Shown: positions 1 through 64,000 of the stretch, in pieces
Position numbering within the stretch: position 1 is the stretch's first letter
Layout: every line of letters starts with the position of its first letter
Assembly: GCA_037441645.1 (NCBI GenBank)
Contig: JBBIRU010000012.1
Location: 86,863 to 150,862, forward strand
Reading direction: 5' to 3'
Length of the DNA stretch: 64,000 bases
Origin: Bacteroidota bacterium
GTDB taxonomy: Bacteria; Bacteroidota; Bacteroidia; Bacteroidales; GWA2-32-17
Program-made: the position numbers and the translations under genes
Notes under the pieces: model-generated
The model's database searches: none
What the model was told of the DNA's origin: nothing
Seen by the model: only the letters and a program-made list of their open reading frames with translations

Positions 1-337
1 CAAAATGTTTCTCGAAGATGCCGGGTTATTTGAGCCTGGTGTTAATAAACTGGTACGTTCTGCGTTTTCACTTTTAAATCTCCAGACATTTTTCACTGTC
101 GGCCCCAAGGAAATCCGTGCATGGACCATACATAAAGGAATGACAGCTCCCCAGGCTGCCGGGGTAATACATAGTGACCTCGAACGCGGTTTTATCCGTG
201 CCGAAGTAATGAAATATAATGACTTCATAACATTGAGAAGTGAACAGGCCTGCAAGGAAAAAGGAAAACTTTTTGTTGAAGGTAAAAACTATGTGATTGA
301 TGACGGAGACATATTACATATAAGATTCAATGTATAA
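1..337 (+). CDS. ychF: Ribosome-binding ATPase YchF, C-terminal fragment (5' end lies outside the window)
   Basis: The ORF is open from the window edge. The C-terminal sequence GPKEIRAWTIHKGMTAPQAAGVIHSDLERGFIRAEV...DGDILHIRFNV matches the conserved YchF/OLA1 C-terminal (TGS-like) region. Confidence 0.85.
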   Translation, partial: KMFLEDAGLFEPGVNKLVRSAFSLLNLQTFFTVGPKEIRAWTIHKGMTAPQAAGVIHSDLERGFIRAEVMKYNDFITLRSEQACKEKGKLFVEGKNYVIDDGDILHIRFNV

Positions 338-468
338 AGTAAGTATCTGCAATATTTACTAAGGATAATCTTAAAAGTACTTAATCAAAATACCTAATTC
401 TACGGATAAATATTCGTCCGAATTCATATTTTCTTTGTTGAACTATAATTCATTTAAATCAACAGATT

Positions 469-1485
469 ATGAAAACGATTATGCTACTGGTTTTAACCGT
501 ATTTATCCTTGGAAATACAGAAGCACAGAACTGTCTCCAGGCATTAAAAAAAGGAACCAAAATTACTTATGAAACTTCTAATTATCCAATGACAATTGAA
601 GTACTTGGTTCAAACCAGGCAAAAATGAAACAAAAGGAAAAGGATGCCATCATTGAAAAACACAAAAGCGATATTCTTTCAGGAACAATCAAACCTGCTG
701 TAACGTCTTTTGTCGCCGAAATCAGTAATATAACAGAAACAAATGGAGCCACCGAATATGAAATATCTTCAACTTTTTCCGGAGTCGTATATAAAAGTTA
801 TATGGCCTGTAAAAGCGATAGCCTTTATATTTACCGGATCAAAGGAATTTCATATACCGTTTGGAACAATGACACCTTGGGATTTGGTTTATTAGGCACG
901 CAGGTACTTCCAATCTCAATGAAAGTAGGCGACGCTACTCCCGGGTACAGTGATATTGGCGAAAGTTTTCCAAAAACAGAATCAAGAAAAGTGCAGCATA
1001 AGTTTAACGTGGGAGAAGATTACAATCCCTATTCAAGATATCATACAACCTATTACGGTACGGTAACAGCCAGTGAAACATGGACATCAACGGCCAAATA
1101 CTATAAAATATTCCAGGGAGGTAATGTTGCTGGTGAAGAAAATGTTACCATAAATGGAAAAGAATATAAAAGTTATATCATCGGAACTGAAACCTGGACT
1201 AAATTCGGAACCAATTTCGATATAAAAGTGGAAGAAGAAAATTATTTTGACGATTTAAGTTACAGAATGAATCATAAAATCAGCAAACAAATTGTAAAAG
1301 CATATACCAAAGGCGGCAAAAAAAGTCAGGCAATAATTAATGAGGTTACCGGCGCCAACGAACAGGGCTATGTTGTTTCATACAAAGAAGACTGGTTTGT
1401 TCCCGAAATAGGTACTGTAAAAACCATCACTTATGATAATTATGGTAACATTTCCAGCATTTCAAAGGTAACTACCATAGAATAA
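469..1485 (+). CDS. Hypothetical secreted protein with an N-terminal signal peptide
   Basis: 338-aa ORF. The N-terminus MKTIMLLVLTVFILGNTEAQ looks like a signal peptide. I recognise no family motif. Confidence 0.6.
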   Translation: MKTIMLLVLTVFILGNTEAQNCLQALKKGTKITYETSNYPMTIEVLGSNQAKMKQKEKDAIIEKHKSDILSGTIKPAVTSFVAEISNITETNGATEYEISSTFSGVVYKSYMACKSDSLYIYRIKGISYTVWNNDTLGFGLLGTQVLPISMKVGDATPGYSDIGESFPKTESRKVQHKFNVGEDYNPYSRYHTTYYGTVTASETWTSTAKYYKIFQGGNVAGEENVTINGKEYKSYIIGTETWTKFGTNFDIKVEEENYFDDLSYRMNHKISKQIVKAYTKGGKKSQAIINEVTGANEQGYVVSYKEDWFVPEIGTVKTITYDNYGNISSISKVTTIE

Positions 1486-1530
1486 ATATTTTTCAGGTCC
1501 GTTTATCCGGGCTTCTTTTAATTAACATTT

Positions 1531-3623
1531 ATGAAGAATCTTAAAAAAGGTTGTAAGTTAATCTTTGGATTGAACCTGTTATTTCTTTTTATGAACGGGT
1601 ATTCGCAAACCGATACTTTATTCAAAGACAATTTTAATAACAATATCATAAATGGGTCGTATATGATTCGGACGACAGTAAATCTGAAATTGAAGATGGT
1701 TGTTACAAATGGAAACACAAATCAGAAGGAAGTAACAGTATATGGTATCCCACTCTTATTACTTCAAAAGCCGACTTTATTATCGAAGCAAAATTCAAAG
1801 TAACAAAGGACGGGGAGTATGGAATTATATGGGGTGCAAAGGATGCCAATAATGCCATTTATTTTACTGTCGGAACGGGAAAATTCAAAACCTTTAAATT
1901 TGTAAGAAGAACCTATTCGGTAATTACTGATTTCACACCCTCCGCAATTATTTCGCCTGACTCCAACACATTAAAAATCTGCAAAAAGGGTGATAAAATT
2001 TTATATTATATAAATAATGAAAAAGTAAATGAGGAACCTTTCGACAAGGTTATGGGCAGGAATACAGGTCTCTCGCTATGGGGAAAAACCACGGTTGATA
2101 TTGATTATTTATTTATTATTCAGGACAAACAACCTATTAACCTAGCCCCCAACATGGTATGGGAAAATAAACCGGAAAATCTGGGCGATAATATTAATAC
2201 CGGTTTCAGCGAAGCATATCCGATTATCTCACCCGATGACAGTATTTTATATTTTATCAGGCGAACCAACTTTAAAAATATGGGCGGAAGAGAAGATCAT
2301 TCTGATATATATATATCTAAAAGAACTGACAATGGCTGGACGTTATCTGAGAATATAGGGAAACCGTTAAATAACACCGGTCCAAATGCTGTATGCTCTG
2401 TTACTCCTGATGGCAACACTCTTATTGTAATTAACAAATATGATTATTATGGGAATCCTTCTGGTGCAGGAACATCAATAACCCATAAAACAAGCAGCGG
2501 GTGGTCTATTCCTGCTATGTTAAATATCAAGAATGATTATAATTTAAATGATTATAAAGAATCCTGTCTTTCAAATGATGGAAAAACCCTGTTTCTTACA
2601 ATTGAAAGAAATGACACATGGGGAGAAAAGGATGTATATGTTTCGTTTCTGGGAGAAAATAATGAATGGACTGAACCTATGAACATCGGGAACGTTGTTA
2701 ATACCGAAGGAGATGAAACAAGCCCTTTTCTTGCATCCGATGGGGTTACTTTATATTTTTCGAGTGATGGGCATCCGGGTTATGGCAGAAACGATATTTT
2801 TATAACCAAAAGATTAGACGATACATGGAAAAACTGGTCCGTTCCCAAAAACATCGGAAAACCTATTAATACATCCGATTGGGATGCCTATTACAGTTTA
2901 GCGGCCTCCGGGGAATATGCTTATTATATTTCCTATGAAAATACCAAAGGAGGTTCCGACATATTCAGAATAAAATTACCCGAAGAAATTAAACCGAACC
3001 CGGTTGTTCTTGTTTCGGGTAACGTTTATAATGCAAAAACAAAGGAACCTGTAAGTGCTTCCTTGTTTTATGAAACCTTACCAGATGGGATTAATGCAGG
3101 AAATGCCCTTTCCAGTCCCGATAACGGAAGTTATAAAATCGTGTTGCCTTACGGAAAAAATTATAGTTTCAGAGCGACAGCCAACCGGTTTATTTCTGTT
3201 TCTGAAAACCTGAATCTTGATTCTATTGCAGAATACAAAGAAATAAAACGCGATTTATATCTTGTTCCCATTGAAGTAGGACAAACCGTCCGGTTAAATA
3301 ATATCTTTTTCGATTTTGGAAAAGCGACCTTACGCACTGAATCTTACCCGGAACTCGACAGGGTAGTTAAAGTCCTCCTGGAAAATCAAACCATGGAAAT
3401 TGAAATGTCGGGACATACCGATAATGTGGGTTCGGATGAAGACAATCTTAGTCTTTCCGGCAACAGGGCAAAAGCTGTAAGAGATTATATTATTTCCAAA
3501 GGAATTGTTGAAGGAAGAATTATCGCCAATGGCTACGGAGAAACAAAACCCCTTGCCACCAATGATACAGACGAAGGCCGGCAGATGAACAGAAGAGTTG
3601 AGTTTACAATTTTGAAGAAATAA
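1531..3623 (+). pseudogene. OmpA-family protein (signal peptide, lectin/jelly-roll-like domain, TolB-like beta-propeller repeats, OmpA C-terminal domain), interrupted by a frameshift near 1641-1655
   Basis: ORF 1531..1803 encodes a signal peptide followed by DNFNNN. The frame used by ORF 2052..3623 is already open from 1641 and reads KWVVYDSDDSKSEIEDGCYKW...GEYGIIWGAKDANNAIYFTV, continuous with the 2052 ORF. The C-terminus carries the OmpA motif NNIFFDFGKATL...SGHTDNVGSDEDNLSLSGNRAKAV...NRRVEF. Confidence 0.65.
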
Positions 3624-3706
3624 ATTTCTTTTTGCCCGGTTTTTGATTGGATAAAATGCTTTTTAAACCATTTTCAGAATAAAGTGTTTTATCTAAAAAA
3701 ATCGCC

Positions 3707-4630
3707 ATGAAAAAAGTAATCGTTTATTTTTTCACTTGCTGTTTCCTTACGGTAAATATAAGCCAGGCACAGGAAACAAATATTGTAAATAACACTGACA
3801 GCACAGGCCTCCCCGGTGATAATTTCAATTTGCAGGGGGCCTTAAGTCTTTTTAAACAATCTTCAACTCTTGAAGATTTTGAGAAACAACTGAATTCTGA
3901 AGATAATTATGTCAATAATCTTGACATGAATTCAGACGGAAAAACCGATTATGTATTTGTTTCCGATAACAGTGAAGGCAATTCGCATGCAATCGTCTTA
4001 CAAGTAGCAGTTAACGAAACCGAGAACCAGGATATTGCTGTAATAGAAATAGAAAAAAACGGCGAAGAAACAGCAGATCTGCAAATCATCGGCGATGAAG
4101 ACATTTACGGTGAAAAGAAGATTATTGAACCTGCTGATGATAAAGAGATTATCTATAAGAAAGGACCATCTGCTCCATCTTTTGGATTTGTTATTGTAAA
4201 CGTATGGTTCTGGCCCTGTGTAAAATTTATTTATGCTCCCGGTTACGTTGTTTGGAAATCACCCTGGCACTGGCATCATTATCCTCCTTACTGGAAACCC
4301 TGGAACCCTCACCCCTGGTATTGGCATTATGAGCATTGCAAACCTTATTATGTGCATTTCAGAACTGCCCCGAAACATCGTGTTGTAATTGCTCACCAGG
4401 TTTATCTGCCCCACAGAAAAACATCTGTAATTGTAACCAACAGGAATAAACCCGTTATTAATCAGTATCGTAAAACACATTCAATTCCTGCCGTTAAACA
4501 GCCAAGAGTAACAAAGTATAAATCAAACAATGTTAGGAACCAGAAAGCAACATACGCTCCCAGGAATAACGGAAACAACAAAGGAGGAAAAGGAGGCAAT
4601 AAAAACAGTGGCGGAGGACACCGGAAATAA
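3707..4630 (+). CDS. Hypothetical exported protein with an EF-hand-like loop, a hydrophobic segment and a Trp/His/Pro/Tyr-rich basic tail
   Basis: Signal peptide MKKVIVYFFTCCFLTVNISQAQ; DMNSDGKTDYVF loop; WKSPWHWHHYPPYWKPWNPHPWYWHYEHCKPYYVHF; C-terminal NNGNNKGGKGGNKNSGGGHRK. Confidence 0.6.
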   Translation: MKKVIVYFFTCCFLTVNISQAQETNIVNNTDSTGLPGDNFNLQGALSLFKQSSTLEDFEKQLNSEDNYVNNLDMNSDGKTDYVFVSDNSEGNSHAIVLQVAVNETENQDIAVIEIEKNGEETADLQIIGDEDIYGEKKIIEPADDKEIIYKKGPSAPSFGFVIVNVWFWPCVKFIYAPGYVVWKSPWHWHHYPPYWKPWNPHPWYWHYEHCKPYYVHFRTAPKHRVVIAHQVYLPHRKTSVIVTNRNKPVINQYRKTHSIPAVKQPRVTKYKSNNVRNQKATYAPRNNGNNKGGKGGNKNSGGGHRK

Positions 4631-4696
4631 ACCACATTTTTTCAATATCACCAAAAACAGAAGCGGTTCACACAAGTATGCTAAGGCTTCTTTTTT

Positions 4697-7600
4697 CTAT
4701 CTTCTTATCAGGTTAGCTCTCTGAATACCTCCTCCTGCTTGTGATAACTCGATAATATAAATACCTTTTTCGAGCGAATTAAGATTATTTATAGTATAAA
4801 ATGTTGCATTTTCAAGTTCAGCTTTTCTGACTATCCTGCCTGTAGCATCCATTAAAGAAATATTACCCGAAAAAATTGATTTAAAATTTATTTTTATCTC
4901 ATCCGAGAATGGGTTTGGAAACATCAAAGCTTTATCCCGTATTACAATAGATTGAGAAGATTGATTCAGAATATAAACATAATTATTTTTAATAAGAGTA
5001 TCGTTGGGTAAACCCGTATTCATTGCAATAAGCTGAACATTATAGATTCCGGCCTGGGTATAGTTATGCCATGGATTTGTTGCCGTGGAAGTGCCTCCGT
5101 CGCCAAAATCCCATAAATAAGATATTGCATTCTGTGATGTGTTATAAAACAAGGCATTTGCCGAAGGCAAATACAAAGTATCGTCAAAAACATAAAAATC
5201 AGCTACCGGCAGGCTTAGTGAAGAAACAATAAACCCATCGCTGGAAATAACATTAGACCATAAATCAGCATTGTTTTTTACTTTTACGGAGAAATAATAA
5301 TGGCTTCCTACAGACAGGCTCAGGCTGTTTAAGGTAATTGTATTAATTGTTCCATTGTTTGTCCATGTAACAACATCAGCAGCGCCGGGGGTTGTTCCCA
5401 GTGCATACCAGTATTCAGCTACACCGGAATTGGGATCGGAAGAAACCGACCATTCAGCAGTAGCTGTTGTTGTGGTATATATTGTATCAATATCATTGGT
5501 CGTTCCATCTATAACAGACACATCAGAAGGAGGAGTCCAGTCGACATTCATATCGTGGTATGCAATAGCCGAAAGATTATTATTACCATCCACAACAATC
5601 GACTTTATTTTCGCTCCAAATGTAGATGAATTCGGGTTTTGGAAACGGATATCTTTTGTATTGTCATTCAAAGTAACAGTTACAGTCGGGTACCGTGATC
5701 TGAAAACTTTAAGTTCGTTTACATTTAAAGTACAGTTCCCTGTTCTGAAACTGATATAATTTCCATTTACCGAATATGGTGCAGGATCAGTCCAGCTTCC
5801 AATATATGCATCGTCTCTCCAAACTGCAACTCTGCCTGATATTCTGTCATAGGTAATTTTATAATCGTATTGCTGACCTGGAGTTGTTACAACACTTGAA
5901 ATTGTATTTACTAAAGTAAATGTATCATTAACTACTTTGTAAAACTGCAATGACTGGTCATCTATCCGGAACCATACAAAATAAGAATTACCGCGATTTG
6001 CCAAAGCAGCATTATCGCAGAAAAAATGAAAGCCAAAACGGCGGTTGGTACCGGCACCGTTAGCTTTTGCTACAAAATGGTACAGGTAGCGGTTAGAAAG
6101 GGTCTGATTCAGCGAAGCATAAATATTACTGTTGGCCTGGGTCTCGTCACTCTGAATTAATTCGCCTGCGCTCACATTCCACACGCCCGAATAATTTGTC
6201 CAGGAAGGTTGCAAAGCATCAAAATTATCGGCATAAAAACCATTTGCAGAATTTGCACCCCAGTTGGTTCCATCAAAATCAAGCACCTGGTAAAAAGCTT
6301 TTTCAACACTGGTATTATCATTATCTGTGAACGTTGCTGTAAAATCAGCCGTTTTCCAGTTATTTGGTGTCGAGATAGTAGTTGTCGGAGGAGTTGCATC
6401 CGGCTGCAGGGATGTCCAGTTGGCAACCCAACCTGTAGCATTAGTAGCACAATCTGACCGGAATTCAATGGTTAATGCGCCTCCGCTTGATGTTATAGTA
6501 CCCGGACTGGTAGTGTTAAACCTTCCGATTTTAGGCGACCATACTGAAGGGCCATCATAAATGTACATAAAATCATAATCGGCTTCCACGTCAAAACTTG
6601 TAAAGTTCAATGTTATAGACGAAGCCCCGGCAGGTTGTATTGTCCATACCTTACGCTCATCGTCTGCATAATTGGCTCCTGCTCCGCCCGAATCGTAGAA
6701 ACTTCCGGAAGCGGATGTTAGGGTTGTTATGACAGGTGTATTATTCACTAATTTATAATATGTATCCCACACCCAGTTTGGACCGGGATCGCTGTGTGTC
6801 TGGTTAGGCAAATGCTGATGACCGGCAATTTTTGTGCAATATGTTGCACCTGCCAGAGTATGAATATCAAAATCAAGAGCAGTTCCGTTATCAAGAGTAT
6901 CCCTGAAAAACATTCGCTCGGGATTGATACCATAGGCCTGGCAAATATCACGCGTTAAATCAGCCGAACTCTGGTACATAGGCATAGTGTACCAGCCGGT
7001 TTGCTCCACATAACCCTCATGTTCATACCCGATGGAATAGGGATTTTCACTTCCCACATGCCATGCTTTATCGGCTTCCAGTACCATCTGGGTTAACTGG
7101 CCGTCGGACGAACGGACAACATAAGCAGTAGAGGCCTGTGCAGTAGGATTCTGGAACCAGCTGACACAACCGGCATATGATCCCTGAACTGTGTGCATAA
7201 CAACGACAGAAATAGGCGTACCTGCTCTTGAACTGTAATTCGGAGAAGCCACCCACGAACAATGAGGAACATTGTAATCAGGACAGGCAACTTTTGTGTT
7301 TAATATATACCGGACTCCGTCATGGGTAATAATACCATGCTCACTCATTTGAATTTTAGGTGATGACAGGACATTCAGGTTATTCGCACCAAAAGTTTTT
7401 TTTAGAGAAATATTATATGCCGGCATTTCATATAAGTCCTGATTTTTTTCATCATTCAGAAATGTCAGTATGGAATATAAAAATGAATTAATGCTGAAAT
7501 CTGCTGATGAATTGGTGTTATCAAGATGCAATTCGCTCAGTTCGACTATAACCGGAAGCAACTCTTCAACCTTTTGTGATGTAATTCCCATTTGATTTTT

Positions 7601-7978
7601 CTTTGCTTCAAAAGCAGCGGCATAGGCTAAAATATGAAAGCGTTCATCGTTTTTTATCTGATCCGTGGTATAACCCGAAAGCTGAGAAACTGTAATTAAA
7701 TTATTACGAAACCAGTTTTTTCCATCTTCTACCAGTCCGAATGAACCCCAGCCAAAAGGCATTCCCGTACAGCTTTCACTCGTATTTGCAAGGGTTTTAT
7801 GATCAATATGGGTTTGTGTCCATGCAATCGCTTCGAGTAACCCTTTTGGGATATCCGGATGTAGCTGGTATGCTTCCTGGAAATACTGGCGATATGGATA
7901 ACCGTTACTTTCAATGTTCTGGGATGTTATTGAAAGAGAAAACAGCATTGCAAAAAGACTAATAAAAAGCTTTTTCAT
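4697..7978 (-). CDS. T9SS-secreted multidomain N-acetylmuramoyl-L-alanine amidase (Amidase_2/PGRP-like, CUB-like, PKD and a type A T9SS C-terminal domain)
   Basis: Amidase_2 motifs VVMHTVQGSYAGCVSWFQNP...AYVVRSSDGQLTQMV...AWHVGSENPYSIGYEHEG; CUB-like ITLNFTSFDVEADYDFMYIYDG; PKD YLWDFGDGGTSTATNPWHNYTQAGIYNVQL; C-terminal domain FPNPFSDEIKINF...GIYIIELS. Confidence 0.8.
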   Translation of the reverse strand: MKKLFISLFAMLFSLSITSQNIESNGYPYRQYFQEAYQLHPDIPKGLLEAIAWTQTHIDHKTLANTSESCTGMPFGWGSFGLVEDGKNWFRNNLITVSQLSGYTTDQIKNDERFHILAYAAAFEAKKNQMGITSQKVEELLPVIVELSELHLDNTNSSADFSINSFLYSILTFLNDEKNQDLYEMPAYNISLKKTFGANNLNVLSSPKIQMSEHGIITHDGVRYILNTKVACPDYNVPHCSWVASPNYSSRAGTPISVVVMHTVQGSYAGCVSWFQNPTAQASTAYVVRSSDGQLTQMVLEADKAWHVGSENPYSIGYEHEGYVEQTGWYTMPMYQSSADLTRDICQAYGINPERMFFRDTLDNGTALDFDIHTLAGATYCTKIAGHQHLPNQTHSDPGPNWVWDTYYKLVNNTPVITTLTSASGSFYDSGGAGANYADDERKVWTIQPAGASSITLNFTSFDVEADYDFMYIYDGPSVWSPKIGRFNTTSPGTITSSGGALTIEFRSDCATNATGWVANWTSLQPDATPPTTTISTPNNWKTADFTATFTDNDNTSVEKAFYQVLDFDGTNWGANSANGFYADNFDALQPSWTNYSGVWNVSAGELIQSDETQANSNIYASLNQTLSNRYLYHFVAKANGAGTNRRFGFHFFCDNAALANRGNSYFVWFRIDDQSLQFYKVVNDTFTLVNTISSVVTTPGQQYDYKITYDRISGRVAVWRDDAYIGSWTDPAPYSVNGNYISFRTGNCTLNVNELKVFRSRYPTVTVTLNDNTKDIRFQNPNSSTFGAKIKSIVVDGNNNLSAIAYHDMNVDWTPPSDVSVIDGTTNDIDTIYTTTTATAEWSVSSDPNSGVAEYWYALGTTPGAADVVTWTNNGTINTITLNSLSLSVGSHYYFSVKVKNNADLWSNVISSDGFIVSSLSLPVADFYVFDDTLYLPSANALFYNTSQNAISYLWDFGDGGTSTATNPWHNYTQAGIYNVQLIAMNTGLPNDTLIKNNYVYILNQSSQSIVIRDKALMFPNPFSDEIKINFKSIFSGNISLMDATGRIVRKAELENATFYTINNLNSLEKGIYIIELSQAGGGIQRANLIRR

Positions 7979-8071
7979 TTCTAAAAATTTTTACAAAAAT
8001 ACACTAACTAAACGTTAAGGTCAATAGTTTTAAATAAAATAGAATAAAAAATATAAAAGTCCCACAAAAAA

Positions 8072-8464
8072 TTATTCCGGAATAAAGCGGTGTTCAACTT
8101 TATCTTTCCTGAGCCAAAGTTGCTTCTTTGCAAGTTTAATTATTTCCCATTTGTCTTCAATAGCTGAAGAACCTTTTGTTTTATCTATTAAAAGGTCTAC
8201 TGTGCCTGAAAATTTCCATGTACCTGTATATCCTGTATTTTCTGAATATGATCCATCTTTCGTAAAAGTTAAAACAGTATCCGGAAGGTTTTCAGTAACT
8301 ACAATATTCTGATCGGCATAAATCATCGACTCATATTTCCATGTCCCTTCTATCCTTTCTTTCTTACTGCGAAAAGAAATGATTGGGCCATCTTCATATT
8401 TACTGCATGAAATTGAAACAATAATCAGTAAAACTGTAATGAAGGAAATTGCTTTTGTTCTCAT
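8072..8464 (-). CDS. Small lipoprotein, possibly lipocalin-like
   Basis: Lipobox-like VSISCSK after a signal sequence. 130 aa with a beta-rich pattern (TWKYES..., TWKFSG...). Confidence 0.55.
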   Translation of the reverse strand: MRTKAISFITVLLIIVSISCSKYEDGPIISFRSKKERIEGTWKYESMIYADQNIVVTENLPDTVLTFTKDGSYSENTGYTGTWKFSGTVDLLIDKTKGSSAIEDKWEIIKLAKKQLWLRKDKVEHRFIPE

Positions 8465-8476
8465 TTTTTTAAATTA

Positions 8477-9511
8477 TTAATGCATAAGCCTAAATATCAA
8501 TTCCTTCAACAATTCAACAGAATCCGAATTTCCTGTATCCAGACCTTTTGCCTTCAAATCGAATTTTCGAAGCAGGCTTATATTGTTTATTGTTTTTGTT
8601 ATAGGATAATTTTTAGCTGCACGTTGATATTCTTCCACAAAGAATGAGTGAACACCTATCATGGTAGCTAATTCCTCTCTGCTCTTTCCTGCAGAACTAA
8701 GTATTTTTAAAATTTTAATAAAGTAATCGAACAAATTGCCAACAACTAGAAAAGCAGGTGTATCATTAGCGTTTTTTCCAAGATAATTTACTATTCTGTT
8801 TGCCTTTAGCACATCCTTCGCTCCTATGGCTTTCTGCAGCTCGAACATATTATACTCATGACTGATACCTATGTATTTCTCCACATGTTCGGGTGTTATT
8901 GCGGAGTTTTGCGACAAAACCAGCTTTAGTTTGTCTATTTCATTTGTTATCTTACTCAGGTCACTACCCAGAAATTCAGCCATAAGAACGGCTGCTTTGG
9001 GATCGATTTTTAAATTCTGTTCATTTACATACTTTGATATCCACTGCGGTAACTGGTTGTCATATATCTTTTTAGATTCAAATAATACTCCGTTTTTTTC
9101 AATTGTTTTTGGAAACTTTGTTCTTTTATCTAAAGTATCGTATTTGTAATTTATTACAAGGATTGTGGATTTTGGTGGATTTTCGAAAAATAACTGTAAT
9201 GGGTTGGGTTTAGGATTCTTTCCTTTTCCTACAGCGCCGTTTATTCCTTTTATATTCTGCGCTTCCTTAACAATTACCACATGATAATTTGCCATCATGG
9301 GAAACCGGCGTGCGGTATTAATTACAGTTCCAAGATCGACATCTTTTCCGTAGAGTATCGTCTGATTAAATGCCTTTTCAGCTTCTGTCAGCACATTTTC
9401 TGCAATATAATCAGTAATCTTATCAATGTAATAAGGTTCGGTGCCCATTAAATAATATATGGGCTTATATATTTTATTCTGAAGATCTTTTATGATTTGT
9501 TCAAAAGTCAT
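8477..9511 (-). CDS. holA: DNA polymerase III subunit delta
   Basis: 344 aa. The N-terminus IYKPIYYLMGTEPYYIDKITDYI...LYGKDVD...HVVIVKEAQ is typical of HolA. Confidence 0.8.
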   Translation of the reverse strand: MTFEQIIKDLQNKIYKPIYYLMGTEPYYIDKITDYIAENVLTEAEKAFNQTILYGKDVDLGTVINTARRFPMMANYHVVIVKEAQNIKGINGAVGKGKNPKPNPLQLFFENPPKSTILVINYKYDTLDKRTKFPKTIEKNGVLFESKKIYDNQLPQWISKYVNEQNLKIDPKAAVLMAEFLGSDLSKITNEIDKLKLVLSQNSAITPEHVEKYIGISHEYNMFELQKAIGAKDVLKANRIVNYLGKNANDTPAFLVVGNLFDYFIKILKILSSAGKSREELATMIGVHSFFVEEYQRAAKNYPITKTINNISLLRKFDLKAKGLDTGNSDSVELLKELIFRLMH

Positions 9512-9514
9512 ATT

Positions 9515-10291
9515 TTATTCGTCGAACCGGAGATGTTTAACCGAACGCCCGTCGTTTCTTATTTCTTTCAAGGCATCAATACCAATCCTGATATGATCCT
9601 CTACAAATTTTTCGGTAACTATCTTATCGCTTTCAGCGGTTTTAATCCCGGTAGAAATCATAGGCTGGTCGGAAACAAGTAACAATGCACCCGAAGGAAT
9701 TCCATTGGCAAATCCCACAATAAAAATAGTGGCCGACTCCATATCAATGGCCATAGCGCGGGTTTTTCCCAGATATTTTTTAAACCTTTCATCGTGTTCC
9801 CATACTCGTTTGTTAGTTGTTAGAACGGTACCGCTCCAGTAATCCCTGTTATGATCGCGGATAGCAGAAGATACTGCCCGCTGCAACGAAAATGCAGGCA
9901 AGGCCGGAATTTCAGGAGGCAAATAGTCATTGGATGTTCCTTCACCACGTATAGCTGCGATAGGCAACACAAGATCTCCTAATCTGTTTTTTCTTTTTAT
10001 TCCTCCGCATTTTCCCAGGAATAATACTGCCTTGGGCGATATGGCACTCAGTAAATCCATAATGGTAGCTGCATTGGGACTTCCCATTCCAAAATTTATA
10101 ATGGTAATTCCATCAGCACTTGCGCTGGACATGGGTTTATCGAGTCCTAAAACGGGTACATTATGCCATTTTGCAAATAGTTCTATATAAAGTTGAAAAT
10201 TGGTGAGTAAAATATATTGTCCGAATTCTTTCAGGGGTCTTCCGGTATACCGGGGAAGCCAGTTCTCTACTATTTCCGCCTTGGTTTTCAT
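9515..10291 (-). CDS. amn: AMP nucleosidase (short form, PNP/UDP_1 phosphorylase fold)
   Basis: FGMGSPNAATIMDLL...FLGKCGGI...AIDMESATI...LLLVSDQP...HLRFDE parallels the catalytic domain of E. coli Amn. I chose the start at Met25 (MKTKAEIVENW, 10291) because the longer ORF overlaps the divergent gene. Its stop lies 3 nt before the holA start. Confidence 0.7.
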   Translation of the reverse strand: MKTKAEIVENWLPRYTGRPLKEFGQYILLTNFQLYIELFAKWHNVPVLGLDKPMSSASADGITIINFGMGSPNAATIMDLLSAISPKAVLFLGKCGGIKRKNRLGDLVLPIAAIRGEGTSNDYLPPEIPALPAFSLQRAVSSAIRDHNRDYWSGTVLTTNKRVWEHDERFKKYLGKTRAMAIDMESATIFIVGFANGIPSGALLLVSDQPMISTGIKTAESDKIVTEKFVEDHIRIGIDALKEIRNDGRSVKHLRFDE

Positions 10292-10357
10292 CTTTTGACC
10301 TTTTTGCAAAGGTAAGAATATTTTGTAATTTCGTAAGCCAACACAGGCATTTAAAAA

Positions 10358-10813
10358 ATGCAACCGCTTAATTTTCCTGAATATCCGTTAAAACTTCGAA
10401 AAGTTAAATATCAAATACAGGTGTTTGACCGTTTGCGAAAAAAATATGTTGCATTAACACCCGAGGAATGGGTTCGTCAACACCTTATCTGGTATCTGAT
10501 TGAGGAACTAAACTATCCTGAAGGACTAATCAAACTGGAATATAGTTTCAGTGTAAATAACCAGCCTGTCCGAAGTGATATTATCGTGTTTTCGCGGGAT
10601 GGAAAACCTTTGTTGCTGGTAGAATGCAAGGCTCCAACGGTAAAAATAGGGAATGATACCTTAGATCAGGCCGGCCGGTATAATATTGTTACAAAAACGA
10701 ACTGGCTTGTCGTTACCAATGGCCTGCAACACTTGTGTTGTAAAATTGATTTCGAAACTCAAAAAATCACATTTATCAATAAAATTCCTGTATATCAGGA
10801 CATTTCTATTTAA
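10358..10813 (+). CDS. Small protein resembling the type I restriction enzyme HsdR N-terminal domain (PD-(D/E)xK fold)
   Basis: PEEWVRQHLIWYLIEELNYPEGLIKLEY...RSDIIVF...PLLLVECKAP shows the D...ExK pattern of the HSDR_N_2 family. Confidence 0.7.
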   Translation: MQPLNFPEYPLKLRKVKYQIQVFDRLRKKYVALTPEEWVRQHLIWYLIEELNYPEGLIKLEYSFSVNNQPVRSDIIVFSRDGKPLLLVECKAPTVKIGNDTLDQAGRYNIVTKTNWLVVTNGLQHLCCKIDFETQKITFINKIPVYQDISI

Positions 10814-10877
10814 TTTTTACATTTTCTTTTTTATTTACTGAATAATCATTATTTTAGCCTCCTTTTTATTCATTCTA

Positions 10878-11993
10878 ATGGCGAAGAAACACAGAAAATA
10901 CGGTCTGTTTCTTTATCCGCTATCCTTGCTTTACGGCTTTGTTGTGGGTTTCCGTCACATGCTTTTCAAAGTAAATATTTTACGATCAAGAGAATTTAAT
11001 ATTCCCATCATCAGTGTTGGAAATATAACGGTCGGCGGTACAGGTAAAACCCCACATATTGAATACCTCGCCGGATTACTTAAAAGAGAATTCCGGACTG
11101 CCGCTTTAAGCCGCGGTTATAAACGCAAAACCAGGGGTTTTAAAGAAGTAACCCTGAACTCAACAACCCGTGATGCCGGCGACGAACCCCTGCAAATTCT
11201 TATTAATCACCCCGAAATAACAGTTGTTGTTGATGAAAGCCGGGTTCACGGTATTGAAAAATTAATAACCGATAAATCCAGACAAATCCAGGTGGTTCTT
11301 CTTGATGATGCCTACCAACACATGTATGTAAAACCAGGAATGTCTATTTTACTTATCGATTATAACCGGCCCCTGTGGGAAGATTATTTACTTCCTTATG
11401 GAAATTTAAGGGAAAGGGAACATCATAAAGACAGGGCAAACGTAATCATTGTTACAAAAATGCAATCCGAAATAAAGCCTATTGAACGAAGAATTTTAGA
11501 AAAAGATCTTCAGCTTTATCCTTATCAGACACTATATTTTACTACTATAAAGTATAAAAATCCCGTAACTCTTTTTGAAGGAAAAACATTGGCCACCCAA
11601 TTCAGTTTCGTTAAAAATAAATACCATGTGCTCCTGGTAACAGGGATAGCATGTCCGGAAGAAATAGTTAAGCATATCAAACGATTCTCGCTTTCCATTA
11701 CTCACCTTCCTTTTAAAGATCACCATTCATTTAAAGAAAAAGACATAAAAAAAATAGTTGAAACTTTTCATTCCATTTCGGATGAAAAAGTATTGATTAC
11801 TACCGAAAAAGACTCTCTTCGTCTGCGCGAGGCCCAGGGTGTAAATTTACTTGAGGAGTTACCGGTATTTTATATTCCCATAGAAATTGATTTTCTTTAC
11901 GGCGATAAAAACAGGTTTAATAAACAAATTACGGAATATGTTAGAAAAAATAAACCGGTCAGTTCAATTTATCCGGGAAAAAACAGGCAGTAG
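10878..11993 (+). CDS. lpxK: Tetraacyldisaccharide 4'-kinase
   Basis: P-loop SVGNITVGGTGKTPHIEYL, then LSRGYKRK and LLDDAYQH motifs. Confidence 0.85.
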   Translation: MAKKHRKYGLFLYPLSLLYGFVVGFRHMLFKVNILRSREFNIPIISVGNITVGGTGKTPHIEYLAGLLKREFRTAALSRGYKRKTRGFKEVTLNSTTRDAGDEPLQILINHPEITVVVDESRVHGIEKLITDKSRQIQVVLLDDAYQHMYVKPGMSILLIDYNRPLWEDYLLPYGNLREREHHKDRANVIIVTKMQSEIKPIERRILEKDLQLYPYQTLYFTTIKYKNPVTLFEGKTLATQFSFVKNKYHVLLVTGIACPEEIVKHIKRFSLSITHLPFKDHHSFKEKDIKKIVETFHSISDEKVLITTEKDSLRLREAQGVNLLEELPVFYIPIEIDFLYGDKNRFNKQITEYVRKNKPVSSIYPGKNRQ

Positions 11994-12747
11994 TCCCGAG
12001 GCAGGTATTATACTTGGCACAGGGCTGGGTGGCCTGGTTCGTGAAATAGAAATATCTCATATTTTACCTTACCAAGAAATACCCAATTTCCCGGTTTCGA
12101 CAGTTGAAGGGCACCAGGGGAAATTAATTTTTGGAAAAATTTCCGGTAAAGAGGTAGTTGCCATGCAGGGCAGGTTTCATTTCTACGAAGGCTATAACAT
12201 GCAGGAGGTTACTTTTCCTGTAAGGGTTATGAAATACCTGGGTATCAAAACCCTGTTGGTATCCAACGCCAGTGGTGGTGTAAACCCCGATTTTGAAATT
12301 GGTGATCTGATGATACTTAACGATCACATTAACCTTATTCCCAATCCGCTGTTAGGCAAAAACTATCCTGAATTCGGCGCCCGTTTCCCGGATATGAGTG
12401 AAACTTACGATAAAAAACTTATTCAGAAAGCTGTTTCAATTGCCAAAAAACATAATATAAAAGTACAACAGGGAGTATATACAGGAGTTACCGGTCCGAC
12501 CCTTGAAACTCCTGCTGAATACAAATATTTCAGAATTATTGGCAGCGATGCCGTAGGAATGTCAACCGTTCCCGAAATTATTGTTGCTCACCAGATGGGA
12601 ATTCCCTGTTTTGCCATTTCTATAATCACCGATCTTGGCGTTCCTGGTAAAATCGTAAAAGTTACCCATGCCGATGTGCAAGGTGTTGCAGAGAGAGCAG
12701 AACCACTGATGACACTGATCATGAAAGAACTGGTTGCTGAATTATAA
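11938..12747 (+). CDS. Purine nucleoside phosphorylase (PNP/MTAP family 2)
   Basis: GIILGTGLGGL...STVEGHQGKLIFG...VAMQGRFHFYEGY...LVSNASGG...MSTVPE. I chose the start at MLEKINRSVQFIREK, which overlaps the lpxK 3' end by 56 nt. Confidence 0.8.
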   Translation: MLEKINRSVQFIREKTGSSPEAGIILGTGLGGLVREIEISHILPYQEIPNFPVSTVEGHQGKLIFGKISGKEVVAMQGRFHFYEGYNMQEVTFPVRVMKYLGIKTLLVSNASGGVNPDFEIGDLMILNDHINLIPNPLLGKNYPEFGARFPDMSETYDKKLIQKAVSIAKKHNIKVQQGVYTGVTGPTLETPAEYKYFRIIGSDAVGMSTVPEIIVAHQMGIPCFAISIITDLGVPGKIVKVTHADVQGVAERAEPLMTLIMKELVAEL

Positions 12748-12759
12748 AGAATTCAGCAA
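12734..12759. terminator. Perfect 10-bp stem hairpin between convergent genes, a candidate bidirectional terminator
   Basis: TTGCTGAATT-ataaag-AATTCAGCAA. It includes the PNP stop codon. No strong T-run follows. Confidence 0.4.
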
Positions 12760-12779
12760 TTCAATAAACCGTTATTTTC

Positions 12780-13568
12780 TTAACGTACTATGCAAAATTT
12801 GTACGATGATGAACCCTTACCGGAACTTATTTTTAGCAGGTAATTTCCGCTGGCATATTTTTCCAGGTCTATTTCAGATTCATGTTTACCAGTTGTTACT
12901 TTTTTATTGATCGAAGAGAATAATTTTTCGTTGTCAGCAGAATATATTTCAATTTTTATATCCGAAGCCTCTTTGAGTGAATAACTTATTTTAGCTTTAT
13001 TACGCACCGGGTTAGGAAACAAATTCAAACTGAAATTATTAATTCCATTTTCAAAAACAGCATCATTTGCATGTAATGCCGAATCGATAGCCATACTCAG
13101 ACCCAACGAATCACCGGAAGCATCGTCATTCTGATTAAAGTATATATGATGATTCTGTCCTCCTAAAACGACTATTTTAGGCATTCCTGCAGTACCATAA
13201 TTGAGTGATGTTAATGAAGCCGTAGAAATAATTATTGTATTTGTATCTATATGATTATTTGCAGCCCACACAATTAATGTATCACATTTATGACTTCCGA
13301 AACCATCGCTTAAATAAAACAAGATACGGCCCGGATAAGATGTTTTAAATATATTAATAATATTATATACCGTTCTGCTCGGGTTCAGGCATGAACCGCA
13401 TGGCATAACAAAATCAATTACAACTACTTTGTCCGAATCCAGTTCACTAAAAAGATGATGCGGATTTCCGGAACAATCGCCAGCATCAAAGTCGGTTGCA
13501 GTTGTCTGGGCGTTTAATTGAAAAAAATGAAGGAAAATAAATATAACAAGTAAGAATATTTTATTCAT
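12780..13568 (-). CDS. T9SS-sorted protein with a thioredoxin-like CxxC motif
   Basis: Signal peptide; VVVIDFVMPCGSCLNPS (CGSC); type A T9SS C-terminal domain LFPNPVRNKAKISYSL...GNYLLKISS. Confidence 0.65.
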   Translation of the reverse strand: MNKIFLLVIFIFLHFFQLNAQTTATDFDAGDCSGNPHHLFSELDSDKVVVIDFVMPCGSCLNPSRTVYNIINIFKTSYPGRILFYLSDGFGSHKCDTLIVWAANNHIDTNTIIISTASLTSLNYGTAGMPKIVVLGGQNHHIYFNQNDDASGDSLGLSMAIDSALHANDAVFENGINNFSLNLFPNPVRNKAKISYSLKEASDIKIEIYSADNEKLFSSINKKVTTGKHESEIDLEKYASGNYLLKISSGKGSSSYKFCIVR

Positions 13569-13595
13569 TTTAACTTTGTCTTTTTATTAATATTT

Positions 13596-14843
13596 TCATT
13601 TTAAAGTTTGAAAACCAAAGTCGGTAGGATTCTGGAAAATTCTCAATCCAAACTGCGGAATTTCTGCTAACAAATGGTCAAATATATCTGATTGCAGATT
13701 TTCAAATGGCTCAAGTTCAAACACTTTGCTAAAGAAATATAATTCAATTGGAATACCCGTTTCTGCAGGTTGAAGCTGGCGAACCATAACGGTCATATCC
13801 TGCCTGATGTTTGGATTATTTTTAAGATACAACTGGATATATTTCCTGAAAGTTCCGAGATTTGTAAGTTTCTGCAGATTTACCGAAGAAGCTTTATCTG
13901 CATCTTTATTTATTTGTCCCAGTTCCAGACATTTCTCATCAAGATACGCCCGTAACAAATCAATCTTTTTAAAATCTTCTATTTCCTTTTCCGACAGGAA
14001 ATGAACGCTTTTCATATCGATATTTATGGAACGTTTTACACGGCGCGCCTGCGAATCTTCCAATCCCCGGAAATTAATAAATGATTCGGAAACCATGGAG
14101 TAGGAAGGAATCATGGAAATGGTCTTATCCCAGTTTTCAACTTTCACCGTATGCAAAGTAATCTCAGTAACAGTTCCGTCGGCTCCTTTCGATGGCATCG
14201 AAATCCAGTCGCCCAGCTTTACCATATCGTTGGCAGAAAGCTGAATTCCGGCAACCAATCCTAACAAGGTGTCCTTAAATACCAGCATCAGTACAGCCGC
14301 CAATGCACCAATACCGGTTAAAAAATAGCCCGGGTTTTTATCAATAAGAATCGATAAAATCAAAAGCCCCCCGACAGCATAATTAAATATATTTACTATC
14401 TGCAGAAATCCTTTTATTGGCCTGTCTTTTGAAGATGGCATCTGAAGGTATATCTCATTCAACGCACTTAGAAATGCACTGATAATGAGCATGACAACGA
14501 TTATCATATAAATAAAGACTCCCGAACGGGTAATATGTATCCATCCGGGATGGCCAACAAAAGCAATCTTTGCAGAATAATAAATAATAATGGCAGGTAC
14601 AAGATGCGAAAATCTATGAAATACTTTTTTCTCCAGAAGAATATCATCCCATGTATTTTTGCTTCGTTTTACAATTTTCTTTACAATTACCAGGATCAGT
14701 TCCTTTGCAATAAAATTAGCCACAATACAGGCAAAAGCAATGGCAGCAATAACAATTATCATCTTAATACCCGATGCCCAATGAACATCTAACCCCAGCC
14801 CAACCAGCCAGTTCTCAATATTTTTTCCTATATTATAATTCAT
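13596..14843 (-). CDS. Mechanosensitive ion channel (MscS family)
   Basis: Multiple TM helices, then VKLGDWISMPSKGADGTVTEITLHTVKVENWDKTISMIPSYSMVSESFINF, the MscS beta-domain signature. Confidence 0.8.
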   Translation of the reverse strand: MNYNIGKNIENWLVGLGLDVHWASGIKMIIVIAAIAFACIVANFIAKELILVIVKKIVKRSKNTWDDILLEKKVFHRFSHLVPAIIIYYSAKIAFVGHPGWIHITRSGVFIYMIIVVMLIISAFLSALNEIYLQMPSSKDRPIKGFLQIVNIFNYAVGGLLILSILIDKNPGYFLTGIGALAAVLMLVFKDTLLGLVAGIQLSANDMVKLGDWISMPSKGADGTVTEITLHTVKVENWDKTISMIPSYSMVSESFINFRGLEDSQARRVKRSINIDMKSVHFLSEKEIEDFKKIDLLRAYLDEKCLELGQINKDADKASSVNLQKLTNLGTFRKYIQLYLKNNPNIRQDMTVMVRQLQPAETGIPIELYFFSKVFELEPFENLQSDIFDHLLAEIPQFGLRIFQNPTDFGFQTLK

Positions 14844-15023
14844 TTTTTAAAATGTTAATATTCGTTTTAAACACGAAAATACCTTTTTCAATTCATTATA
14901 CTGAATCATTAAAGTTTTCATCATAAACTTAATCAAATACAAAGTTAAGGTAAAAAGAAATAATTAATTCAAATTATTTAGAATTATTCTTATTAAATTT
15001 GTATAATGAAAAAAATGAAATAA

Positions 15024-17459
15024 ATGTCTTCATTAAATACAACACCATTAAACGAGAACGAAATTTCTTTCGAAGATTTTAAAAGTGATGTTTTAAACGA
15101 TTATTACATTGCCTGCCTAAGCCGCCAGTTAAGTATAATCGGGCGAAAAGAAGTTCTTTCGGGAAAAGCAAAGTTTGGAATTTTCGGCGATGGAAAAGAA
15201 GTTGCCCAGATTGCCATGGCTAAAGCTTTCCGTAATGGCGACTGGCGTTCGGGATATTATCGCGACCAGACTTTTATGCTGGCCGCCGGAATGCTTACAG
15301 CCGAACAGTTTTTTGCACAATTATATGGTGATACCGATATCAGGAACAATCCCCATAACAGTGGCAGATCATTTAATAATCATTTCAGTACAGCTAATTC
15401 CAATCCTGACGGCACCTGGAAAAACCTGGTGCAGCAAAAAAATTCCTCGGCCGATATTTCTCCCACTGCCGGACAAATGCCTAGATTACTGGGTTTAGCA
15501 TGGGCTTCAAAGCTTTTCCGCAACAATACAGAAATACATTCTTATACAAATTTTACCGACAAAGGAAACGAGGTTGCTTTCGGAACCATAGGTGATGCAA
15601 GCACGTCCGAAGGTCATTTTTGGGAAACCATGAATGCGGCCGGAGTATTGCAGGTTCCGCTGGCCATGTTCGTCTGGGATGATGGCTACGGAATTTCAGT
15701 TCCTAAAAAACACCAGACGACCAAACAAAGTATTTCTGAATTGTTACGTGGTTTTGAAAAAGATTCGCAGGGTGGAATCCGTATTTACAGGGCTAAAGGC
15801 TGGGATTATGCCGGACTTATTAAAACTATTGCAGAAGGAATAGAACGTTGTCGTAAAGAACATGTTCCTGCTTTATTTCACATAGAAGAAATGACTCAGC
15901 CCCAGGGACACTCTACATCAGGCTCGCATGAGAGGTATAAATCTCCCGACCGGTTGAAATGGGAAGAAGAATTCGACCCGATTACAAGAATGCGTAACTG
16001 GATAATTGAAAAACAAATTGCAGGCGAGGAAGAAATAAAAGAAACAGAAAACCGGGCTGTTGCCGATACAAAAGAAGCCCGGCAAAAAGCATGGACTGCC
16101 TTTACAGAACCAATCAAACGAGAAAGAGACGAACTGGTAAAAATTATCGATAACCGTTCGTGTATTTGTAAGCGCGAACATATAGATAAGGTTGGATTAA
16201 TTACCGATGATTTACGGAAAATTATCAACCCGATCCGTAAAGACGTTTTCAGTCATGCCAAAAAAATTCTCCGGCATGTTTGCCTTGATTGTACTACCCG
16301 CAAAAAACTCCAGGAAGATCTGCACCATTGGCTGGAGCGAAATTATGCCGATGCACACATAAGATACAACAGTCATATTTATGTTCAGAACGAGCGGTCT
16401 GCACTAAAAGTAAAGGGTGTTGACCCCGTATTTTTTAATGAATCATCACTTGTTAATGGCCGTGAAATTTTGCGTGATAACTGGGATTACCAGCTTGGAA
16501 AAAATCCATTACTTGTTGTTTTTGGAGAAGATGTAGGTCATATCGGTGGGGTTAACCAGTCCTACGAAGGACTCCAGAATAAATACGGTGAAATAAGGGT
16601 TACAGATACGGGAATACGGGAAACAACCATACTTGGACAGGGAATTGGTCTTGCCTTGCGGGGACTAAGGCCGATTGTCGAAATCCAGTATTTTGATTAT
16701 TTGTTATATGCCTTGCAGACGTTAAGCGACGACCTTGCATGTCTTCATTTTCGTACGGCAGGAGGCCAGAAAGCACCTGTAATCATAACTACCCGTGGTC
16801 ACAGGCTCGAAGGAATCTGGCATTCCGGTTCACCCTTGAGCATGGTAATTAATTCTATCCGCGGGGTATATGTCTGTGTTCCACGCAACATGACACAAGC
16901 CGCCGGATTCTATAACACTTTACTTGAAGCAGATGATTCTGCTCTTGTAATTGAACCATTAAACGGCTACCGCTTAAAAGAAAAACGACCTGAAAATATC
17001 GGAGAATATAAAATCCCCCTGGGTATTCCCGAAATTCTGAATGAAGGAAAAGACGTTACCCTTCTCACCTATGGCTCGTGTGTACGAATTGCCCAGGATG
17101 CCATCGAACAGTTAAAAGAATTCGGTATTTCTGTTGAACTGATTGACGTGCGCACATTGTTGCCATTTGATATAAACCACAGGATACTGGAATCGGTAAA
17201 AAAAACCAATAAAGTAGTCTTTTTTGATGAAGATGTGCCGGGTGGCGCTACTGCATTCATGATGCAGAAAGTACTTGAAGAACAGGGTGCTTTTCACTAC
17301 CTGGATGCCGAACCCAAAACTATAACTGCCCAGGAACACCGGCCTGCCTATGCCACCGATGGCGATTATTTTTCAAACCCTAATGCCGAGGATGTATTTG
17401 AAGGTATCTACGATCTGATGCATAATTATAATCCGAAAAAATTTCCCCGGATTTATTAA
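15024..17459 (+). CDS. Alpha-keto acid dehydrogenase E1 component, fused alpha/beta subunits (TPP-dependent)
   Basis: 811 aa. The N-terminal half resembles E1 alpha (GDGKEVAQIAMA...GDASTSEGHFWE). The C-terminal half resembles the E1 beta/transketolase pyrimidine-binding and C-terminal domains (FGEDVG...VTDTGIRE...ELIDVRTLLPFD). Confidence 0.8.
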   Translation: MSSLNTTPLNENEISFEDFKSDVLNDYYIACLSRQLSIIGRKEVLSGKAKFGIFGDGKEVAQIAMAKAFRNGDWRSGYYRDQTFMLAAGMLTAEQFFAQLYGDTDIRNNPHNSGRSFNNHFSTANSNPDGTWKNLVQQKNSSADISPTAGQMPRLLGLAWASKLFRNNTEIHSYTNFTDKGNEVAFGTIGDASTSEGHFWETMNAAGVLQVPLAMFVWDDGYGISVPKKHQTTKQSISELLRGFEKDSQGGIRIYRAKGWDYAGLIKTIAEGIERCRKEHVPALFHIEEMTQPQGHSTSGSHERYKSPDRLKWEEEFDPITRMRNWIIEKQIAGEEEIKETENRAVADTKEARQKAWTAFTEPIKRERDELVKIIDNRSCICKREHIDKVGLITDDLRKIINPIRKDVFSHAKKILRHVCLDCTTRKKLQEDLHHWLERNYADAHIRYNSHIYVQNERSALKVKGVDPVFFNESSLVNGREILRDNWDYQLGKNPLLVVFGEDVGHIGGVNQSYEGLQNKYGEIRVTDTGIRETTILGQGIGLALRGLRPIVEIQYFDYLLYALQTLSDDLACLHFRTAGGQKAPVIITTRGHRLEGIWHSGSPLSMVINSIRGVYVCVPRNMTQAAGFYNTLLEADDSALVIEPLNGYRLKEKRPENIGEYKIPLGIPEILNEGKDVTLLTYGSCVRIAQDAIEQLKEFGISVELIDVRTLLPFDINHRILESVKKTNKVVFFDEDVPGGATAFMMQKVLEEQGAFHYLDAEPKTITAQEHRPAYATDGDYFSNPNAEDVFEGIYDLMHNYNPKKFPRIY

Positions 17460-17532
17460 AAAAATCAAGAGAACAGGAAATTTCATTTTGAACAGAATCG
17501 GTTAACATTTCTATCTTTGGCAAATTTTTCTT

Positions 17533-18420
17533 ATGAACTTCGATAACCGTACCGGTCATGTATTGACTCTTCTTTTCCTTGCTTTTATCTGGGGATCATC
17601 GTTTATATTAATGAAACGGGGACTTGAAGTATATACAGCCAACCAGGTAGCTGCCCTGCGCTTATTCATATCATTCCTTGTATTGTTGCCTTTTGCCATT
17701 CCCCGGATTAAACTGCTCAAAGGAAAAAACCTGTTTTTTATTGCTGTTGCCGGTTTCCTGGGAAGCGGTATTCCCGCCTTTTTATTCACTATTTCACAAG
17801 AGCATGTGAATAGTTCAATGGCAGGAATTCTGAATGCCATGACACCTCTTTTCACCATGCTGGTTGCAGTTTTTTTATTCAGAACAAAAGTATCGTTGTT
17901 AAATGTTTCAGGAATTATTCTTGGATTGATCGGCGCCGGCACATTAGTAATTAAAGATTTTTCCGTTTTTCTCGATAAAAATAATATTTTCGGTTTATTA
18001 ATAGTTCTGGCCACCTTTTTATATGGATATAATACCAATCACGTAAAACACCGGCTAACACAACTTGATGGAATGGCAATTACCTCTTTGTCGTTTTTCC
18101 TGGTTGGGCCATTTGCCGGTATTTATCTTTTGTTTTCAGGAGTTTCAGCGCCGCTTCAAAGTCCTCATGGGCTTTCAGCGTTGGGTTATATTGCTATTCT
18201 TGCAATTGTAGGAACAGCTTTGGCTATGATTATCTGGAATACCCTGATAAAAAAACTGACGGCTATTTATGCATCATCAGTAACTTATATTATCCCGGTT
18301 TTTGCAATCATGTGGGGAGTTTTAGACGGGGAAGAATTCTCTCTTCGCGAACTTCTGGCAATTGCGCTTATCTTTGCAGGAATTTACCTGGTAAATAAAA
18401 AAGAAAAATATGAATCTTAA
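17533..18420 (+). CDS. EamA/DMT family transporter
   Basis: About 10 predicted TM helices and two EamA-like halves (LLFLAFIWGSSFILMK...). Confidence 0.75.
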   Translation: MNFDNRTGHVLTLLFLAFIWGSSFILMKRGLEVYTANQVAALRLFISFLVLLPFAIPRIKLLKGKNLFFIAVAGFLGSGIPAFLFTISQEHVNSSMAGILNAMTPLFTMLVAVFLFRTKVSLLNVSGIILGLIGAGTLVIKDFSVFLDKNNIFGLLIVLATFLYGYNTNHVKHRLTQLDGMAITSLSFFLVGPFAGIYLLFSGVSAPLQSPHGLSALGYIAILAIVGTALAMIIWNTLIKKLTAIYASSVTYIIPVFAIMWGVLDGEEFSLRELLAIALIFAGIYLVNKKEKYES

Positions 18421-20020
18421 AAAGTATCAGCTCTGGACACTCCCGGTTATCAGCGGCATTATGCTTAGTTGTGGATGGCTGGGCGGAATTTTCCAGCTTT
18501 TGATTTTTTTTGCTTTTATTCCTTTACTGGTACTTGAAGATTATTACTTTCAGCAAATCGGAAAACGAAGTAGTTTCCGGATATTCTTTAAATCTTTGTT
18601 AGGATTCCTCATATGGAACGCCATTTCATCGTATTGGATATGGAACGCATCTGAATCAGGGGCAATCATGGCCATTGTATTCAATTCCATATTTATGGCA
18701 ACTTTATTCTGGATTTTTCATGCAACAAAGAAGAAACTTGGCAGAAGATTAGGATATATAGCATTTGTTGCATACTGGGTGGGCTTTGAGTATCTTCATC
18801 TGAACTGGGAACTCTCCTGGACCTGGCTCACTCTGGGAAACGGACTTTCTGAAAACATCCGGCTAATCCAATGGTACGAATATACAGGAACGCTGGGCGG
18901 TTCATTGTGGATATTAGTTTGCAACCTGATGTTTTTCGAAATTTTCAGAAATCTACCCTTCCGGAATAAAAAGTTAAGGAACGTTAAAATAACATATGCC
19001 GCTCTTGCTTTGTTCCTGCCAATTGTTATTTCTTTCATCATTTATACCATTTATAAAGAAAAAGGCAAACCGGTTGAAGTGGTAGTTGTTCAGCCTAACA
19101 TCGATCCCTATAATGATAAGTTCGGGGGAATGCCCGTTGAACTTCAGCTTGAAAAAATAATTCACCTGGCCGATTCTTTATGTGATGAAAACACAGATTA
19201 CGTGGTAGCACCCGAAACAGCAATTCCACTGGGTATATGGGAAGAAGATCTTCAAAGCCATCCCGATATAATTTCTCTTAAAGTTTTTACTTATAGACAT
19301 CCCAGGGTTAAAATAGTCATCGGCGCTTCAACATTTAAAATGTTTAAAGGTAACGAGAAGCTAAGCCCCACAGCCCACCTGTTCTCAGACTCCGGTGAAT
19401 ATTATGATTCCTATAACACAGCACTGCAAATAGATACCGGCAAAGAAATCCAGATATATCATAAATCCAAGCTGGTACTCGGTGTCGAAAAAATGCCGTT
19501 TCTTAATTCCATTGACTGGTTAAAGGATGTTTCCATTGAACTTGGCGGAACCTCCGGTAGTTTGGGAACACAGCCGGAGCCGGGTATTTTCATTTCCGGG
19601 AACCGGGAATATAAGATTGCTCCTGTAATCTGTTACGAATCTATTTATGGTGAATATGTAACCGGATACATACAAAAGGGAGCAAACCTTATCTTTGTCA
19701 TAACAAATGATGGATGGTGGGGAAATACTCCCGGTTATACACAACATTTATCTTACAGTTCGCTGAGAGCCATTGAGACCCGCCGGGATATCGCCCGTTC
19801 TGCCAATACAGGAATCTCATGCTTTGTTAACCAGCTGGGAGAAATTCAGCAACCCACAAAATGGTGGACTCCCACTGCCATAAAACAAAAAATACTTACC
19901 AATAATGAAACCACATTCTATGTAAGAATGGGCGATTACATTGGCAGGATTGCAGGATTGCTGTCGGTTCTGATATTTTTGTTCTTTATTACAATGATGT
20001 TTCGCAAGAAAAAAGTCTGA
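18410..20020 (+). CDS. lnt: Apolipoprotein N-acyltransferase
   Basis: N-terminal polytopic membrane domain plus a nitrilase-like domain (VVVVQPNIDPY..., ICYESIYGEYV, ITNDGWWGNTPGYTQHL). Confidence 0.85.
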   Translation: MNLKKYQLWTLPVISGIMLSCGWLGGIFQLLIFFAFIPLLVLEDYYFQQIGKRSSFRIFFKSLLGFLIWNAISSYWIWNASESGAIMAIVFNSIFMATLFWIFHATKKKLGRRLGYIAFVAYWVGFEYLHLNWELSWTWLTLGNGLSENIRLIQWYEYTGTLGGSLWILVCNLMFFEIFRNLPFRNKKLRNVKITYAALALFLPIVISFIIYTIYKEKGKPVEVVVVQPNIDPYNDKFGGMPVELQLEKIIHLADSLCDENTDYVVAPETAIPLGIWEEDLQSHPDIISLKVFTYRHPRVKIVIGASTFKMFKGNEKLSPTAHLFSDSGEYYDSYNTALQIDTGKEIQIYHKSKLVLGVEKMPFLNSIDWLKDVSIELGGTSGSLGTQPEPGIFISGNREYKIAPVICYESIYGEYVTGYIQKGANLIFVITNDGWWGNTPGYTQHLSYSSLRAIETRRDIARSANTGISCFVNQLGEIQQPTKWWTPTAIKQKILTNNETTFYVRMGDYIGRIAGLLSVLIFLFFITMMFRKKKV

Positions 20021-20048
20021 ATTTCGTTTTTAATGTATTCAGAATTTT

Positions 20049-20447
20049 ATGAATACGATATTTCTTGTCTTTCTCGATTATTTTTTCCTGGTATTTCATA
20101 CCCTTTTTACCTTGTTTAATATGACAGGATGGATATGGAAACGAAGCCGCCGTTGGCATTTATATGGTATTCTTGCTACCGCTGCCTCGTGGTTTATATT
20201 AGGAGCATGGTATGGGTGGGGCTACTGCATATGTACCGATGCTCACTGGCATATTCGTGACATGCTTGGTAAGCCGATTAAACAACATTCGTATATAAGT
20301 TTCCTGGTTAAAGAAATCTCAGGTGCTGATACAAATCCTAAAGTGGTTGATGCTGTTGTGCTGGGAACCTTTATTTTCTGTTTTGGAATTTCCGTATGGT
20401 TAAATTTAAGGGATTATAAAAAGAAAAAACGATTATTAAATTCTTAA
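20049..20447 (+). CDS. Small membrane protein, DUF2784-like
   Basis: 132 aa, 3-4 TM segments. The GWGYCICTDAHWHIRDMLG segment resembles the DUF2784 CPLT..E..LR region. Assignment is tentative. Confidence 0.5.
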   Translation: MNTIFLVFLDYFFLVFHTLFTLFNMTGWIWKRSRRWHLYGILATAASWFILGAWYGWGYCICTDAHWHIRDMLGKPIKQHSYISFLVKEISGADTNPKVVDAVVLGTFIFCFGISVWLNLRDYKKKKRLLNS

Positions 20448-22859
20448 TCCTAATATTGTAATATCGTCTGTTTGTTCCTGTTCTATTCCATTTGAACACC
20501 TCCAATCATGTAATGTATTTTCTAATAATGTTTTTTGCTCTGACATCGGTTTACCTGAAATACCGGTTATTCTTTGTTTTAATGAACTTAACAGGAATTT
20601 CTTTCCTTTAGGTCCTCCGAATTGATCGGAAAAACCATCTGAAAATAAATAAATAGTATCATTCTTTTCCAATTGAATTTCATGATTGGTAAATTCGTCC
20701 ATTCTTACATAAATTGAGATAGGCATTTTATCCCCTTTGAGTTCATAAAGCTCAGAAGTTTTTAAAGTCTCAGAGTTAGCTTCATTCAACTTTTCGCTTT
20801 CCACTTTCTCACTTTCTGACTTTATAAACTTTCTGACTATATAAATAGGGTTATTGGCTCCTGCAAATTGCATTTTTAAAGTTACGGTATTAATGGCAAC
20901 AAAGGTTATGTCCATTCCATCTTTTACACTCTGGCTCTCTGCTATGTATTGATTCCGGATTTTACTATTGTCCTCCTGGTAATCCTGAATATTTTTTTGC
21001 TGTAGTGATTTAATAATATATTTCCTCATTTCGTTAAGTACATGACTTGCTGTCTGTACGTCTTCCCTGGCAACAATTTCATTTAAAAAAGAGATACCCA
21101 GCATACTCATAAACGCCCCGGGAACTCCATGCCCCGTACAATCTGCAACTGACAGAAGTATCCATTCATTCCTGCCGGCAACAAAGTAAAAGTCCCCGCT
21201 TACTATGTTACGCGGTTTATATATTACAAAGTAATCCGGGTTTTCCTTCCCGGTTAAATGAGAAAGCACTTCTTTTATATGTGTTTCAGTTGGAAGAACA
21301 GCATTCTGAATTCTTTTGGCATATCGAATGCTATCGGTCAACTGCGTATGAATTTCTTCCAGTTCTTCCTTCTGGTTAATTACAAGATCTCTTTGGGTTT
21401 CTATTTCATCACGCTGGGAAGTAATTTCCTCGTTTTTTTGTTGGATTTCAATATTTTTTACTGCCAGAAGAATATTTGCTTTTTTCTTTGCTGTAAATTG
21501 TTTGTAAAGTAAAACCGAAAATATTATGACAAGAATCAACACCAGGATAATACTGTAAATAATAATTCTCTGCTTTTTATTTTCGGCCTTCTTCCTGTTC
21601 AGGTCAATATCTTTTAAAGCTTTATCCTTTGTTAAATTATCAATCTCTAATTGTTTCTTCTCAGACTGATACACTGCCTCCATTTCTTTTAGCTGTTTGC
21701 TGCTTTCGATATTTAATAAACTATCATTTAAAATATTTGATTTTTTTTGATTTTTAAATGCCAGTTCAAATAATCCTTTATTTTCATATGAATTGGATAA
21801 ACATTCATAATCCGATTTTTCAATTTCCAGCGAACCAATTTCACAGGCAATTTCCAGGCTCTGTGTGGCATATGTTATCGCTTCACTGTATATTTTCAGC
21901 TCATTTAACAAAGAAGCTATATTTGTCATAGAAAGGGCTATTCCTTCCTTGTCATCCATTTCTTCATTTATTTTCAGGGCCTTTTTATAATATTCAAGGG
22001 ATATTTTATAATTTTCAGATGCTTTCGCCTCTTCTTTCTTTCTGGCTTGTTTTATAGCCTGCTCATAATAAAGAACACCAATATTGGTATAGGTTTGCGA
22101 AATTCTTTTTTTCATTCCGAATTCTTCGTAAATTTTTAAAGATTTCTTGTAGTTTTCAAGAGCTAAAGAGTATTTAAGTTTGTTTTTATAAATAATACCG
22201 ATATTATTGTAACAATTTGACATGCCTCCTTTGTCTCCTGATTCTTCATATATCTCTAATGCTTTCTGAAAATAATACAATGCCAGAGAATCTGATTTCT
22301 GGGCATTATGTATAACGCCAATATTTATATAGCAGTCTGATATTTTCTTTTTTTCACCAATATTTTCATAAATCTTCAGTGCTTTATGAAAACTTTCCAG
22401 GGCCTGCTTAAAATTACCCTGCTTTTGATAGTCAACTCCCATGTTTGCGCTACAGACCCCCATTCCCAGCAGACCATCTCTTTTATTTTTTAAATCCGGT
22501 AACCTGGTTAACTCCTCATATATTTTATATGATTTCCTGTAATTTTCGAGCGACTTCGGAAAATCTCCCATTTCCTGGTTTAGTATCCCTATATAATTGT
22601 AGCATTTTGCAATCCATTTTTTTTCATTTGATTTTTGAGCTAATTTAAGTGCATTAAGATAAAAGTACATGGCCGAATCAGGAACAGAGTACTCGTATAA
22701 ATCACCCATCTGAAGAGTAACCATCACCTTAACCGAATCCTGCTTTGAATTCCTGATAATTTTCAACAGAGAATCTATTTCACCCTGACTTTGGGAAAAA
22801 ACAAAGAAACAATTAACAATTAGAAAGGATATAATTAATAATAAACTTCTTTTAATCAT
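20436..22859 (-). CDS. TPR-repeat sensor protein with a TM helix, coiled coil and a C-terminal PP2C/SpoIIE phosphatase domain
   Basis: Repeated TPR units (CYNNIGIIY..YSLALENYKKSLKIYEE), TM segment IIIYSIILVLILVIIFSVLLY, and PP2C motifs SGDFYFV, ADCTGHGVPGAFMSMLG, DGMD, FSDGFSDQFGG. Confidence 0.8.
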   Translation of the reverse strand: MIKRSLLLIISFLIVNCFFVFSQSQGEIDSLLKIIRNSKQDSVKVMVTLQMGDLYEYSVPDSAMYFYLNALKLAQKSNEKKWIAKCYNYIGILNQEMGDFPKSLENYRKSYKIYEELTRLPDLKNKRDGLLGMGVCSANMGVDYQKQGNFKQALESFHKALKIYENIGEKKKISDCYINIGVIHNAQKSDSLALYYFQKALEIYEESGDKGGMSNCYNNIGIIYKNKLKYSLALENYKKSLKIYEEFGMKKRISQTYTNIGVLYYEQAIKQARKKEEAKASENYKISLEYYKKALKINEEMDDKEGIALSMTNIASLLNELKIYSEAITYATQSLEIACEIGSLEIEKSDYECLSNSYENKGLFELAFKNQKKSNILNDSLLNIESSKQLKEMEAVYQSEKKQLEIDNLTKDKALKDIDLNRKKAENKKQRIIIYSIILVLILVIIFSVLLYKQFTAKKKANILLAVKNIEIQQKNEEITSQRDEIETQRDLVINQKEELEEIHTQLTDSIRYAKRIQNAVLPTETHIKEVLSHLTGKENPDYFVIYKPRNIVSGDFYFVAGRNEWILLSVADCTGHGVPGAFMSMLGISFLNEIVAREDVQTASHVLNEMRKYIIKSLQQKNIQDYQEDNSKIRNQYIAESQSVKDGMDITFVAINTVTLKMQFAGANNPIYIVRKFIKSESEKVESEKLNEANSETLKTSELYELKGDKMPISIYVRMDEFTNHEIQLEKNDTIYLFSDGFSDQFGGPKGKKFLLSSLKQRITGISGKPMSEQKTLLENTLHDWRCSNGIEQEQTDDITILGLRI

Positions 22860-22988
22860 TTTTATGAATAACCAATTTCAGAAAATTCAATTTATGTAAA
22901 CTTATCTTTTTTTTAATTTCCGGCAAAATATATGGACGAAAAATCGATGGTTAAATAAATTATCTTTCATTTGTAAAAAATTTGAGTT

Positions 22989-24167
22989 ATGAATCCAGGT
23001 AATTTTGACCATTTTTTCGAACAATTAAGTAACAGTCTGAATAATAAAGATTTTATTAAAATCACTGTCAGCGATAAACGGAATAAAGAAAATGACTTAA
23101 AAAATGTTTCTGCTAAAGTTGTTTCCTTAAAATCAGGCATAAAATTATCATTTGTATATCGCTATCCAACTAAAGACATTACAAAAAACCATGACTTTAA
23201 TGAATCTGTTCAGCTTTTAAAGGAAATGATGGAAAATGAATTTCTCCGTGCTGATTTATTTACAACTAAAAACGACTATCACTTAGTAATCAACAAAAAG
23301 AATAATACAGCCGCAATAACTCAGAAGCCCTCAACCAATAATCAACTTCCGCCTTTAAGTCATGATAAAACCAAATTCCGTTCGATAAGCACTGTTAACA
23401 ATATTTATCTTTTCGAACTTGGCATAACTACACCGGAAGGAAAAATAAAAACTGATAAAAACGATAAATTCCGGCAAATAAATAAATACATTGAAATCCT
23501 GGATGGAATTATTAAATCATCAGACCTTCCTTTCTCATTTACCGTGGCCGATATGGGATCGGGTAAGGGTTACCTTACTTTTGCTTTGTATGATTACCTG
23601 GCAAATACATTACATTTAAACCCTGTGATTACCGGGGTTGAGTTCCGCGAAGAACTGGTTGAAAAATGCAATTCTGTTGCACAAAAATCAGGATTTGAAA
23701 ATTTATCTTTTAAAAAAGGTTCGATTGAAACATCTGATTTCCTTCCTTCCGATATCCTGGTTGCTTTACATGCCTGTGATACGGCAACCGATGAAGCTAT
23801 TTACAGGGGCATTAAAGCAAACTCAAAAATTATTATTTGTGCACCCTGTTGTCACAAACAGGTCAGAAAGCAGATGAACCCATCTAATGAGATGAAAACA
23901 ATCACAAAACATGGAATTTTAGAAGAGCGTCAGGCAGAAATTGTTACCGATGCCATTCGTTCGTTGATACTGGAAGCACATGGATATAAAACCAAAGTGT
24001 TTGAGTTTATTTCTACCGAACACACTCCCAAAAATGTATTAATTGTCGGAATTCAGGTTGGAAAAAAAACAACGATCAATAAAGAATTATTGGAACAGGT
24101 TCATAATCTTAAATTAATGTTCGGAATTGAATTTCATTATCTTGAGAAACTTCTGAAACTCGTTTAA
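22989..24167 (+). CDS. SAM-dependent methyltransferase (class I)
   Basis: Motif I VADMGSGKGYLTFALY, followed by VALHACD. Confidence 0.7.
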   Translation: MNPGNFDHFFEQLSNSLNNKDFIKITVSDKRNKENDLKNVSAKVVSLKSGIKLSFVYRYPTKDITKNHDFNESVQLLKEMMENEFLRADLFTTKNDYHLVINKKNNTAAITQKPSTNNQLPPLSHDKTKFRSISTVNNIYLFELGITTPEGKIKTDKNDKFRQINKYIEILDGIIKSSDLPFSFTVADMGSGKGYLTFALYDYLANTLHLNPVITGVEFREELVEKCNSVAQKSGFENLSFKKGSIETSDFLPSDILVALHACDTATDEAIYRGIKANSKIIICAPCCHKQVRKQMNPSNEMKTITKHGILEERQAEIVTDAIRSLILEAHGYKTKVFEFISTEHTPKNVLIVGIQVGKKTTINKELLEQVHNLKLMFGIEFHYLEKLLKLV

Positions 24168-26509
24168 AACTCAATTTTATAACTGATATTCGGAATAATA
24201 AAAGGGTCTTCTTTTTTCAGAACCTGTTGTGTTTTCCTGTCAAAACTGAATCCTTCAAATTCTTTTTCACCCAACACATTGATAATATGAAAAGCCAATA
24301 AAGTGGAATACTTTTTATGATTTGTTCTATAATTTACCGAAAAACTCAGAATTTTCGAATCCTTTGCTTTTGCTTCATAAGCGTGGGTTACATCATATAC
24401 TATTTCCTGCTGAGCCAGGGTTTTGTCAATATCTACGGGTATGTACCGGTTCCCTCCCTGGAATGTAATCCGTGCGTTTATACTAAAAATATTAGTCTTG
24501 TTTTTACCTGTCTGCCATTCCTTTCCTGCTAAAATATTCACAACATAATTTTTATTATACAGGCTGTTCCGCTCAATTCCATCACCACCCTTGTAGCTTG
24601 ATTTAAATAAGGACGTTGTTAAAAGATAGTAAAAGCCCTTTTTAAGAAACCTCTCTAAAGTTAAATCAATCCCAACATTTGATCCTGTACCTTTATTTAC
24701 CAATGAATCATTGAAAAACCATGCTGATTCCATATTCAGAAGAGAAATATAAGATTCCGGAACAACAGGAATGTTAAATAATGACTGATAAAATGGTTCC
24801 GCTTTAAAATGCGTGACTTCATCTAATTGAATCTTGTAACACAGCACGAAATGATTTGCTTTTCCAAAGCCTAATTCCTTGTTTGGTTGCACGATGTTTC
24901 CGTTATTGTATTGTTCCAGTAAGTAAATATTTAAAGGTTCTGCCTGGCTGTGTAAACCATATGCAAAGCTTACCGAATGCAGCTGATTGATTTTCCAGTT
25001 CAGGCCAATTCTGGGTTCTATAGAATAATGATTGTTTAAAGCAAAAAACATGGTATGAATACCTGCATTTACAGAAAATTTTCCGGATAATTCCAGGGAA
25101 GACTGGGTATATGCCTGGAACAACAGGCTTTGTCCTTTTTCATTATTGTAGGTTATCATGGGAGAACCTGTTTCTAAAGCATGCCTGGTATGAAAAGTAT
25201 AACTATAATTTGTTATTATTATTCCGGTACGGTTGGAATGCCTTACACCAAATTTATGATTAAGCTCACCCGAATATGATAACCGGAATACATCATTGTA
25301 TATATTATTAGCAGGTCTTAATGTCAGTAATGAATCCAGCGTTTTTTCATTCCATTCGGTTGTGTTTCCCGATGAAGCAATCGTTGAATGAATCCAGGTA
25401 TTTTTTCCGAAAATATAATTATGACTTATCCCGACGGCTTCCATCAGTTGGTTTGTAGTGGCCTCGGCACGGTCATCTTCGCTTTTCCACTTTGTTGAAT
25501 CTGTATTTGCTTTTCTTTCCTGGCCGTCAGTAGCAGCAATTCCCCAAAACGAAAAAGTACCGGCTTTCAGGGTTGGAAAATTTAATTTCCACGACACATC
25601 CTGGTAGGTTATTTTTCCGGCTTCGGGCGGCAGAATAGGACCCAGAAGAGCCAGCGTTGAATACCTGTAATTAAAAATATATGACGATTTTTTCCCTTTT
25701 TTAAAAGGGCCTTCGGATGCCGCATCGAGTCCAATGCCACCAATCTGTATTGCATGTTCGTATCGCTCGTTATTTCCTGTTCTGATATTCAGATCAAAAA
25801 CTCCTGAAAGTGCATTTCCGTATTCTGCCGGAAAAGCTCCGGTCATGAAATCGGAATTACCCAGCATATGACTACTCAGCGCAGTTGTGCCTCCCCCTCC
25901 GAAAGTTGCCATATTGGCAAAGTGATTGGGGTTTGAAATTTCAACACCTTCTATTCTCCATAATAACCCTTTGGGTGCATTTCCCCGGATAACAATCCCA
26001 TTATTTGACAAACCGCTTGAAACACCTGCAAAAGATGATGCCAGCCTGGCAAAATCATCGTACCCACCGGCATACCGGCCTGCCTCCTCCACAGATAATT
26101 GCCGGGCGCTTACAGAGTTCATTTTATTTAACGGTTCGTCTTTATTGGAATTTGCCGTTACGGTTATTTCGGAAAGAGTTTTTAAAGATTCTTTCAGTTC
26201 TATTTTTAAAACAGTTTCTTTTGCCGAACTGATTAAAACTTCCCGTATAATATACATTTCATACCCTAAATAATTAATCTGAATATCATGCCTGCCAACC
26301 GGAACGTTTTCTATTCTGAATTGCCCGTTGTTATCACAAGTTGTTCCTAAAACCGGGTTAGTTCCTTTAACAATTACTGTAGCCCCGGTTAAAGGCATTT
26401 GTGTTTGGTTATCAATTACAGTTCCCCTGATGGTCTGAAACAAATTCTGAGCAACCAGCTGTTGTAATACAACGATTATAAGCACTGTAATTAAAAATAT
26501 TTTTCTCAT
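24164..26509 (-). CDS. TonB-dependent receptor (CarboxypepD_reg-like, plug and beta-barrel)
   Basis: Signal peptide; TIRGTVIDNQTQMPLTGATVIVKGT (CarboxypepD_reg); plug-like region; 781 aa ending in the aromatic terminus SYKIEF. Confidence 0.8.
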   Translation of the reverse strand: MRKIFLITVLIIVVLQQLVAQNLFQTIRGTVIDNQTQMPLTGATVIVKGTNPVLGTTCDNNGQFRIENVPVGRHDIQINYLGYEMYIIREVLISSAKETVLKIELKESLKTLSEITVTANSNKDEPLNKMNSVSARQLSVEEAGRYAGGYDDFARLASSFAGVSSGLSNNGIVIRGNAPKGLLWRIEGVEISNPNHFANMATFGGGGTTALSSHMLGNSDFMTGAFPAEYGNALSGVFDLNIRTGNNERYEHAIQIGGIGLDAASEGPFKKGKKSSYIFNYRYSTLALLGPILPPEAGKITYQDVSWKLNFPTLKAGTFSFWGIAATDGQERKANTDSTKWKSEDDRAEATTNQLMEAVGISHNYIFGKNTWIHSTIASSGNTTEWNEKTLDSLLTLRPANNIYNDVFRLSYSGELNHKFGVRHSNRTGIIITNYSYTFHTRHALETGSPMITYNNEKGQSLLFQAYTQSSLELSGKFSVNAGIHTMFFALNNHYSIEPRIGLNWKINQLHSVSFAYGLHSQAEPLNIYLLEQYNNGNIVQPNKELGFGKANHFVLCYKIQLDEVTHFKAEPFYQSLFNIPVVPESYISLLNMESAWFFNDSLVNKGTGSNVGIDLTLERFLKKGFYYLLTTSLFKSSYKGGDGIERNSLYNKNYVVNILAGKEWQTGKNKTNIFSINARITFQGGNRYIPVDIDKTLAQQEIVYDVTHAYEAKAKDSKILSFSVNYRTNHKKYSTLLAFHIINVLGEKEFEGFSFDRKTQQVLKKEDPFIIPNISYKIEF

Positions 26510-26563
26510 AAAAGATAATTCTTATCTTTGATACAAAGGTCAGTATTTTCTCACCCGGGTTGC

Positions 26564-26583
26564 AATACTGATATATCAGTATT
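26564..26583. promoter_or_regulatory. Perfect 20-bp palindrome (candidate operator) ending 2 nt before the LuxR-family gene start
   Basis: AATACTGATA|TATCAGTATT is a perfect inverted repeat. A third half-site, TCAGTATTTT at 26540..26549, repeats 26576..26585 exactly. A TAnnTTTG -7 box (TATCTTTG) lies at 26523..26530. Confidence 0.45.
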
Positions 26584-26585
26584 TT

Positions 26586-27356
26586 ATGGAAAAACAATTA
26601 GCCCGCTTATTTCAGCAATATGATGAATTGCTCAGATCCCAGCAATTTGTCCAGGAAGATCTTGATTATAGCATTCCCGATTCACATATTCCTTTTCTTG
26701 AAAAAGTAGACAACTTAGACAGCAGCCTGATTACCATTTTTGATCTGAATAAAAGAGAACATATTTATACCAGTAAATCATATAGTCCCATATTTGATTT
26801 TTTTGTAAAAGAAACATCCGATTCTAATAACTTGACTACAAACCATATTCATCCTGATGATTTTTACAAACTCATGGAATCGGGAATATATTTTTTAAAA
26901 TATGGTTTTTCATTACCCGTTGAAAACAGAAAAGATGGAAAGCTGGTAAACGAATACCGGATTCTGACGGAACAGGGTAAATATGTCAGGGTAATTGAGC
27001 AGCAAATGTGCCTCGAAAACGATAAACATGGGAATGTATGGTTAGCATTAAGTATCATGGACATTTCACCAGACCAGGATTTGGATTCACCTTTTCGAAG
27101 CCGTCTTGTTAATACAAAAACAAGTGAGGTTTTCATGTTTCCTCCACCAGATAAAGCAAAAATGCTAAGTTCCCGCGAACAGGAAATTATTAAACTTATC
27201 AGCGAAGGTTTGGTAAGTAAAGAAATTGCCGATAAGCTTTTCATCAGTATCAATACTGTAAATACTCATCGCCAACGGATTATTGAAAAATTAAATGTAA
27301 ACAATACGGCAGAAGCCGTCCGGTATGTTTCCGAAGTTGGTTGGTTTAAGCTTTAA
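26586..27356 (+). CDS. LuxR-family transcriptional regulator (PAS-like N-terminal domain and LuxR-type HTH)
   Basis: C-terminal LSSREQEIIKLISEGLVSKEIADKLFISINTVNTHRQRIIEKLNV is the canonical LuxR/GerE HTH. Confidence 0.85.
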   Translation: MEKQLARLFQQYDELLRSQQFVQEDLDYSIPDSHIPFLEKVDNLDSSLITIFDLNKREHIYTSKSYSPIFDFFVKETSDSNNLTTNHIHPDDFYKLMESGIYFLKYGFSLPVENRKDGKLVNEYRILTEQGKYVRVIEQQMCLENDKHGNVWLALSIMDISPDQDLDSPFRSRLVNTKTSEVFMFPPPDKAKMLSSREQEIIKLISEGLVSKEIADKLFISINTVNTHRQRIIEKLNVNNTAEAVRYVSEVGWFKL

Positions 27357-27362
27357 AACTCT

Positions 27363-30300
27363 CTACCTGATAATGCTGATTATTCCCTGGATCGGATCTC
27401 TTCCGGGCAAGGTTAAAATAAACAGGTAAGATCCCATCGGCATATCCTTTCCTTTCCATTTTCCATCCCACCAATTTGAAGGGTTATCATAATTATCCGA
27501 TTTAAATAACAAATTATCCCAACGGTTGTAAATTTCCATTTTTGCTCCCGGAAAATAATCAATATGTTTTATTTCAAACTTATCATTTTTGCCATCGTTG
27601 TTTGGAGAGAAAACAGAGGGAATTTCAAGACAATTTTCAGAATTTGAACTTGAAATATTAATGGTTCTTATCATATCACATCCGTTACCATCCGTAACAG
27701 TAGCTGTATATTGGCCAATTCCCAGTCCTGAAAGATTTGTTACAGTCGCTCCGTTTGACCATAAAAATGCAACCGGCTGAACAGCGCTGACAATTGTTGA
27801 AGTAATGGAACCGTTATTGTCCGTACTGCATACTGCATTTGTTGAATCGAATAATATAACAGGTAACGCATTTACATTTACAGCAATACTATCTACGCTT
27901 CCGCAATTATCAGCATTGGAAACGGTAACATGATATATTGCGGTTACTGAAGGAATAACCGTCTGAGTAGCGCCGGATGGCAGTGAATGGTCCCATGTAT
28001 AAGTAAGGGGTGGCGTTCCTGTACTTCCCGAAGCACTTAACGCTACAGCAGTTCCTTCGCAAACAGTAGTGCTTCCGGATGCTGTAACAGAAGCCACAGG
28101 AGTTTCATGAATGACAACAACAGCACTGTCATTTCCTGAGCATAAACTGGTTGCATCCATTTCTGTAACATATAATATCCCTGTCTGGAAATTTCCCCAG
28201 GTAATGCCAACAACGTACGATGTAGCTGTTACAGGACTTCCGCCGGTTATCGACCAGCTATATGTGTGACCGGATTGATTTGTTGTAGAATAATTAAAAG
28301 TCTGGCCCTGGCATGCGGTAAGATTTCCGGTAATCTGTGGAGCAGGAATAGAATTAACTGTAACCGTTACACTGTCAGAATCCTGGCAACCATTCAGATC
28401 GGTTACAGTAACGGTATAAGTTGTTGTTGAAGTTGGATTTGCTAAAGGATTTGAAATCACATTGGAACTTAAACCAGCAGATGGATTCCACAAATATGCT
28501 GAACCACCTGATGCGTTTAATTGTGTTGACCCTCCTTCACAAAAACCGGCATTATTTCCGGCATCTGCAACCGGCAAGTTGTTTACTGTTACAGCTACCT
28601 GATCTGAAGCAACACATCCATTAATATCTGTAACTACGACCGAATAAGTTGTAGTTGCCGAAGGAGTTGCTACCGGGTTAGAAATTGTATTATTATTAAG
28701 ACTTCCTGATGGAGTCCATAGATACCCGACACCTCCCTGGGCTGAAAGATTTACGGAATTACCCTGGCAAATTGTTGTGTCAGCACTAATCAGAACAACA
28801 GGTAATGGATTTACTGTAATTAAAATACTATCAACATCCGTACAGCCTGCTCCATCGGTTACTGTAAGAACATAAACAGTAGAGACCGTTGGATTTGCTG
28901 TTGGATTATAAATACCCGGATCAGATAATCCTGCTGAAGGGCTCCATAAATAGGTTCCTCCCCCTGTAGCCGATAAGCCAACAGAAGAACCCTCACAGAA
29001 TGACTGATCGTTTCCGGCATTGGCAACAGGATTATTCACAGTAACCACCAAAGAATCTGAAGCCGTACAACCATTTGAACCTGTCACAATAACACCATAC
29101 ATTGTTGTTGAATTCGGACTTACAGAAATATTCTGAGTGGTTTCAGTAGTTGTCCATAAATATGAAACTCCTCCGGTAGCCGTAAGATTGGCCGAAGTTC
29201 CGTAACATATTATGGTATCATTTCCGGCACTGGCAGGAGGCAGGGAATTTACAGTTACCACAACCTGGTCAATAGCAGTACAGGAACTTGCAACGGTAAC
29301 CGTTACAGAATATGTATTCGAAGCGGTGGGAACAAATGGCAGTCCCTGGGTAACTCCATTATCCCACTGATATGTATTGCCCCCGGTTGCGGTAAGCGTA
29401 ACAGGTTCACCATAACATACTATTTGATCTGAACCGGCATTAGCAACCACATTATCCATAGTAACGTGTACATAATCAATTGCAGAACATGAATTTGCAT
29501 CAGTCACAGTTACGGTATAAGTTGTTGTACCAATAGATGCCGGTGTAAAAGGAACTCCTTGCTGAACACCATTATCCCAATTATATGAAGTTCCTCCTGT
29601 AGCTGTTAATGTAACCTGTCCACCCGGACAAATCATCTGATCGGTTCCGGCATCAGCAGGGGGCAGAGTATTAATAATTACATCCACCTGATCGGTTGCT
29701 GTACATGAATTGGCATCTGTAACAGTAACAGTGTAAGTAACCGTTCCCGTACCTGAAGGAACAAAAGGAATACTTTGCAGAACCCCGTTCGACCATGTAT
29801 ATGAAGTTCCACCGGTAGCCGTGAGAGTTACATTATCTCCGGAACAGATAGTCTGATCATTTCCGGCATTTGCAACAGCCGAATTAACAGTAATGTCCAT
29901 CGTTGCAGAAACGGCACATGAACTGCCATCAGGTGTAAAAGTATAAGTTGAAGTTCCTCCTGTGGAAGTGCTAATTGTTGCCGGGTTCCATGTTCCTGTT
30001 ATTCCATTTACAGAAGTAGCCGGTAATAAATCAGGGCTTGTTCCTATACAATAAGGTCCTAACTGTGAAAATGAAGGTGTTGCATTGGCAGTTACAGTTA
30101 CATCAAGAGTTGCAGTTATGGCACATAATCCTGCTGTCGGAGTAAATGTATACGTTGTTGTACCTGCTGAACCGGTACCAATTGTTGCCGGACTCCATGT
30201 ACCGGTAATGCCATTGTTAGAACTTGCAGGAAGTGAAGCCGGGCTGGCGCCTACGCAATAGGGTCCATACGAATTAAAAATGGGAGTTGCATTGGCAGAA

Positions 30301-32873
30301 ACTACAACATCAATCTGACCACGGGGTCCTTCACAGGTTGTTGTCTGGGAAACCCAGTAACTGGTTGTTCCGACTGTTGATGTGGAAGGTGTCGGAGCGG
30401 TACTGCTACCTGTACCACCTGTAGCTACAGTATACCATAAAAGATTTGAACCACTGGCCGTGAGCTGACTTGCAGCAGCATTCTGACAATAATTAACAGG
30501 TGTTGTAACAGATGGCGCAGCAGGTCCGGGGCTTACCGTAACAACCCATTGTTGTGCTGCCCATAAATTATATGCACATTGTCCTGAATATGGTGGCACA
30601 GTAGCCGGTGTTATATAACAGGCATAAGTTGTTGTTGTTGATAAACCAGCCGGAGGATCATAAGTAGGCAGCACGCCCACGGTAACATTTACGTCATCGA
30701 GGATAATATTGGGTCCTGCCGGAAAAACAGGTTTTGTACTGGTCCATCGGAACTGAATATAGTTCAGGGCAGGGCTGAAATTAAAACTTCCCTGATTAAC
30801 ATTACACCCAAGAATATTGCCATTCAAACCTGTATAGTTATTTATTTGAGTCCAGCCGGAGCCGTTCCATGCTTCAAACTTAAGGGAAGAAGTTCCAAAA
30901 GCCAAAGAAGTAGCTCCATAATTAAATGAAATGTTTGTTACAGGGCCGGAATATGTTTGTGTCAGAACCCTGTCGTTTGTGGCATCAAATTCAACAGCAG
31001 GGGCATTGGAACCATAACATGACGAATTTGCGCCTATAGATGTAAACGTCCATCCTGCAGGAACTGTGGGAGCATTTAAAAAGGGTTCATAATATACAGC
31101 ATTGGAACCGCTTGCTCCGGGTATTGCCGTCCAGCCACCGGGCACAGAACTGCCGGTAGGAGCAGATGTGCTTCCATTATATGAATACCATTGATAAGTA
31201 AATGAACCGAAATTTTCATCCGGCAAGGTCGAAAATCCGAATGCTGAAGGATCCCCTCCTGAACAAATTGTTTGTCCGGTATTTTGTACAACTCCCGGAT
31301 CGGGATCGGGTAAGATATGAAAACGTACTTTTGTACAACCTACATTCTGATTACAACCGCGGGTAAATACATCATATTCAATATAAGGGTCTATGCCAGG
31401 ACATAATGCATTTCCTATTATTGCAGCTAAAAGGGCTGTAATGGTAATGGCAGGTGTTTGTGAAGTGATATCGCATGAACTTGTAAATAAATCTGCATTT
31501 GGTATGGCATTTTCGCAGGTAAGGGCAGGTAATACTCCGCAGACAATAATCGGGTTTGTCCAGTTTAAGGAGGATCCTTCGGCCAGGTAATAACTCTGAG
31601 GTGTTAATGTTCCCAATCCTACTTCATCACGACAAATTGAATATGTATTATAATAGATTGTTCTTCCCAATGCATCCGTTCCGTCAGCCACATGTGATTC
31701 AAGATTTCCTATACCGGATAAAAGAATTTCTGTGGGCTGTATATCTCCATAACCTGTTGCAAAGCTATAAACAGGCGATGAAGTTCCTGCTCCCAGGCCA
31801 TTAATGGGTATAATTTTCCAATAATAGGTTGTATTCATATTTAAAGGACCCGGATTATAATATGTATTTGAAATGGTAGCAACCAACGGGGGACTTGCGG
31901 CAGTACCAAAATAAACTTCAAAACTGGTTGGATTTTGTGTTCCTTCATTCCATGACAGTATAGTATTCAGACACTGATTTGTGGAAGCGTTTAACGGGTA
32001 ATTAATAGAAATGACACCAGGAGTACTTCCCGGGGCCGGAGGAGCTGTTCTTGTAAAAGTGATTTTGGAATTAACAGCCGGTAAGGCAGTTAAATTATTT
32101 TGAGGAGCATTGCTGAAAGAGTTTGTATTTGCCGTTTGCTGGGTTATTAACTGGTTTATTGTGGGTGAAGAAGTTATGGAATTTGAATTTAATCCTGAAG
32201 AATATGTGTCATCTACGGAACAGGTATACCCGCTACAACTCCAGGTCGTCTGGGTCATCGTCGGACCATAAAGAAATTCTATGTTCCCGCTGGTTTCGTA
32301 AAGTACAAGCTGAAAATTCAGACTTCCGGGTGTTTCCGTACATGAATTATCGGTACATGATATATCATTATACATATTTGTCCACTGAACTGTAAAAACA
32401 CGGTTCGGGGCAGAACCTGTAGTAGTATAATAAATGCTTGAGTTAAGGGCATTATTACATACCAAATCATTATAATACACGGCAATCGATTTACTTGAAC
32501 CTAGTTTACCGGTCATTGAGAAATTTGTATTATCCCAGGCATAGGGTTCGGGTGTTCCGCATGCAGGCAGGTCAGCCCCATCGGCATTTGTAGCCGTATT
32601 AAAAGTCACAAATCCGTTAAGGCTGATAAACAGGGTAGTATTCAAACCCCCATCGTAAGGAAAACTGAAGGGAATTGTAATAGCCGTACTCATATTATCA
32701 TCCGCATCCGCACCGTTCTTCCACGATGTTACAGCTGTTCCGGAACCGGAAATACTGGTATAAGTTATTCCGGTGGTTCTGGTTACCGTGTATGTATCCA
32801 GACCAATCTGACCAAACGTTGTAAACGTCAGAAACAACATCGAACCGATTAAAAATGATATTATCGTTTTCAT
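27363..32873 (-). CDS. Giant cell-surface repeat protein/adhesin with a type B T9SS (gliding motility-associated) C-terminal domain
   Basis: Signal peptide; about 9 tandem 70-80-aa Ig-like units (A[ND]AG[NT]DQ.IC.G..V.LTATGG.SY.W...TYTVTVTD.N.C); SprB-type repeat (CSTDNNGSIT...GIGQYTATVTDGNGC); C-terminal domain IPSVFSPNNDGKNDKFEI...YNRWDNLLF...WDGKWKGKDMPMGSYLF. Confidence 0.85.
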   Translation of the reverse strand: MKTIISFLIGSMLFLTFTTFGQIGLDTYTVTRTTGITYTSISGSGTAVTSWKNGADADDNMSTAITIPFSFPYDGGLNTTLFISLNGFVTFNTATNADGADLPACGTPEPYAWDNTNFSMTGKLGSSKSIAVYYNDLVCNNALNSSIYYTTTGSAPNRVFTVQWTNMYNDISCTDNSCTETPGSLNFQLVLYETSGNIEFLYGPTMTQTTWSCSGYTCSVDDTYSSGLNSNSITSSPTINQLITQQTANTNSFSNAPQNNLTALPAVNSKITFTRTAPPAPGSTPGVISINYPLNASTNQCLNTILSWNEGTQNPTSFEVYFGTAASPPLVATISNTYYNPGPLNMNTTYYWKIIPINGLGAGTSSPVYSFATGYGDIQPTEILLSGIGNLESHVADGTDALGRTIYYNTYSICRDEVGLGTLTPQSYYLAEGSSLNWTNPIIVCGVLPALTCENAIPNADLFTSSCDITSQTPAITITALLAAIIGNALCPGIDPYIEYDVFTRGCNQNVGCTKVRFHILPDPDPGVVQNTGQTICSGGDPSAFGFSTLPDENFGSFTYQWYSYNGSTSAPTGSSVPGGWTAIPGASGSNAVYYEPFLNAPTVPAGWTFTSIGANSSCYGSNAPAVEFDATNDRVLTQTYSGPVTNISFNYGATSLAFGTSSLKFEAWNGSGWTQINNYTGLNGNILGCNVNQGSFNFSPALNYIQFRWTSTKPVFPAGPNIILDDVNVTVGVLPTYDPPAGLSTTTTYACYITPATVPPYSGQCAYNLWAAQQWVVTVSPGPAAPSVTTPVNYCQNAAASQLTASGSNLLWYTVATGGTGSSTAPTPSTSTVGTTSYWVSQTTTCEGPRGQIDVVVSANATPIFNSYGPYCVGASPASLPASSNNGITGTWSPATIGTGSAGTTTYTFTPTAGLCAITATLDVTVTANATPSFSQLGPYCIGTSPDLLPATSVNGITGTWNPATISTSTGGTSTYTFTPDGSSCAVSATMDITVNSAVANAGNDQTICSGDNVTLTATGGTSYTWSNGVLQSIPFVPSGTGTVTYTVTVTDANSCTATDQVDVIINTLPPADAGTDQMICPGGQVTLTATGGTSYNWDNGVQQGVPFTPASIGTTTYTVTVTDANSCSAIDYVHVTMDNVVANAGSDQIVCYGEPVTLTATGGNTYQWDNGVTQGLPFVPTASNTYSVTVTVASSCTAIDQVVVTVNSLPPASAGNDTIICYGTSANLTATGGVSYLWTTTETTQNISVSPNSTTMYGVIVTGSNGCTASDSLVVTVNNPVANAGNDQSFCEGSSVGLSATGGGTYLWSPSAGLSDPGIYNPTANPTVSTVYVLTVTDGAGCTDVDSILITVNPLPVVLISADTTICQGNSVNLSAQGGVGYLWTPSGSLNNNTISNPVATPSATTTYSVVVTDINGCVASDQVAVTVNNLPVADAGNNAGFCEGGSTQLNASGGSAYLWNPSAGLSSNVISNPLANPTSTTTYTVTVTDLNGCQDSDSVTVTVNSIPAPQITGNLTACQGQTFNYSTTNQSGHTYSWSITGGSPVTATSYVVGITWGNFQTGILYVTEMDATSLCSGNDSAVVVIHETPVASVTASGSTTVCEGTAVALSASGSTGTPPLTYTWDHSLPSGATQTVIPSVTAIYHVTVSNADNCGSVDSIAVNVNALPVILFDSTNAVCSTDNNGSITSTIVSAVQPVAFLWSNGATVTNLSGLGIGQYTATVTDGNGCDMIRTINISSSNSENCLEIPSVFSPNNDGKNDKFEIKHIDYFPGAKMEIYNRWDNLLFKSDNYDNPSNWWDGKWKGKDMPMGSYLFILTLPGRDPIQGIISIIR
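27861..30300 (-). repeat. In-frame tandem Ig-like domain repeats within the adhesin gene
   Basis: Protein-level tandem units, for example ANAGNDQTICSGDNVTLTATGGTSYTWSNG / ADAGTDQMICPGGQVTLTATGGTSYNWDNG / ANAGSDQIVCYGEPVTLTATGGNTYQWDNG, plus two ANATP.F...GPYC.G.SP..LPA.S.NGITGTW.PATI units. Boundaries are approximate. Confidence 0.7.
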
Positions 32874-33084
32874 TGGAATTAATTAATAATTTTAAAAAAG
32901 AAACAACTTTTTCAGGTTACCAAAATTATAAAATAAAAATCAAATCTAAACTTTTAGTAATGAATTTATTTTAACTAAAACGAAACAGAGGGCTACCCCC
33001 TATACCATTTATATTTTTTTCTTTCGGTTATAAAATTTAATTTTATTGGATTGAACTTTGTTTATTACATCATAAACTCTATTT

Positions 33085-34119
33085 ATGAAAAATACCATTC
33101 TTATTTTAGTAGCATTATTACTGCTGTCATCCTGTAAAACCAACCTGGTTTACATGAGCGTAATGGAGCCCTCCCCGGTTTTTCTGTCTAACTCTGTTAA
33201 AAAAATCGGAATTATTAACCGAAGTCTTCCAAAGCAGCAAAACCAGAAAACAGATGATCTGGACAAGATTCTTACCCTTGAAGGAAAAGACCTGGATAAA
33301 GAAGGCGCCGAATCAACCATAAACGGCTTACAGGATGAACTTTTAAAAAACAATCGTTTTGCCGAGATAAAAAAAATCAGCAGGGATGACCTGAGAACTA
33401 CCGGCTCGGGCGTATTCCCTTCGGCCCTGGATTGGAAAATAGTAGAAAAAATATGTGCCGATAACCAGGTAGATGCTATTTTCTCCTTAGAAATGTTTGA
33501 TACCGATGCCAAACTAAGTTATAAAGCTAATCCCATTACAATAAGCACTCCTCTGGGAAATGTACCGGGCATTGAACATGAAGCCAGTCTGCAAACGGTA
33601 ATTAAAACAGGGTGGAGAATCTATGATCCTTTAGGTCATACTATAGTTGATGAGTATCCCATGAATGAAAGTATTACAACTCTTGGTAAAGGAATAAATC
33701 CCGCCAAAGCAGCTGCCGCTCTTACCGGAAGAAAAGATGCAGTTAAAAATGCAGGAATGGTAATGGGACAAAATTATGCCTTCAGAATTATTCCATACTG
33801 GATAAGAGTTTCCCGTGATTATTATGTAAGAGGTAATGATAATTTTAAAATCGCTAAACGCAGGGCTCAAACCGGGAACTGGGACGGCGCTGCCGAATTA
33901 TGGCTGAAAGAAACAACGAACAGCAAAGCAAAGGCGGCTGAACGGGCTTGCTACAACATGGCAATCATTAATGAAATAAACGGAAATCTGGACAAAGCCA
34001 TTGAGTGGGCGCAGAAATCGTACGAAGATTATAACAACAAACTTGCTTTACAATATGTAAATATTCTTAAGAACCGTAAGGCAAGAAATAACGAATTACA
34101 GATACAGCAGACCCAATAA
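33085..34119 (+). CDS. Lipoprotein with a C-terminal TPR-like helical region
   Basis: Lipobox LLLLSSCKTN. The C-terminal region WDGAAELWLKETTNSKAKAAERACYNMAIINEINGNLDKAIEWAQKSYE looks TPR-like. Confidence 0.6.
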   Translation: MKNTILILVALLLLSSCKTNLVYMSVMEPSPVFLSNSVKKIGIINRSLPKQQNQKTDDLDKILTLEGKDLDKEGAESTINGLQDELLKNNRFAEIKKISRDDLRTTGSGVFPSALDWKIVEKICADNQVDAIFSLEMFDTDAKLSYKANPITISTPLGNVPGIEHEASLQTVIKTGWRIYDPLGHTIVDEYPMNESITTLGKGINPAKAAAALTGRKDAVKNAGMVMGQNYAFRIIPYWIRVSRDYYVRGNDNFKIAKRRAQTGNWDGAAELWLKETTNSKAKAAERACYNMAIINEINGNLDKAIEWAQKSYEDYNNKLALQYVNILKNRKARNNELQIQQTQ

Positions 34120-34137
34120 TCTAGAAAAGTAGCAGGT

Positions 34138-35652
34138 TTAAAACTGAAAATAAATAAAAGGCTGAACCTCGCTTGATTTTGCCTGGTAAATAATAATAAA
34201 GACCAAAACTGATATTAAAACTTTAGCCCAGACTGGTGTTTCGATAAACCATCCACGGTATTGTTCTTTAAAACCGGAAGGCAGCCAGTGAATAAAATAG
34301 GCAACCGCTAACAATACAAAAATAATCCAGTATGATCTGACAATTTCAGGTATCAGCAAAAAACCAAATGAACTGAATATCTGTCCGAACATTTCACTTA
34401 TGGTTTTCATATCGTGAGCCCGGAAAAAGATCCATGCCAGGCAAACAATATTAAATGTAACAAAGACTCCTAAAAATCTTATAAAGAAATTTTGCCTGTT
34501 TTTTGCCGGAAAAATAACCAGCCATATTTTATGCAAAGCCAGCCCAACTCCATGTATTGCTCCCCAGATGATAAACCGGAAACTGGCGCCATGCCACAAA
34601 CCTCCGAGTATCATTGTTAACATAAGATTAATATAGGTTCTGATTTTCCCTTTCCGGTTCCCGCCCAATGAAATATACAGGTAATCGCGAAGCCATGTGG
34701 AAAGCGAAATATGCCACCTGCGCCAGAAATCGGTTATGTTTGCCGCTTTATAAGGCGAATTAAAATTAACAGGTAATTTAAATCCCAGCAACAATCCCAC
34801 GCCAATTGCAATATCGGTATAACCGCTGAAGTCGCAATATATCTGGATAGCATATCCATATACGCCCATCAGGTTCTCGAAACCGGTATATGCCATCGGA
34901 TTATCAAAAATCCTGTCAACAAAGTTTATAGAAATATAATCGCTGATAATCATTTTTTTCATTAATCCGTTCAGAATCAGAAAAAGAGCATAACCAAATT
35001 CCCGGTTGGTCAGTGCATATTTCTGGTAAAGTTGCGGAATGAAGTCAGTAGCCCTGACAATGGGGCCAGCCACTAACTGGGGGAAAAAGGTTACAAAAAA
35101 ACTGAAATCAACCAGGCTTTTAACCGGTGCTAATTTATTGCGATAAACATCAATGGTATAGCTTATTGATTGAAATGTATAAAATGAAATTCCTACAGGA
35201 AGTATAATGGTGCTTACATCGAAATGAGTTCCGGCAACAGCATTGGTCCATTCCGACAGAAGGTTCACAACCTTAAAATGAGTTCCCAGTATTTCATTTG
35301 TTGTTTCAACAAAGAAGTATGAATACTTGAAATAAGCCAGAACCAGCATATTGACAAAAATACTGATGGCTATCAATAAAGCTCTGTTTGTTTTTTTATG
35401 TGTTTTACCCAGCCAGATTCCAACAGAATAATCGATTAATATGGTAAATGCCAGCAACGAAAAGAAATATCCTCCGGATTTGTAATAAAAAAAAAGGCTA
35501 AAAATCAACAAATACGCATTTCGTAATGGATTTCTCTTATAAATAAAGGAATAACCAAAAAGACAAACGGCAAAAAATCCCCAGAACAACAGCGTACTAA
35601 AGATCATTGGTTTGTCTTCGTGGTATAGAAATATATTACTTATCCAGTCCAT
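34138..35652 (-). CDS. MBOAT-family membrane O-acyltransferase (AlgI/PatA/DltB-like)
   Basis: Polytopic. Motifs FWRRWHISLSTWLRDYLYISLGGNRKG and GGLWHGASFRFIIWG contain the conserved MBOAT His region. Confidence 0.85.
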   Translation of the reverse strand: MDWISNIFLYHEDKPMIFSTLLFWGFFAVCLFGYSFIYKRNPLRNAYLLIFSLFFYYKSGGYFFSLLAFTILIDYSVGIWLGKTHKKTNRALLIAISIFVNMLVLAYFKYSYFFVETTNEILGTHFKVVNLLSEWTNAVAGTHFDVSTIILPVGISFYTFQSISYTIDVYRNKLAPVKSLVDFSFFVTFFPQLVAGPIVRATDFIPQLYQKYALTNREFGYALFLILNGLMKKMIISDYISINFVDRIFDNPMAYTGFENLMGVYGYAIQIYCDFSGYTDIAIGVGLLLGFKLPVNFNSPYKAANITDFWRRWHISLSTWLRDYLYISLGGNRKGKIRTYINLMLTMILGGLWHGASFRFIIWGAIHGVGLALHKIWLVIFPAKNRQNFFIRFLGVFVTFNIVCLAWIFFRAHDMKTISEMFGQIFSSFGFLLIPEIVRSYWIIFVLLAVAYFIHWLPSGFKEQYRGWFIETPVWAKVLISVLVFIIIYQAKSSEVQPFIYFQF

Positions 35653-36897
35653 TTAATTCATCATTTTTTCAATAAACCGGTCATACGCTTTGAGAAAGGC
35701 TGAGAATAACAAATCACCCTGAATATAATATCCCGTTTTGCTGAAATGAAGTTTATCGTTAGCGGTTAAACCTGCTTTATACCAAAACAACATACTTCCG
35801 TAACCACCCATAATTTCATACAAATTCCAAGCAGCACAGTTTTGTGCCGCAGCCACCCTGAAAATTATTCGTGAAGCAACTGCCACATCGGGATTTTTAT
35901 AACGACGGCGACGGTAATTATCAGAAGGCGTTGTTAAAAGAACAGGAACTCCGGATTTGGCCTGCCTTATTTTTTGAATTAAAACCGTCAGATTTCTTTC
36001 AAAATAAGAAGAATCCCATTTCGCAGAGAAACAATCGTTAGTCCCCAGTGAAACAATTACCAGATCGGGTGAAAGTAAAGAAAGCTGGTATGAGAACAAA
36101 TCACACCGCAAATATGATTCAACCTCAGCTCCATTCACACCTACTGAGTGATATGTTATTCCGGGATCTTCGTTTTCGAGACTGATTCCATACAAGGTAA
36201 ATGAATGCTGAAGCGTATCTGTACACGTTACTGAAATGGTAACAGAGTCGGAATATTTATTTAAAATAAATTCCGAATATCCTAACGAATCATAATCAAT
36301 AAATTCCTGCTTCAGATGATAATCATTCACATTCACATCGTAACTGGATGTGTCCATATTATGAAACACCTTCACTCTGTTAAAATCGTAGGTCGGATAA
36401 TCTTTACTTCGTAAACGGATAAAAATGGTGGCATTTGTGTCATATGTGGTAGCTGAAGCCCCGGCCAATCCTAAAGTACATGTTTTATTGCGTTCAATAT
36501 TTCTGCAACCAACCCAGTTTCCGGTAGAACTTACGTAGAAATTAAAGGGATTATTTGAGTGTATCAGTTTAGCGGGAAAAATAAAACCACGGGAACCTAA
36601 TGCTCCCTGGAAAAATGTCTGAAGCCTCTCACGCATGCGTCCCGAAAAATAATCGGCCTGGATATGGGAATCACCAATGTGCACAATATTGATCTGCCCC
36701 TCGCCTTTCATGATAAGCTTGTTTAGTTTAACAAATAAGCTATCATAACCAGAGCTGTCTTTCGAAAAAATTATTGAATTTAAATCATTCCGGATAAAAC
36801 TGTATCCTGAAATAGTATAGACATCATCCTGGGCAGAAAGCTGTGCAAACCAGAACAGGAAAAAGATAATAACTAACCCAAAACGTCTGTCTTTCAT
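35653..36897 (-). CDS. SGNH/GDSL-family hydrolase or acyltransferase, exported
   Basis: Signal sequence; block I IVHIGDSHIQADYFSG; block III SLGTNDC; block V NDKLHFSKTGY (DxxH). Confidence 0.75.
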   Translation of the reverse strand: MKDRRFGLVIIFFLFWFAQLSAQDDVYTISGYSFIRNDLNSIIFSKDSSGYDSLFVKLNKLIMKGEGQINIVHIGDSHIQADYFSGRMRERLQTFFQGALGSRGFIFPAKLIHSNNPFNFYVSSTGNWVGCRNIERNKTCTLGLAGASATTYDTNATIFIRLRSKDYPTYDFNRVKVFHNMDTSSYDVNVNDYHLKQEFIDYDSLGYSEFILNKYSDSVTISVTCTDTLQHSFTLYGISLENEDPGITYHSVGVNGAEVESYLRCDLFSYQLSLLSPDLVIVSLGTNDCFSAKWDSSYFERNLTVLIQKIRQAKSGVPVLLTTPSDNYRRRRYKNPDVAVASRIIFRVAAAQNCAAWNLYEIMGGYGSMLFWYKAGLTANDKLHFSKTGYYIQGDLLFSAFLKAYDRFIEKMMN

Positions 36898-36904
36898 TCT
36901 GCAA

Positions 36905-38353
36905 CTATGGTTTTGGGTTTTTTAATTTATACTCGTTGTATTCATATACAAGTGCATTATAAAGCATTTCGGAAACAATCCTGGCTCCCCGCGGACTTAG
37001 GTGAGTATAATCTTTGGCAGCCATAGGCGGTTCTGCACCCACCCAACTGGGCATTGAATTCTTCCCGCCCATTGCTTTGTAGAAATCCCAGAAAGCACAA
37101 TTCGCCCTAAAAGCGGCATTCTTCTGAGCATTCCTTATTTTCTCTATATTTGGGTAGGATTCCATACCATTCTCCGTCTTCCTGGACATATCGGAAATTC
37201 CAATAACAATGATCCCCATCTCAGGATGAATTCTTTTCAGCGTGGATAACTGTCCGTAAATCCAGTTTTCATAAAAAGTATAATCATCCTGAACATTTGG
37301 AACAACGTTTACTCCAAATTCAAAAAGCATTAGTTTTACATTTAATTTATCGTAGCTGTCTTTTAACAGCTTAAGGTCTCCCCGGGCAAAATCGGTTCCC
37401 GAACTTCCCCGCAGGGGAATATTATCGAAAGCAAGCCCGGTTTCGCTGTCAAAAGCAAGAGCGTATAAATCGGGACTGTCTTTCCCGGTAAACTTTAATG
37501 TTATTTCCTTGGGAACATAACTGAGTTTAAAAGTAACAATGTTAAGTTCTTCCGAAGGCAGTAGTGTTTCATAGCCCAAAAGCTTATCTCCATCAAACAA
37601 TTCGGCATTTACAGGTTTTTTATTATTACCATACAGAATTTTCAGATTTGTAAAATTGTAACAATTTGCATATGCTGCACTGGCTTTTGATATTTTTATC
37701 GTTCCCTCATATACAATGGTATCGTTGGGAACACTATCATTATAAACGGGAGCAAAACGGCTAAAGCTTAACATTACTCCGTATTTTTTATGCCTGATCT
37801 GTTTATCTACTTTACCAAAAAGAGTATACCGTTTCCAGTCACCTGTATTCTGGATTTTTACGGCTCCATCTATATTATTTACTTCAACCAATGGAATTAG
37901 TCCTCCCCCGGTTCCTCCAAACCTCTGCTGAAAACGGTTTCTTAAAAATCCGGTAATTCGATCTCCTTCCAGTTGACTGTCTCCGTAATGGAGTACCCGA
38001 ATCAAACCATCGTTACGCTGTACTTTTTTAAAAAACGGAAATAATGCCGAATGGATTTCATCAGGAAATTCTAATTGCTGAACCACTTTCACAAGGCTAT
38101 CCACATCCAGGGAATCAATACTAAGCAAAGAATCGTTTTCTGGTATGCTATCCATTTTATTTTCTACATTTTTTATAATGTTAGAAATATCGGCATATTT
38201 AATAGTACTATCCGAAAAAATACCCGAAAGAGTGGGATATTTTAAAGAATAATTCCCCCACAAGGGAATTCCGCCTTTAGGAGTAGCCCATGCAATAAGA
38301 CTTAAAATCCCAAAAACAATTAGCAGAAAGAGAAGTGATTTGATTGGCTTCAT
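36905..38353 (-). CDS. SGNH/GDSL-family hydrolase or acyltransferase, exported (second paralog)
   Basis: N-terminal anchor; block I VLHYGDSQLEGDRITG; block V KDYTHLSPRG (DxxH). Confidence 0.7.
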   Translation of the reverse strand: MKPIKSLLFLLIVFGILSLIAWATPKGGIPLWGNYSLKYPTLSGIFSDSTIKYADISNIIKNVENKMDSIPENDSLLSIDSLDVDSLVKVVQQLEFPDEIHSALFPFFKKVQRNDGLIRVLHYGDSQLEGDRITGFLRNRFQQRFGGTGGGLIPLVEVNNIDGAVKIQNTGDWKRYTLFGKVDKQIRHKKYGVMLSFSRFAPVYNDSVPNDTIVYEGTIKISKASAAYANCYNFTNLKILYGNNKKPVNAELFDGDKLLGYETLLPSEELNIVTFKLSYVPKEITLKFTGKDSPDLYALAFDSETGLAFDNIPLRGSSGTDFARGDLKLLKDSYDKLNVKLMLFEFGVNVVPNVQDDYTFYENWIYGQLSTLKRIHPEMGIIVIGISDMSRKTENGMESYPNIEKIRNAQKNAAFRANCAFWDFYKAMGGKNSMPSWVGAEPPMAAKDYTHLSPRGARIVSEMLYNALVYEYNEYKLKNPKP

Positions 38354-38377
38354 ACAAAGATGATTACCCGTTTTCTT

Positions 38378-39925
38378 CTATTTTTTTATTTTTAATTTCT
38401 GACCCACTTTAAGGCTTTTGGAATTGGTAATCCCGTTCCATTTCATAATATCCTCTGCCGTCACGCCGGGGTATTTTTTTGATATCGACCAGAAATTATC
38501 ACCCGAACGGACTGTATAATAAATCCATTTGCCATCGGAGGATGTCGTGGTGTTCTGATTTGCACCCGTATTGTTCTGTATATTGTTTTTATTCAAAGTG
38601 TGTTTTTGATATTTATCCGCTTTGTCACCGGAGACATATATATTCAGCTTTTGCCCGGCTATGAGGCGGTTTTTCCTGATATGGTTCCATGATTTGATAT
38701 CCGAAACAGTTACCCCGAACTTATTGGCAATCCCTCCAAAGGTATCACCGCTTCTGATGGAATAAACTATACGCACATCTCCCGAAGAATTTCCTTTATT
38801 TTCGACCTGGTTGTTTCCACCCGGTGAACCGTACTGTGTCGGACGGATCGTTCCGAAAAACAAGGAATCTTTATAATTAAAAATCGAATCTTTTAAAATA
38901 ATAAACTGGGTAATATATTCGGCTGGTAACATTAAGGGATAGGGTTCGAAGTTTGCCGGAATAATATCTTTTTTATATTGCGGATTTAAATCCTTCAGCT
39001 TTTGTAGCGGAATCTGAAGAACATCTGCCACTTGCTGTAAATGAAGTTCACTGGTAATAATTATTGTATCTGTTGCTACCGGCATTTCAATCTTCCGGGG
39101 AATCATCTTGTGCTCCTTGTAATTGGTCATAGCATAGGCAGCTGCAATAAAGGCCGGAACATATCCTCTTGTTTCGCGGGGCAGGCGATCATAAATTCCC
39201 CAATACGTTGTTTTTCCGGTTCTTTTAATGGCTTTATTAATATTTCCAGGGCCACAGTTATAAGCTGCAATTACCAGCTGCCAGTCATGATAAATATCAT
39301 AAAGATCGCGTAAGTAACGGGCGGCGGCATCGGAAGCCTTTACCGGGTCCTGTCGTTCATCAACAAAAGTACTGACATTTAATTTGTATAATTTTCCGGT
39401 TGTGTACATAAACTGCCATAATCCCGATGCCCCTGCCCGGCTGATAGCACGGGGATTCAGCGCCGATTCTATAATAGGCAGGAATTTAAGTTCAAGGGGA
39501 AGACCATATTTATCAAGAGCCTCTTCAAATATCGGGAAATAATATTCGCTCATTCCCAGCATAACTTCCACCTGTTTTCTTCTTTTTATTGCATAAAACT
39601 CAATGAATTTCTGGACAATATCATTATATGTCATTTCGATATAGGTATTCATATGAGAAAGAAGCTCTTTATATATTTCCGGGGTAAATTGCGGAAGACC
39701 GGCAGTATCGGGTAAATTATTAAACTGGCTGCTATCCTGTGTATTCCCGTTTAAAGATGCCTGAACATACCATAGTGTGAGCATACTGTCGAGATTACGT
39801 GAAAAATCCTGGTAATCAATATCGGTATTTACTACTACTGTGCTGTCGTCTGTTTCTGTCTGAGAAAAAGCAGGAATACAGGTTATTAATAAAAACAATA
39901 ATATAACAATGTATACTTTTCGCAT
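38378..39925 (-). CDS. Lytic transglycosylase (SLT domain, MltD-like) with two C-terminal LysM domains
   Basis: SLT catalytic motif IIESALNPRAISRAGASGLWQFMYTTG...AAYNCGPGN. LysM repeats YSIRSGDTFGGIANKFGVTVSDIKSWNHI and YTVRSGDNFWSISKKYPGVTAEDIMKWNGI. Confidence 0.85.
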   Translation of the reverse strand: MRKVYIVILLFLLITCIPAFSQTETDDSTVVVNTDIDYQDFSRNLDSMLTLWYVQASLNGNTQDSSQFNNLPDTAGLPQFTPEIYKELLSHMNTYIEMTYNDIVQKFIEFYAIKRRKQVEVMLGMSEYYFPIFEEALDKYGLPLELKFLPIIESALNPRAISRAGASGLWQFMYTTGKLYKLNVSTFVDERQDPVKASDAAARYLRDLYDIYHDWQLVIAAYNCGPGNINKAIKRTGKTTYWGIYDRLPRETRGYVPAFIAAAYAMTNYKEHKMIPRKIEMPVATDTIIITSELHLQQVADVLQIPLQKLKDLNPQYKKDIIPANFEPYPLMLPAEYITQFIILKDSIFNYKDSLFFGTIRPTQYGSPGGNNQVENKGNSSGDVRIVYSIRSGDTFGGIANKFGVTVSDIKSWNHIRKNRLIAGQKLNIYVSGDKADKYQKHTLNKNNIQNNTGANQNTTTSSDGKWIYYTVRSGDNFWSISKKYPGVTAEDIMKWNGITNSKSLKVGQKLKIKK

Positions 39926-40038
39926 TCTTATTCTATTTTTTTCTTATAGTTCATTGAAAAATTAATCTGTAAAGATGTGTAAAAAAATAAATTTTTCCGC
40001 TTAAACTAAAAAAGGAAACATAATTTAACGTATCCTTT

Positions 40039-40638
40039 TCAAAAAGTAATTCTTAGCTTTAAAACAGGAACCGGACCCGCCATTGGAACATCTTCCGAAG
40101 CAGGGCTAATCCTCAGGCTGATGTCATCACTGATGTCGAAATCATACAGGTTAGCATCCACATTGGCATCTATAATATTTAACAGGTAAAAACCTACGGT
40201 AAAAATAGAAAACATATCACGGTAACGACGGTAATAGTTTTTTCCGGCATCTAAACCATCGAGATTATAGTCAACTCCAAACATGAAAACGGTAGAATCT
40301 CTATTACCGGAATTATACAATTCGGAATAGGCATTTTTAAATTTATTGTAATAGTTTCCGTTTCTGTATGCAAAATATCCCAAAGTACCAAGACCAACAT
40401 ATATTACAGGAATTTTCCAGTATTTTTTATTGTACGCCTGTCCTGCCCCCGGAACAACTGTAGACATAAGCATAGCCAGTTTCGGACTATGTTTTTTCTT
40501 TTTAACAGTATCTTCCTGCTGGGTTTCTGTTTGTGCAGTAACAATGTTAGGAGAAAGCGCCAGGAAAATTAAAAGTAAACCTAAGCTGATGGTTAAGCCC
40601 GGAATTCTTTTATTTTTTTTTATCTTACAACTTACCAA
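40039..40638 (-). CDS. DUF5683 domain-containing protein
   Basis: The VVPGAGQAYNKKYWKIPVIYVGLG motif, and a position immediately downstream of parB as is usual in Bacteroidota. Confidence 0.7.
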   Translation of the reverse strand: MVSCKIKKNKRIPGLTISLGLLLIFLALSPNIVTAQTETQQEDTVKKKKHSPKLAMLMSTVVPGAGQAYNKKYWKIPVIYVGLGTLGYFAYRNGNYYNKFKNAYSELYNSGNRDSTVFMFGVDYNLDGLDAGKNYYRRYRDMFSIFTVGFYLLNIIDANVDANLYDFDISDDISLRISPASEDVPMAGPVPVLKLRITF

Positions 40639-40642
40639 TGTA

Positions 40643-41506
40643 TTACTTCTTAGTTAACTTTGTTAAAAGCATATTATATTCATCTTCATTCTCAAAAAGA
40701 AGAATTATTTTGCCTTTCCCGTCAGCATTCTTTTTTATATCAGCTTTACATTCCATTTTTTTACTGATACTTTCTTTGGCCTTCCTTATTTCTGCAGAAA
40801 TTTTGCTGCGTTTTGTAGAAATTTTGGCCGTTTCGTTTGATAATTCCCTTACAATATCTTCCACTTTGCGAACAGAAAAATCGTAACGAAGTATCTCATG
40901 AAAAATCATAATCTGGGTTTCAGGATCTTCCACATTTATTAATGCCCTGGCATGTCCCATACTGATTTTTCTCTGCTTAATACCCATCTGGATTTCGGCA
41001 GGAAGTTTTAAAAGGCGGAGGTAATTAGTTATTGTTGAACGTTGTTTTCCAACCCTGTCGCTGAGTTTTTCCTGGGTAAGCTTACATTCATCGATCAAAC
41101 GATCATAACTTAAAGCGATTTCTATAGCATCGAGATCTTCGCGCTGAATATTTTCGACAAGTGCCATTTCGAGCATTCCCTGGTCATCAGCTTCACGGAT
41201 ATAAGCCGGAATTTCTTCCAGGCCAGCCAGTTTTGATGCCCTGAATCTCCGTTCGCCTGAAATTAACTGAAACTTATCTTCATCAATCTTACGAACAGTG
41301 ATAGGTTGAATTACACCATATACTTTAATAGATTCGGCCAAAGAAAGAATTGCTTCTTCGTCGAAGGTTGAGCGGGGCTGGAATGGGTTACATACAATCT
41401 TTTCAATTTGTATCTGGTTGTTTGTGCTGAATTCTGTACGCTGTGTTTGTGCATCTTCTATGAGTGCGCCCAATCCGCGTCCCAGCACGTTCTTCTTTCC
41501 GATCAT
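40643..41506 (-). CDS. parB: Chromosome partitioning protein ParB
   Basis: GLGRGLGALI, NPFQPR, QPITVR...LISGERRFRA, HTH region. Confidence 0.9.
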   Translation of the reverse strand: MIGKKNVLGRGLGALIEDAQTQRTEFSTNNQIQIEKIVCNPFQPRSTFDEEAILSLAESIKVYGVIQPITVRKIDEDKFQLISGERRFRASKLAGLEEIPAYIREADDQGMLEMALVENIQREDLDAIEIALSYDRLIDECKLTQEKLSDRVGKQRSTITNYLRLLKLPAEIQMGIKQRKISMGHARALINVEDPETQIMIFHEILRYDFSVRKVEDIVRELSNETAKISTKRSKISAEIRKAKESISKKMECKADIKKNADGKGKIILLFENEDEYNMLLTKLTKK

Positions 41507-41509
41507 GGG

Positions 41510-42310
41510 TTATTCGAGTATTTTTTCTGAGTTTTTAATTTTTGTCATTTCATTTTTTTGCATCACCTCGCGGGCAAGGTTCAGGTAACTTACCGAACCA
41601 CTTGAACTGGCATCATAAAGCAATACCGGTTTTCCATAACTGGGAGCTTCGCCCAGTTTAACATTTCTTGGAATTAATGTATCAAAAACCATTGTCTGAA
41701 AATGCTTTTTAACCTCTTCAACCACCTGGTTAGACAAGTTAAGACGGGAATCAAACATGGTTAACAAAAAGCCTTCTATTTCCAGTTCGGGATTCAGCCT
41801 GCTTTGAATAATCTTAATGGTATTGAGTAGTTTTCCCAAACCCTCCAAAGCAAAATATTCACATTGCACGGGAATAATAACAGAATTGGCAGCAGAAAGT
41901 GCATTTACGGTTATCAAACCCAGCGATGGTGAACAGTCGATAAAAACAAAGTCGTAATCGTTTTTCACTTTTTCGATTACCATTTTCATCATTTTTTCGC
42001 GGTTAGGTTGGTTAAGCATCTCTATTTCAGCTCCCACCAGATCGATATGAGAAGGAAGAATATGCAGCCCTTTTATTTCAGTTTCGAGAATGATATTCTT
42101 AGGATTTACATCATCAATAATACATTCATATATACTGGTTTTAATATTCTTCACATCGAAACCTGTCCCCGATGTAGCATTGGCCTGGGGGTCGGCATCT
42201 ACTATAAGAACCTTCTTTTCGAGAACAGCCAGGCTGGCTGCTAAATTAATAGCTGTTGTAGTCTTACCCACTCCACCTTTTTGATTTGCTAAAGCAATAA
42301 CTTTTGCCAT
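41510..42310 (-). CDS. parA: Chromosome partitioning ATPase ParA/Soj
   Basis: Deviant Walker A NQKGGVGKTTTAINLA, followed by VLIVDADPQANAT. Confidence 0.9.
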   Translation of the reverse strand: MAKVIALANQKGGVGKTTTAINLAASLAVLEKKVLIVDADPQANATSGTGFDVKNIKTSIYECIIDDVNPKNIILETEIKGLHILPSHIDLVGAEIEMLNQPNREKMMKMVIEKVKNDYDFVFIDCSPSLGLITVNALSAANSVIIPVQCEYFALEGLGKLLNTIKIIQSRLNPELEIEGFLLTMFDSRLNLSNQVVEEVKKHFQTMVFDTLIPRNVKLGEAPSYGKPVLLYDASSSGSVSYLNLAREVMQKNEMTKIKNSEKILE

Positions 42311-42594
42311 GTACGTTGTTTGATTTTTATTTATTTCAGGTTACAAAAATAAACCGAATAAACCGACTATGATTATTTTACCTCTCCTTGTTTTTCAACA
42401 AAATGAATGACTGTGTTAATAAGTTTTCATGTATATGTCTAACATAGTTACACTTAAGCGTTATAAACAAATTTTTGCCTTATGCCTTTTTATGAGTTTC
42501 CGGAGTTTTTTCAGAAATATTTTGTTTGCCGGGTTTAAAACCGGATAATACATATTTATTATTTTTTTAACTTTCCATACTAAAATTTACCATT

Positions 42595-43050
42595 ATGACT
42601 TCCCAAGCAAAAACCGTAACAGAGTACGTAGATTCATTGCCAGACGACAGAAAACAAGCTCTTACCGAACTTCGTAATGTAATCTTGAAAAATCTGCCAA
42701 AAGGATTTTCAGAAGGAATGTATTATGGAATGCCGGGTTATGCCGTTCCCCATTCTTTGTATCCCAAAGGATATCATACCGATCCCAGACAACCCCTGCC
42801 CTTTATTAGCATGGCATCTCAGAAAAATCATATTGCTTTCTATCATATGGGGCTTTATAGCAATGAGAAACTACATAAATGGTTTATCGGGCAATGGCCA
42901 AAATATTCTTCTAAAAAACCCGATATGGGCAAAAGTTGTCTCCGGTTTAAAACAACCGGGGATATACCATTTCTTCTTATCGGTGAACTGATTTCTAAGA
43001 TAACACCGGAAGACTGGATTAAAACTTATGAGGAGAATATAAAAAAATAG
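42595..43050 (+). CDS. DUF1801 (YdhG-like) domain protein
   Basis: The pattern KTVTEYVDSLPDDRKQALTELRNVI...HIAFYHMG is typical of DUF1801. Confidence 0.65.
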   Translation: MTSQAKTVTEYVDSLPDDRKQALTELRNVILKNLPKGFSEGMYYGMPGYAVPHSLYPKGYHTDPRQPLPFISMASQKNHIAFYHMGLYSNEKLHKWFIGQWPKYSSKKPDMGKSCLRFKTTGDIPFLLIGELISKITPEDWIKTYEENIKK

Positions 43051-43075
43051 TCAGGCTGAGCGGAGTCGAAGACTG
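43050..43075. repeat. Half copy of a short palindromic intergenic repeat family (core CTGAGCGnAGTCGAAG)
   Basis: GTCAGGCTGAGCGGAGTCGAAGACTG. Its 16-nt core at 43056..43071 matches 48625..48640 at 15 of 16 positions. Confidence 0.55.
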
Positions 43076-43196
43076 AATTAATTTAGGTTCTTAAAAGTTA
43101 AAAAACATTTTTATTTGAACGGTTTTGTTTTCCGTATTGAAAAAAATATATATTTGCTTCTCAAATAACCCAAATTTTAATCTGAAACAATAATTT

Positions 43197-44525
43197 ATGG
43201 CATTTTTCAGCAAAATCTTCGGCAACGATGAAAAAACCGTTACCGAAAACAATCCCGTCCGGGCAACAAAGCGCTTCGGAAGATTTTCCGACTGTAACAA
43301 AAGTAAAGAACAACTTGATTACTGGAGCAGATCAACCGCCGCTTTTAAAGACAAAAATTATCCTGAAGCCTGGAAATGTTTTTTCGAATATATTGGCGAC
43401 CGTGCCTCGCAGAATGTAAAATACACTATTGATGGCGATAAAATAAATTTTGAAATAATACAAGGCTCGAAAGTTGTCAGAGGTACTGCTGACAATCATG
43501 CCGTTTCTGCCAAAGTTGACCTTGTGAAGTTTGATAAGCCCAGCGTTCCTGTTATGAGGAAAATGCTTGTCATAAATTATAATTTAAGGTATAGCTCCAT
43601 TTGTATTCAAAATAATTTGCTAACCATTAAATTTTCATCGGCAGCAGTTAACGCCAACCCCTCTAAATTATATTATGCCTTAAAAGAGATAGGTACCACT
43701 GCCGACAAACAGGATGATTTGTTATCACAGGAATTTTCTTCGGTGCACATGGTCGACAGTCAGCATATTGAACATTTTCCTGAAAATGAAAAAGAAATTT
43801 TATACAAATATTTCTGCTTCTGGATTGATGATACCTTAAAAAAGATTTCAACGCTGGACGAAGATAAAATGGCCGGCGCTATTTCATTTTACCTTCTCGA
43901 CCTTGCCTTAAAACTGGATTATCTTCTTGTTCCCGAAGGGAAAGTTACCGAGGCTCTCGAACGTATTATGCAAACCTATTTTAATACACAAGCCGGTTCG
44001 TTCGAAAGAAATAACATTATAAGACCCGAATTTGAAAAATTAAGGAATCTTCCCAAAGAACAGGTTACCGGTAGCTTCTATAAAACCAAAGCAACATTCG
44101 GAGTTCCTACAGCTATTGATTACAAAACCGTAGCCGATTTTATTTATGATGAATCGGGCAAAACCGACTGGTATGCGAAAGAGAACATGCCCGATGTGGT
44201 AAATGCAATTTATGAATATATGACCGGTTATTCGCTGTTCTACTGGGGAATGTTTAAACCCTTACAGGAACTTTTCGAATTATATATGCACATTTCCAAT
44301 AATGCTTTTTACAAAGAAATGGGATTCCCCCAGGAATTTATTAATCCTGCCAACGGATTACCCATAAGGGACAATATTGTTAAAGCGATCAGGGATATAG
44401 AATCGTGTAACAAAGCCGATTACCCGCAATTCACCCTGGCCGTCGAAAATCTCAGGTTTGAGACCCTGGCCGATTTTTCCTTTACTTTCTTTAAAGAATT
44501 CGATTTTTTAAATTTTTCAAAATAG
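43197..44525 (+). CDS. Hypothetical cytoplasmic protein, possibly a YbjN/T3SS-chaperone-like N-terminal fold plus a helical domain
   Basis: 442-aa ORF with no signal peptide. The segment INFEIIQGSKVVRGTADNHAVSAKVDLVKF...MLVINYNLRYSSICIQNNLLTIKFS resembles the YbjN family. Assignment is tentative. Confidence 0.6.
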   Translation: MAFFSKIFGNDEKTVTENNPVRATKRFGRFSDCNKSKEQLDYWSRSTAAFKDKNYPEAWKCFFEYIGDRASQNVKYTIDGDKINFEIIQGSKVVRGTADNHAVSAKVDLVKFDKPSVPVMRKMLVINYNLRYSSICIQNNLLTIKFSSAAVNANPSKLYYALKEIGTTADKQDDLLSQEFSSVHMVDSQHIEHFPENEKEILYKYFCFWIDDTLKKISTLDEDKMAGAISFYLLDLALKLDYLLVPEGKVTEALERIMQTYFNTQAGSFERNNIIRPEFEKLRNLPKEQVTGSFYKTKATFGVPTAIDYKTVADFIYDESGKTDWYAKENMPDVVNAIYEYMTGYSLFYWGMFKPLQELFELYMHISNNAFYKEMGFPQEFINPANGLPIRDNIVKAIRDIESCNKADYPQFTLAVENLRFETLADFSFTFFKEFDFLNFSK

Positions 44526-44531
44526 ACTCAT

Positions 44532-45614
44532 ATGGATAACATTATAAAAGAATACAGGGATGTAATTATTCAGATAATAACCCCTTTTGGTAGCGGCAGC
44601 GGTTTTTACTTAAAAAGCCATAACCTGATTGTTACAAATTCACATGTTGTTTCGGGATGTCTTGAAGTCGTAATTAAGGGAACACATTTTCCAAAAGCTG
44701 TAAGCAAAGTATTATTTTCCGATGCCAAATACGATATTGCTCTTGTTGAACCTCCTTTAGGGATTGAACTTCCGGTAGAAGAACTGAATCAGGCTGATGT
44801 TTTTGCCGGCGAGCAGATACTTGCCATTGGCCACCCTCTTGGTTTAACCTACACAGCAACACAAGGTATAGTATCGAAAGAAGAAAGAATTTTCGATGGT
44901 ATTAAATACATACAGATTGATGCAGCCATCAATCCCGGCAACAGCGGAGGCCCGCTTATTAATAACGGCGGAAAAATAGTAGGCATAAATACATTTATTT
45001 TCCGCGATGGTGAAAGTTTAGGATTTGCTGTTCCGGTTAAATACATTAACCAGGCCCTCGCTGATTACGAAAAAGTAAAAGGACAGTTTGCCATACGTTG
45101 TACTTCCTGCACAAACGTTGTTACCGAAAGTTCTCTGGAAGACGGATACTGTCCTTCCTGCGGCAACAAAATTGATAACAAATTGTTTCATCCCGAACCC
45201 TACAGGGCAGCCGGTATTGCAAAAACAATCGAAAACATCATAACCCAACTGGGCAAAGATGTCCGGCTTACGCGTATGGGAGCGAATTCGTGGCATGTAA
45301 ACGAGGGCAGTGCATTAATTAAAATATTTTACGACCAGAAAACCAATTTTATTTTCTGCGATGCCATGCTTTGCCAGTTGCCCAAAGAAAACATCGGACC
45401 TTTATATGAGTTTGTTTTACGGGAAAACGCCGGTCTCGAAAATATTTCGTTCAGTATTTTTAACCAGAACATTGTTCTGGGATCTGTTGTATTTTCCGAT
45501 GACCTGGCAGAAGAAACAGGGATAAAACTATTTAAAACCCTCTTCGAAAAGGCCGATTATTACGACGATACTTTAATAAATAAATTTGCTGCAGCAGCAA
45601 TAGAAGAAGATTAA
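44532..45614 (+). CDS. Cytoplasmic trypsin-like (S1/S1C) serine protease with a Zn-ribbon and a YbjN-like C-terminal domain
   Basis: Triad context TNSHVV (His), KYDIALVE (Asp), INPGNSGGPLIN (Ser); CTSCTNVV...CPSCGNKI zinc ribbon; no signal peptide. Confidence 0.75.
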   Translation: MDNIIKEYRDVIIQIITPFGSGSGFYLKSHNLIVTNSHVVSGCLEVVIKGTHFPKAVSKVLFSDAKYDIALVEPPLGIELPVEELNQADVFAGEQILAIGHPLGLTYTATQGIVSKEERIFDGIKYIQIDAAINPGNSGGPLINNGGKIVGINTFIFRDGESLGFAVPVKYINQALADYEKVKGQFAIRCTSCTNVVTESSLEDGYCPSCGNKIDNKLFHPEPYRAAGIAKTIENIITQLGKDVRLTRMGANSWHVNEGSALIKIFYDQKTNFIFCDAMLCQLPKENIGPLYEFVLRENAGLENISFSIFNQNIVLGSVVFSDDLAEETGIKLFKTLFEKADYYDDTLINKFAAAAIEED

Positions 45615-45642
45615 AACATTCAGAAAATTTAATCATTAAAAT

Positions 45643-45680
45643 AAAATGGACATTGATACTAACAGCGTCCATTTTTATTT
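45643..45680 (+). terminator. Rho-independent terminator candidate downstream of the protease gene
   Basis: AAAATGGAC-(15 nt loop)-GTCCATTTT, followed by TATTT. Confidence 0.45.
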
Positions 45681-45863
45681 ATCCAATTTTAATTATTAAG
45701 TATAGCTAAAATGTCTATAATGGCATAAAAAGCTATATTTTAATAAAATACATTATAACTTTAGACATCAATGTTAATATTTATAAAATAAATTAGAATT
45801 ATTCCAAATAACTATGTTTTTTCTTTTTAAAATGATTATTTTTACGATAGAAATTCATTTCTT

Positions 45864-46244
45864 ATGTGTCTCGCAAACGTATATACTCCGATTGATTATT
45901 TACCCATTATGATTCAGTCATTCGTGGTGTTGGGTTTTGTCGTAACTACCATGGTAGCTACCCATTTATTGGGCCCCAAAAGAAAAACAAAACAAAAACT
46001 CGAAAATTTTGAATGCGGAATAGAAGGAATGGGAAATGCCCGCAGTCCTTTCTCTGTAAAATATTTTGTCATCGCTATTCTCTTTGTTTTGTTCGATGTG
46101 GAGGTGATCTTCTTATATCCCTGGGCAGTTAATTTTAAAGAATTAGGAATACAGGGCTTCATAGGAATAATTTCATTTTCCGCACTATTGTTATCCGGAT
46201 TTGGTTATTTGTTGTTAAAAGGAGCTTTTGACTGGGAAAAATAA
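45864..46244 (+). CDS. nuoA: NADH-quinone oxidoreductase subunit A
   Basis: DYLPIMIQSFVVLGF...LGPKRKTKQKLENFECGIE...FDVEVIFLYPWA. Confidence 0.85.
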   Translation: MCLANVYTPIDYLPIMIQSFVVLGFVVTTMVATHLLGPKRKTKQKLENFECGIEGMGNARSPFSVKYFVIAILFVLFDVEVIFLYPWAVNFKELGIQGFIGIISFSALLLSGFGYLLLKGAFDWEK

Positions 46245-46251
46245 AAATGAC

Positions 46252-46797
46252 ATGCCTGAAAAGATAAACTATACAGAAGCACCGGAAGGAGTTACAGGAC
46301 ATGGTTATTTTGCCACCACGTTTCAGAAAGCTGTGGGATTAGCCCGTAAAAATTCTATCTGGCCGCTTCCTTTTGCTACTTCCTGCTGCGGTATTGAATT
46401 TATGGCAACCATGGGCGCACATTATGATCTGGCAAGATTTGGTTCCGAACGTCTTAGTTTTTCTCCCCGTCAGAGTGATTTGTTAATGGTAATGGGAACC
46501 GTAGCAAAAAAAATGGGACCCGTTTTAAAGGAAGTTTATATGCAGATGGCCGAACCCCGCTGGGTAATTGCTGTGGGTGCCTGTGCATCGAGCGGTGGAA
46601 TTTTCGATACCTACTCTGTGATGCAGGGAATTGACAGGGTTATTCCGGTGGATGTTTATGTCCCCGGATGTCCTCCGCGGCCAGAACAAATAATCCATGG
46701 AATCCTGAAAATTCAGGATTTGATCGGAAGTGAGAGTTTGCGCAGAAGATATACCGAAGAATATAAGAAACTTTTAAATTCGTACGGAATAGATTAA
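46252..46797 (+). CDS. nuoB: NADH-quinone oxidoreductase subunit B
   Basis: WPLPFATSCCGIEFMA...GACASSGG...PGCPPRP (N2 cluster ligands). I prefer the ATG start at 46252 over the upstream TTG at 46228. Confidence 0.9.
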   Translation: MPEKINYTEAPEGVTGHGYFATTFQKAVGLARKNSIWPLPFATSCCGIEFMATMGAHYDLARFGSERLSFSPRQSDLLMVMGTVAKKMGPVLKEVYMQMAEPRWVIAVGACASSGGIFDTYSVMQGIDRVIPVDVYVPGCPPRPEQIIHGILKIQDLIGSESLRRRYTEEYKKLLNSYGID

Positions 46798-46799
46798 TT

Positions 46800-47312
46800 A
46801 TGTTCGTTGTTAATAACAATATTGTAGAATCACTGAAAATTAAGCTGGATAATCAGTTTGGCTCAGATATTTCTTCATTTGAAATAATTAAAGATATTCC
46901 AACTTTTACCATAGCCAGAAACCGAATTGTAGAACTGCTCCGTTTCTTATATAAAGATAATGAACTTCAGTTCCGCTTTCTCACAACGCTTTGCGGGATG
47001 CATTTCCCCGACTCAGAACAACAGTTTGGAGTAGTGTATCATTTACACAGTTTTAAAAATAATTTACGTATCAGAATAAAATCATTCACCTCTGGCAACA
47101 ATCCTGAATTTCCTACAGCCACAGTTGTTTTCAGAGCTGCCAACTGGATGGAAAGAGAAGCCTGGGATTTTTTTGGGATAAAATTTTCCTGTCATCCCAA
47201 CCTGAAACGGATTTTAAATATGGAAGACATCGATTTCTTCCCCATGAGAAAAGATTATCCTTTGGAAGATCAGACAAGAGAAGACAAAAATGATTCAATG
47301 TTTGGAAGATAA
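46800..47312 (+). CDS. nuoC: NADH-quinone oxidoreductase subunit C
   Basis: ANWMEREAWDFFGIKFSCHPNLKRIL motif. Confidence 0.85.
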   Translation: MFVVNNNIVESLKIKLDNQFGSDISSFEIIKDIPTFTIARNRIVELLRFLYKDNELQFRFLTTLCGMHFPDSEQQFGVVYHLHSFKNNLRIRIKSFTSGNNPEFPTATVVFRAANWMEREAWDFFGIKFSCHPNLKRILNMEDIDFFPMRKDYPLEDQTREDKNDSMFGR

Positions 47313-47314
47313 GT

Positions 47315-48556
47315 ATGGAAAACCTGGAAGAAGATATCAGTAAATATATTGATCCTGCTGACATAGCCCACGAGGAGCACAAGGAGTATATTACTCTTAA
47401 CCTTGGCCCTACGCATCCTGCAACCCATGGTGTTTTCCAGAATATTCTCACCATGGACGGCGAATTCATTGAACATACGGAACAAACTATAGGATATATT
47501 CACCGGGCTTTTGAAAAAATTGCAGAACACAGGCCTTTTTACCAGATAACACCCTTGCTCGACCGCATGAATTACTGTTCCTCACCCATTAACAACATGG
47601 GTTGGCACATGACTGTGGAAAAGCTTCTCGATATTGAGTTACCAAAAAGAGTGGAATATCTTCGGATTATTGTTATGGAACTGGCCAGAATATCTGATCA
47701 CCTGATTTGCAATTCTGTTATTGGTGTTGATAGCGGAGCTTTGACCGGTTTTGTTTATCTTTTCGAGAAACGTGAGGAAATTTACGAAATATACGAAGAA
47801 ATCTGTGGCACACGATTAACAACTAATATGGGTCGTGTGGGTGGTTTCGAAAGGAACTTCAGCGATCTGGCCTGGATTAAAATCAAGAAATTCCTGAAAG
47901 AATTTCCTGTGGTATTAAAAGAATTTGAGAGTCTGTTGTTACGAAACCGGATTTTCATGAACCGAACTATAGGTGTTGGTCCTATTGCAGGCGACAAAGC
48001 ATTAAATTATGGCTTTACTGGCCCAAACCTAAGAGCTGCGGGCATTGATTATGATGTACGTGTAATGAACCCTTACAGTTCCTATGAAGATTTTGATTTC
48101 GATATCCCTGTGGGTACGCAAGGCGACACATACGACCGCTTTACCGTTCGGGGAGAAGAAATGTGGCAGAGTTTGAGAATCATACAGCAGGCAATGGACA
48201 AACTTGAAAAGATGGAGGATAAATCTACTTTCCAGGCAAATTACCCGAATGTAGTTCTTCCAAAAAAGGAACTGGTTTATAACAATATGGAAGCATTAAT
48301 CTATCATTTTAAAATTGTGATGGGTGAAATTGATGCTCCCAAAGGAGAAATCTATCACTGTGTGGAAGGAGGAAACGGAGAACTGGGTTTTTATCTGGTA
48401 AGCGATGGCGGACGCACACCTTATCGTTTGCACTTCAGAAGACCTTGTTTTGTTTATTATCAGGCTTTTCCTGAAATGATTAAAGGCAATATGTTATCTG
48501 ATGCAATTTTAACTATGAGTAGCATGAATGTAATAGCAGGAGAATTGGATGCTTGA
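47315..48556 (+). CDS. nuoD: NADH-quinone oxidoreductase subunit D
   Basis: LNLGPTHPATHGV...RMNYCS...EGGNGELGFYLVSDG...RLHFRRPCF. Confidence 0.9.
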   Translation: MENLEEDISKYIDPADIAHEEHKEYITLNLGPTHPATHGVFQNILTMDGEFIEHTEQTIGYIHRAFEKIAEHRPFYQITPLLDRMNYCSSPINNMGWHMTVEKLLDIELPKRVEYLRIIVMELARISDHLICNSVIGVDSGALTGFVYLFEKREEIYEIYEEICGTRLTTNMGRVGGFERNFSDLAWIKIKKFLKEFPVVLKEFESLLLRNRIFMNRTIGVGPIAGDKALNYGFTGPNLRAAGIDYDVRVMNPYSSYEDFDFDIPVGTQGDTYDRFTVRGEEMWQSLRIIQQAMDKLEKMEDKSTFQANYPNVVLPKKELVYNNMEALIYHFKIVMGEIDAPKGEIYHCVEGGNGELGFYLVSDGGRTPYRLHFRRPCFVYYQAFPEMIKGNMLSDAILTMSSMNVIAGELDA

Positions 48557-48618
48557 TAAGGAGGGAAAAAGGTTATAAGGTATAAGGAAATATGGAAAAA
48601 GAAAAAATAATTAACATC

Positions 48619-48671
48619 GTCACACTGAGCGTAGTCGAAGTGTGGCCTATTTCGACTTCGCTCAACATGAC
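48619..48671. repeat. Full palindromic copy of the CTGAGCGnAGTCGAAG repeat family, inserted between nuoD and nuoE
   Basis: The left arm GTCACACTGAGCGTAGTCGAA (48619..48639) and right arm TTCGACTTCGCTCAACATGAC (48651..48671) are complementary at 17 of 21 positions. The element is flanked by AATTAAC (48609..48615) and GTTAGAA (48686..48692). Confidence 0.6.
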
Positions 48672-48691
48672 CACTTATTTATAATGTTAGA

Positions 48692-49225
48692 ATGAATATT
48701 GAAAACAAAATACAATTCTCAGAAGCAACCCTTGTACTTATAAGCAGGATTATCTCGCATTACCCTGAAGGAAAACAGAAGTCGGCGCTTTTGCCTGTGT
48801 TACATATTGCACAAGCTGAGTTCGGCGGATGGCTTTCGGTTCCGGTAATGGATTATGTTGCATCCATTCTTAACATTTTGCCCATTGAGGTGTATGAAGT
48901 TGCCACCTTCTATTCAATGTATAATACAAAACCCGTTGGCAATTGTGTTATTGAAGTGTGCAGAACCGGACCTTGCTGGTTATGCGGAGCAGAAGATATT
49001 ATTTCCCATCTGGAAAATAAACTTCATATTAAAGCAGGTGAAACAACTCCAGATGGTAAATTCACTATTAAACTTGTGGAATGTCTGGCTGATTGCGGAA
49101 ATGCACCGGTCATTCAGGTGGGCTGGGATTATCTCGGCAACATGAACAAAGAAAAAGTAGATGCATTGTTAGCTGATTTTGAAAAGAAAAATAAAGTAAG
49201 TCATAAAAATCCTTACGAAATATAA
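48692..49225 (+). CDS. nuoE: NADH-quinone oxidoreductase subunit E
   Basis: ALLPVLHIAQAEFGGWL...VCRTGPCWLCGA...VECLADCGNAP (2Fe-2S ligands). Confidence 0.9.
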   Translation: MNIENKIQFSEATLVLISRIISHYPEGKQKSALLPVLHIAQAEFGGWLSVPVMDYVASILNILPIEVYEVATFYSMYNTKPVGNCVIEVCRTGPCWLCGAEDIISHLENKLHIKAGETTPDGKFTIKLVECLADCGNAPVIQVGWDYLGNMNKEKVDALLADFEKKNKVSHKNPYEI

Positions 49226-49236
49226 CAATTTGAAAA

Positions 49237-50553
49237 TTGGAAACGAAAATTCTTTTGGCGAATATTGAAACTCCTGAGTTTGGAAAGTTTGACACTTTCA
49301 GGAAACAGGGAGGTTATGCAGCGGTTGAAAAAACGCTGAAAACCATGTCGCCGGAGAATGTAGTGGAAGAAGTTAAAAAATCCGGACTTCGTGGGCGAGG
49401 TGGTGCTGGTGTCTTCAATGAAATCGCCTGGAGTTTTATTGATAAAAGCACCAACAATCCACGTTATTTGTTATGTAATGCGGACGAAGGTGAGCCGGGA
49501 ACATTCAAAGATCATTACCTGATTCTTAAAAATCCTCATTTACTGATTGAAGGAATGATTATTTCGAGTTTTGCTCTCGGTGCTAATACTTCGTATATTT
49601 TCCTTAGAGGCGAATGGTTCTACCTGATGAAGATTCTTGATCAGGCTATTCAGGAAGCATATGCCAACGGATTTCTTGGTAAAAATATTTTAGGCACAAA
49701 TTATTCTCTCGATTTATATTGTCACCCGGGTGGAGGGGCATACATCTGCGGTGAGGAAACAGCCTTAATAGAAGCTCTGGAAGGAAATCGTGGTAACCCG
49801 CGCATGAAGCCACCCTTTCCAGCAGTTAAAGGTTTGTATGGAAATCCTACTTGCGTTAACAACGTGGAAACAATTGCCGCTGTTCCATGGATTATTAATA
49901 ATAGCGGAGACGAATATGCAAAAGTTGGAATCGGAAAAAGTACCGGAACAAAGTTAATCTCCGCTTGCGGTCATATAAATAAACCGGGTGTATATGAAAT
50001 CGAAATGGGACTTCCGGTAGAAGAATTTATTTATTCTGAAAAATATCTGGCCGGAATTAAAAACGGTAAAAAATTAAAAGCTGTTATTGCCGGAGGAAGC
50101 TCTGTTCCAATTCTACCCGCTGAATTAATTCTGAAAACAGCCAAAGGTAAACCCCGTTTACTTTCTTATGAATCTCTTGCCGATGGCGGTTTTGAAACAG
50201 GAACCATGTTAGGATCCGGTGGCTTTATTGTGATGGATGAAACAACGTGCATTGTGAAGAGTCTTTTAAACTATACCCGGTTCTATCATCACGAATCATG
50301 CGGACAATGCAGTCCCTGCCGTGAAGGAACCGGATGGATGGAAAAAATATTGCACCGGATTGAACACGGGGATGGAAAAATGCACGATATTGATTTGCTT
50401 GCCGACATTGCAAAACACATTGAAGGAAATACTATTTGTCCTTTAGGAGAAGCAGCTGCGTGGCCTGTTCGTTCTTCTGTTCTTCATTTCCGTGAAGAAT
50501 TTGAAACACATGTAAAAAATAAAAAATGTACTTTTAACCTATGGTTAAAGTAA
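49237..50553 (+). CDS. nuoF: NADH-quinone oxidoreductase subunit F (TTG start in the ORF track)
   Basis: SGLRGRGGAG..., CNADEGEPGTFKD, GGGAYICGEETALIEALEG, ESCGQCSPCREG, ICPLGEAA. Residues 59-64 diverge from the usual FMN-loop motif (see findings). Confidence 0.85.
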   Translation: METKILLANIETPEFGKFDTFRKQGGYAAVEKTLKTMSPENVVEEVKKSGLRGRGGAGVFNEIAWSFIDKSTNNPRYLLCNADEGEPGTFKDHYLILKNPHLLIEGMIISSFALGANTSYIFLRGEWFYLMKILDQAIQEAYANGFLGKNILGTNYSLDLYCHPGGGAYICGEETALIEALEGNRGNPRMKPPFPAVKGLYGNPTCVNNVETIAAVPWIINNSGDEYAKVGIGKSTGTKLISACGHINKPGVYEIEMGLPVEEFIYSEKYLAGIKNGKKLKAVIAGGSSVPILPAELILKTAKGKPRLLSYESLADGGFETGTMLGSGGFIVMDETTCIVKSLLNYTRFYHHESCGQCSPCREGTGWMEKILHRIEHGDGKMHDIDLLADIAKHIEGNTICPLGEAAAWPVRSSVLHFREEFETHVKNKKCTFNLWLK

Positions 50554-51479
50554 CAATCGATAATATAGAAATTGAAGTCGAACCCGGCACTACAATTTTG
50601 AATGCCGCACGAAAGATTGGAGGGAAAATTGTTCCTCCCGCCATGTGTTATTATTCAAAATTAAAAGATACCGGTGGAAAATGCAGAACCTGCCTGGTAA
50701 AAGTAACAAAGGGTTCAGAGAAAGACCCACGCCCTATGCCCAAGCTGGTACCTTCATGTTCAACAGTTGTGCAGGATGGAATGGTTGTTCAAAACATTAC
50801 TTCACCTGAAGTTCTCGAAGCCAGAAAAGCCATAGTTGAATTTTTATTAATCAATCATCCCCTCGATTGCCCTGTGTGCGATCAGGCCGGCGAATGTGAT
50901 TTACAAAACCTTTCCTACGAACATGGATTAGTAGAAACCCGTTACGAAGAAGAAAGAAGAACATTTGAAAAGATTGATATCGGTGATAAGATTCAGCTGC
51001 ACATGACTCGTTGTATATTGTGTTACAGATGTGTGTTTGTTGCCGATCAACTCACAGATAAAAGAGTTCACGGAATCATGAATCGAGGCGATGTAGCCGA
51101 AATCAGCACCTATATTAAAAATTCAGTGGATAATGAATTTTCGGGAAACATGATTGATGTTTGTCCGGTAGGCGCATTGACTGATAAAACATTCCGCTTT
51201 AAGAGCCGCGTTTGGTTTGCAAAACCGTATGACGCTCACAGAAATTGTACACATTGTGGCGGAAAGGTTGTTGTATGGATGGCCGGAAAAGATATTTTAA
51301 GAGTTACCGGCAGAAAAGACAAATATGGAGAGGTAGAAGAATTTATTTGCAATGAATGCCGCTTTGATAAGAAAGAATTGAAAGACTGGGAAATGGAAGG
51401 ACCACGTGAAATCAGCCGTGAATCTGTTATTTCGCAGAATCATTATATGGTAAAAAATAAATCTGACAAAAAACGTTAA
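50541..51479 (+). CDS. nuoG: NADH-quinone oxidoreductase subunit G, short form (Fe-S N-terminal module only)
   Basis: 2Fe-2S ligands (CYYS...CRTCLV...SC), HPLDCPVCDQAGEC, CILCYRCV...CPVGAL. 312 aa, with nuoH starting at its stop codon. Confidence 0.85.
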   Translation: MVKVTIDNIEIEVEPGTTILNAARKIGGKIVPPAMCYYSKLKDTGGKCRTCLVKVTKGSEKDPRPMPKLVPSCSTVVQDGMVVQNITSPEVLEARKAIVEFLLINHPLDCPVCDQAGECDLQNLSYEHGLVETRYEEERRTFEKIDIGDKIQLHMTRCILCYRCVFVADQLTDKRVHGIMNRGDVAEISTYIKNSVDNEFSGNMIDVCPVGALTDKTFRFKSRVWFAKPYDAHRNCTHCGGKVVVWMAGKDILRVTGRKDKYGEVEEFICNECRFDKKELKDWEMEGPREISRESVISQNHYMVKNKSDKKR

Positions 51480-52510
51480 TGGAATTTGCCACTATTATAT
51501 TCAAAGTTGTTCTGCTTTTCGTGATATTTGTTATTACTTTAGTGGTAGCGATGTATGCGACCTGGGCAGAAAGAAAAGTGGCAGCTTTTATTCAGGACAG
51601 GCGTGGGCCCAACCGTGCGGGTCCCATGGGATTGCTACAACCTCTGGCCGACGGTTTAAAAATGTTCATGAAGGAAGAAATTATTCCCATGACAGCCAAT
51701 CGGGTTTTATTTATTATGGGTCCGAGTATTGCCATGACCACCGCATGTTTAACAGGTGCTATTATTCCCTGGGGAGGAAATTTAACAATTAATAATAAAA
51801 TTTATTCGCTTCAGATTACCGATTTAAATATTGGTATACTTTACATTTTCGCCATGGTTTCAATCGGTGTATATGGAATCATGATCGGTGGCTGGGCATC
51901 CAACAATAAATATTCTCTGCTTGGTTCTATCCGTGCTGCTTCGCAGATGATCAGTTACGAACTTGCCATGGGTTTATCAATTATTACTCTTGTATTAACA
52001 ACAGATACTTTAAGTCTCAGCGAAATTGTAAATCAGCAGCAGGGCTGGCACTGGAACGTAATTTATCATCCTGCCGGATTTCTTATTTTTTTAATCTGTG
52101 CCTTTGCGGAATGCAACCGTTCCCCTTTTGATTTACCGGAATGTGAAACGGAACTAATCGGCGGTTATCACACAGAATTTAGCAGTATGAAACTTGGTTT
52201 TTATCTTTTTGCAGAATATATAAACATGTTTATTTCCTCGGCAGTTATTACCACTCTTTATTTTGGTGGTTACCAGATGCCATTTCTTCATCATCTGCAT
52301 GTTTCATCAAATATGATTACTATTCTCGGAGCTCTTTTCTTCTTTCTGAAAATATTCTTCTTTATGTTTTTGTTCATGTGGGTTCGCTGGACATTACCCC
52401 GTTTCAGATTTGACCAGCTGATGAATCTGGGTTGGAAAAGATTATTACCACTGGGATTAATTAACATGTTTATTACAGCACTTATAATTTTATTAAAAGA
52501 ATATTTGTAG
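51479..52510 (+). CDS. nuoH: NADH-quinone oxidoreductase subunit H
   Basis: AFIQDRRGPNRAGPMGLLQPLADGLK...PFDLPECETELIGGYHTEFS. Confidence 0.9.
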   Translation: MEFATIIFKVVLLFVIFVITLVVAMYATWAERKVAAFIQDRRGPNRAGPMGLLQPLADGLKMFMKEEIIPMTANRVLFIMGPSIAMTTACLTGAIIPWGGNLTINNKIYSLQITDLNIGILYIFAMVSIGVYGIMIGGWASNNKYSLLGSIRAASQMISYELAMGLSIITLVLTTDTLSLSEIVNQQQGWHWNVIYHPAGFLIFLICAFAECNRSPFDLPECETELIGGYHTEFSSMKLGFYLFAEYINMFISSAVITTLYFGGYQMPFLHHLHVSSNMITILGALFFFLKIFFFMFLFMWVRWTLPRFRFDQLMNLGWKRLLPLGLINMFITALIILLKEYL

Positions 52511-52521
52511 TAACAAATAAT

Positions 52522-53097
52522 ATGGAAAAATTAACAGGCAGATCGAAAATAGTTTCTGACAAAAAGTTATCTTTTTGGGAGAGTATCTATTTGCCTGCTA
52601 TTATAGGAGGAATGTTTATCACCATTAAACATTTCTTTGGGAAAAAAGTTACCATAAATTCACCTGAACAAACAAGAAAAAGATCGGATGTTTACAGAGG
52701 ATTACATGTCTTAAAAAGAGATGATGAAGGTCGCGAACGTTGTACTGCCTGTGGATTATGCGCACTTGCCTGTCCGGCTGAAGCCATTACTATGATAGCT
52801 GCTGAAAGAAAACCGGGAGAAGAGCATTTGTATCGCGAAGAAAAATATGCTTCCGTTTACGAAATAGATATGCTACGCTGTATTTTTTGTGGCGATTGTG
52901 AGGAGGCCTGCCCGAAAGAAGCTATTTTCTTAACCGACCGACTGGTTGACAGCGAATACAAAAGAAAAACTTTTGTTTATGGTAAAGACATTTTAGTGGA
53001 ACCGGTTGATAAAGATAAACGGATAGATGTTTCAAAACGACAGACACCTGAGGTTCTCGAATTTAAAAAGAATAAAAAATTAACTCATAACAAATAA
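52522..53097 (+). CDS. nuoI: NADH-quinone oxidoreductase subunit I
   Basis: Two 4Fe-4S ferredoxin motifs, CTACGLCALACP and CIFCGDCEEACP. Confidence 0.9.
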   Translation: MEKLTGRSKIVSDKKLSFWESIYLPAIIGGMFITIKHFFGKKVTINSPEQTRKRSDVYRGLHVLKRDDEGRERCTACGLCALACPAEAITMIAAERKPGEEHLYREEKYASVYEIDMLRCIFCGDCEEACPKEAIFLTDRLVDSEYKRKTFVYGKDILVEPVDKDKRIDVSKRQTPEVLEFKKNKKLTHNK

Positions 53098-53098
53098 G

Positions 53099-53599
53099 AT
53101 GGCATTTCTTTTTTACCTGTTGGCTGGTATTGCACTTTTGAGCGGACTCATGGTAGTTCTTTCAAAAAGTCCCATCAATAGCGTAATATATCTTATTGTT
53201 TGCTTTCTTGCTATTGCCGGGCATTATATTTTGCTGAATGCTCAGTTTCTTGCTGTGGTTCATATCATCGTATATACAGGTGCAATAATGGTTGTATTCC
53301 TCTTTGTTATTATGCTCCTGAACCTAAACAAGACCAATGAACCGCACAAATCGGTAATGACAAAAATAATGGCCGTCATCTCGGGAGGAATGTTATTTCT
53401 TGTGCTTATTGCCGCAGCCAAAGGTGTAAACGATATGATTGTAACAAAAGAATTCGATGCAAACATTGGATTAGTAGCTAATCTTGGAAGAATATTATAT
53501 ACCGATTATATGATTCCTTTTGAAGCTTCGTCGGTATTGTTTCTCTCGGCCATGGTGGGTGCCGTTATGTTAGGTAAAAAAGATAAAAAGATAAGATAA
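53099..53599 (+). CDS. nuoJ: NADH-quinone oxidoreductase subunit J
   Basis: Operon position, 166-aa polytopic protein, VVHIIVYTGAIMVVFLFVIMLL. Confidence 0.85.
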   Translation: MAFLFYLLAGIALLSGLMVVLSKSPINSVIYLIVCFLAIAGHYILLNAQFLAVVHIIVYTGAIMVVFLFVIMLLNLNKTNEPHKSVMTKIMAVISGGMLFLVLIAAAKGVNDMIVTKEFDANIGLVANLGRILYTDYMIPFEASSVLFLSAMVGAVMLGKKDKKIR

Positions 53600-53928
53600 T
53601 GGAAAATATTACCTCAGCTATACGAATCATACCTTTAGAACACTATTTATACCTGTGCCTCGGATTATTCTCCATTGGTATTATTGGCGTATTGTTCCGT
53701 CGTAACACCATCGTCATTCTGATGTGTATTGAAATGATGCTGAATTCCGTTAATCTTCTTCTGGCAGCATTTTCGGCATACAGGTCGGATGCGTCAGGAC
53801 AGGTATTTGTATTCTTTATAATGGTAGTGGCAGCAGCAGAAGTGGCCGTAGGTTTGTCGATACTGGTAATGATGAAACGAAATGTAGATTCTATTGATAT
53901 TAACTTATTAAATAAATTAAAAGACTGA
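53599..53928 (+). CDS. nuoK: NADH-quinone oxidoreductase subunit K
   Basis: 109 aa, 3 TM helices, MCIEMMLNSVNLLL...AAAEVAVGLSIL. Confidence 0.9.
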   Translation: MENITSAIRIIPLEHYLYLCLGLFSIGIIGVLFRRNTIVILMCIEMMLNSVNLLLAAFSAYRSDASGQVFVFFIMVVAAAEVAVGLSILVMMKRNVDSIDINLLNKLKD

Positions 53929-53930
53929 GC

Positions 53931-55835
53931 ATGTTTCAGAGTTCATGGCTCATATTATTGTTCCCGTTGTTAGGATTTGCCCTCACAGGTATTTTCCATA
54001 AAAAACTTTCCGGAAATTCTTCCGGAATCATTGCAAGTGTAATGGTTCTTGCATCTTTTATCTATTCTTCAGTTCTGTTTTTTCAAATAAGGCAACTTGT
54101 TAACCCATCCGTTTCAGTTGACTTATTTAACTGGTTCCATATTGGAAAACTTTCCTTATCCTTTGGTTTTCTCCTCGACCCGCTTTCTGTCACCATGATG
54201 ATGATTATTACCGGAGTGGGTTTCCTTATTCATGTTTTTTCTGCGGGTTATATGCATCATGACGAAAGAATAAGCACTTATTTTTCGCAGCTCAATCTCT
54301 TTGTTTTCTCCATGCTCCTGCTTGTGATGAGTTCCAATTACCTGTTGATGTTTGTGGGTTGGGAAGGCGTTGGATTATGTTCTTATCTATTAATCGGATT
54401 CTGGTACAAAAAAGATGCTTTTAACAATGCAGCCCGAAAGGCATTTATCATGAACCGCATTGGTGACCTTGGTTTTATCATCGGATTAATTGCCATCTTC
54501 ATCACATTTCATTCCCTCGATTTCAATATTGTTTTCCTGCAGACAACTCAGTTTTCGGGAGGAGAATTCATCATCACATTTATTACACTCATGTTATTTG
54601 TTGGTGCTATTGGAAAAAGTGCACAGATTCCTTTGTTCACCTGGCTTCCCGATGCTATGGCCGGACCTACTCCTGTTTCTGCCTTAATTCATGCAGCCAC
54701 CATGGTCACGGCAGGTATTTATCTTGTAGCACGCAGCAGTTCTTTATTTGTTCTTGCACCTTTAACCATGAACGTAATTCTTGTAGCAGGAATTACAACA
54801 GCTTTAGTTGCTGCCATCATAGCACTATTGCAAAATGACATTAAAAAAATTCTGGCCTATTCAACCGTTAGCCAATTGGGACTGATGTTTGTTGCCCTGG
54901 GATTGGGAGCTTTCTCTACTTCCGTTTTTCATGTAACAACTCATGCCTTTTTTAAAGCTTTACTCTTCCTTGGAGCTGGTAGTATCATTCACTCTTTGCA
55001 AGGTCAGCAGGACATCCGTTTGATGGGTGGTATCAGAAAAAATATGCCCATAACATTTATCACATTTTTTATTGCGGTTCTTGCTATTTCGGGAATACCC
55101 CCTTTTTCAGGCTTTTTCTCAAAAGATGAAATTTTAACAGCTGCTTTTCATTCCAATATTATTGTCTGGATATTGACAGTAATAACTTCATTGCTTACCA
55201 GTTTTTATATGTTCCGTTTATTATTTCTGGTTTTCTACGGATCTTATCGCGGAGATTCAACAACGTTTACTAAAATTCACGAATCTCCAAAAGTCATGAC
55301 AATTCCTCTCGCAATACTGGCCATACTGGCCTTTGCCGGAGGCTTTCTGAATATTCCGGCGATGTTCGGCGGCAGCGAAAGTTTTGCGCATTTTCTTCAA
55401 CCGGTAATAACCATAATTCATGATTATTCTGCTGAAATCCCTAACAATCTTCGGGAAATTATTCTTGCAACCATAGTATTATTATTGATCATTGTTACCA
55501 TTTTTGTTTCGTGGTATGTCTTTGTGAAAAAATCTACCGTTCCTATAGCCGATATAACTAAACGAGGACTGATCTCTAATTTTGTTTACCGTAAATTTTA
55601 CTTCGACGAGATATATCACTTTTTTATTGTTAAACCCTATCAATGGCTTGCAGAAAAATTCACCTCGTTTATTGAAATCAAAATCATCGATAATTTTGTG
55701 AACGGAATGGGTTCACTGGTTTTGTTTGTCGGAAATAAAGTGCGGTTGATTCAGAATGGAAGTATTGGTTTTTACATGTTCATGATGATTATTGCCTTGA
55801 TTTCAATGATTGCCTGTATAATCTGGATAAAATAG
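53931..55835 (+). CDS. nuoL: NADH-quinone oxidoreductase subunit L
   Basis: MFVGWEGVGLCSYLLIGFW...GKSAQIPLFTWLPDAMAGPTPVSALIHAATMV. Confidence 0.9.
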   Translation: MFQSSWLILLFPLLGFALTGIFHKKLSGNSSGIIASVMVLASFIYSSVLFFQIRQLVNPSVSVDLFNWFHIGKLSLSFGFLLDPLSVTMMMIITGVGFLIHVFSAGYMHHDERISTYFSQLNLFVFSMLLLVMSSNYLLMFVGWEGVGLCSYLLIGFWYKKDAFNNAARKAFIMNRIGDLGFIIGLIAIFITFHSLDFNIVFLQTTQFSGGEFIITFITLMLFVGAIGKSAQIPLFTWLPDAMAGPTPVSALIHAATMVTAGIYLVARSSSLFVLAPLTMNVILVAGITTALVAAIIALLQNDIKKILAYSTVSQLGLMFVALGLGAFSTSVFHVTTHAFFKALLFLGAGSIIHSLQGQQDIRLMGGIRKNMPITFITFFIAVLAISGIPPFSGFFSKDEILTAAFHSNIIVWILTVITSLLTSFYMFRLLFLVFYGSYRGDSTTFTKIHESPKVMTIPLAILAILAFAGGFLNIPAMFGGSESFAHFLQPVITIIHDYSAEIPNNLREIILATIVLLLIIVTIFVSWYVFVKKSTVPIADITKRGLISNFVYRKFYFDEIYHFFIVKPYQWLAEKFTSFIEIKIIDNFVNGMGSLVLFVGNKVRLIQNGSIGFYMFMMIIALISMIACIIWIK

Positions 55836-55836
55836 A

Positions 55837-57291
55837 ATGTATACATTAATCCTCATATTAATCCCACTCCTTGGAAGCCTTTCGGTTCTCTTTTTTAAGA
55901 ATCCAAAGCTGGTGCGTTTGATTACACTGATTATTACGTTAGGTCAACTCGGTTTAACAGCGTACACCTATTTTATTTTTGAACATGTTTGTCCCTGTAA
56001 TTTTAAAGAAAATATTCCCTGGATTCCTTCGCTTGGAATTAATTTTCACGTTGCTCTTGACGGAATCAGTTTATTAATGGTGGTTCTGACTAATCTTCTT
56101 CTTCCCTTAATAATTCTTTCAGGTTTTGGACGAAAACAGGAAAAAGTCAATATTTTTTACTCACTAATCCTGTTCATGCAAACTGCACTTATTGGTGTAT
56201 TTGTTTCTCAAAATGCAGTGCTGTTCTATATTTTCTGGGAACTTGCCCTGATTCCTATTTATTTTATTGTGTTGTTATGGGGCGGTGAGCGTCGTCAGAC
56301 AATCACTTTAAAATTCTTTATTTATACACTGGTCGGAAGTTTATTCATGCTTGTTGCCTTTATTTATTTATTCCACCTCACAGCCAAAGGATCTTTTGAA
56401 TTAAAAGATTTTTATGGTCTTTCGATTTCAGCCCACAACCAGAACCGGATCTTTTTATTTATGTTTCTTGCCTTTGCCATTAAAATGCCGTTGTTTCCAT
56501 TCCACACATGGCAACCGGATACCTATACCACCGCTCCCACACAAGGCTCCATGCTGCTTTCGGGTATAATGTTAAAAATGGGAATTTATGGTGCCATTCG
56601 CTGGCTGATTCCTGTTACACCTCTGGCTCTGGCCACCTGGCAAAATACAATAGTTATTCTCTCAGTTATTGGGGTTGTTTACGCTTCTTTCCTTGCCTTC
56701 AGACAAAAAGACCTGAAGCGGATGATTGCCTATTCCTCTATTGCACATGTGGGTTTGATTGGTGCAGGAATTTTTGCCGGAACATTTCATTCCATGCAGG
56801 GAGTTATGGTGCAGCTTTTTGCACACGGCATTTATGTAGTAGGGTTATTTTATATTTCAGACATACTTGAAGACAGGCTCAAAACCCGCCAAATTTCAGA
56901 CTTTGGCGGAATACGTAAAATCGCAGGAAATTTTACCATCCTGTTTTTTATCATTCTCCTGGGCAGTATCGCCCTTCCATTAACGAGTGGTTTTATTGGT
57001 GAATTTTTACTATTGTTAGGAATCTATGAATTTAATCCCTGGTTCACGGCCATTGGAGGACTGGGAATGATAATGGGTGCGGTTTATATGCTTTTCATGT
57101 ATCAGAGAATCATGCTGGGTGAAACAAATAATTTAACTGCCGGATTTAAAGATCTGAAAAAACATGAATGGTTTGTGCTGGTTCCCATTTGTATTTTAAT
57201 CCTGTTCTTCGGAATTCACCCGCAATCCATTTTAGATTTAACACAGGCTGCAGCTTATGAAATTATAAATCATTTAACTCTTATAAAATAA
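55837..57291 (+). CDS. nuoM: NADH-quinone oxidoreductase subunit M
   Basis: FWELALIPIYFIV...AIKMPLFPFHTWQPDTYTTAPT...AYSSIAHVG. Confidence 0.9.
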   Translation: MYTLILILIPLLGSLSVLFFKNPKLVRLITLIITLGQLGLTAYTYFIFEHVCPCNFKENIPWIPSLGINFHVALDGISLLMVVLTNLLLPLIILSGFGRKQEKVNIFYSLILFMQTALIGVFVSQNAVLFYIFWELALIPIYFIVLLWGGERRQTITLKFFIYTLVGSLFMLVAFIYLFHLTAKGSFELKDFYGLSISAHNQNRIFLFMFLAFAIKMPLFPFHTWQPDTYTTAPTQGSMLLSGIMLKMGIYGAIRWLIPVTPLALATWQNTIVILSVIGVVYASFLAFRQKDLKRMIAYSSIAHVGLIGAGIFAGTFHSMQGVMVQLFAHGIYVVGLFYISDILEDRLKTRQISDFGGIRKIAGNFTILFFIILLGSIALPLTSGFIGEFLLLLGIYEFNPWFTAIGGLGMIMGAVYMLFMYQRIMLGETNNLTAGFKDLKKHEWFVLVPICILILFFGIHPQSILDLTQAAAYEIINHLTLIK

Positions 57292-57293
57292 AA

Positions 57294-58670
57294 ATGCTTT
57301 CGATTATAACCATAGCAATCACAGGTGTTCTTCTTCTTTACTTAGGTTTCCTAAAGAACAGGGTCATCTATATTACTGTGGCTATTGCAGGACTTGTTAC
57401 AGCTCTTGGACTTTCATTTTTCTCATGGAATTCCGCAGAAACAGGATTTGCTGACATGCTGATTTTTGACCATTATTCTGTAGCCTTCAACTCTGTTATG
57501 ATTTTTTCCACTTTGTTAATTATTCTGTTGGCACCTCACTATTTTAAAGGAATTGAAAAGAATGTTTCAGAGATTTATGCCCTCATGCTTTTTTCACTTT
57601 CCGGTGCCTGCATGGTAACTTCCTTCGATAATTTAACTATGTTATTCATTGGTATAGAAACCATGTCGATTCCTTTGTATATCCTTGCCGGAAGCAAAAA
57701 ATTCTCCATCCGTTCCAACGAAGCTTCCTTCAAATATTTTATTTTCAGTTCCCTTGCGACAGCTATTTTTCTGTTAGGAATTACCCTGGTTTACGGTATG
57801 ATTGGTTCTTTTCATATCGAAGAAATTTCAAATTATTTTACAACTGCCAAAGAAATCCCTTCCATTCTGAAACTTGGCATTGTATTATTAGTTATCAGTT
57901 TTGGATTTAAAATAGCTGCCGTTCCTTTCCATTTCTGGGCTCCCGATGTGTATGAAGGCTCTCCGACTCTCATCACGGCCTTTATGGCGACCGTTGTTAA
58001 GATTGCAGGTTTTGCTGCATTCTATAAATTGTTATCCTCATGTTTTATTTCTGTTCCGGGAGCATGGCACCACCTTATCATAGGCTTTGCAGTTCTTTCT
58101 TTAATTGTAGGGAACCTCGGAGCCATCAGGCAAAAAGACGTAAAAAGAATGCTTGCTTATTCGAGTATTTCGCATACGGGATTTATGTTATTTGCCATAC
58201 TCTCGCTTAATACTTTCTCGGCAAGTGCATTATTGTATTATTCTTTTGCCTATGCCTTATCAACCATTGCTGCTTTTGGAGTATTAATGGTTGTTAAGAA
58301 TCACATGAGTGCTGATGGTTCTGTAGATGCATTTAACGGACTTGGCAAAAAGAATCCGATTTTTGCTTTCGTAATGACTATTTCCATGCTCTCAATGGCA
58401 GGGATTCCGGTTACAGCTGGCTTCTTTGCAAAATACTATATTTTTGTTTCTGCTCTACAGGGAGGTCTGTTGTGGATGGTTGTTATTGGTATTCTCGCAG
58501 CCCTCGTCGGTGTTGCCTATTATCTGAGACTAATTATTGCCATGTATGCAAAAACCAGCGATACGGAAAAAATAACCACAAGTCCACTTTACGTATTTTC
58601 ACTGCTCATTGCAACAATTCTGATTCTTGCAGCAGGGATTCTGCCAAATCTTGTAATTTCACTTATTTAA
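57294..58670 (+). CDS. nuoN: NADH-quinone oxidoreductase subunit N
   Basis: FKIAAVPFHFWAPDVYEGSPT...LAYSSISHTG. It is the last gene of the operon. Confidence 0.9.
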   Translation: MLSIITIAITGVLLLYLGFLKNRVIYITVAIAGLVTALGLSFFSWNSAETGFADMLIFDHYSVAFNSVMIFSTLLIILLAPHYFKGIEKNVSEIYALMLFSLSGACMVTSFDNLTMLFIGIETMSIPLYILAGSKKFSIRSNEASFKYFIFSSLATAIFLLGITLVYGMIGSFHIEEISNYFTTAKEIPSILKLGIVLLVISFGFKIAAVPFHFWAPDVYEGSPTLITAFMATVVKIAGFAAFYKLLSSCFISVPGAWHHLIIGFAVLSLIVGNLGAIRQKDVKRMLAYSSISHTGFMLFAILSLNTFSASALLYYSFAYALSTIAAFGVLMVVKNHMSADGSVDAFNGLGKKNPIFAFVMTISMLSMAGIPVTAGFFAKYYIFVSALQGGLLWMVVIGILAALVGVAYYLRLIIAMYAKTSDTEKITTSPLYVFSLLIATILILAAGILPNLVISLI

Positions 58671-58715
58671 CGGTTTGGCACCGACTGCCCGGTTTTTACC
58701 AAACGTGTGTTACCA
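58665..58715 (-). repeat. attC-like site E (short, 51 nt), a possible distal end of the array that overlaps the nuoN stop codon
   Basis: + strand ATTTAAC-GGTTTGG...CCAAAC-GTGT-GTTACCA. On the cassette-sense strand R' is GTTAAAT, a perfect GTTRRRY match. It shares TAACGGTT with sites A and D, and GTGTGTTA with A and C. It could instead be just the nuoN terminator. Confidence 0.3.
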
Positions 58716-58752
58716 TCAGTGTTTCTTTTTTGTCCTTGTTTTTTTTTTGTTG

Positions 58753-59652
58753 TTACGATACTAATGTTATGCCGGTTAAATCTGCTTTACCATTTTTCAA
58801 AAACTCGTAAGTAATTCGGTCTGCCTGACAGTCAATAAACTGGATACGCTTCAAATTCTTGCATTTAAAGAAGGTATTAATAAGTTTCGAATTTTGGAAG
58901 GTCACTTTGGAAAAAGAGCAGTTGTCAAAATAGCAGTCTTCCAATATTCCATCAAAAACTATATCGGCAATGTGTGTGTTTGTAAATGAAGTAGAATTCA
59001 ATACTGCATTTACAATTGTATTGTTTGCCAAGTTTGCAGCCTTAAACCCTGCTCCGGTAAAATCAGCCCCAGAGAAATTGCAGTTTTTAATGTCACTTAC
59101 TGAAAACTCAGAATCTTTTAGTGTGCAGCCCTTAAATAGATTGTTAGATAAGTTGGAGGTCTGAATTTTGCTGCTACTGATGTCGGAACTTGAGAAGTCA
59201 CAATTGACGACATTGTTGCTTTTTAGAAGAAGTCCCGACATATCTGAACCAACAAACTTGCAGTTCTTCATATTAGAAGCGCTAAATTTTTCTTTCAGAT
59301 TTTTTAAACCTGAAAAGTCAGCGTTCACCCAGTTTCCCTGTGACATATCCCAACTAAGCTTTTTCTTCTGCTTTGTGGATGAGAGCTCAACAGATTGCTT
59401 ATCTATAGGTTCAAGGGTTGTCACTTCAGTGTCTACAGATTGGAAGCTCTCAGAAAAATAGTTAAGGTCAACGCCCAGAATTTCAGCAAGACGATTTAAG
59501 GTAGTGATATCTGGCATAGATTCACCACGTTCCCACTTGCCGACTGCCTGAGAACTGATTGCTACTTGCTGAGCAAGCTCTGCTTGTGAAAGATTAATTT
59601 TCTTTCGTGCTATGGCAATTTTATAGCCAATTGATTTAGAATTTAGCATCAT
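58753..59652 (-). CDS. XRE-family HTH domain fused to a pentapeptide-repeat domain
   Basis: N-terminal IAIARKKINLSQAELAQQVAISSQAVGKWERGESMPDITTLNRLAEILGV. C-terminal tandem A(D/N)LxX-type pentapeptides (ADFSGLKNLKEKFSASNMKNCKFVGSDMSG...CNFSGADFTGAGFKAANLANN). Confidence 0.75.
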   Translation of the reverse strand: MMLNSKSIGYKIAIARKKINLSQAELAQQVAISSQAVGKWERGESMPDITTLNRLAEILGVDLNYFSESFQSVDTEVTTLEPIDKQSVELSSTKQKKKLSWDMSQGNWVNADFSGLKNLKEKFSASNMKNCKFVGSDMSGLLLKSNNVVNCDFSSSDISSSKIQTSNLSNNLFKGCTLKDSEFSVSDIKNCNFSGADFTGAGFKAANLANNTIVNAVLNSTSFTNTHIADIVFDGILEDCYFDNCSFSKVTFQNSKLINTFFKCKNLKRIQFIDCQADRITYEFLKNGKADLTGITLVS

Positions 59653-59824
59653 ATATTTTATTTTTTTGATGCTGTAAAGTTATTTTAATCAATACCATAA
59701 TCCAAAAAAAGTCGGCTACTAATCGTTGTAAATACGCTACTTTTGGTTGTTATTTGACAACCACTGGTGGTTTTAAGGAATTGTTCAAGTATTGTCTTCA
59801 TAAAGTTACTGTCAACATTAGAGT

Positions 59825-59938
59825 TTATATTAAAGCCGGGGCGAAGTAGTCAGCAAACTGCCCACCATTGACTTTACAAACTGTCGTGGTTGTGTGGTCG
59901 TCTAACATTCTGACTAACGTTTTTTTTAATTGTTTCAT
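59825..59938 (-). CDS. Possible small ORF (37 aa) with an internal Gly-Gly motif
   Basis: My hand translation gives MKQLKKTLVRMLDDHTTTTVCKVNGGQFADYFAPALI. A TATATTTG (-7 box-like) sequence lies 14 nt upstream of the ATG. It is too short for the ORF track and has no other support. Confidence 0.2.
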   Translation of the reverse strand: MKQLKKTLVRMLDDHTTTTVCKVNGGQFADYFAPALI

Positions 59939-60018
59939 ATACAACTATTTTGCAAATATACTCTCATTGTCGTCCCCAGAAAAGTTAGCCTTGTAAGTCA
60001 ATTTTGGCGAAACTGTAC

Positions 60019-60149
60019 AGCTAACGGTTCAGTGCAGAATTTGGCGGACAAAGTTTCTTGCAGTATCCTGTCAAACCCCTACGAATTATATTACTTGCAA
60101 TCTTTGTCATAATGTTCCCTGCCTGTTAAGATTTTGTACGATGTTATGT
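60019..60149 (-). repeat. attC-like site D (131 nt, degenerate)
   Basis: + strand AGCTAAC-GGTTCAGTGCAGAATTTGGCGGA ... TGTACGAT-GTTATGT, abutting the stop codon at 60150. The left arm is homologous to sites A and B. The right end TGTACGATGTTATGT resembles TGCACGATATTAGGC of site B. The right arm appears interrupted by about 45 nt. Confidence 0.45.
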
Positions 60150-61217
60150 TTAGTATTTATTTTTATTCATGTCTTTTTTATAATTCTTTACCATTTTTCC
60201 AAAAGCCTTGTCCTTTTTTCGCTTTTCTATAACTGTTGATTCATAATGTGCCTTTTCTTTTTCAATTTTTTGATAGTTGTCATAAGATTCTTTCTCAATT
60301 TCACCACATTCAACAGCTTCAATTACGGCACAACCAGTTTCGAATGTATGAGTGCAATCTTTAAATTTGCAGTTCTGAGAAATTTGAAAAATCAGATCAA
60401 AAGTGATTTCAAATCCATTTGACGCGTCAGCAATACCAACTTCTTTCATGCCAGGATTATCAATTAAGATTCCTCCATTTTCAAGAATTATTAACTCTCG
60501 ATGAGTTGTAATATGCCGTCCTTTATTTGTACTCTGGCTTATTTTATCAGTTTTCATTATGTTATTACCAGAAAGATTATTCAATAAAGTAGATTTTCCT
60601 ACACCTGAGGAACCAAGCAAACAATATGTTTTTCCTTTTTCAATTATCATTCTTATTTTTTCATACCCAACCTTTGTCTCGTTACTTATTGGAATAATTG
60701 TAACGTTTTTAATTCGAATGGTTAGATTTCTTAATATCTCACTCATTTGAAATTCATTAATTAAATCTATTTTACTCAGAACAATTATAGGTTTAACATG
60801 AGATGAGTTACAAATAGTAAGATATCTTTCAAGTCTGTTTATATTAAAATCTCTGTCAATAGCTTGAACTAAAAAGGCAAAGTCAATATTTGTTGCAATA
60901 ATCTGAATTTCTCCAAATTGTCCAATTGCTTGTCTTTTTATAATTGAAAATCTCGGTAATATTTTATGAATTAATGCAAAATCAGAGTCATAAGTTGTCA
61001 ATGCAACCCAATCACCAACTGCAGGAAAATCTTCACGACCTTTTGCAGTAAAACGCATATTACCTGTTATTTCAGCTTCAAAATCACCTTCAGTTGTTTT
61101 AACAATATACCGTTCCTTATGCTCGGCAATAATTCTCCCGGTTTCAAAACTATCTAGATTCTGTTCGACTCTGAATTTTTCAAGATTATCATTGTATCCT
61201 AATTCCTCTAATTTCAT
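60150..61217 (-). CDS. rsgA: Ribosome small-subunit-dependent GTPase A (RsgA/YjeQ)-like protein
   Basis: OB-fold N-terminus (GRIIAEHKERYIVKT...VGDWVAL); circularly permuted GTPase motifs (ATNIDFAFLV, VLSKIDL, LLGSSGVGKSTLLNNL, GRHITTHREL, IDNPGMKE); Zn-knuckle CKFKDCTHTFETGCAV. Confidence 0.8.
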   Translation of the reverse strand: MKLEELGYNDNLEKFRVEQNLDSFETGRIIAEHKERYIVKTTEGDFEAEITGNMRFTAKGREDFPAVGDWVALTTYDSDFALIHKILPRFSIIKRQAIGQFGEIQIIATNIDFAFLVQAIDRDFNINRLERYLTICNSSHVKPIIVLSKIDLINEFQMSEILRNLTIRIKNVTIIPISNETKVGYEKIRMIIEKGKTYCLLGSSGVGKSTLLNNLSGNNIMKTDKISQSTNKGRHITTHRELIILENGGILIDNPGMKEVGIADASNGFEITFDLIFQISQNCKFKDCTHTFETGCAVIEAVECGEIEKESYDNYQKIEKEKAHYESTVIEKRKKDKAFGKMVKNYKKDMNKNKY

Positions 61218-61255
61218 TTTAGTAAATATGCTATTTTGTTTTTTTTAAGTATTAA

Positions 61256-61450
61256 GCATAACGTTGGCTTGAAAAAGCTGGGCTTCCGATAGCTATCGGG
61301 ATAGCCGCAGGGAGAGCCTGTCCCGCTTTGGGCGGGATCAAATTTAAAATATTGGCAACATTTATTTTTGTCTGTACCGTTAATATGTTTGTTTCTTTTT
61401 TCCATTTTCAAGTGGCTGCTGACACCCAATTAATTTGTAGTGTGTTAGGC
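61256..61450 (-). repeat. attC-like site C (195 nt, unusually long, with extra internal hairpins)
   Basis: + strand GCATAAC ... TGTAGTGT-GTTAGGC, lying 7 nt below the stop of the upstream ORF. The right end is homologous to sites A and B. The centre holds two small hairpins: perfect CCGATAG/CTATCGG and TCCCGC-tttgg-GCGGGA. Confidence 0.45.
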
Positions 61451-61457
61451 ACTGGCA

Positions 61458-62579
61458 TTATTTAAGTATCACAAATTCCCGAAAATTATTTTTATCAATC
61501 ACTGTACTGTTGGCGTTATAAGTTTCAGTAAAAGTTTTAGGAAGTTTTATCGAGTTCTTCTTATTCCATTTAAATTCATATCCATAAATTTTGCCATTAT
61601 ACTCTTCAACAAAATCAACTTCTTGTTGCTGCTTTGTCCTCCAAAAATACGTATGTGCCAGGCTTTGCTTATATTCAATTTGCTTTACCCTTTCAGATAT
61701 TAAAAAATTTTCCCATAAAGCACCCTTGTCTGTTCGTAAATCAATAGGATTAAAGTTACCTATTACCATATTTCGAATTCCATTATCATAAAAATAAACT
61801 TTCTTATTTGTTTTTATTTCATTTCGTACATTTCTACTGAATGCCCCAAGTTTAAACACAATATATCCTTTTTGTAAAATATCAATGTATTTACTAATTG
61901 TGTTTTTGTCAACATTTACAGTTTGTGCTAATTCGGAATAATTAACTTCGTTTCCGATCTGAAGGGCTAAAGCCTGCACAAGTTTTTCAAGGATTTCCGG
62001 CTTCCTGATATCGGAATAAGAAAGAATATCTTTGTACAGATAGCTGTTTACTAAATTTTTTAAAATACTAATTTCATCTCCATGGTTATTTAAAACATCA
62101 GGATAAAAGCCATATAACAGCCTGTTTTCAAGTTGTTGCTCAGAATATAAGTATCCGTGATGATTTTCATACTCCTCCCAGGAAATTGGAAATAATTGAT
62201 ATTCCCATTTTCTACCTGTCAACGGTTCATTAATTTTATTTGATAAGTCAAAAGATGATGAACCGCTTGCAAATAATTGGATATCTTTACATCTGTCAGT
62301 TATAATTTTCATTGTAAGACCTATTCCTTCAATTCTCCGGGCTTCATCTATAAATACTATTTTATTTTTCCCAATTATTGTCCTGATTTGTTCAGTATTT
62401 GGGTGTGTTAATATAGTTTTGGTCTTTGGGTCATCGCCGTCTAGAAGCAAATAGTCTTTTTTATTCAAAATAGTTTCAATTAAAGTTGTTTTGCCAACTT
62501 GTCTTGGTCCCATTAGAATAATGGCTTTACCTGAGCCAATACGTTTTTTTATTTTATCCGTCAGTGTTCTGAAATACAT
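61458..62579 (-). CDS. AAA-type ATP-binding protein (AAA_14 + DUF4143 architecture)
   Basis: Walker A LMGPRQVGKTTL, Walker B-like IVFIDEARR, and a C-terminal region typical of DUF4143 proteins (YFWRTKQQQEVDFV). Confidence 0.75.
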   Translation of the reverse strand: MYFRTLTDKIKKRIGSGKAIILMGPRQVGKTTLIETILNKKDYLLLDGDDPKTKTILTHPNTEQIRTIIGKNKIVFIDEARRIEGIGLTMKIITDRCKDIQLFASGSSSFDLSNKINEPLTGRKWEYQLFPISWEEYENHHGYLYSEQQLENRLLYGFYPDVLNNHGDEISILKNLVNSYLYKDILSYSDIRKPEILEKLVQALALQIGNEVNYSELAQTVNVDKNTISKYIDILQKGYIVFKLGAFSRNVRNEIKTNKKVYFYDNGIRNMVIGNFNPIDLRTDKGALWENFLISERVKQIEYKQSLAHTYFWRTKQQQEVDFVEEYNGKIYGYEFKWNKKNSIKLPKTFTETYNANSTVIDKNNFREFVILK

Positions 62580-62599
62580 ATCTTTTTTCTTACAAAGAT

Positions 62600-62633
62600 A
62601 TAACTTTTAGTGATATTATTCACTATAAGTTAT
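62600..62633. promoter_or_regulatory. 14-bp inverted repeat (1 mismatch) upstream of the ATPase cassette gene, a candidate operator
   Basis: ATAACTTTTAGTGA-tattat-TCACTATAAGTTAT, 21-54 nt upstream of the ATG at 62579. A minus-strand TATCTTTG -7 box lies between it and the start. Confidence 0.3.
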
Positions 62634-62667
62634 ATTATTTAGTGGTTGCATTTCTCACAACAATAGT

Positions 62668-62825
62668 CCCTAACGAATTGGTGCATGTTTTCGTAGCGGA
62701 TTCCGGTGAACATCAGCGTCCGTCCCGAGCCTTCGGGAGGACGTGACGGTCATGCGAGTCCCGAAGCATCGGGACCGCCGATTGAACCGGCACGAACCCG
62801 CTATGAAATATGCACGATATTAGGC
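62668..62825 (-). repeat. attC-like site B (158 nt)
   Basis: + strand CCCTAAC-GAATTGGTGCATGTTTTCGTAGCGG ... CCGCTATGAAATATGCACGAT-ATTAGGC, with complementary arms. It shares the 20-nt block GGACGTGACGGTCATGCGAG with site A. It lies 8 nt below the stop of the upstream ORF. Confidence 0.6.
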
Positions 62826-62833
62826 ACTGAACA

Positions 62834-63448
62834 TTATTTTTTAAATTTCCATTGAATCCCTAAACCTGGATAGATTAATTCAACATTTCTATTGTACTTT
62901 ATATTATCAAATGTATCTTTCTCTCTAAGTTTAGTGAATTCGTATGAAATAGATACATAAAAATTTAAATTTTTGTGATTAAAAAACAATAATTTTGTTG
63001 CAGCTTTAATAGATAATCCTTCATGATTTTCTTTATAAACTATTGATGGGATAAGATTGCCAAATTGGTCAACCAATGGTGCTTTAAATCGCAGGAATGA
63101 ATATCCGACACTAAGTTGTGGGATAATAGAGACTTTGGTAATATTTATATCATATTCAAATTTGACTTTTGGGCTGATTATATTCAAGTCGACATCTCCA
63201 ACTTTTAAATTTAAATATGAGGAATAGAGTATTAAACCATATTTAAAATTCGAATTGTTATAAAAGGTATAATCTAGTCCAAAATCAAATTCTCCAGAAT
63301 ACCCTGTTCCAAATGCCCGATTGATAAAGTTATCACCTTGTGGCATGGGGTATCTTACTTCAAGCGCAAGTTTACTGTTATTGTTTTGTGAGAATGAATT
63401 TATAATTACAATAAATGTAATTCCCAATGTTGAAAATATCTTTTTCAT
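62834..63448 (-). CDS. Small outer-membrane beta-barrel protein (OmpW/porin-family-like)
   Basis: Signal peptide MKKIFSTLGITFIVIINSFSQ, alternating-hydrophobicity beta strands, C-terminal GLGIQWKF-KK. Confidence 0.6.
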   Translation of the reverse strand: MKKIFSTLGITFIVIINSFSQNNNSKLALEVRYPMPQGDNFINRAFGTGYSGEFDFGLDYTFYNNSNFKYGLILYSSYLNLKVGDVDLNIISPKVKFEYDINITKVSIIPQLSVGYSFLRFKAPLVDQFGNLIPSIVYKENHEGLSIKAATKLLFFNHKNLNFYVSISYEFTKLREKDTFDNIKYNRNVELIYPGLGIQWKFKK

Positions 63449-63477
63449 ATTTAAAGTTTTTTAATTTAATGTTTTGC

Positions 63478-63610
63478 ACCTAACGGTTTTGCGCAGATGT
63501 TCGTGGCGGATTTTCGGTGATCGTCAGCGTCCAAAGGACGTGACGGTCATGCGAGAATCCGCAGATAGAACCGTTACGCTCCCCGCCATGACATTTGCAC
63601 TGTGTTAGGC
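63478..63610 (-). repeat. attC-like site A (133 nt)
   Basis: + strand ACCTAAC-GGTTTT-GCGCAGATGTTCGTGGCGG ... CCGCCATGACATTTGCAC-TGT-GTTAGGC. The nested inner hairpin is GCGGATTTTCG...CGAGAATCCGC with apex GTCAGCGTCC-aaa-GGACGTGAC. On the cassette-sense strand R'' is GCCTAAC and R' is GTTAGGT, both perfect consensus matches. Confidence 0.6.
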
Positions 63611-63615
63611 TTAGT

Positions 63616-64000
63616 TTATTCTCCATTTTTACTTTCCTGCAATTCTCTAAATACCATTGATATAATATTATCACTTGGGGTAATCTCTGCAAAATGAAGA
63701 GATAATACAAGTTTTAATTTACTTCTAAGAAACTCATCTGGAATCTCGTCACACAATTTAAGTGATTCTTCTATTTTTCTGTCAGCTCTAAGCTTTTCAA
63801 AAAAGTTTGCCATTAATTCTCTACTTTTATTTGACTGAACAAAGAATAAAGCTGAAACAGAGTCTATTATTGTACCAGATATTATCGAAATTATTGAATT
63901 ACTTTGTGTCCAAAAAGATTTTTCTTTATCGACTGTTAGTATTGCGATTACTATTACAGCAAATCCTAAAGCAGCAAAAATTAAACTAAACCAAAAACTA
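63616..64000 (-). CDS. Membrane protein, partial (5' end beyond the window)
   Basis: The minus-strand frame is open to the window edge: ...FWFSLIFAALGFAVIVIAILTVDKEKSFWTQSNSIISIISGTIIDSVSALFFVQSNKSRELMANFFEKL...ESKNGE*. The ORF track lists only the part from the internal Met at 63813. It has at least two hydrophobic helices. Confidence 0.6.
   Translation of the reverse strand, partial: SFWFSLIFAALGFAVIVIAILTVDKEKSFWTQSNSIISIISGTIIDSVSALFFVQSNKSRELMANFFEKLRADRKIEESLKLCDEIPDEFLRSKLKLVLSLHFAEITPSDNIISMVFRELQESKNGE

What the first reader, a model, noticed from the sequence alone, without database searches (positions are those of the whole stretch)
58665..64000. Integron-type gene-cassette array with a homologous family of attC-like sites, directly abutting the nuo operon
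The case rests on five observations.
1. Reading the minus strand downward from the window end, each ORF (63616..>64000, 62834..63448, 61458..62579, 60150..61217) is followed by a GC-richer imperfect palindrome. The palindrome starts 0-8 nt after the stop codon.
2. The ends of each palindrome are the integron attC core boxes. + strand coordinates: A 63478 ACCTAAC...GTTAGGC 63610 (133 nt); B 62668 CCCTAAC...ATTAGGC 62825 (158 nt); C 61256 GCATAAC...GTTAGGC 61450 (195 nt); D 60019 AGCTAAC...GTTATGT 60149 (131 nt); E 58665 ATTTAAC...GTTACCA 58715 (51 nt). On the cassette-sense strand this puts a GCCTAAC-type R'' (RYYYAAC) next to the stop codon. The R' box (GTTAGGT / GTTAGGG / GTTATGC / GTTAGCT / GTTAAAT, consensus GTTRRRY) lies at the far end.
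3. The arms next to the boxes are self-complementary. In A, GCGCAGATGTTCGTGGCGG pairs with CCGCCATGACATTTGCAC. In B, GGTGCATGTTTTCGTAGCGG pairs with CCGCTATGAAATATGCAC.
4. The arms are also homologous between sites. TAACGGTT occurs in A, D and E. TGTGTTAGGC occurs in A and C. A 20-nt block, GGACGTGACGGTCATGCGAG, is identical in A and B. The centres differ. This is the pattern seen in attC families of sedentary chromosomal integrons.
5. The next ORF begins 29-88 nt past each R' box. All ORFs share one orientation, are functionally unrelated, and are visibly more AT-rich than the neighbouring core genes.
No integrase or attI is in the window. By cassette polarity it would lie beyond 64000. Otherwise this is a CALIN, an attC cluster lacking an integrase. 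Chromosomal integrons are far better characterised in Proteobacteria than in Bacteroidota, so the site family and its cassette pool merit a closer look.
Basis: partly seen in the sequence, partly recalled or inferred. Interest (0 to 1): 0.85.

Follow-up and report, generated by a model that had tools for sequence, protein, structure and literature searches.

The report
Integrase-less integron cassette array, Bacteroidia
Right after the last gene of the nuo operon, this Bacteroidia chromosome carries a short, partly decayed array of integron-type mobile gene cassettes separated by folded attC recombination sites; the kind of element is known but rarely described in this phylum, and no integrase was found in the sequence examined.

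Summary
Only sites A (63478-63610) and B (62668-62825) are well-supported attC hairpins. They fold end to end and score 130 and 109 bits with a family covariance model. D is a weak, ends-only match (E 0.06). C and E are not detected and do not fold end to end.

The integron reading holds because of related DNA. The same ~140-nt site family occurs in 22 metagenome contigs. It forms a 7-site array in Draconibacterium mangrovi and a one-strand array of at least 29 sites over 49 kb in a 2.89-Mb contig.

- 41 of 44 base pairs covary.
- A duplicated cassette in D. mangrovi is bounded exactly at G|TT of the R' boxes.
- The bases before each R'' box complement the start of that site's own cassette, as expected for units that integrated as circles. 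The window shows this too, more weakly (p about 0.009).

No tyrosine recombinase was found in the window. In three relatives the same nuoN-to-aminotransferase gap holds different genes and no integrase. I call it a CALIN-type cassette cluster: a new member of a known kind, of moderate interest.

The parts
57294..58670 (+). nuoN, the chromosomal flank of the array. Its stop codon TAA (58668-58670) is the complement of the TTA in site E's R' box, so the predicted junction G|TT falls at 58671|58670.
   Evidence: ORF list; Pfam Proton_antipo_M; homologues at 84-86% identity in relatives; sequence read directly.
58665..58715 (-). Site E. A putative terminal attC remnant of 51 nt: TGGTAAC-ACA-CGTTTGG...CCAAAC-C-GTTAAAT. 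It keeps the family's TAACACA and AACCGTTA motifs and has a 6-bp inner stem.
   Evidence: Boxes confirmed. Weak fold (-8.1 kcal/mol, z -0.9). Not detected by R1 or R2. Its R'' does not match the preceding tail (3 of 8). Support is contextual only.
58753..59652 (-). Cassette 5 ORF, 299 aa: an XRE-type HTH domain followed by pentapeptide repeats. A 366-nt ORF-free leader (59653-60018) precedes it.
   Evidence: Pfam HTH_19/HTH_3 and Pentapeptide_4; NCBIfam weak Qnr/HetL-like hits below cut-off.
60019..60149 (-). Site D, a decayed attC of 131 nt. The family ends are kept (ACATAACATCGTACAAAAT ... CTGCACTGAACCGTTAGCT) but the centre is degenerate. Predicted crossover at 60025|60024.
   Evidence: R2 gives 18.4 bits, E 0.06, ends only. 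No fold signal, z +0.45. Its R'' complements the tail of site C at 6 of 8 (9 of 11 by eye).
60150..61217 (-). Cassette 4 ORF, 355 aa: an RsgA-family GTPase.
   Evidence: NCBIfam TIGR00157 scores 162.7 bits against a cut-off of 100; Pfam RsgA_GTPase.
61256..61450 (-). Site C, a broken attC of 195 nt. The family R''-L'' arm (GCCTAACACACTACAAAT) and an R' box (AACGTTATGC) are present. The 3' arm is replaced by unrelated GC-rich hairpins. Predicted crossover at 61262|61261.
   Evidence: The ends do not pair. Not detected by either model. The 5' arm aligns with the site behind a 65%-identical AAA_14 gene in a metagenome contig. Its R'' complements the tail of site B at 6 of 8 (9 of 11 by eye).
61458..62579 (-). 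Cassette 3 ORF, 373 aa: an AAA_14/DUF4143 ATPase that matches the candidate phage-defence family PDC-S01. A Bacteroidota-type -7 motif TATCTTTG lies just upstream.
   Evidence: Pfam; PADLOC PDC-S01, 548 bits over the full length. A homologue followed by a family attC occurs in L017/L021. The promoter motif was read from the sequence and judged from my own knowledge of Bacteroides promoters.
62668..62825 (-). Site B, an intact attC of 158 nt: R'' GCCTAAT, paired L arms, a central hairpin with two extra ~17-nt stem-loops relative to A, and R' GTTAGGG. Predicted crossover at 62674|62673.
   Evidence: Fold -45.3 kcal/mol, z -6.1, ends paired. R1 123.6 bits and R2 109.4 bits.
62834..63448 (-). Cassette 2 ORF, 204 aa, with no family match. 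It has an N-terminal signal-like segment.
   Evidence: ORF list; no Pfam, NCBIfam or PADLOC hit.
63478..63610 (-). Site A, an intact attC of 133 nt: R'' GCCTAAC, 3-nt spacer ACA, L arms GTGCAAATGTCATGGCGG / CCGCCACGAACATCTGCGC, 6-nt spacer AAAACC, and R' GTTAGGT. Predicted crossover at 63484|63483.
   Evidence: Folds on both strands, z about -3. R1 141.5 bits and R2 129.8 bits. Homologous sites in L002, L003 and L008.
63616..64000 (-). The 3' part of the cassette 1 ORF (214 aa, CyanoTRADDas_TM). Its start, and an overlapping 68-aa ORF, lie beyond the window and are preceded by site F.
   Evidence: Logan contig L001, identical to the window.

Best explanation
This is a chromosomal cluster of integron-type gene cassettes. 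It was inserted immediately 3' of the nuoN stop codon and has no adjacent integrase as far as the sequence can be followed, which makes it CALIN-type.

Each unit is one ORF (one unit has two) followed by an attC site. An attC site is an imperfect palindrome with RYYYAAC at one end and GTTRRRY at the other, and it folds into a hairpin when single-stranded.

Inferred mechanism, from what is established for integrons:
- An IntI-type tyrosine recombinase binds the folded strand and cuts between G and TT of the R' box.
- It excises the unit as a circle and re-inserts it at another att site or at a GWT secondary site.

In this window only A and B are still intact substrates. C, D and E have decayed, so the RsgA-family, AAA_14 and HTH-pentapeptide units are probably fixed. 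Any further movement of the A- and B-flanked units would need an integrase supplied from elsewhere in the genome.

Shown here:
- the site family, its conserved folded structure and its array organisation;
- the G|TT unit boundaries, in a homologous array;
- the circular-cassette signature;
- turnover of gene content at this locus among relatives.

Inferred:
- the identity of the recombinase;
- which strand recombines;
- the present activity of the sites.
For: - A and B fold end to end and score 130 and 109 bits.
- The family is present in an uncultured Bacteroidales MAG, in Bacteroidetes GWA2_32_17 and in Draconibacterium mangrovi, and in 22 JGI metagenome contigs.
- It forms arrays of 7 sites (D. 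mangrovi) and of at least 29 sites over 49.2 kb. All sites are on one strand, and most start within about 45 nt of an ORF's stop codon.
- Across 54 distinct sites, 87.9% of cells are paired against 30-40% when partners are slid. 41 of 44 pairs show compensatory changes.
- The duplicated cassette in D. mangrovi is bounded at G|TT of R'.
- R'' complements the tail of the preceding site: 0 of 20,000 permutations in the other arrays, p about 0.009 in the window.
- Relatives with 84-86% identical nuoN carry different genes in the same nuoN-to-aminotransferase gap, with no integrase.
- One junction in the relatives breaks exactly at GTG|TTA.
- No family copies lie elsewhere in the window.
- The cassettes are functionally unrelated and have lower GC than the core genes.
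Against: - No integron integrase was found in the window. None was found in any fetched locus either, including 30 kb walked upstream in the large array.
- The IntegronFinder attC model could not be run, and Rfam returned no attC match.
- C, D and E do not fold as attC sites.
- Only 2 of 5 window cassettes show the R''/tail signature.
- The consensus hairpin shows no obvious extrahelical single bases on the '' arm. Canonical attC sites have them (own knowledge).
- The units are 0.8-1.4 kb and at least one seems to have its own promoter.
- One cassette encodes an RsgA-type GTPase, which is normally a core gene.
- In the relatives, the HIM1-domain gene (215 aa) and the ~200-aa ORF next to nuoN are conserved without recognisable family sites. 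Part of such islands may therefore be ordinary genes.
Confidence: 0.7

Rival explanations
1. The window shows the distal end of a complete sedentary chromosomal integron. Its intI, attI and Pc lie upstream of site F, beyond about window position 64,520.
For: Cassette polarity places intI on that side. The array continues past the window end, since site F lies at the end of contig L001. The same site family builds very large arrays elsewhere. The source NCBI contig is 178.5 kb long, so more sequence exists.
Against: In three relatives the homologous island has 4-5 genes. It is closed by a 94-aa gene and an aminotransferase, with no integrase. Three of the five window sites are decayed and the R''/tail signature is weak. 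That fits an unattended cluster better than an active platform.
Confidence: 0.2
2. The palindromes are a cassette-delimiting site family used by a recombinase other than a canonical integron integrase. This would be an integron-like system peculiar to Bacteroidota.
For: No IntI was seen next to any array examined. The hairpin differs from the canonical attC. In circular form its R stem has 10 paired bp, then a fixed mismatch, then 4 A/T bp. The spacers are 3 and 6 nt, and there are no clear extrahelical bases.
Against: The crossover lies at G|TT inside AAC/GTT inverse core boxes. That is the hallmark of IntI-type sites. No array start was ever reached, so the absence of intI is untested where it matters. 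Integron integrases are reported in Bacteroidetes (PMC9024848).
Confidence: 0.05
3. The sites are ordinary intergenic repeats (REP/BIME-like, MITE-like or terminators) with no role in gene mobility.
For: They are GC-richer palindromes placed after stop codons. E could act as a weak terminator for nuoN. The loose end boxes occur by chance.
Against: No copies lie elsewhere in 58 kb of the window. Orientation is strictly single and there is one ORF per site in the arrays. Unit duplication is bounded at G|TT. R'' pairs with the start of its own cassette rather than with the adjacent sequence. Nothing matched in the plasmid or viral collections.
Confidence: 0.03

Closest known systems
Sedentary chromosomal integron arrays with homogeneous attC families, such as the Vibrio cholerae superintegron and its VCR repeats
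   Same: One-orientation cassettes, each ending in a ~120-140-nt imperfect palindrome of one sequence family with RYYYAAC/GTTRRRY ends. Duplicated cassettes occur. The related 49-kb array carries defence-like multi-gene cassettes, as reported for SCIs (bioRxiv 10.1101/2024.07.02.601686).
   Different: The window holds only 5-6 sites and three of them are decayed. No intI, attI or Pc was seen. The host is a Bacteroidia bacterium. The R stem is longer and the spacers are 3 and 6 nt.
CALIN, clusters of attC sites lacking an integron integrase (Cury et al. 2016, PMC4889954)
   Same: At least two attC sites lie within 4 kb and no integrase is nearby. The cluster is small. The cassettes are of unknown or varied function.
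   Different: CALINs are defined by hits to the IntegronFinder model, which I could not run. Here the cluster sits at a locus that also varies in relatives. That suggests repeated use of one insertion spot.
Cassette insertion at GWT genome sites (attG) by integron integrases (bioRxiv 10.1101/2022.09.11.507474)
   Same: The array's last junction is a GTT that overlaps the nuoN stop codon (58668-58671). This fits insertion outside an attI and would explain an integrase-less cluster.
   Different: Nothing here shows how the first cassette arrived. The junction site E is itself poorly supported.
Canonical attC of mobile integrons, such as attC of aadA7 (own knowledge)
   Same: R''-L''...L'-R' order, crossover at G|TT of R', and the site placed directly after the stop codon.
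   Different: Canonical sites are mostly 57-141 nt. They have a 7-bp R box and two or three extrahelical bases on the '' arm of the bottom strand. This family shows a 10-bp R stem with an A/T extension in the circular form and no clear extrahelical bases.
REP/BIME and similar intergenic palindromes
   Same: GC-richer imperfect palindromes in intergenic DNA.
   Different: Those are short, dispersed and found in both orientations. This family is ~140 nt, clustered, single-oriented and bounds units that move as ORF plus site.

Membership tests
Integron attC site | Inverse core RYYYAAC (R'') at the ORF-proximal end and core GTTRRRY (R') at the distal end | tested here: met
   All five sites carry AAC (AAT in B) and GTT at the stated coordinates. 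On their own these boxes are weak evidence: loose pairs arise about 4 times per 64 kb by chance.
Integron attC site | Imperfect palindrome whose single strand folds so that R''/R' and L''/L' pair around a variable centre (sites A and B) | tested here: met
   End-to-end folds with z -2.9 to -6.1. Conserved structure with 41 of 44 covarying pairs across 54 family members.
Integron attC site | The same hairpin requirement, applied to sites C, D and E | tested here: not met
   C: the ends are unpaired. D: z +0.45 and an ends-only match, E 0.06. E: z -0.9 and not detected.
Integron attC site | Detected by the IntegronFinder attC covariance model | not testable with these tools
   That model is not available here. 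Rfam returned no attC match for this region.
Integron attC site | Two or three extrahelical bases on the '' arm that mark the recombining bottom strand | tested here: inconclusive
   The family consensus shows 3-nt and 6-nt spacers and a 2x3 loop, with the extra bases on the ' arm and no clear single-base bulges. A single-sequence fold of A shows one T bulge.
Integron gene cassette | The mobile unit is an ORF plus its downstream attC, bounded by crossovers at G|TT | tested here: met
   Shown in the homologous D. mangrovi array by a 100%-identical duplicated unit that ends at G|TT on both sides. It could not be tested directly on the window's own cassettes.
Integron gene cassette | R'' pairs with the first bases of its own cassette, so the site is reconstituted in the circular form | tested here: met
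   6.1-7.0 of 8 matches in L011 and L008, against 1.8 of 8 for the adjacent tail (0 of 20,000 permutations). In the window, 23 of 40 against 14.6 expected (182 of 20,000), carried by the B-to-C and C-to-D pairs.
Complete integron | An intI tyrosine recombinase with the IntI-specific domain next to the array | tested here: not met
The later loci show no full-length tyrosine recombinase in their listed Pfam calls; L043, which is not a family array, has only fragments. Pfam scans of 20 mid-sized window ORFs found no recombinase. Sequence beyond about 64,520 could not be fetched.
Complete integron | An attI site and a Pc promoter at the head of the array | not testable with these tools
   The head of the array lies outside the available sequence. 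attI sites also have no general model.
CALIN | At least two attC sites within 4 kb and no integron integrase nearby | tested here: met
   A and B lie 650 nt apart and site F is about 1 kb further on. There is no integrase from window position 1 to about 64,520. Relatives have the island closed without an integrase.
Sedentary chromosomal integron | A large array (more than 19, or more than 10, attC sites) or presence in all members of the species | tested here: not met
   Only 5-6 sites are visible here, and the relatives' islands have 4-5 genes. The site family does reach at least 29 sites elsewhere.
REP/BIME-like dispersed repeats | Copies scattered through the genome in both orientations, independent of ORF 3' ends | tested here: not met
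   The filter-off model search of all 64 kb found only A, B and a weak D. All array copies are on one strand and follow ORFs.

The most novel reading that the evidence does not exclude
These sites may represent a Bacteroidota-specific attC class. Its features are a length of about 140 nt, a 10-bp R stem with a fixed mismatch and an A/T extension, 3-nt and 6-nt spacers, and no obvious extrahelical bases. Standard attC models trained on proteobacterial sites might miss it. If so, integrons in Bacteroidota would be far more common than catalogues suggest, both as very large arrays (at least 49 kb) and as small integrase-less islands at recurrent chromosomal spots such as nuoN/aminotransferase. 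Strand choice, or the integrase itself, might then differ from the known paradigm.
Probability: 0.25. Interest if true: 0.7.

Novelty: new member of a known kind. Interest (0 to 1): 0.45.

Why it matters
- Surveys of complete genomes found only integrases without cassettes in Bacteroidetes in 2016, and a single complete integron (Salinibacter) in 2022 (PMC9024848).
- A defined, structurally conserved attC family that marks cassette arrays in Bacteroidia and Marinilabiliales gives a handle to find integrons and their cassette pools in a major environmental and gut phylum. Those pools include candidate phage-defence genes.
- It also lets one ask whether existing detection models under-count integrons in this phylum.
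- For this window itself the element is a small, partly decayed cluster, and its biological impact is probably modest.

Tried and rejected
- The Rfam scan of 56-64 kb gave only chance hits and no attC match.
- Of the 9 genome hits to the 20-mer, 6 were chance matches inside GC-rich coding DNA of unrelated phyla. About 1 is expected from database size alone.
- The source genome is not among the GTDB representatives scanned. The 178.5-kb NCBI contig that carries the identical nuoN could not be read. The window could therefore be extended only about 520 nt, through a Logan contig.
- I looked for an integrase in several ways, all negative:
  - tblastn with IntI1 against the window and the loci held at that point;
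  - a walk of 30 kb upstream along the 2.89-Mb contig, where the array still continues;
  - an apparent divergent gene at the end of L044, which is a spurious ORF across an attC site;
  - the D. mangrovi array, which runs off its contig end;
  - locus L043, which holds a homologous protein but is not an array of this family;
  - locus L041, which is only the distal end of another array.
- The plasmid collection and two viral-contig scans gave no match.
- I considered that the extra bases on the 3' arm meant the sites were inverted relative to the ORFs. The duplicated-cassette boundaries rule that out.
- Model R1 found no site in the relative L035. R2 found one weak site (E 0.009). The relatives' islands could therefore be compared only by gene content and a single junction.

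Full report
**1. What is in the window**

From 58.7 kb to the window end, five ORFs lie on the minus strand, downstream of the plus-strand nuo operon:
- 58753-59652
- 60150-61217
- 61458-62579
- 62834-63448
- 63616 to beyond 64000

On the ORF-sense strand each begins 0-8 nt after a stop codon with an xxxTAAC (or TAAT) box and ends with GTTAxxx. The 20-nt block shared by A and B is exact and unique, with 0 expected by chance. The region has 30-33% GC against 36-40% in the nuo genes.

**2. Which sites stand on their own**

Folded as single-stranded DNA, the sites behave differently:
- B pairs end to end (-45 kcal/mol, z -6.1 on both strands).
- A pairs end to end (z about -3).
- D has no folding signal (z +0.45).
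- E is a weak 51-nt hairpin (z -0.9).
- C folds only into local GC-rich hairpins and its ends do not pair.

Rfam returned no attC match. A loose version of the two end motifs arises about four times per 64 kb by chance and is seen eight times elsewhere in the window. The boxes alone are therefore not evidence.

**3. A conserved site family outside the window**

An exact 20-mer from the centre of A and B hit nine species-representative genomes. Six of those hits are chance matches in GC-rich coding DNA. Three are full-length homologues of A and B, each sitting between a stop codon and the next start. They come from:
- an uncultured Bacteroidales MAG;
- Bacteroidetes bacterium GWA2_32_17;
- the isolate Draconibacterium mangrovi GM2-18.

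A longer pattern found 22 JGI metagenome contigs.

A covariance model built from five sites (R1) then found further copies:
- Seven tandem sites in D. mangrovi, one ORF between each. The array runs off the contig end.
- 29 sites, all on one strand, over 49.2 kb of a 2.89-Mb metagenomic contig. I walked this contig in four overlapping loci without reaching the head of the array.

Across 54 distinct sites, 87.9% of cells form standard pairs, against 30-40% when partners are slid. 41 of 44 pairs show changes on both sides. The covariation score is 0.288, against 0.02-0.075 for the slid controls. That alignment was fitted to the model, which favours the structure. The first five-sequence MAFFT alignment was not fitted, and it already showed 8 compensatory pairs.

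**4. Evidence that these are mobile integron-type cassettes**

*Duplicated cassette.* D. mangrovi carries the same 236-aa cassette twice. The two copies are 100% identical from ACCG|TTAGCAATT... (the R' box of whichever site lies upstream) through the ORF and its downstream site, up to ...CCAACCG|TT. They diverge immediately outside that stretch, and the two upstream sites differ from each other. The unit is therefore the ORF plus its downstream site, cut at G|TT of R' on the ORF-sense strand.

*R''/tail complementarity.* In the large array and in D. mangrovi, the 8 nt before each R'' AAC complement the 8 nt after the GTT of the preceding site. Those 8 nt are the first bases of the site's own cassette. 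The match is 6.1 and 7.0 of 8, against 1.8 of 8 for the adjacent downstream tail. None of 20,000 permutations reaches the observed total.

This is expected if each unit once existed as a circle in which its attC was complete. Per position, the circular-form stem is AAC/GTT, then 7 bp, then a fixed mismatch, then about 4 A/T pairs.

*The window.* The same test gives 23 of 40 against 14.6 expected (182 of 20,000 permutations). The signal is carried by B-to-C and C-to-D (9 of 11 by eye for each). C and D were therefore real cassette ends even though their hairpins have decayed. C still aligns in its 5' arm with the site behind a 65%-identical AAA_14 gene in another array.

**5. Specificity within the window**

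A broader model built from 59 sites (R2) was run with filters off over all 64 kb. It finds:
- A at 129.8 bits;
- B at 109.4 bits;
- D at 18.4 bits (E 0.06, ends only);
- nothing else of note.

The family is thus not dispersed like REP elements. There were no matches in PLSDB plasmids or IMG/VR contigs.

**6. Integrase and locus history**

No tyrosine recombinase was found in the window. tblastn with IntI1 was negative, and Pfam scans of 20 mid-sized ORFs returned core genes such as holA, lpxK and parAB. The window could be extended only to about 64,520, where a sixth R' box (site F) ends a Logan contig.

Three relatives with 84-86% identical NuoN have a 4-5-gene minus-strand island in the same place. 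In each it is closed by a 94-aa gene and an aminotransferase, with no integrase at either end.
- Their island genes differ from the window's; none is shared.
- The relatives also differ partly from each other.
- One junction breaks exactly at GTG|TTA, and the next site's R'' matches that new tail.
- R2 detects one weak site in relative L035 (E 0.009).

This favours a CALIN-type cluster at a recurrently used spot. The last junction in the window, G|TT at 58671|58670, overlaps the nuoN stop codon. That is compatible with insertion at a GWT genome site (bioRxiv 10.1101/2022.09.11.507474), but site E is too weak to lean on.

**7. Cassette content**

- An XRE-type HTH plus pentapeptide-repeat protein.
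- An RsgA-family GTPase that passes TIGR00157.
- An AAA_14/DUF4143 ATPase that matches the PADLOC candidate defence family PDC-S01 at 548 bits.
- A 204-aa protein with no family match.
- A two-gene unit: a 68-aa ORF plus a 214-aa ORF with a CyanoTRADDas_TM domain.

The related large array carries defence-like multi-gene units, in line with reports for sedentary integrons (bioRxiv 10.1101/2024.07.02.601686). Examples are:
- radical SAM, TIR and HD;
- HTH and an N6-methyltransferase;
- M78 peptidase, a helicase and a Schlafen-type protein.

**8. Differences from the canonical attC**

The consensus hairpin has several unusual features:
- a 3-nt spacer on the '' side and a 6-nt spacer on the ' side;
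- a 2x3 internal loop;
- no clear single-base bulges on the '' arm.

Canonical sites carry extrahelical T and G on that arm (my own knowledge of attC aadA7 and VCR). I considered that this meant the sites were inverted. The duplication boundaries rule that out. How strand choice works here is open.

**9. Verdict**

The interpretation as an integron-type cassette array lacking an integrase is supported.

The literature lists Bacteroidota among phyla with integrons (PMC8618304, PMC9668308). Complete-genome surveys, however, found only In0 there in 2016 and one complete integron in 2022 (PMC9024848). This is a new member of a known kind.

The more novel possibility is a Bacteroidota attC class that standard models miss, or that a divergent recombinase uses. 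It remains open because I could neither run the standard model nor reach an array head.

Noticed in passing
window 60150-61217 (-): An RsgA-family GTPase that passes the NCBIfam equivalog cut-off (TIGR00157, 162.7 bits against 100) sits inside the cassette array, between decayed sites C and D. Relatives have no such gene at this locus. I could not tell whether it is the genome's only rsgA or an extra copy.
   Followed up: partly
window 62580-62667 (-), including 62598-62635: The leader of the AAA_14/PDC-S01 cassette holds a near-perfect 16-nt inverted repeat (ATATAACTTTTAGTGA / TCACTATAAGTTATAT) and a Bacteroidota-type -7 motif, TATCTTTG, about 17 nt before the ATG. This suggests the cassette has its own regulated promoter.
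   Followed up: no
window 59653-60018: A 366-nt stretch without a credible ORF lies between site D and the HTH-pentapeptide gene. It could be a long leader or the remnant of a lost cassette.
   Followed up: no
window 61280-61340 and 62715-62790: Short GC-rich stem-loops (such as GTCCCGCTTTGGGCGGGAT and CCGATAGCTATCGG) replace the 3' arm of site C. Two ~17-nt stem-loops are inserted into the centre of B relative to A. They look like small insertions into attC centres.
   Followed up: no
L011/L039/L040/L044 (ERZ25074695 ctg340550, record 2,747,035-2,796,192): This one-strand array of at least 49 kb and 29 sites includes defence-like multi-gene units. They include radical SAM, CAP12-PCTIR TIR and HD; HTH and an N6_Mtase/Eco57I; and Peptidase_M78, an AEP-TOTE helicase and SLFN_AlbA_2. 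The head of the array and the organism were not determined.
   Followed up: partly
L035 15149-15257 and L037 11480-11676: In two relatives the variable cassettes begin after a conserved 94-aa membrane-protein gene and an AT-rich stretch ending GAGTAGCGAKGTG|TTA, next to the aminotransferase gene. This could be an attI-like or secondary insertion site that has no integrase beside it.
   Followed up: partly
L038 977-1687 and 2768-3478 (D. mangrovi JAAAGB010000011.1): Two identical copies of a 236-aa cassette lie in one array, and the array causes the assembly to break at the contig end. A Fic-family cassette in the same array belongs to a 90%-identity cluster with 196 members across many metagenomes.
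   Followed up: partly
family consensus: The eighth base beyond GTT is an almost invariant C·A mismatch in the circular-form R stem. It is flanked by an A-run and a T-run that pair.
   Followed up: no
window 40643-42310 (-): parA and parB genes, together with core genes such as holA, lpxK and the whole nuo operon, show that the window is ordinary chromosome apart from the cassette island.
   Followed up: no
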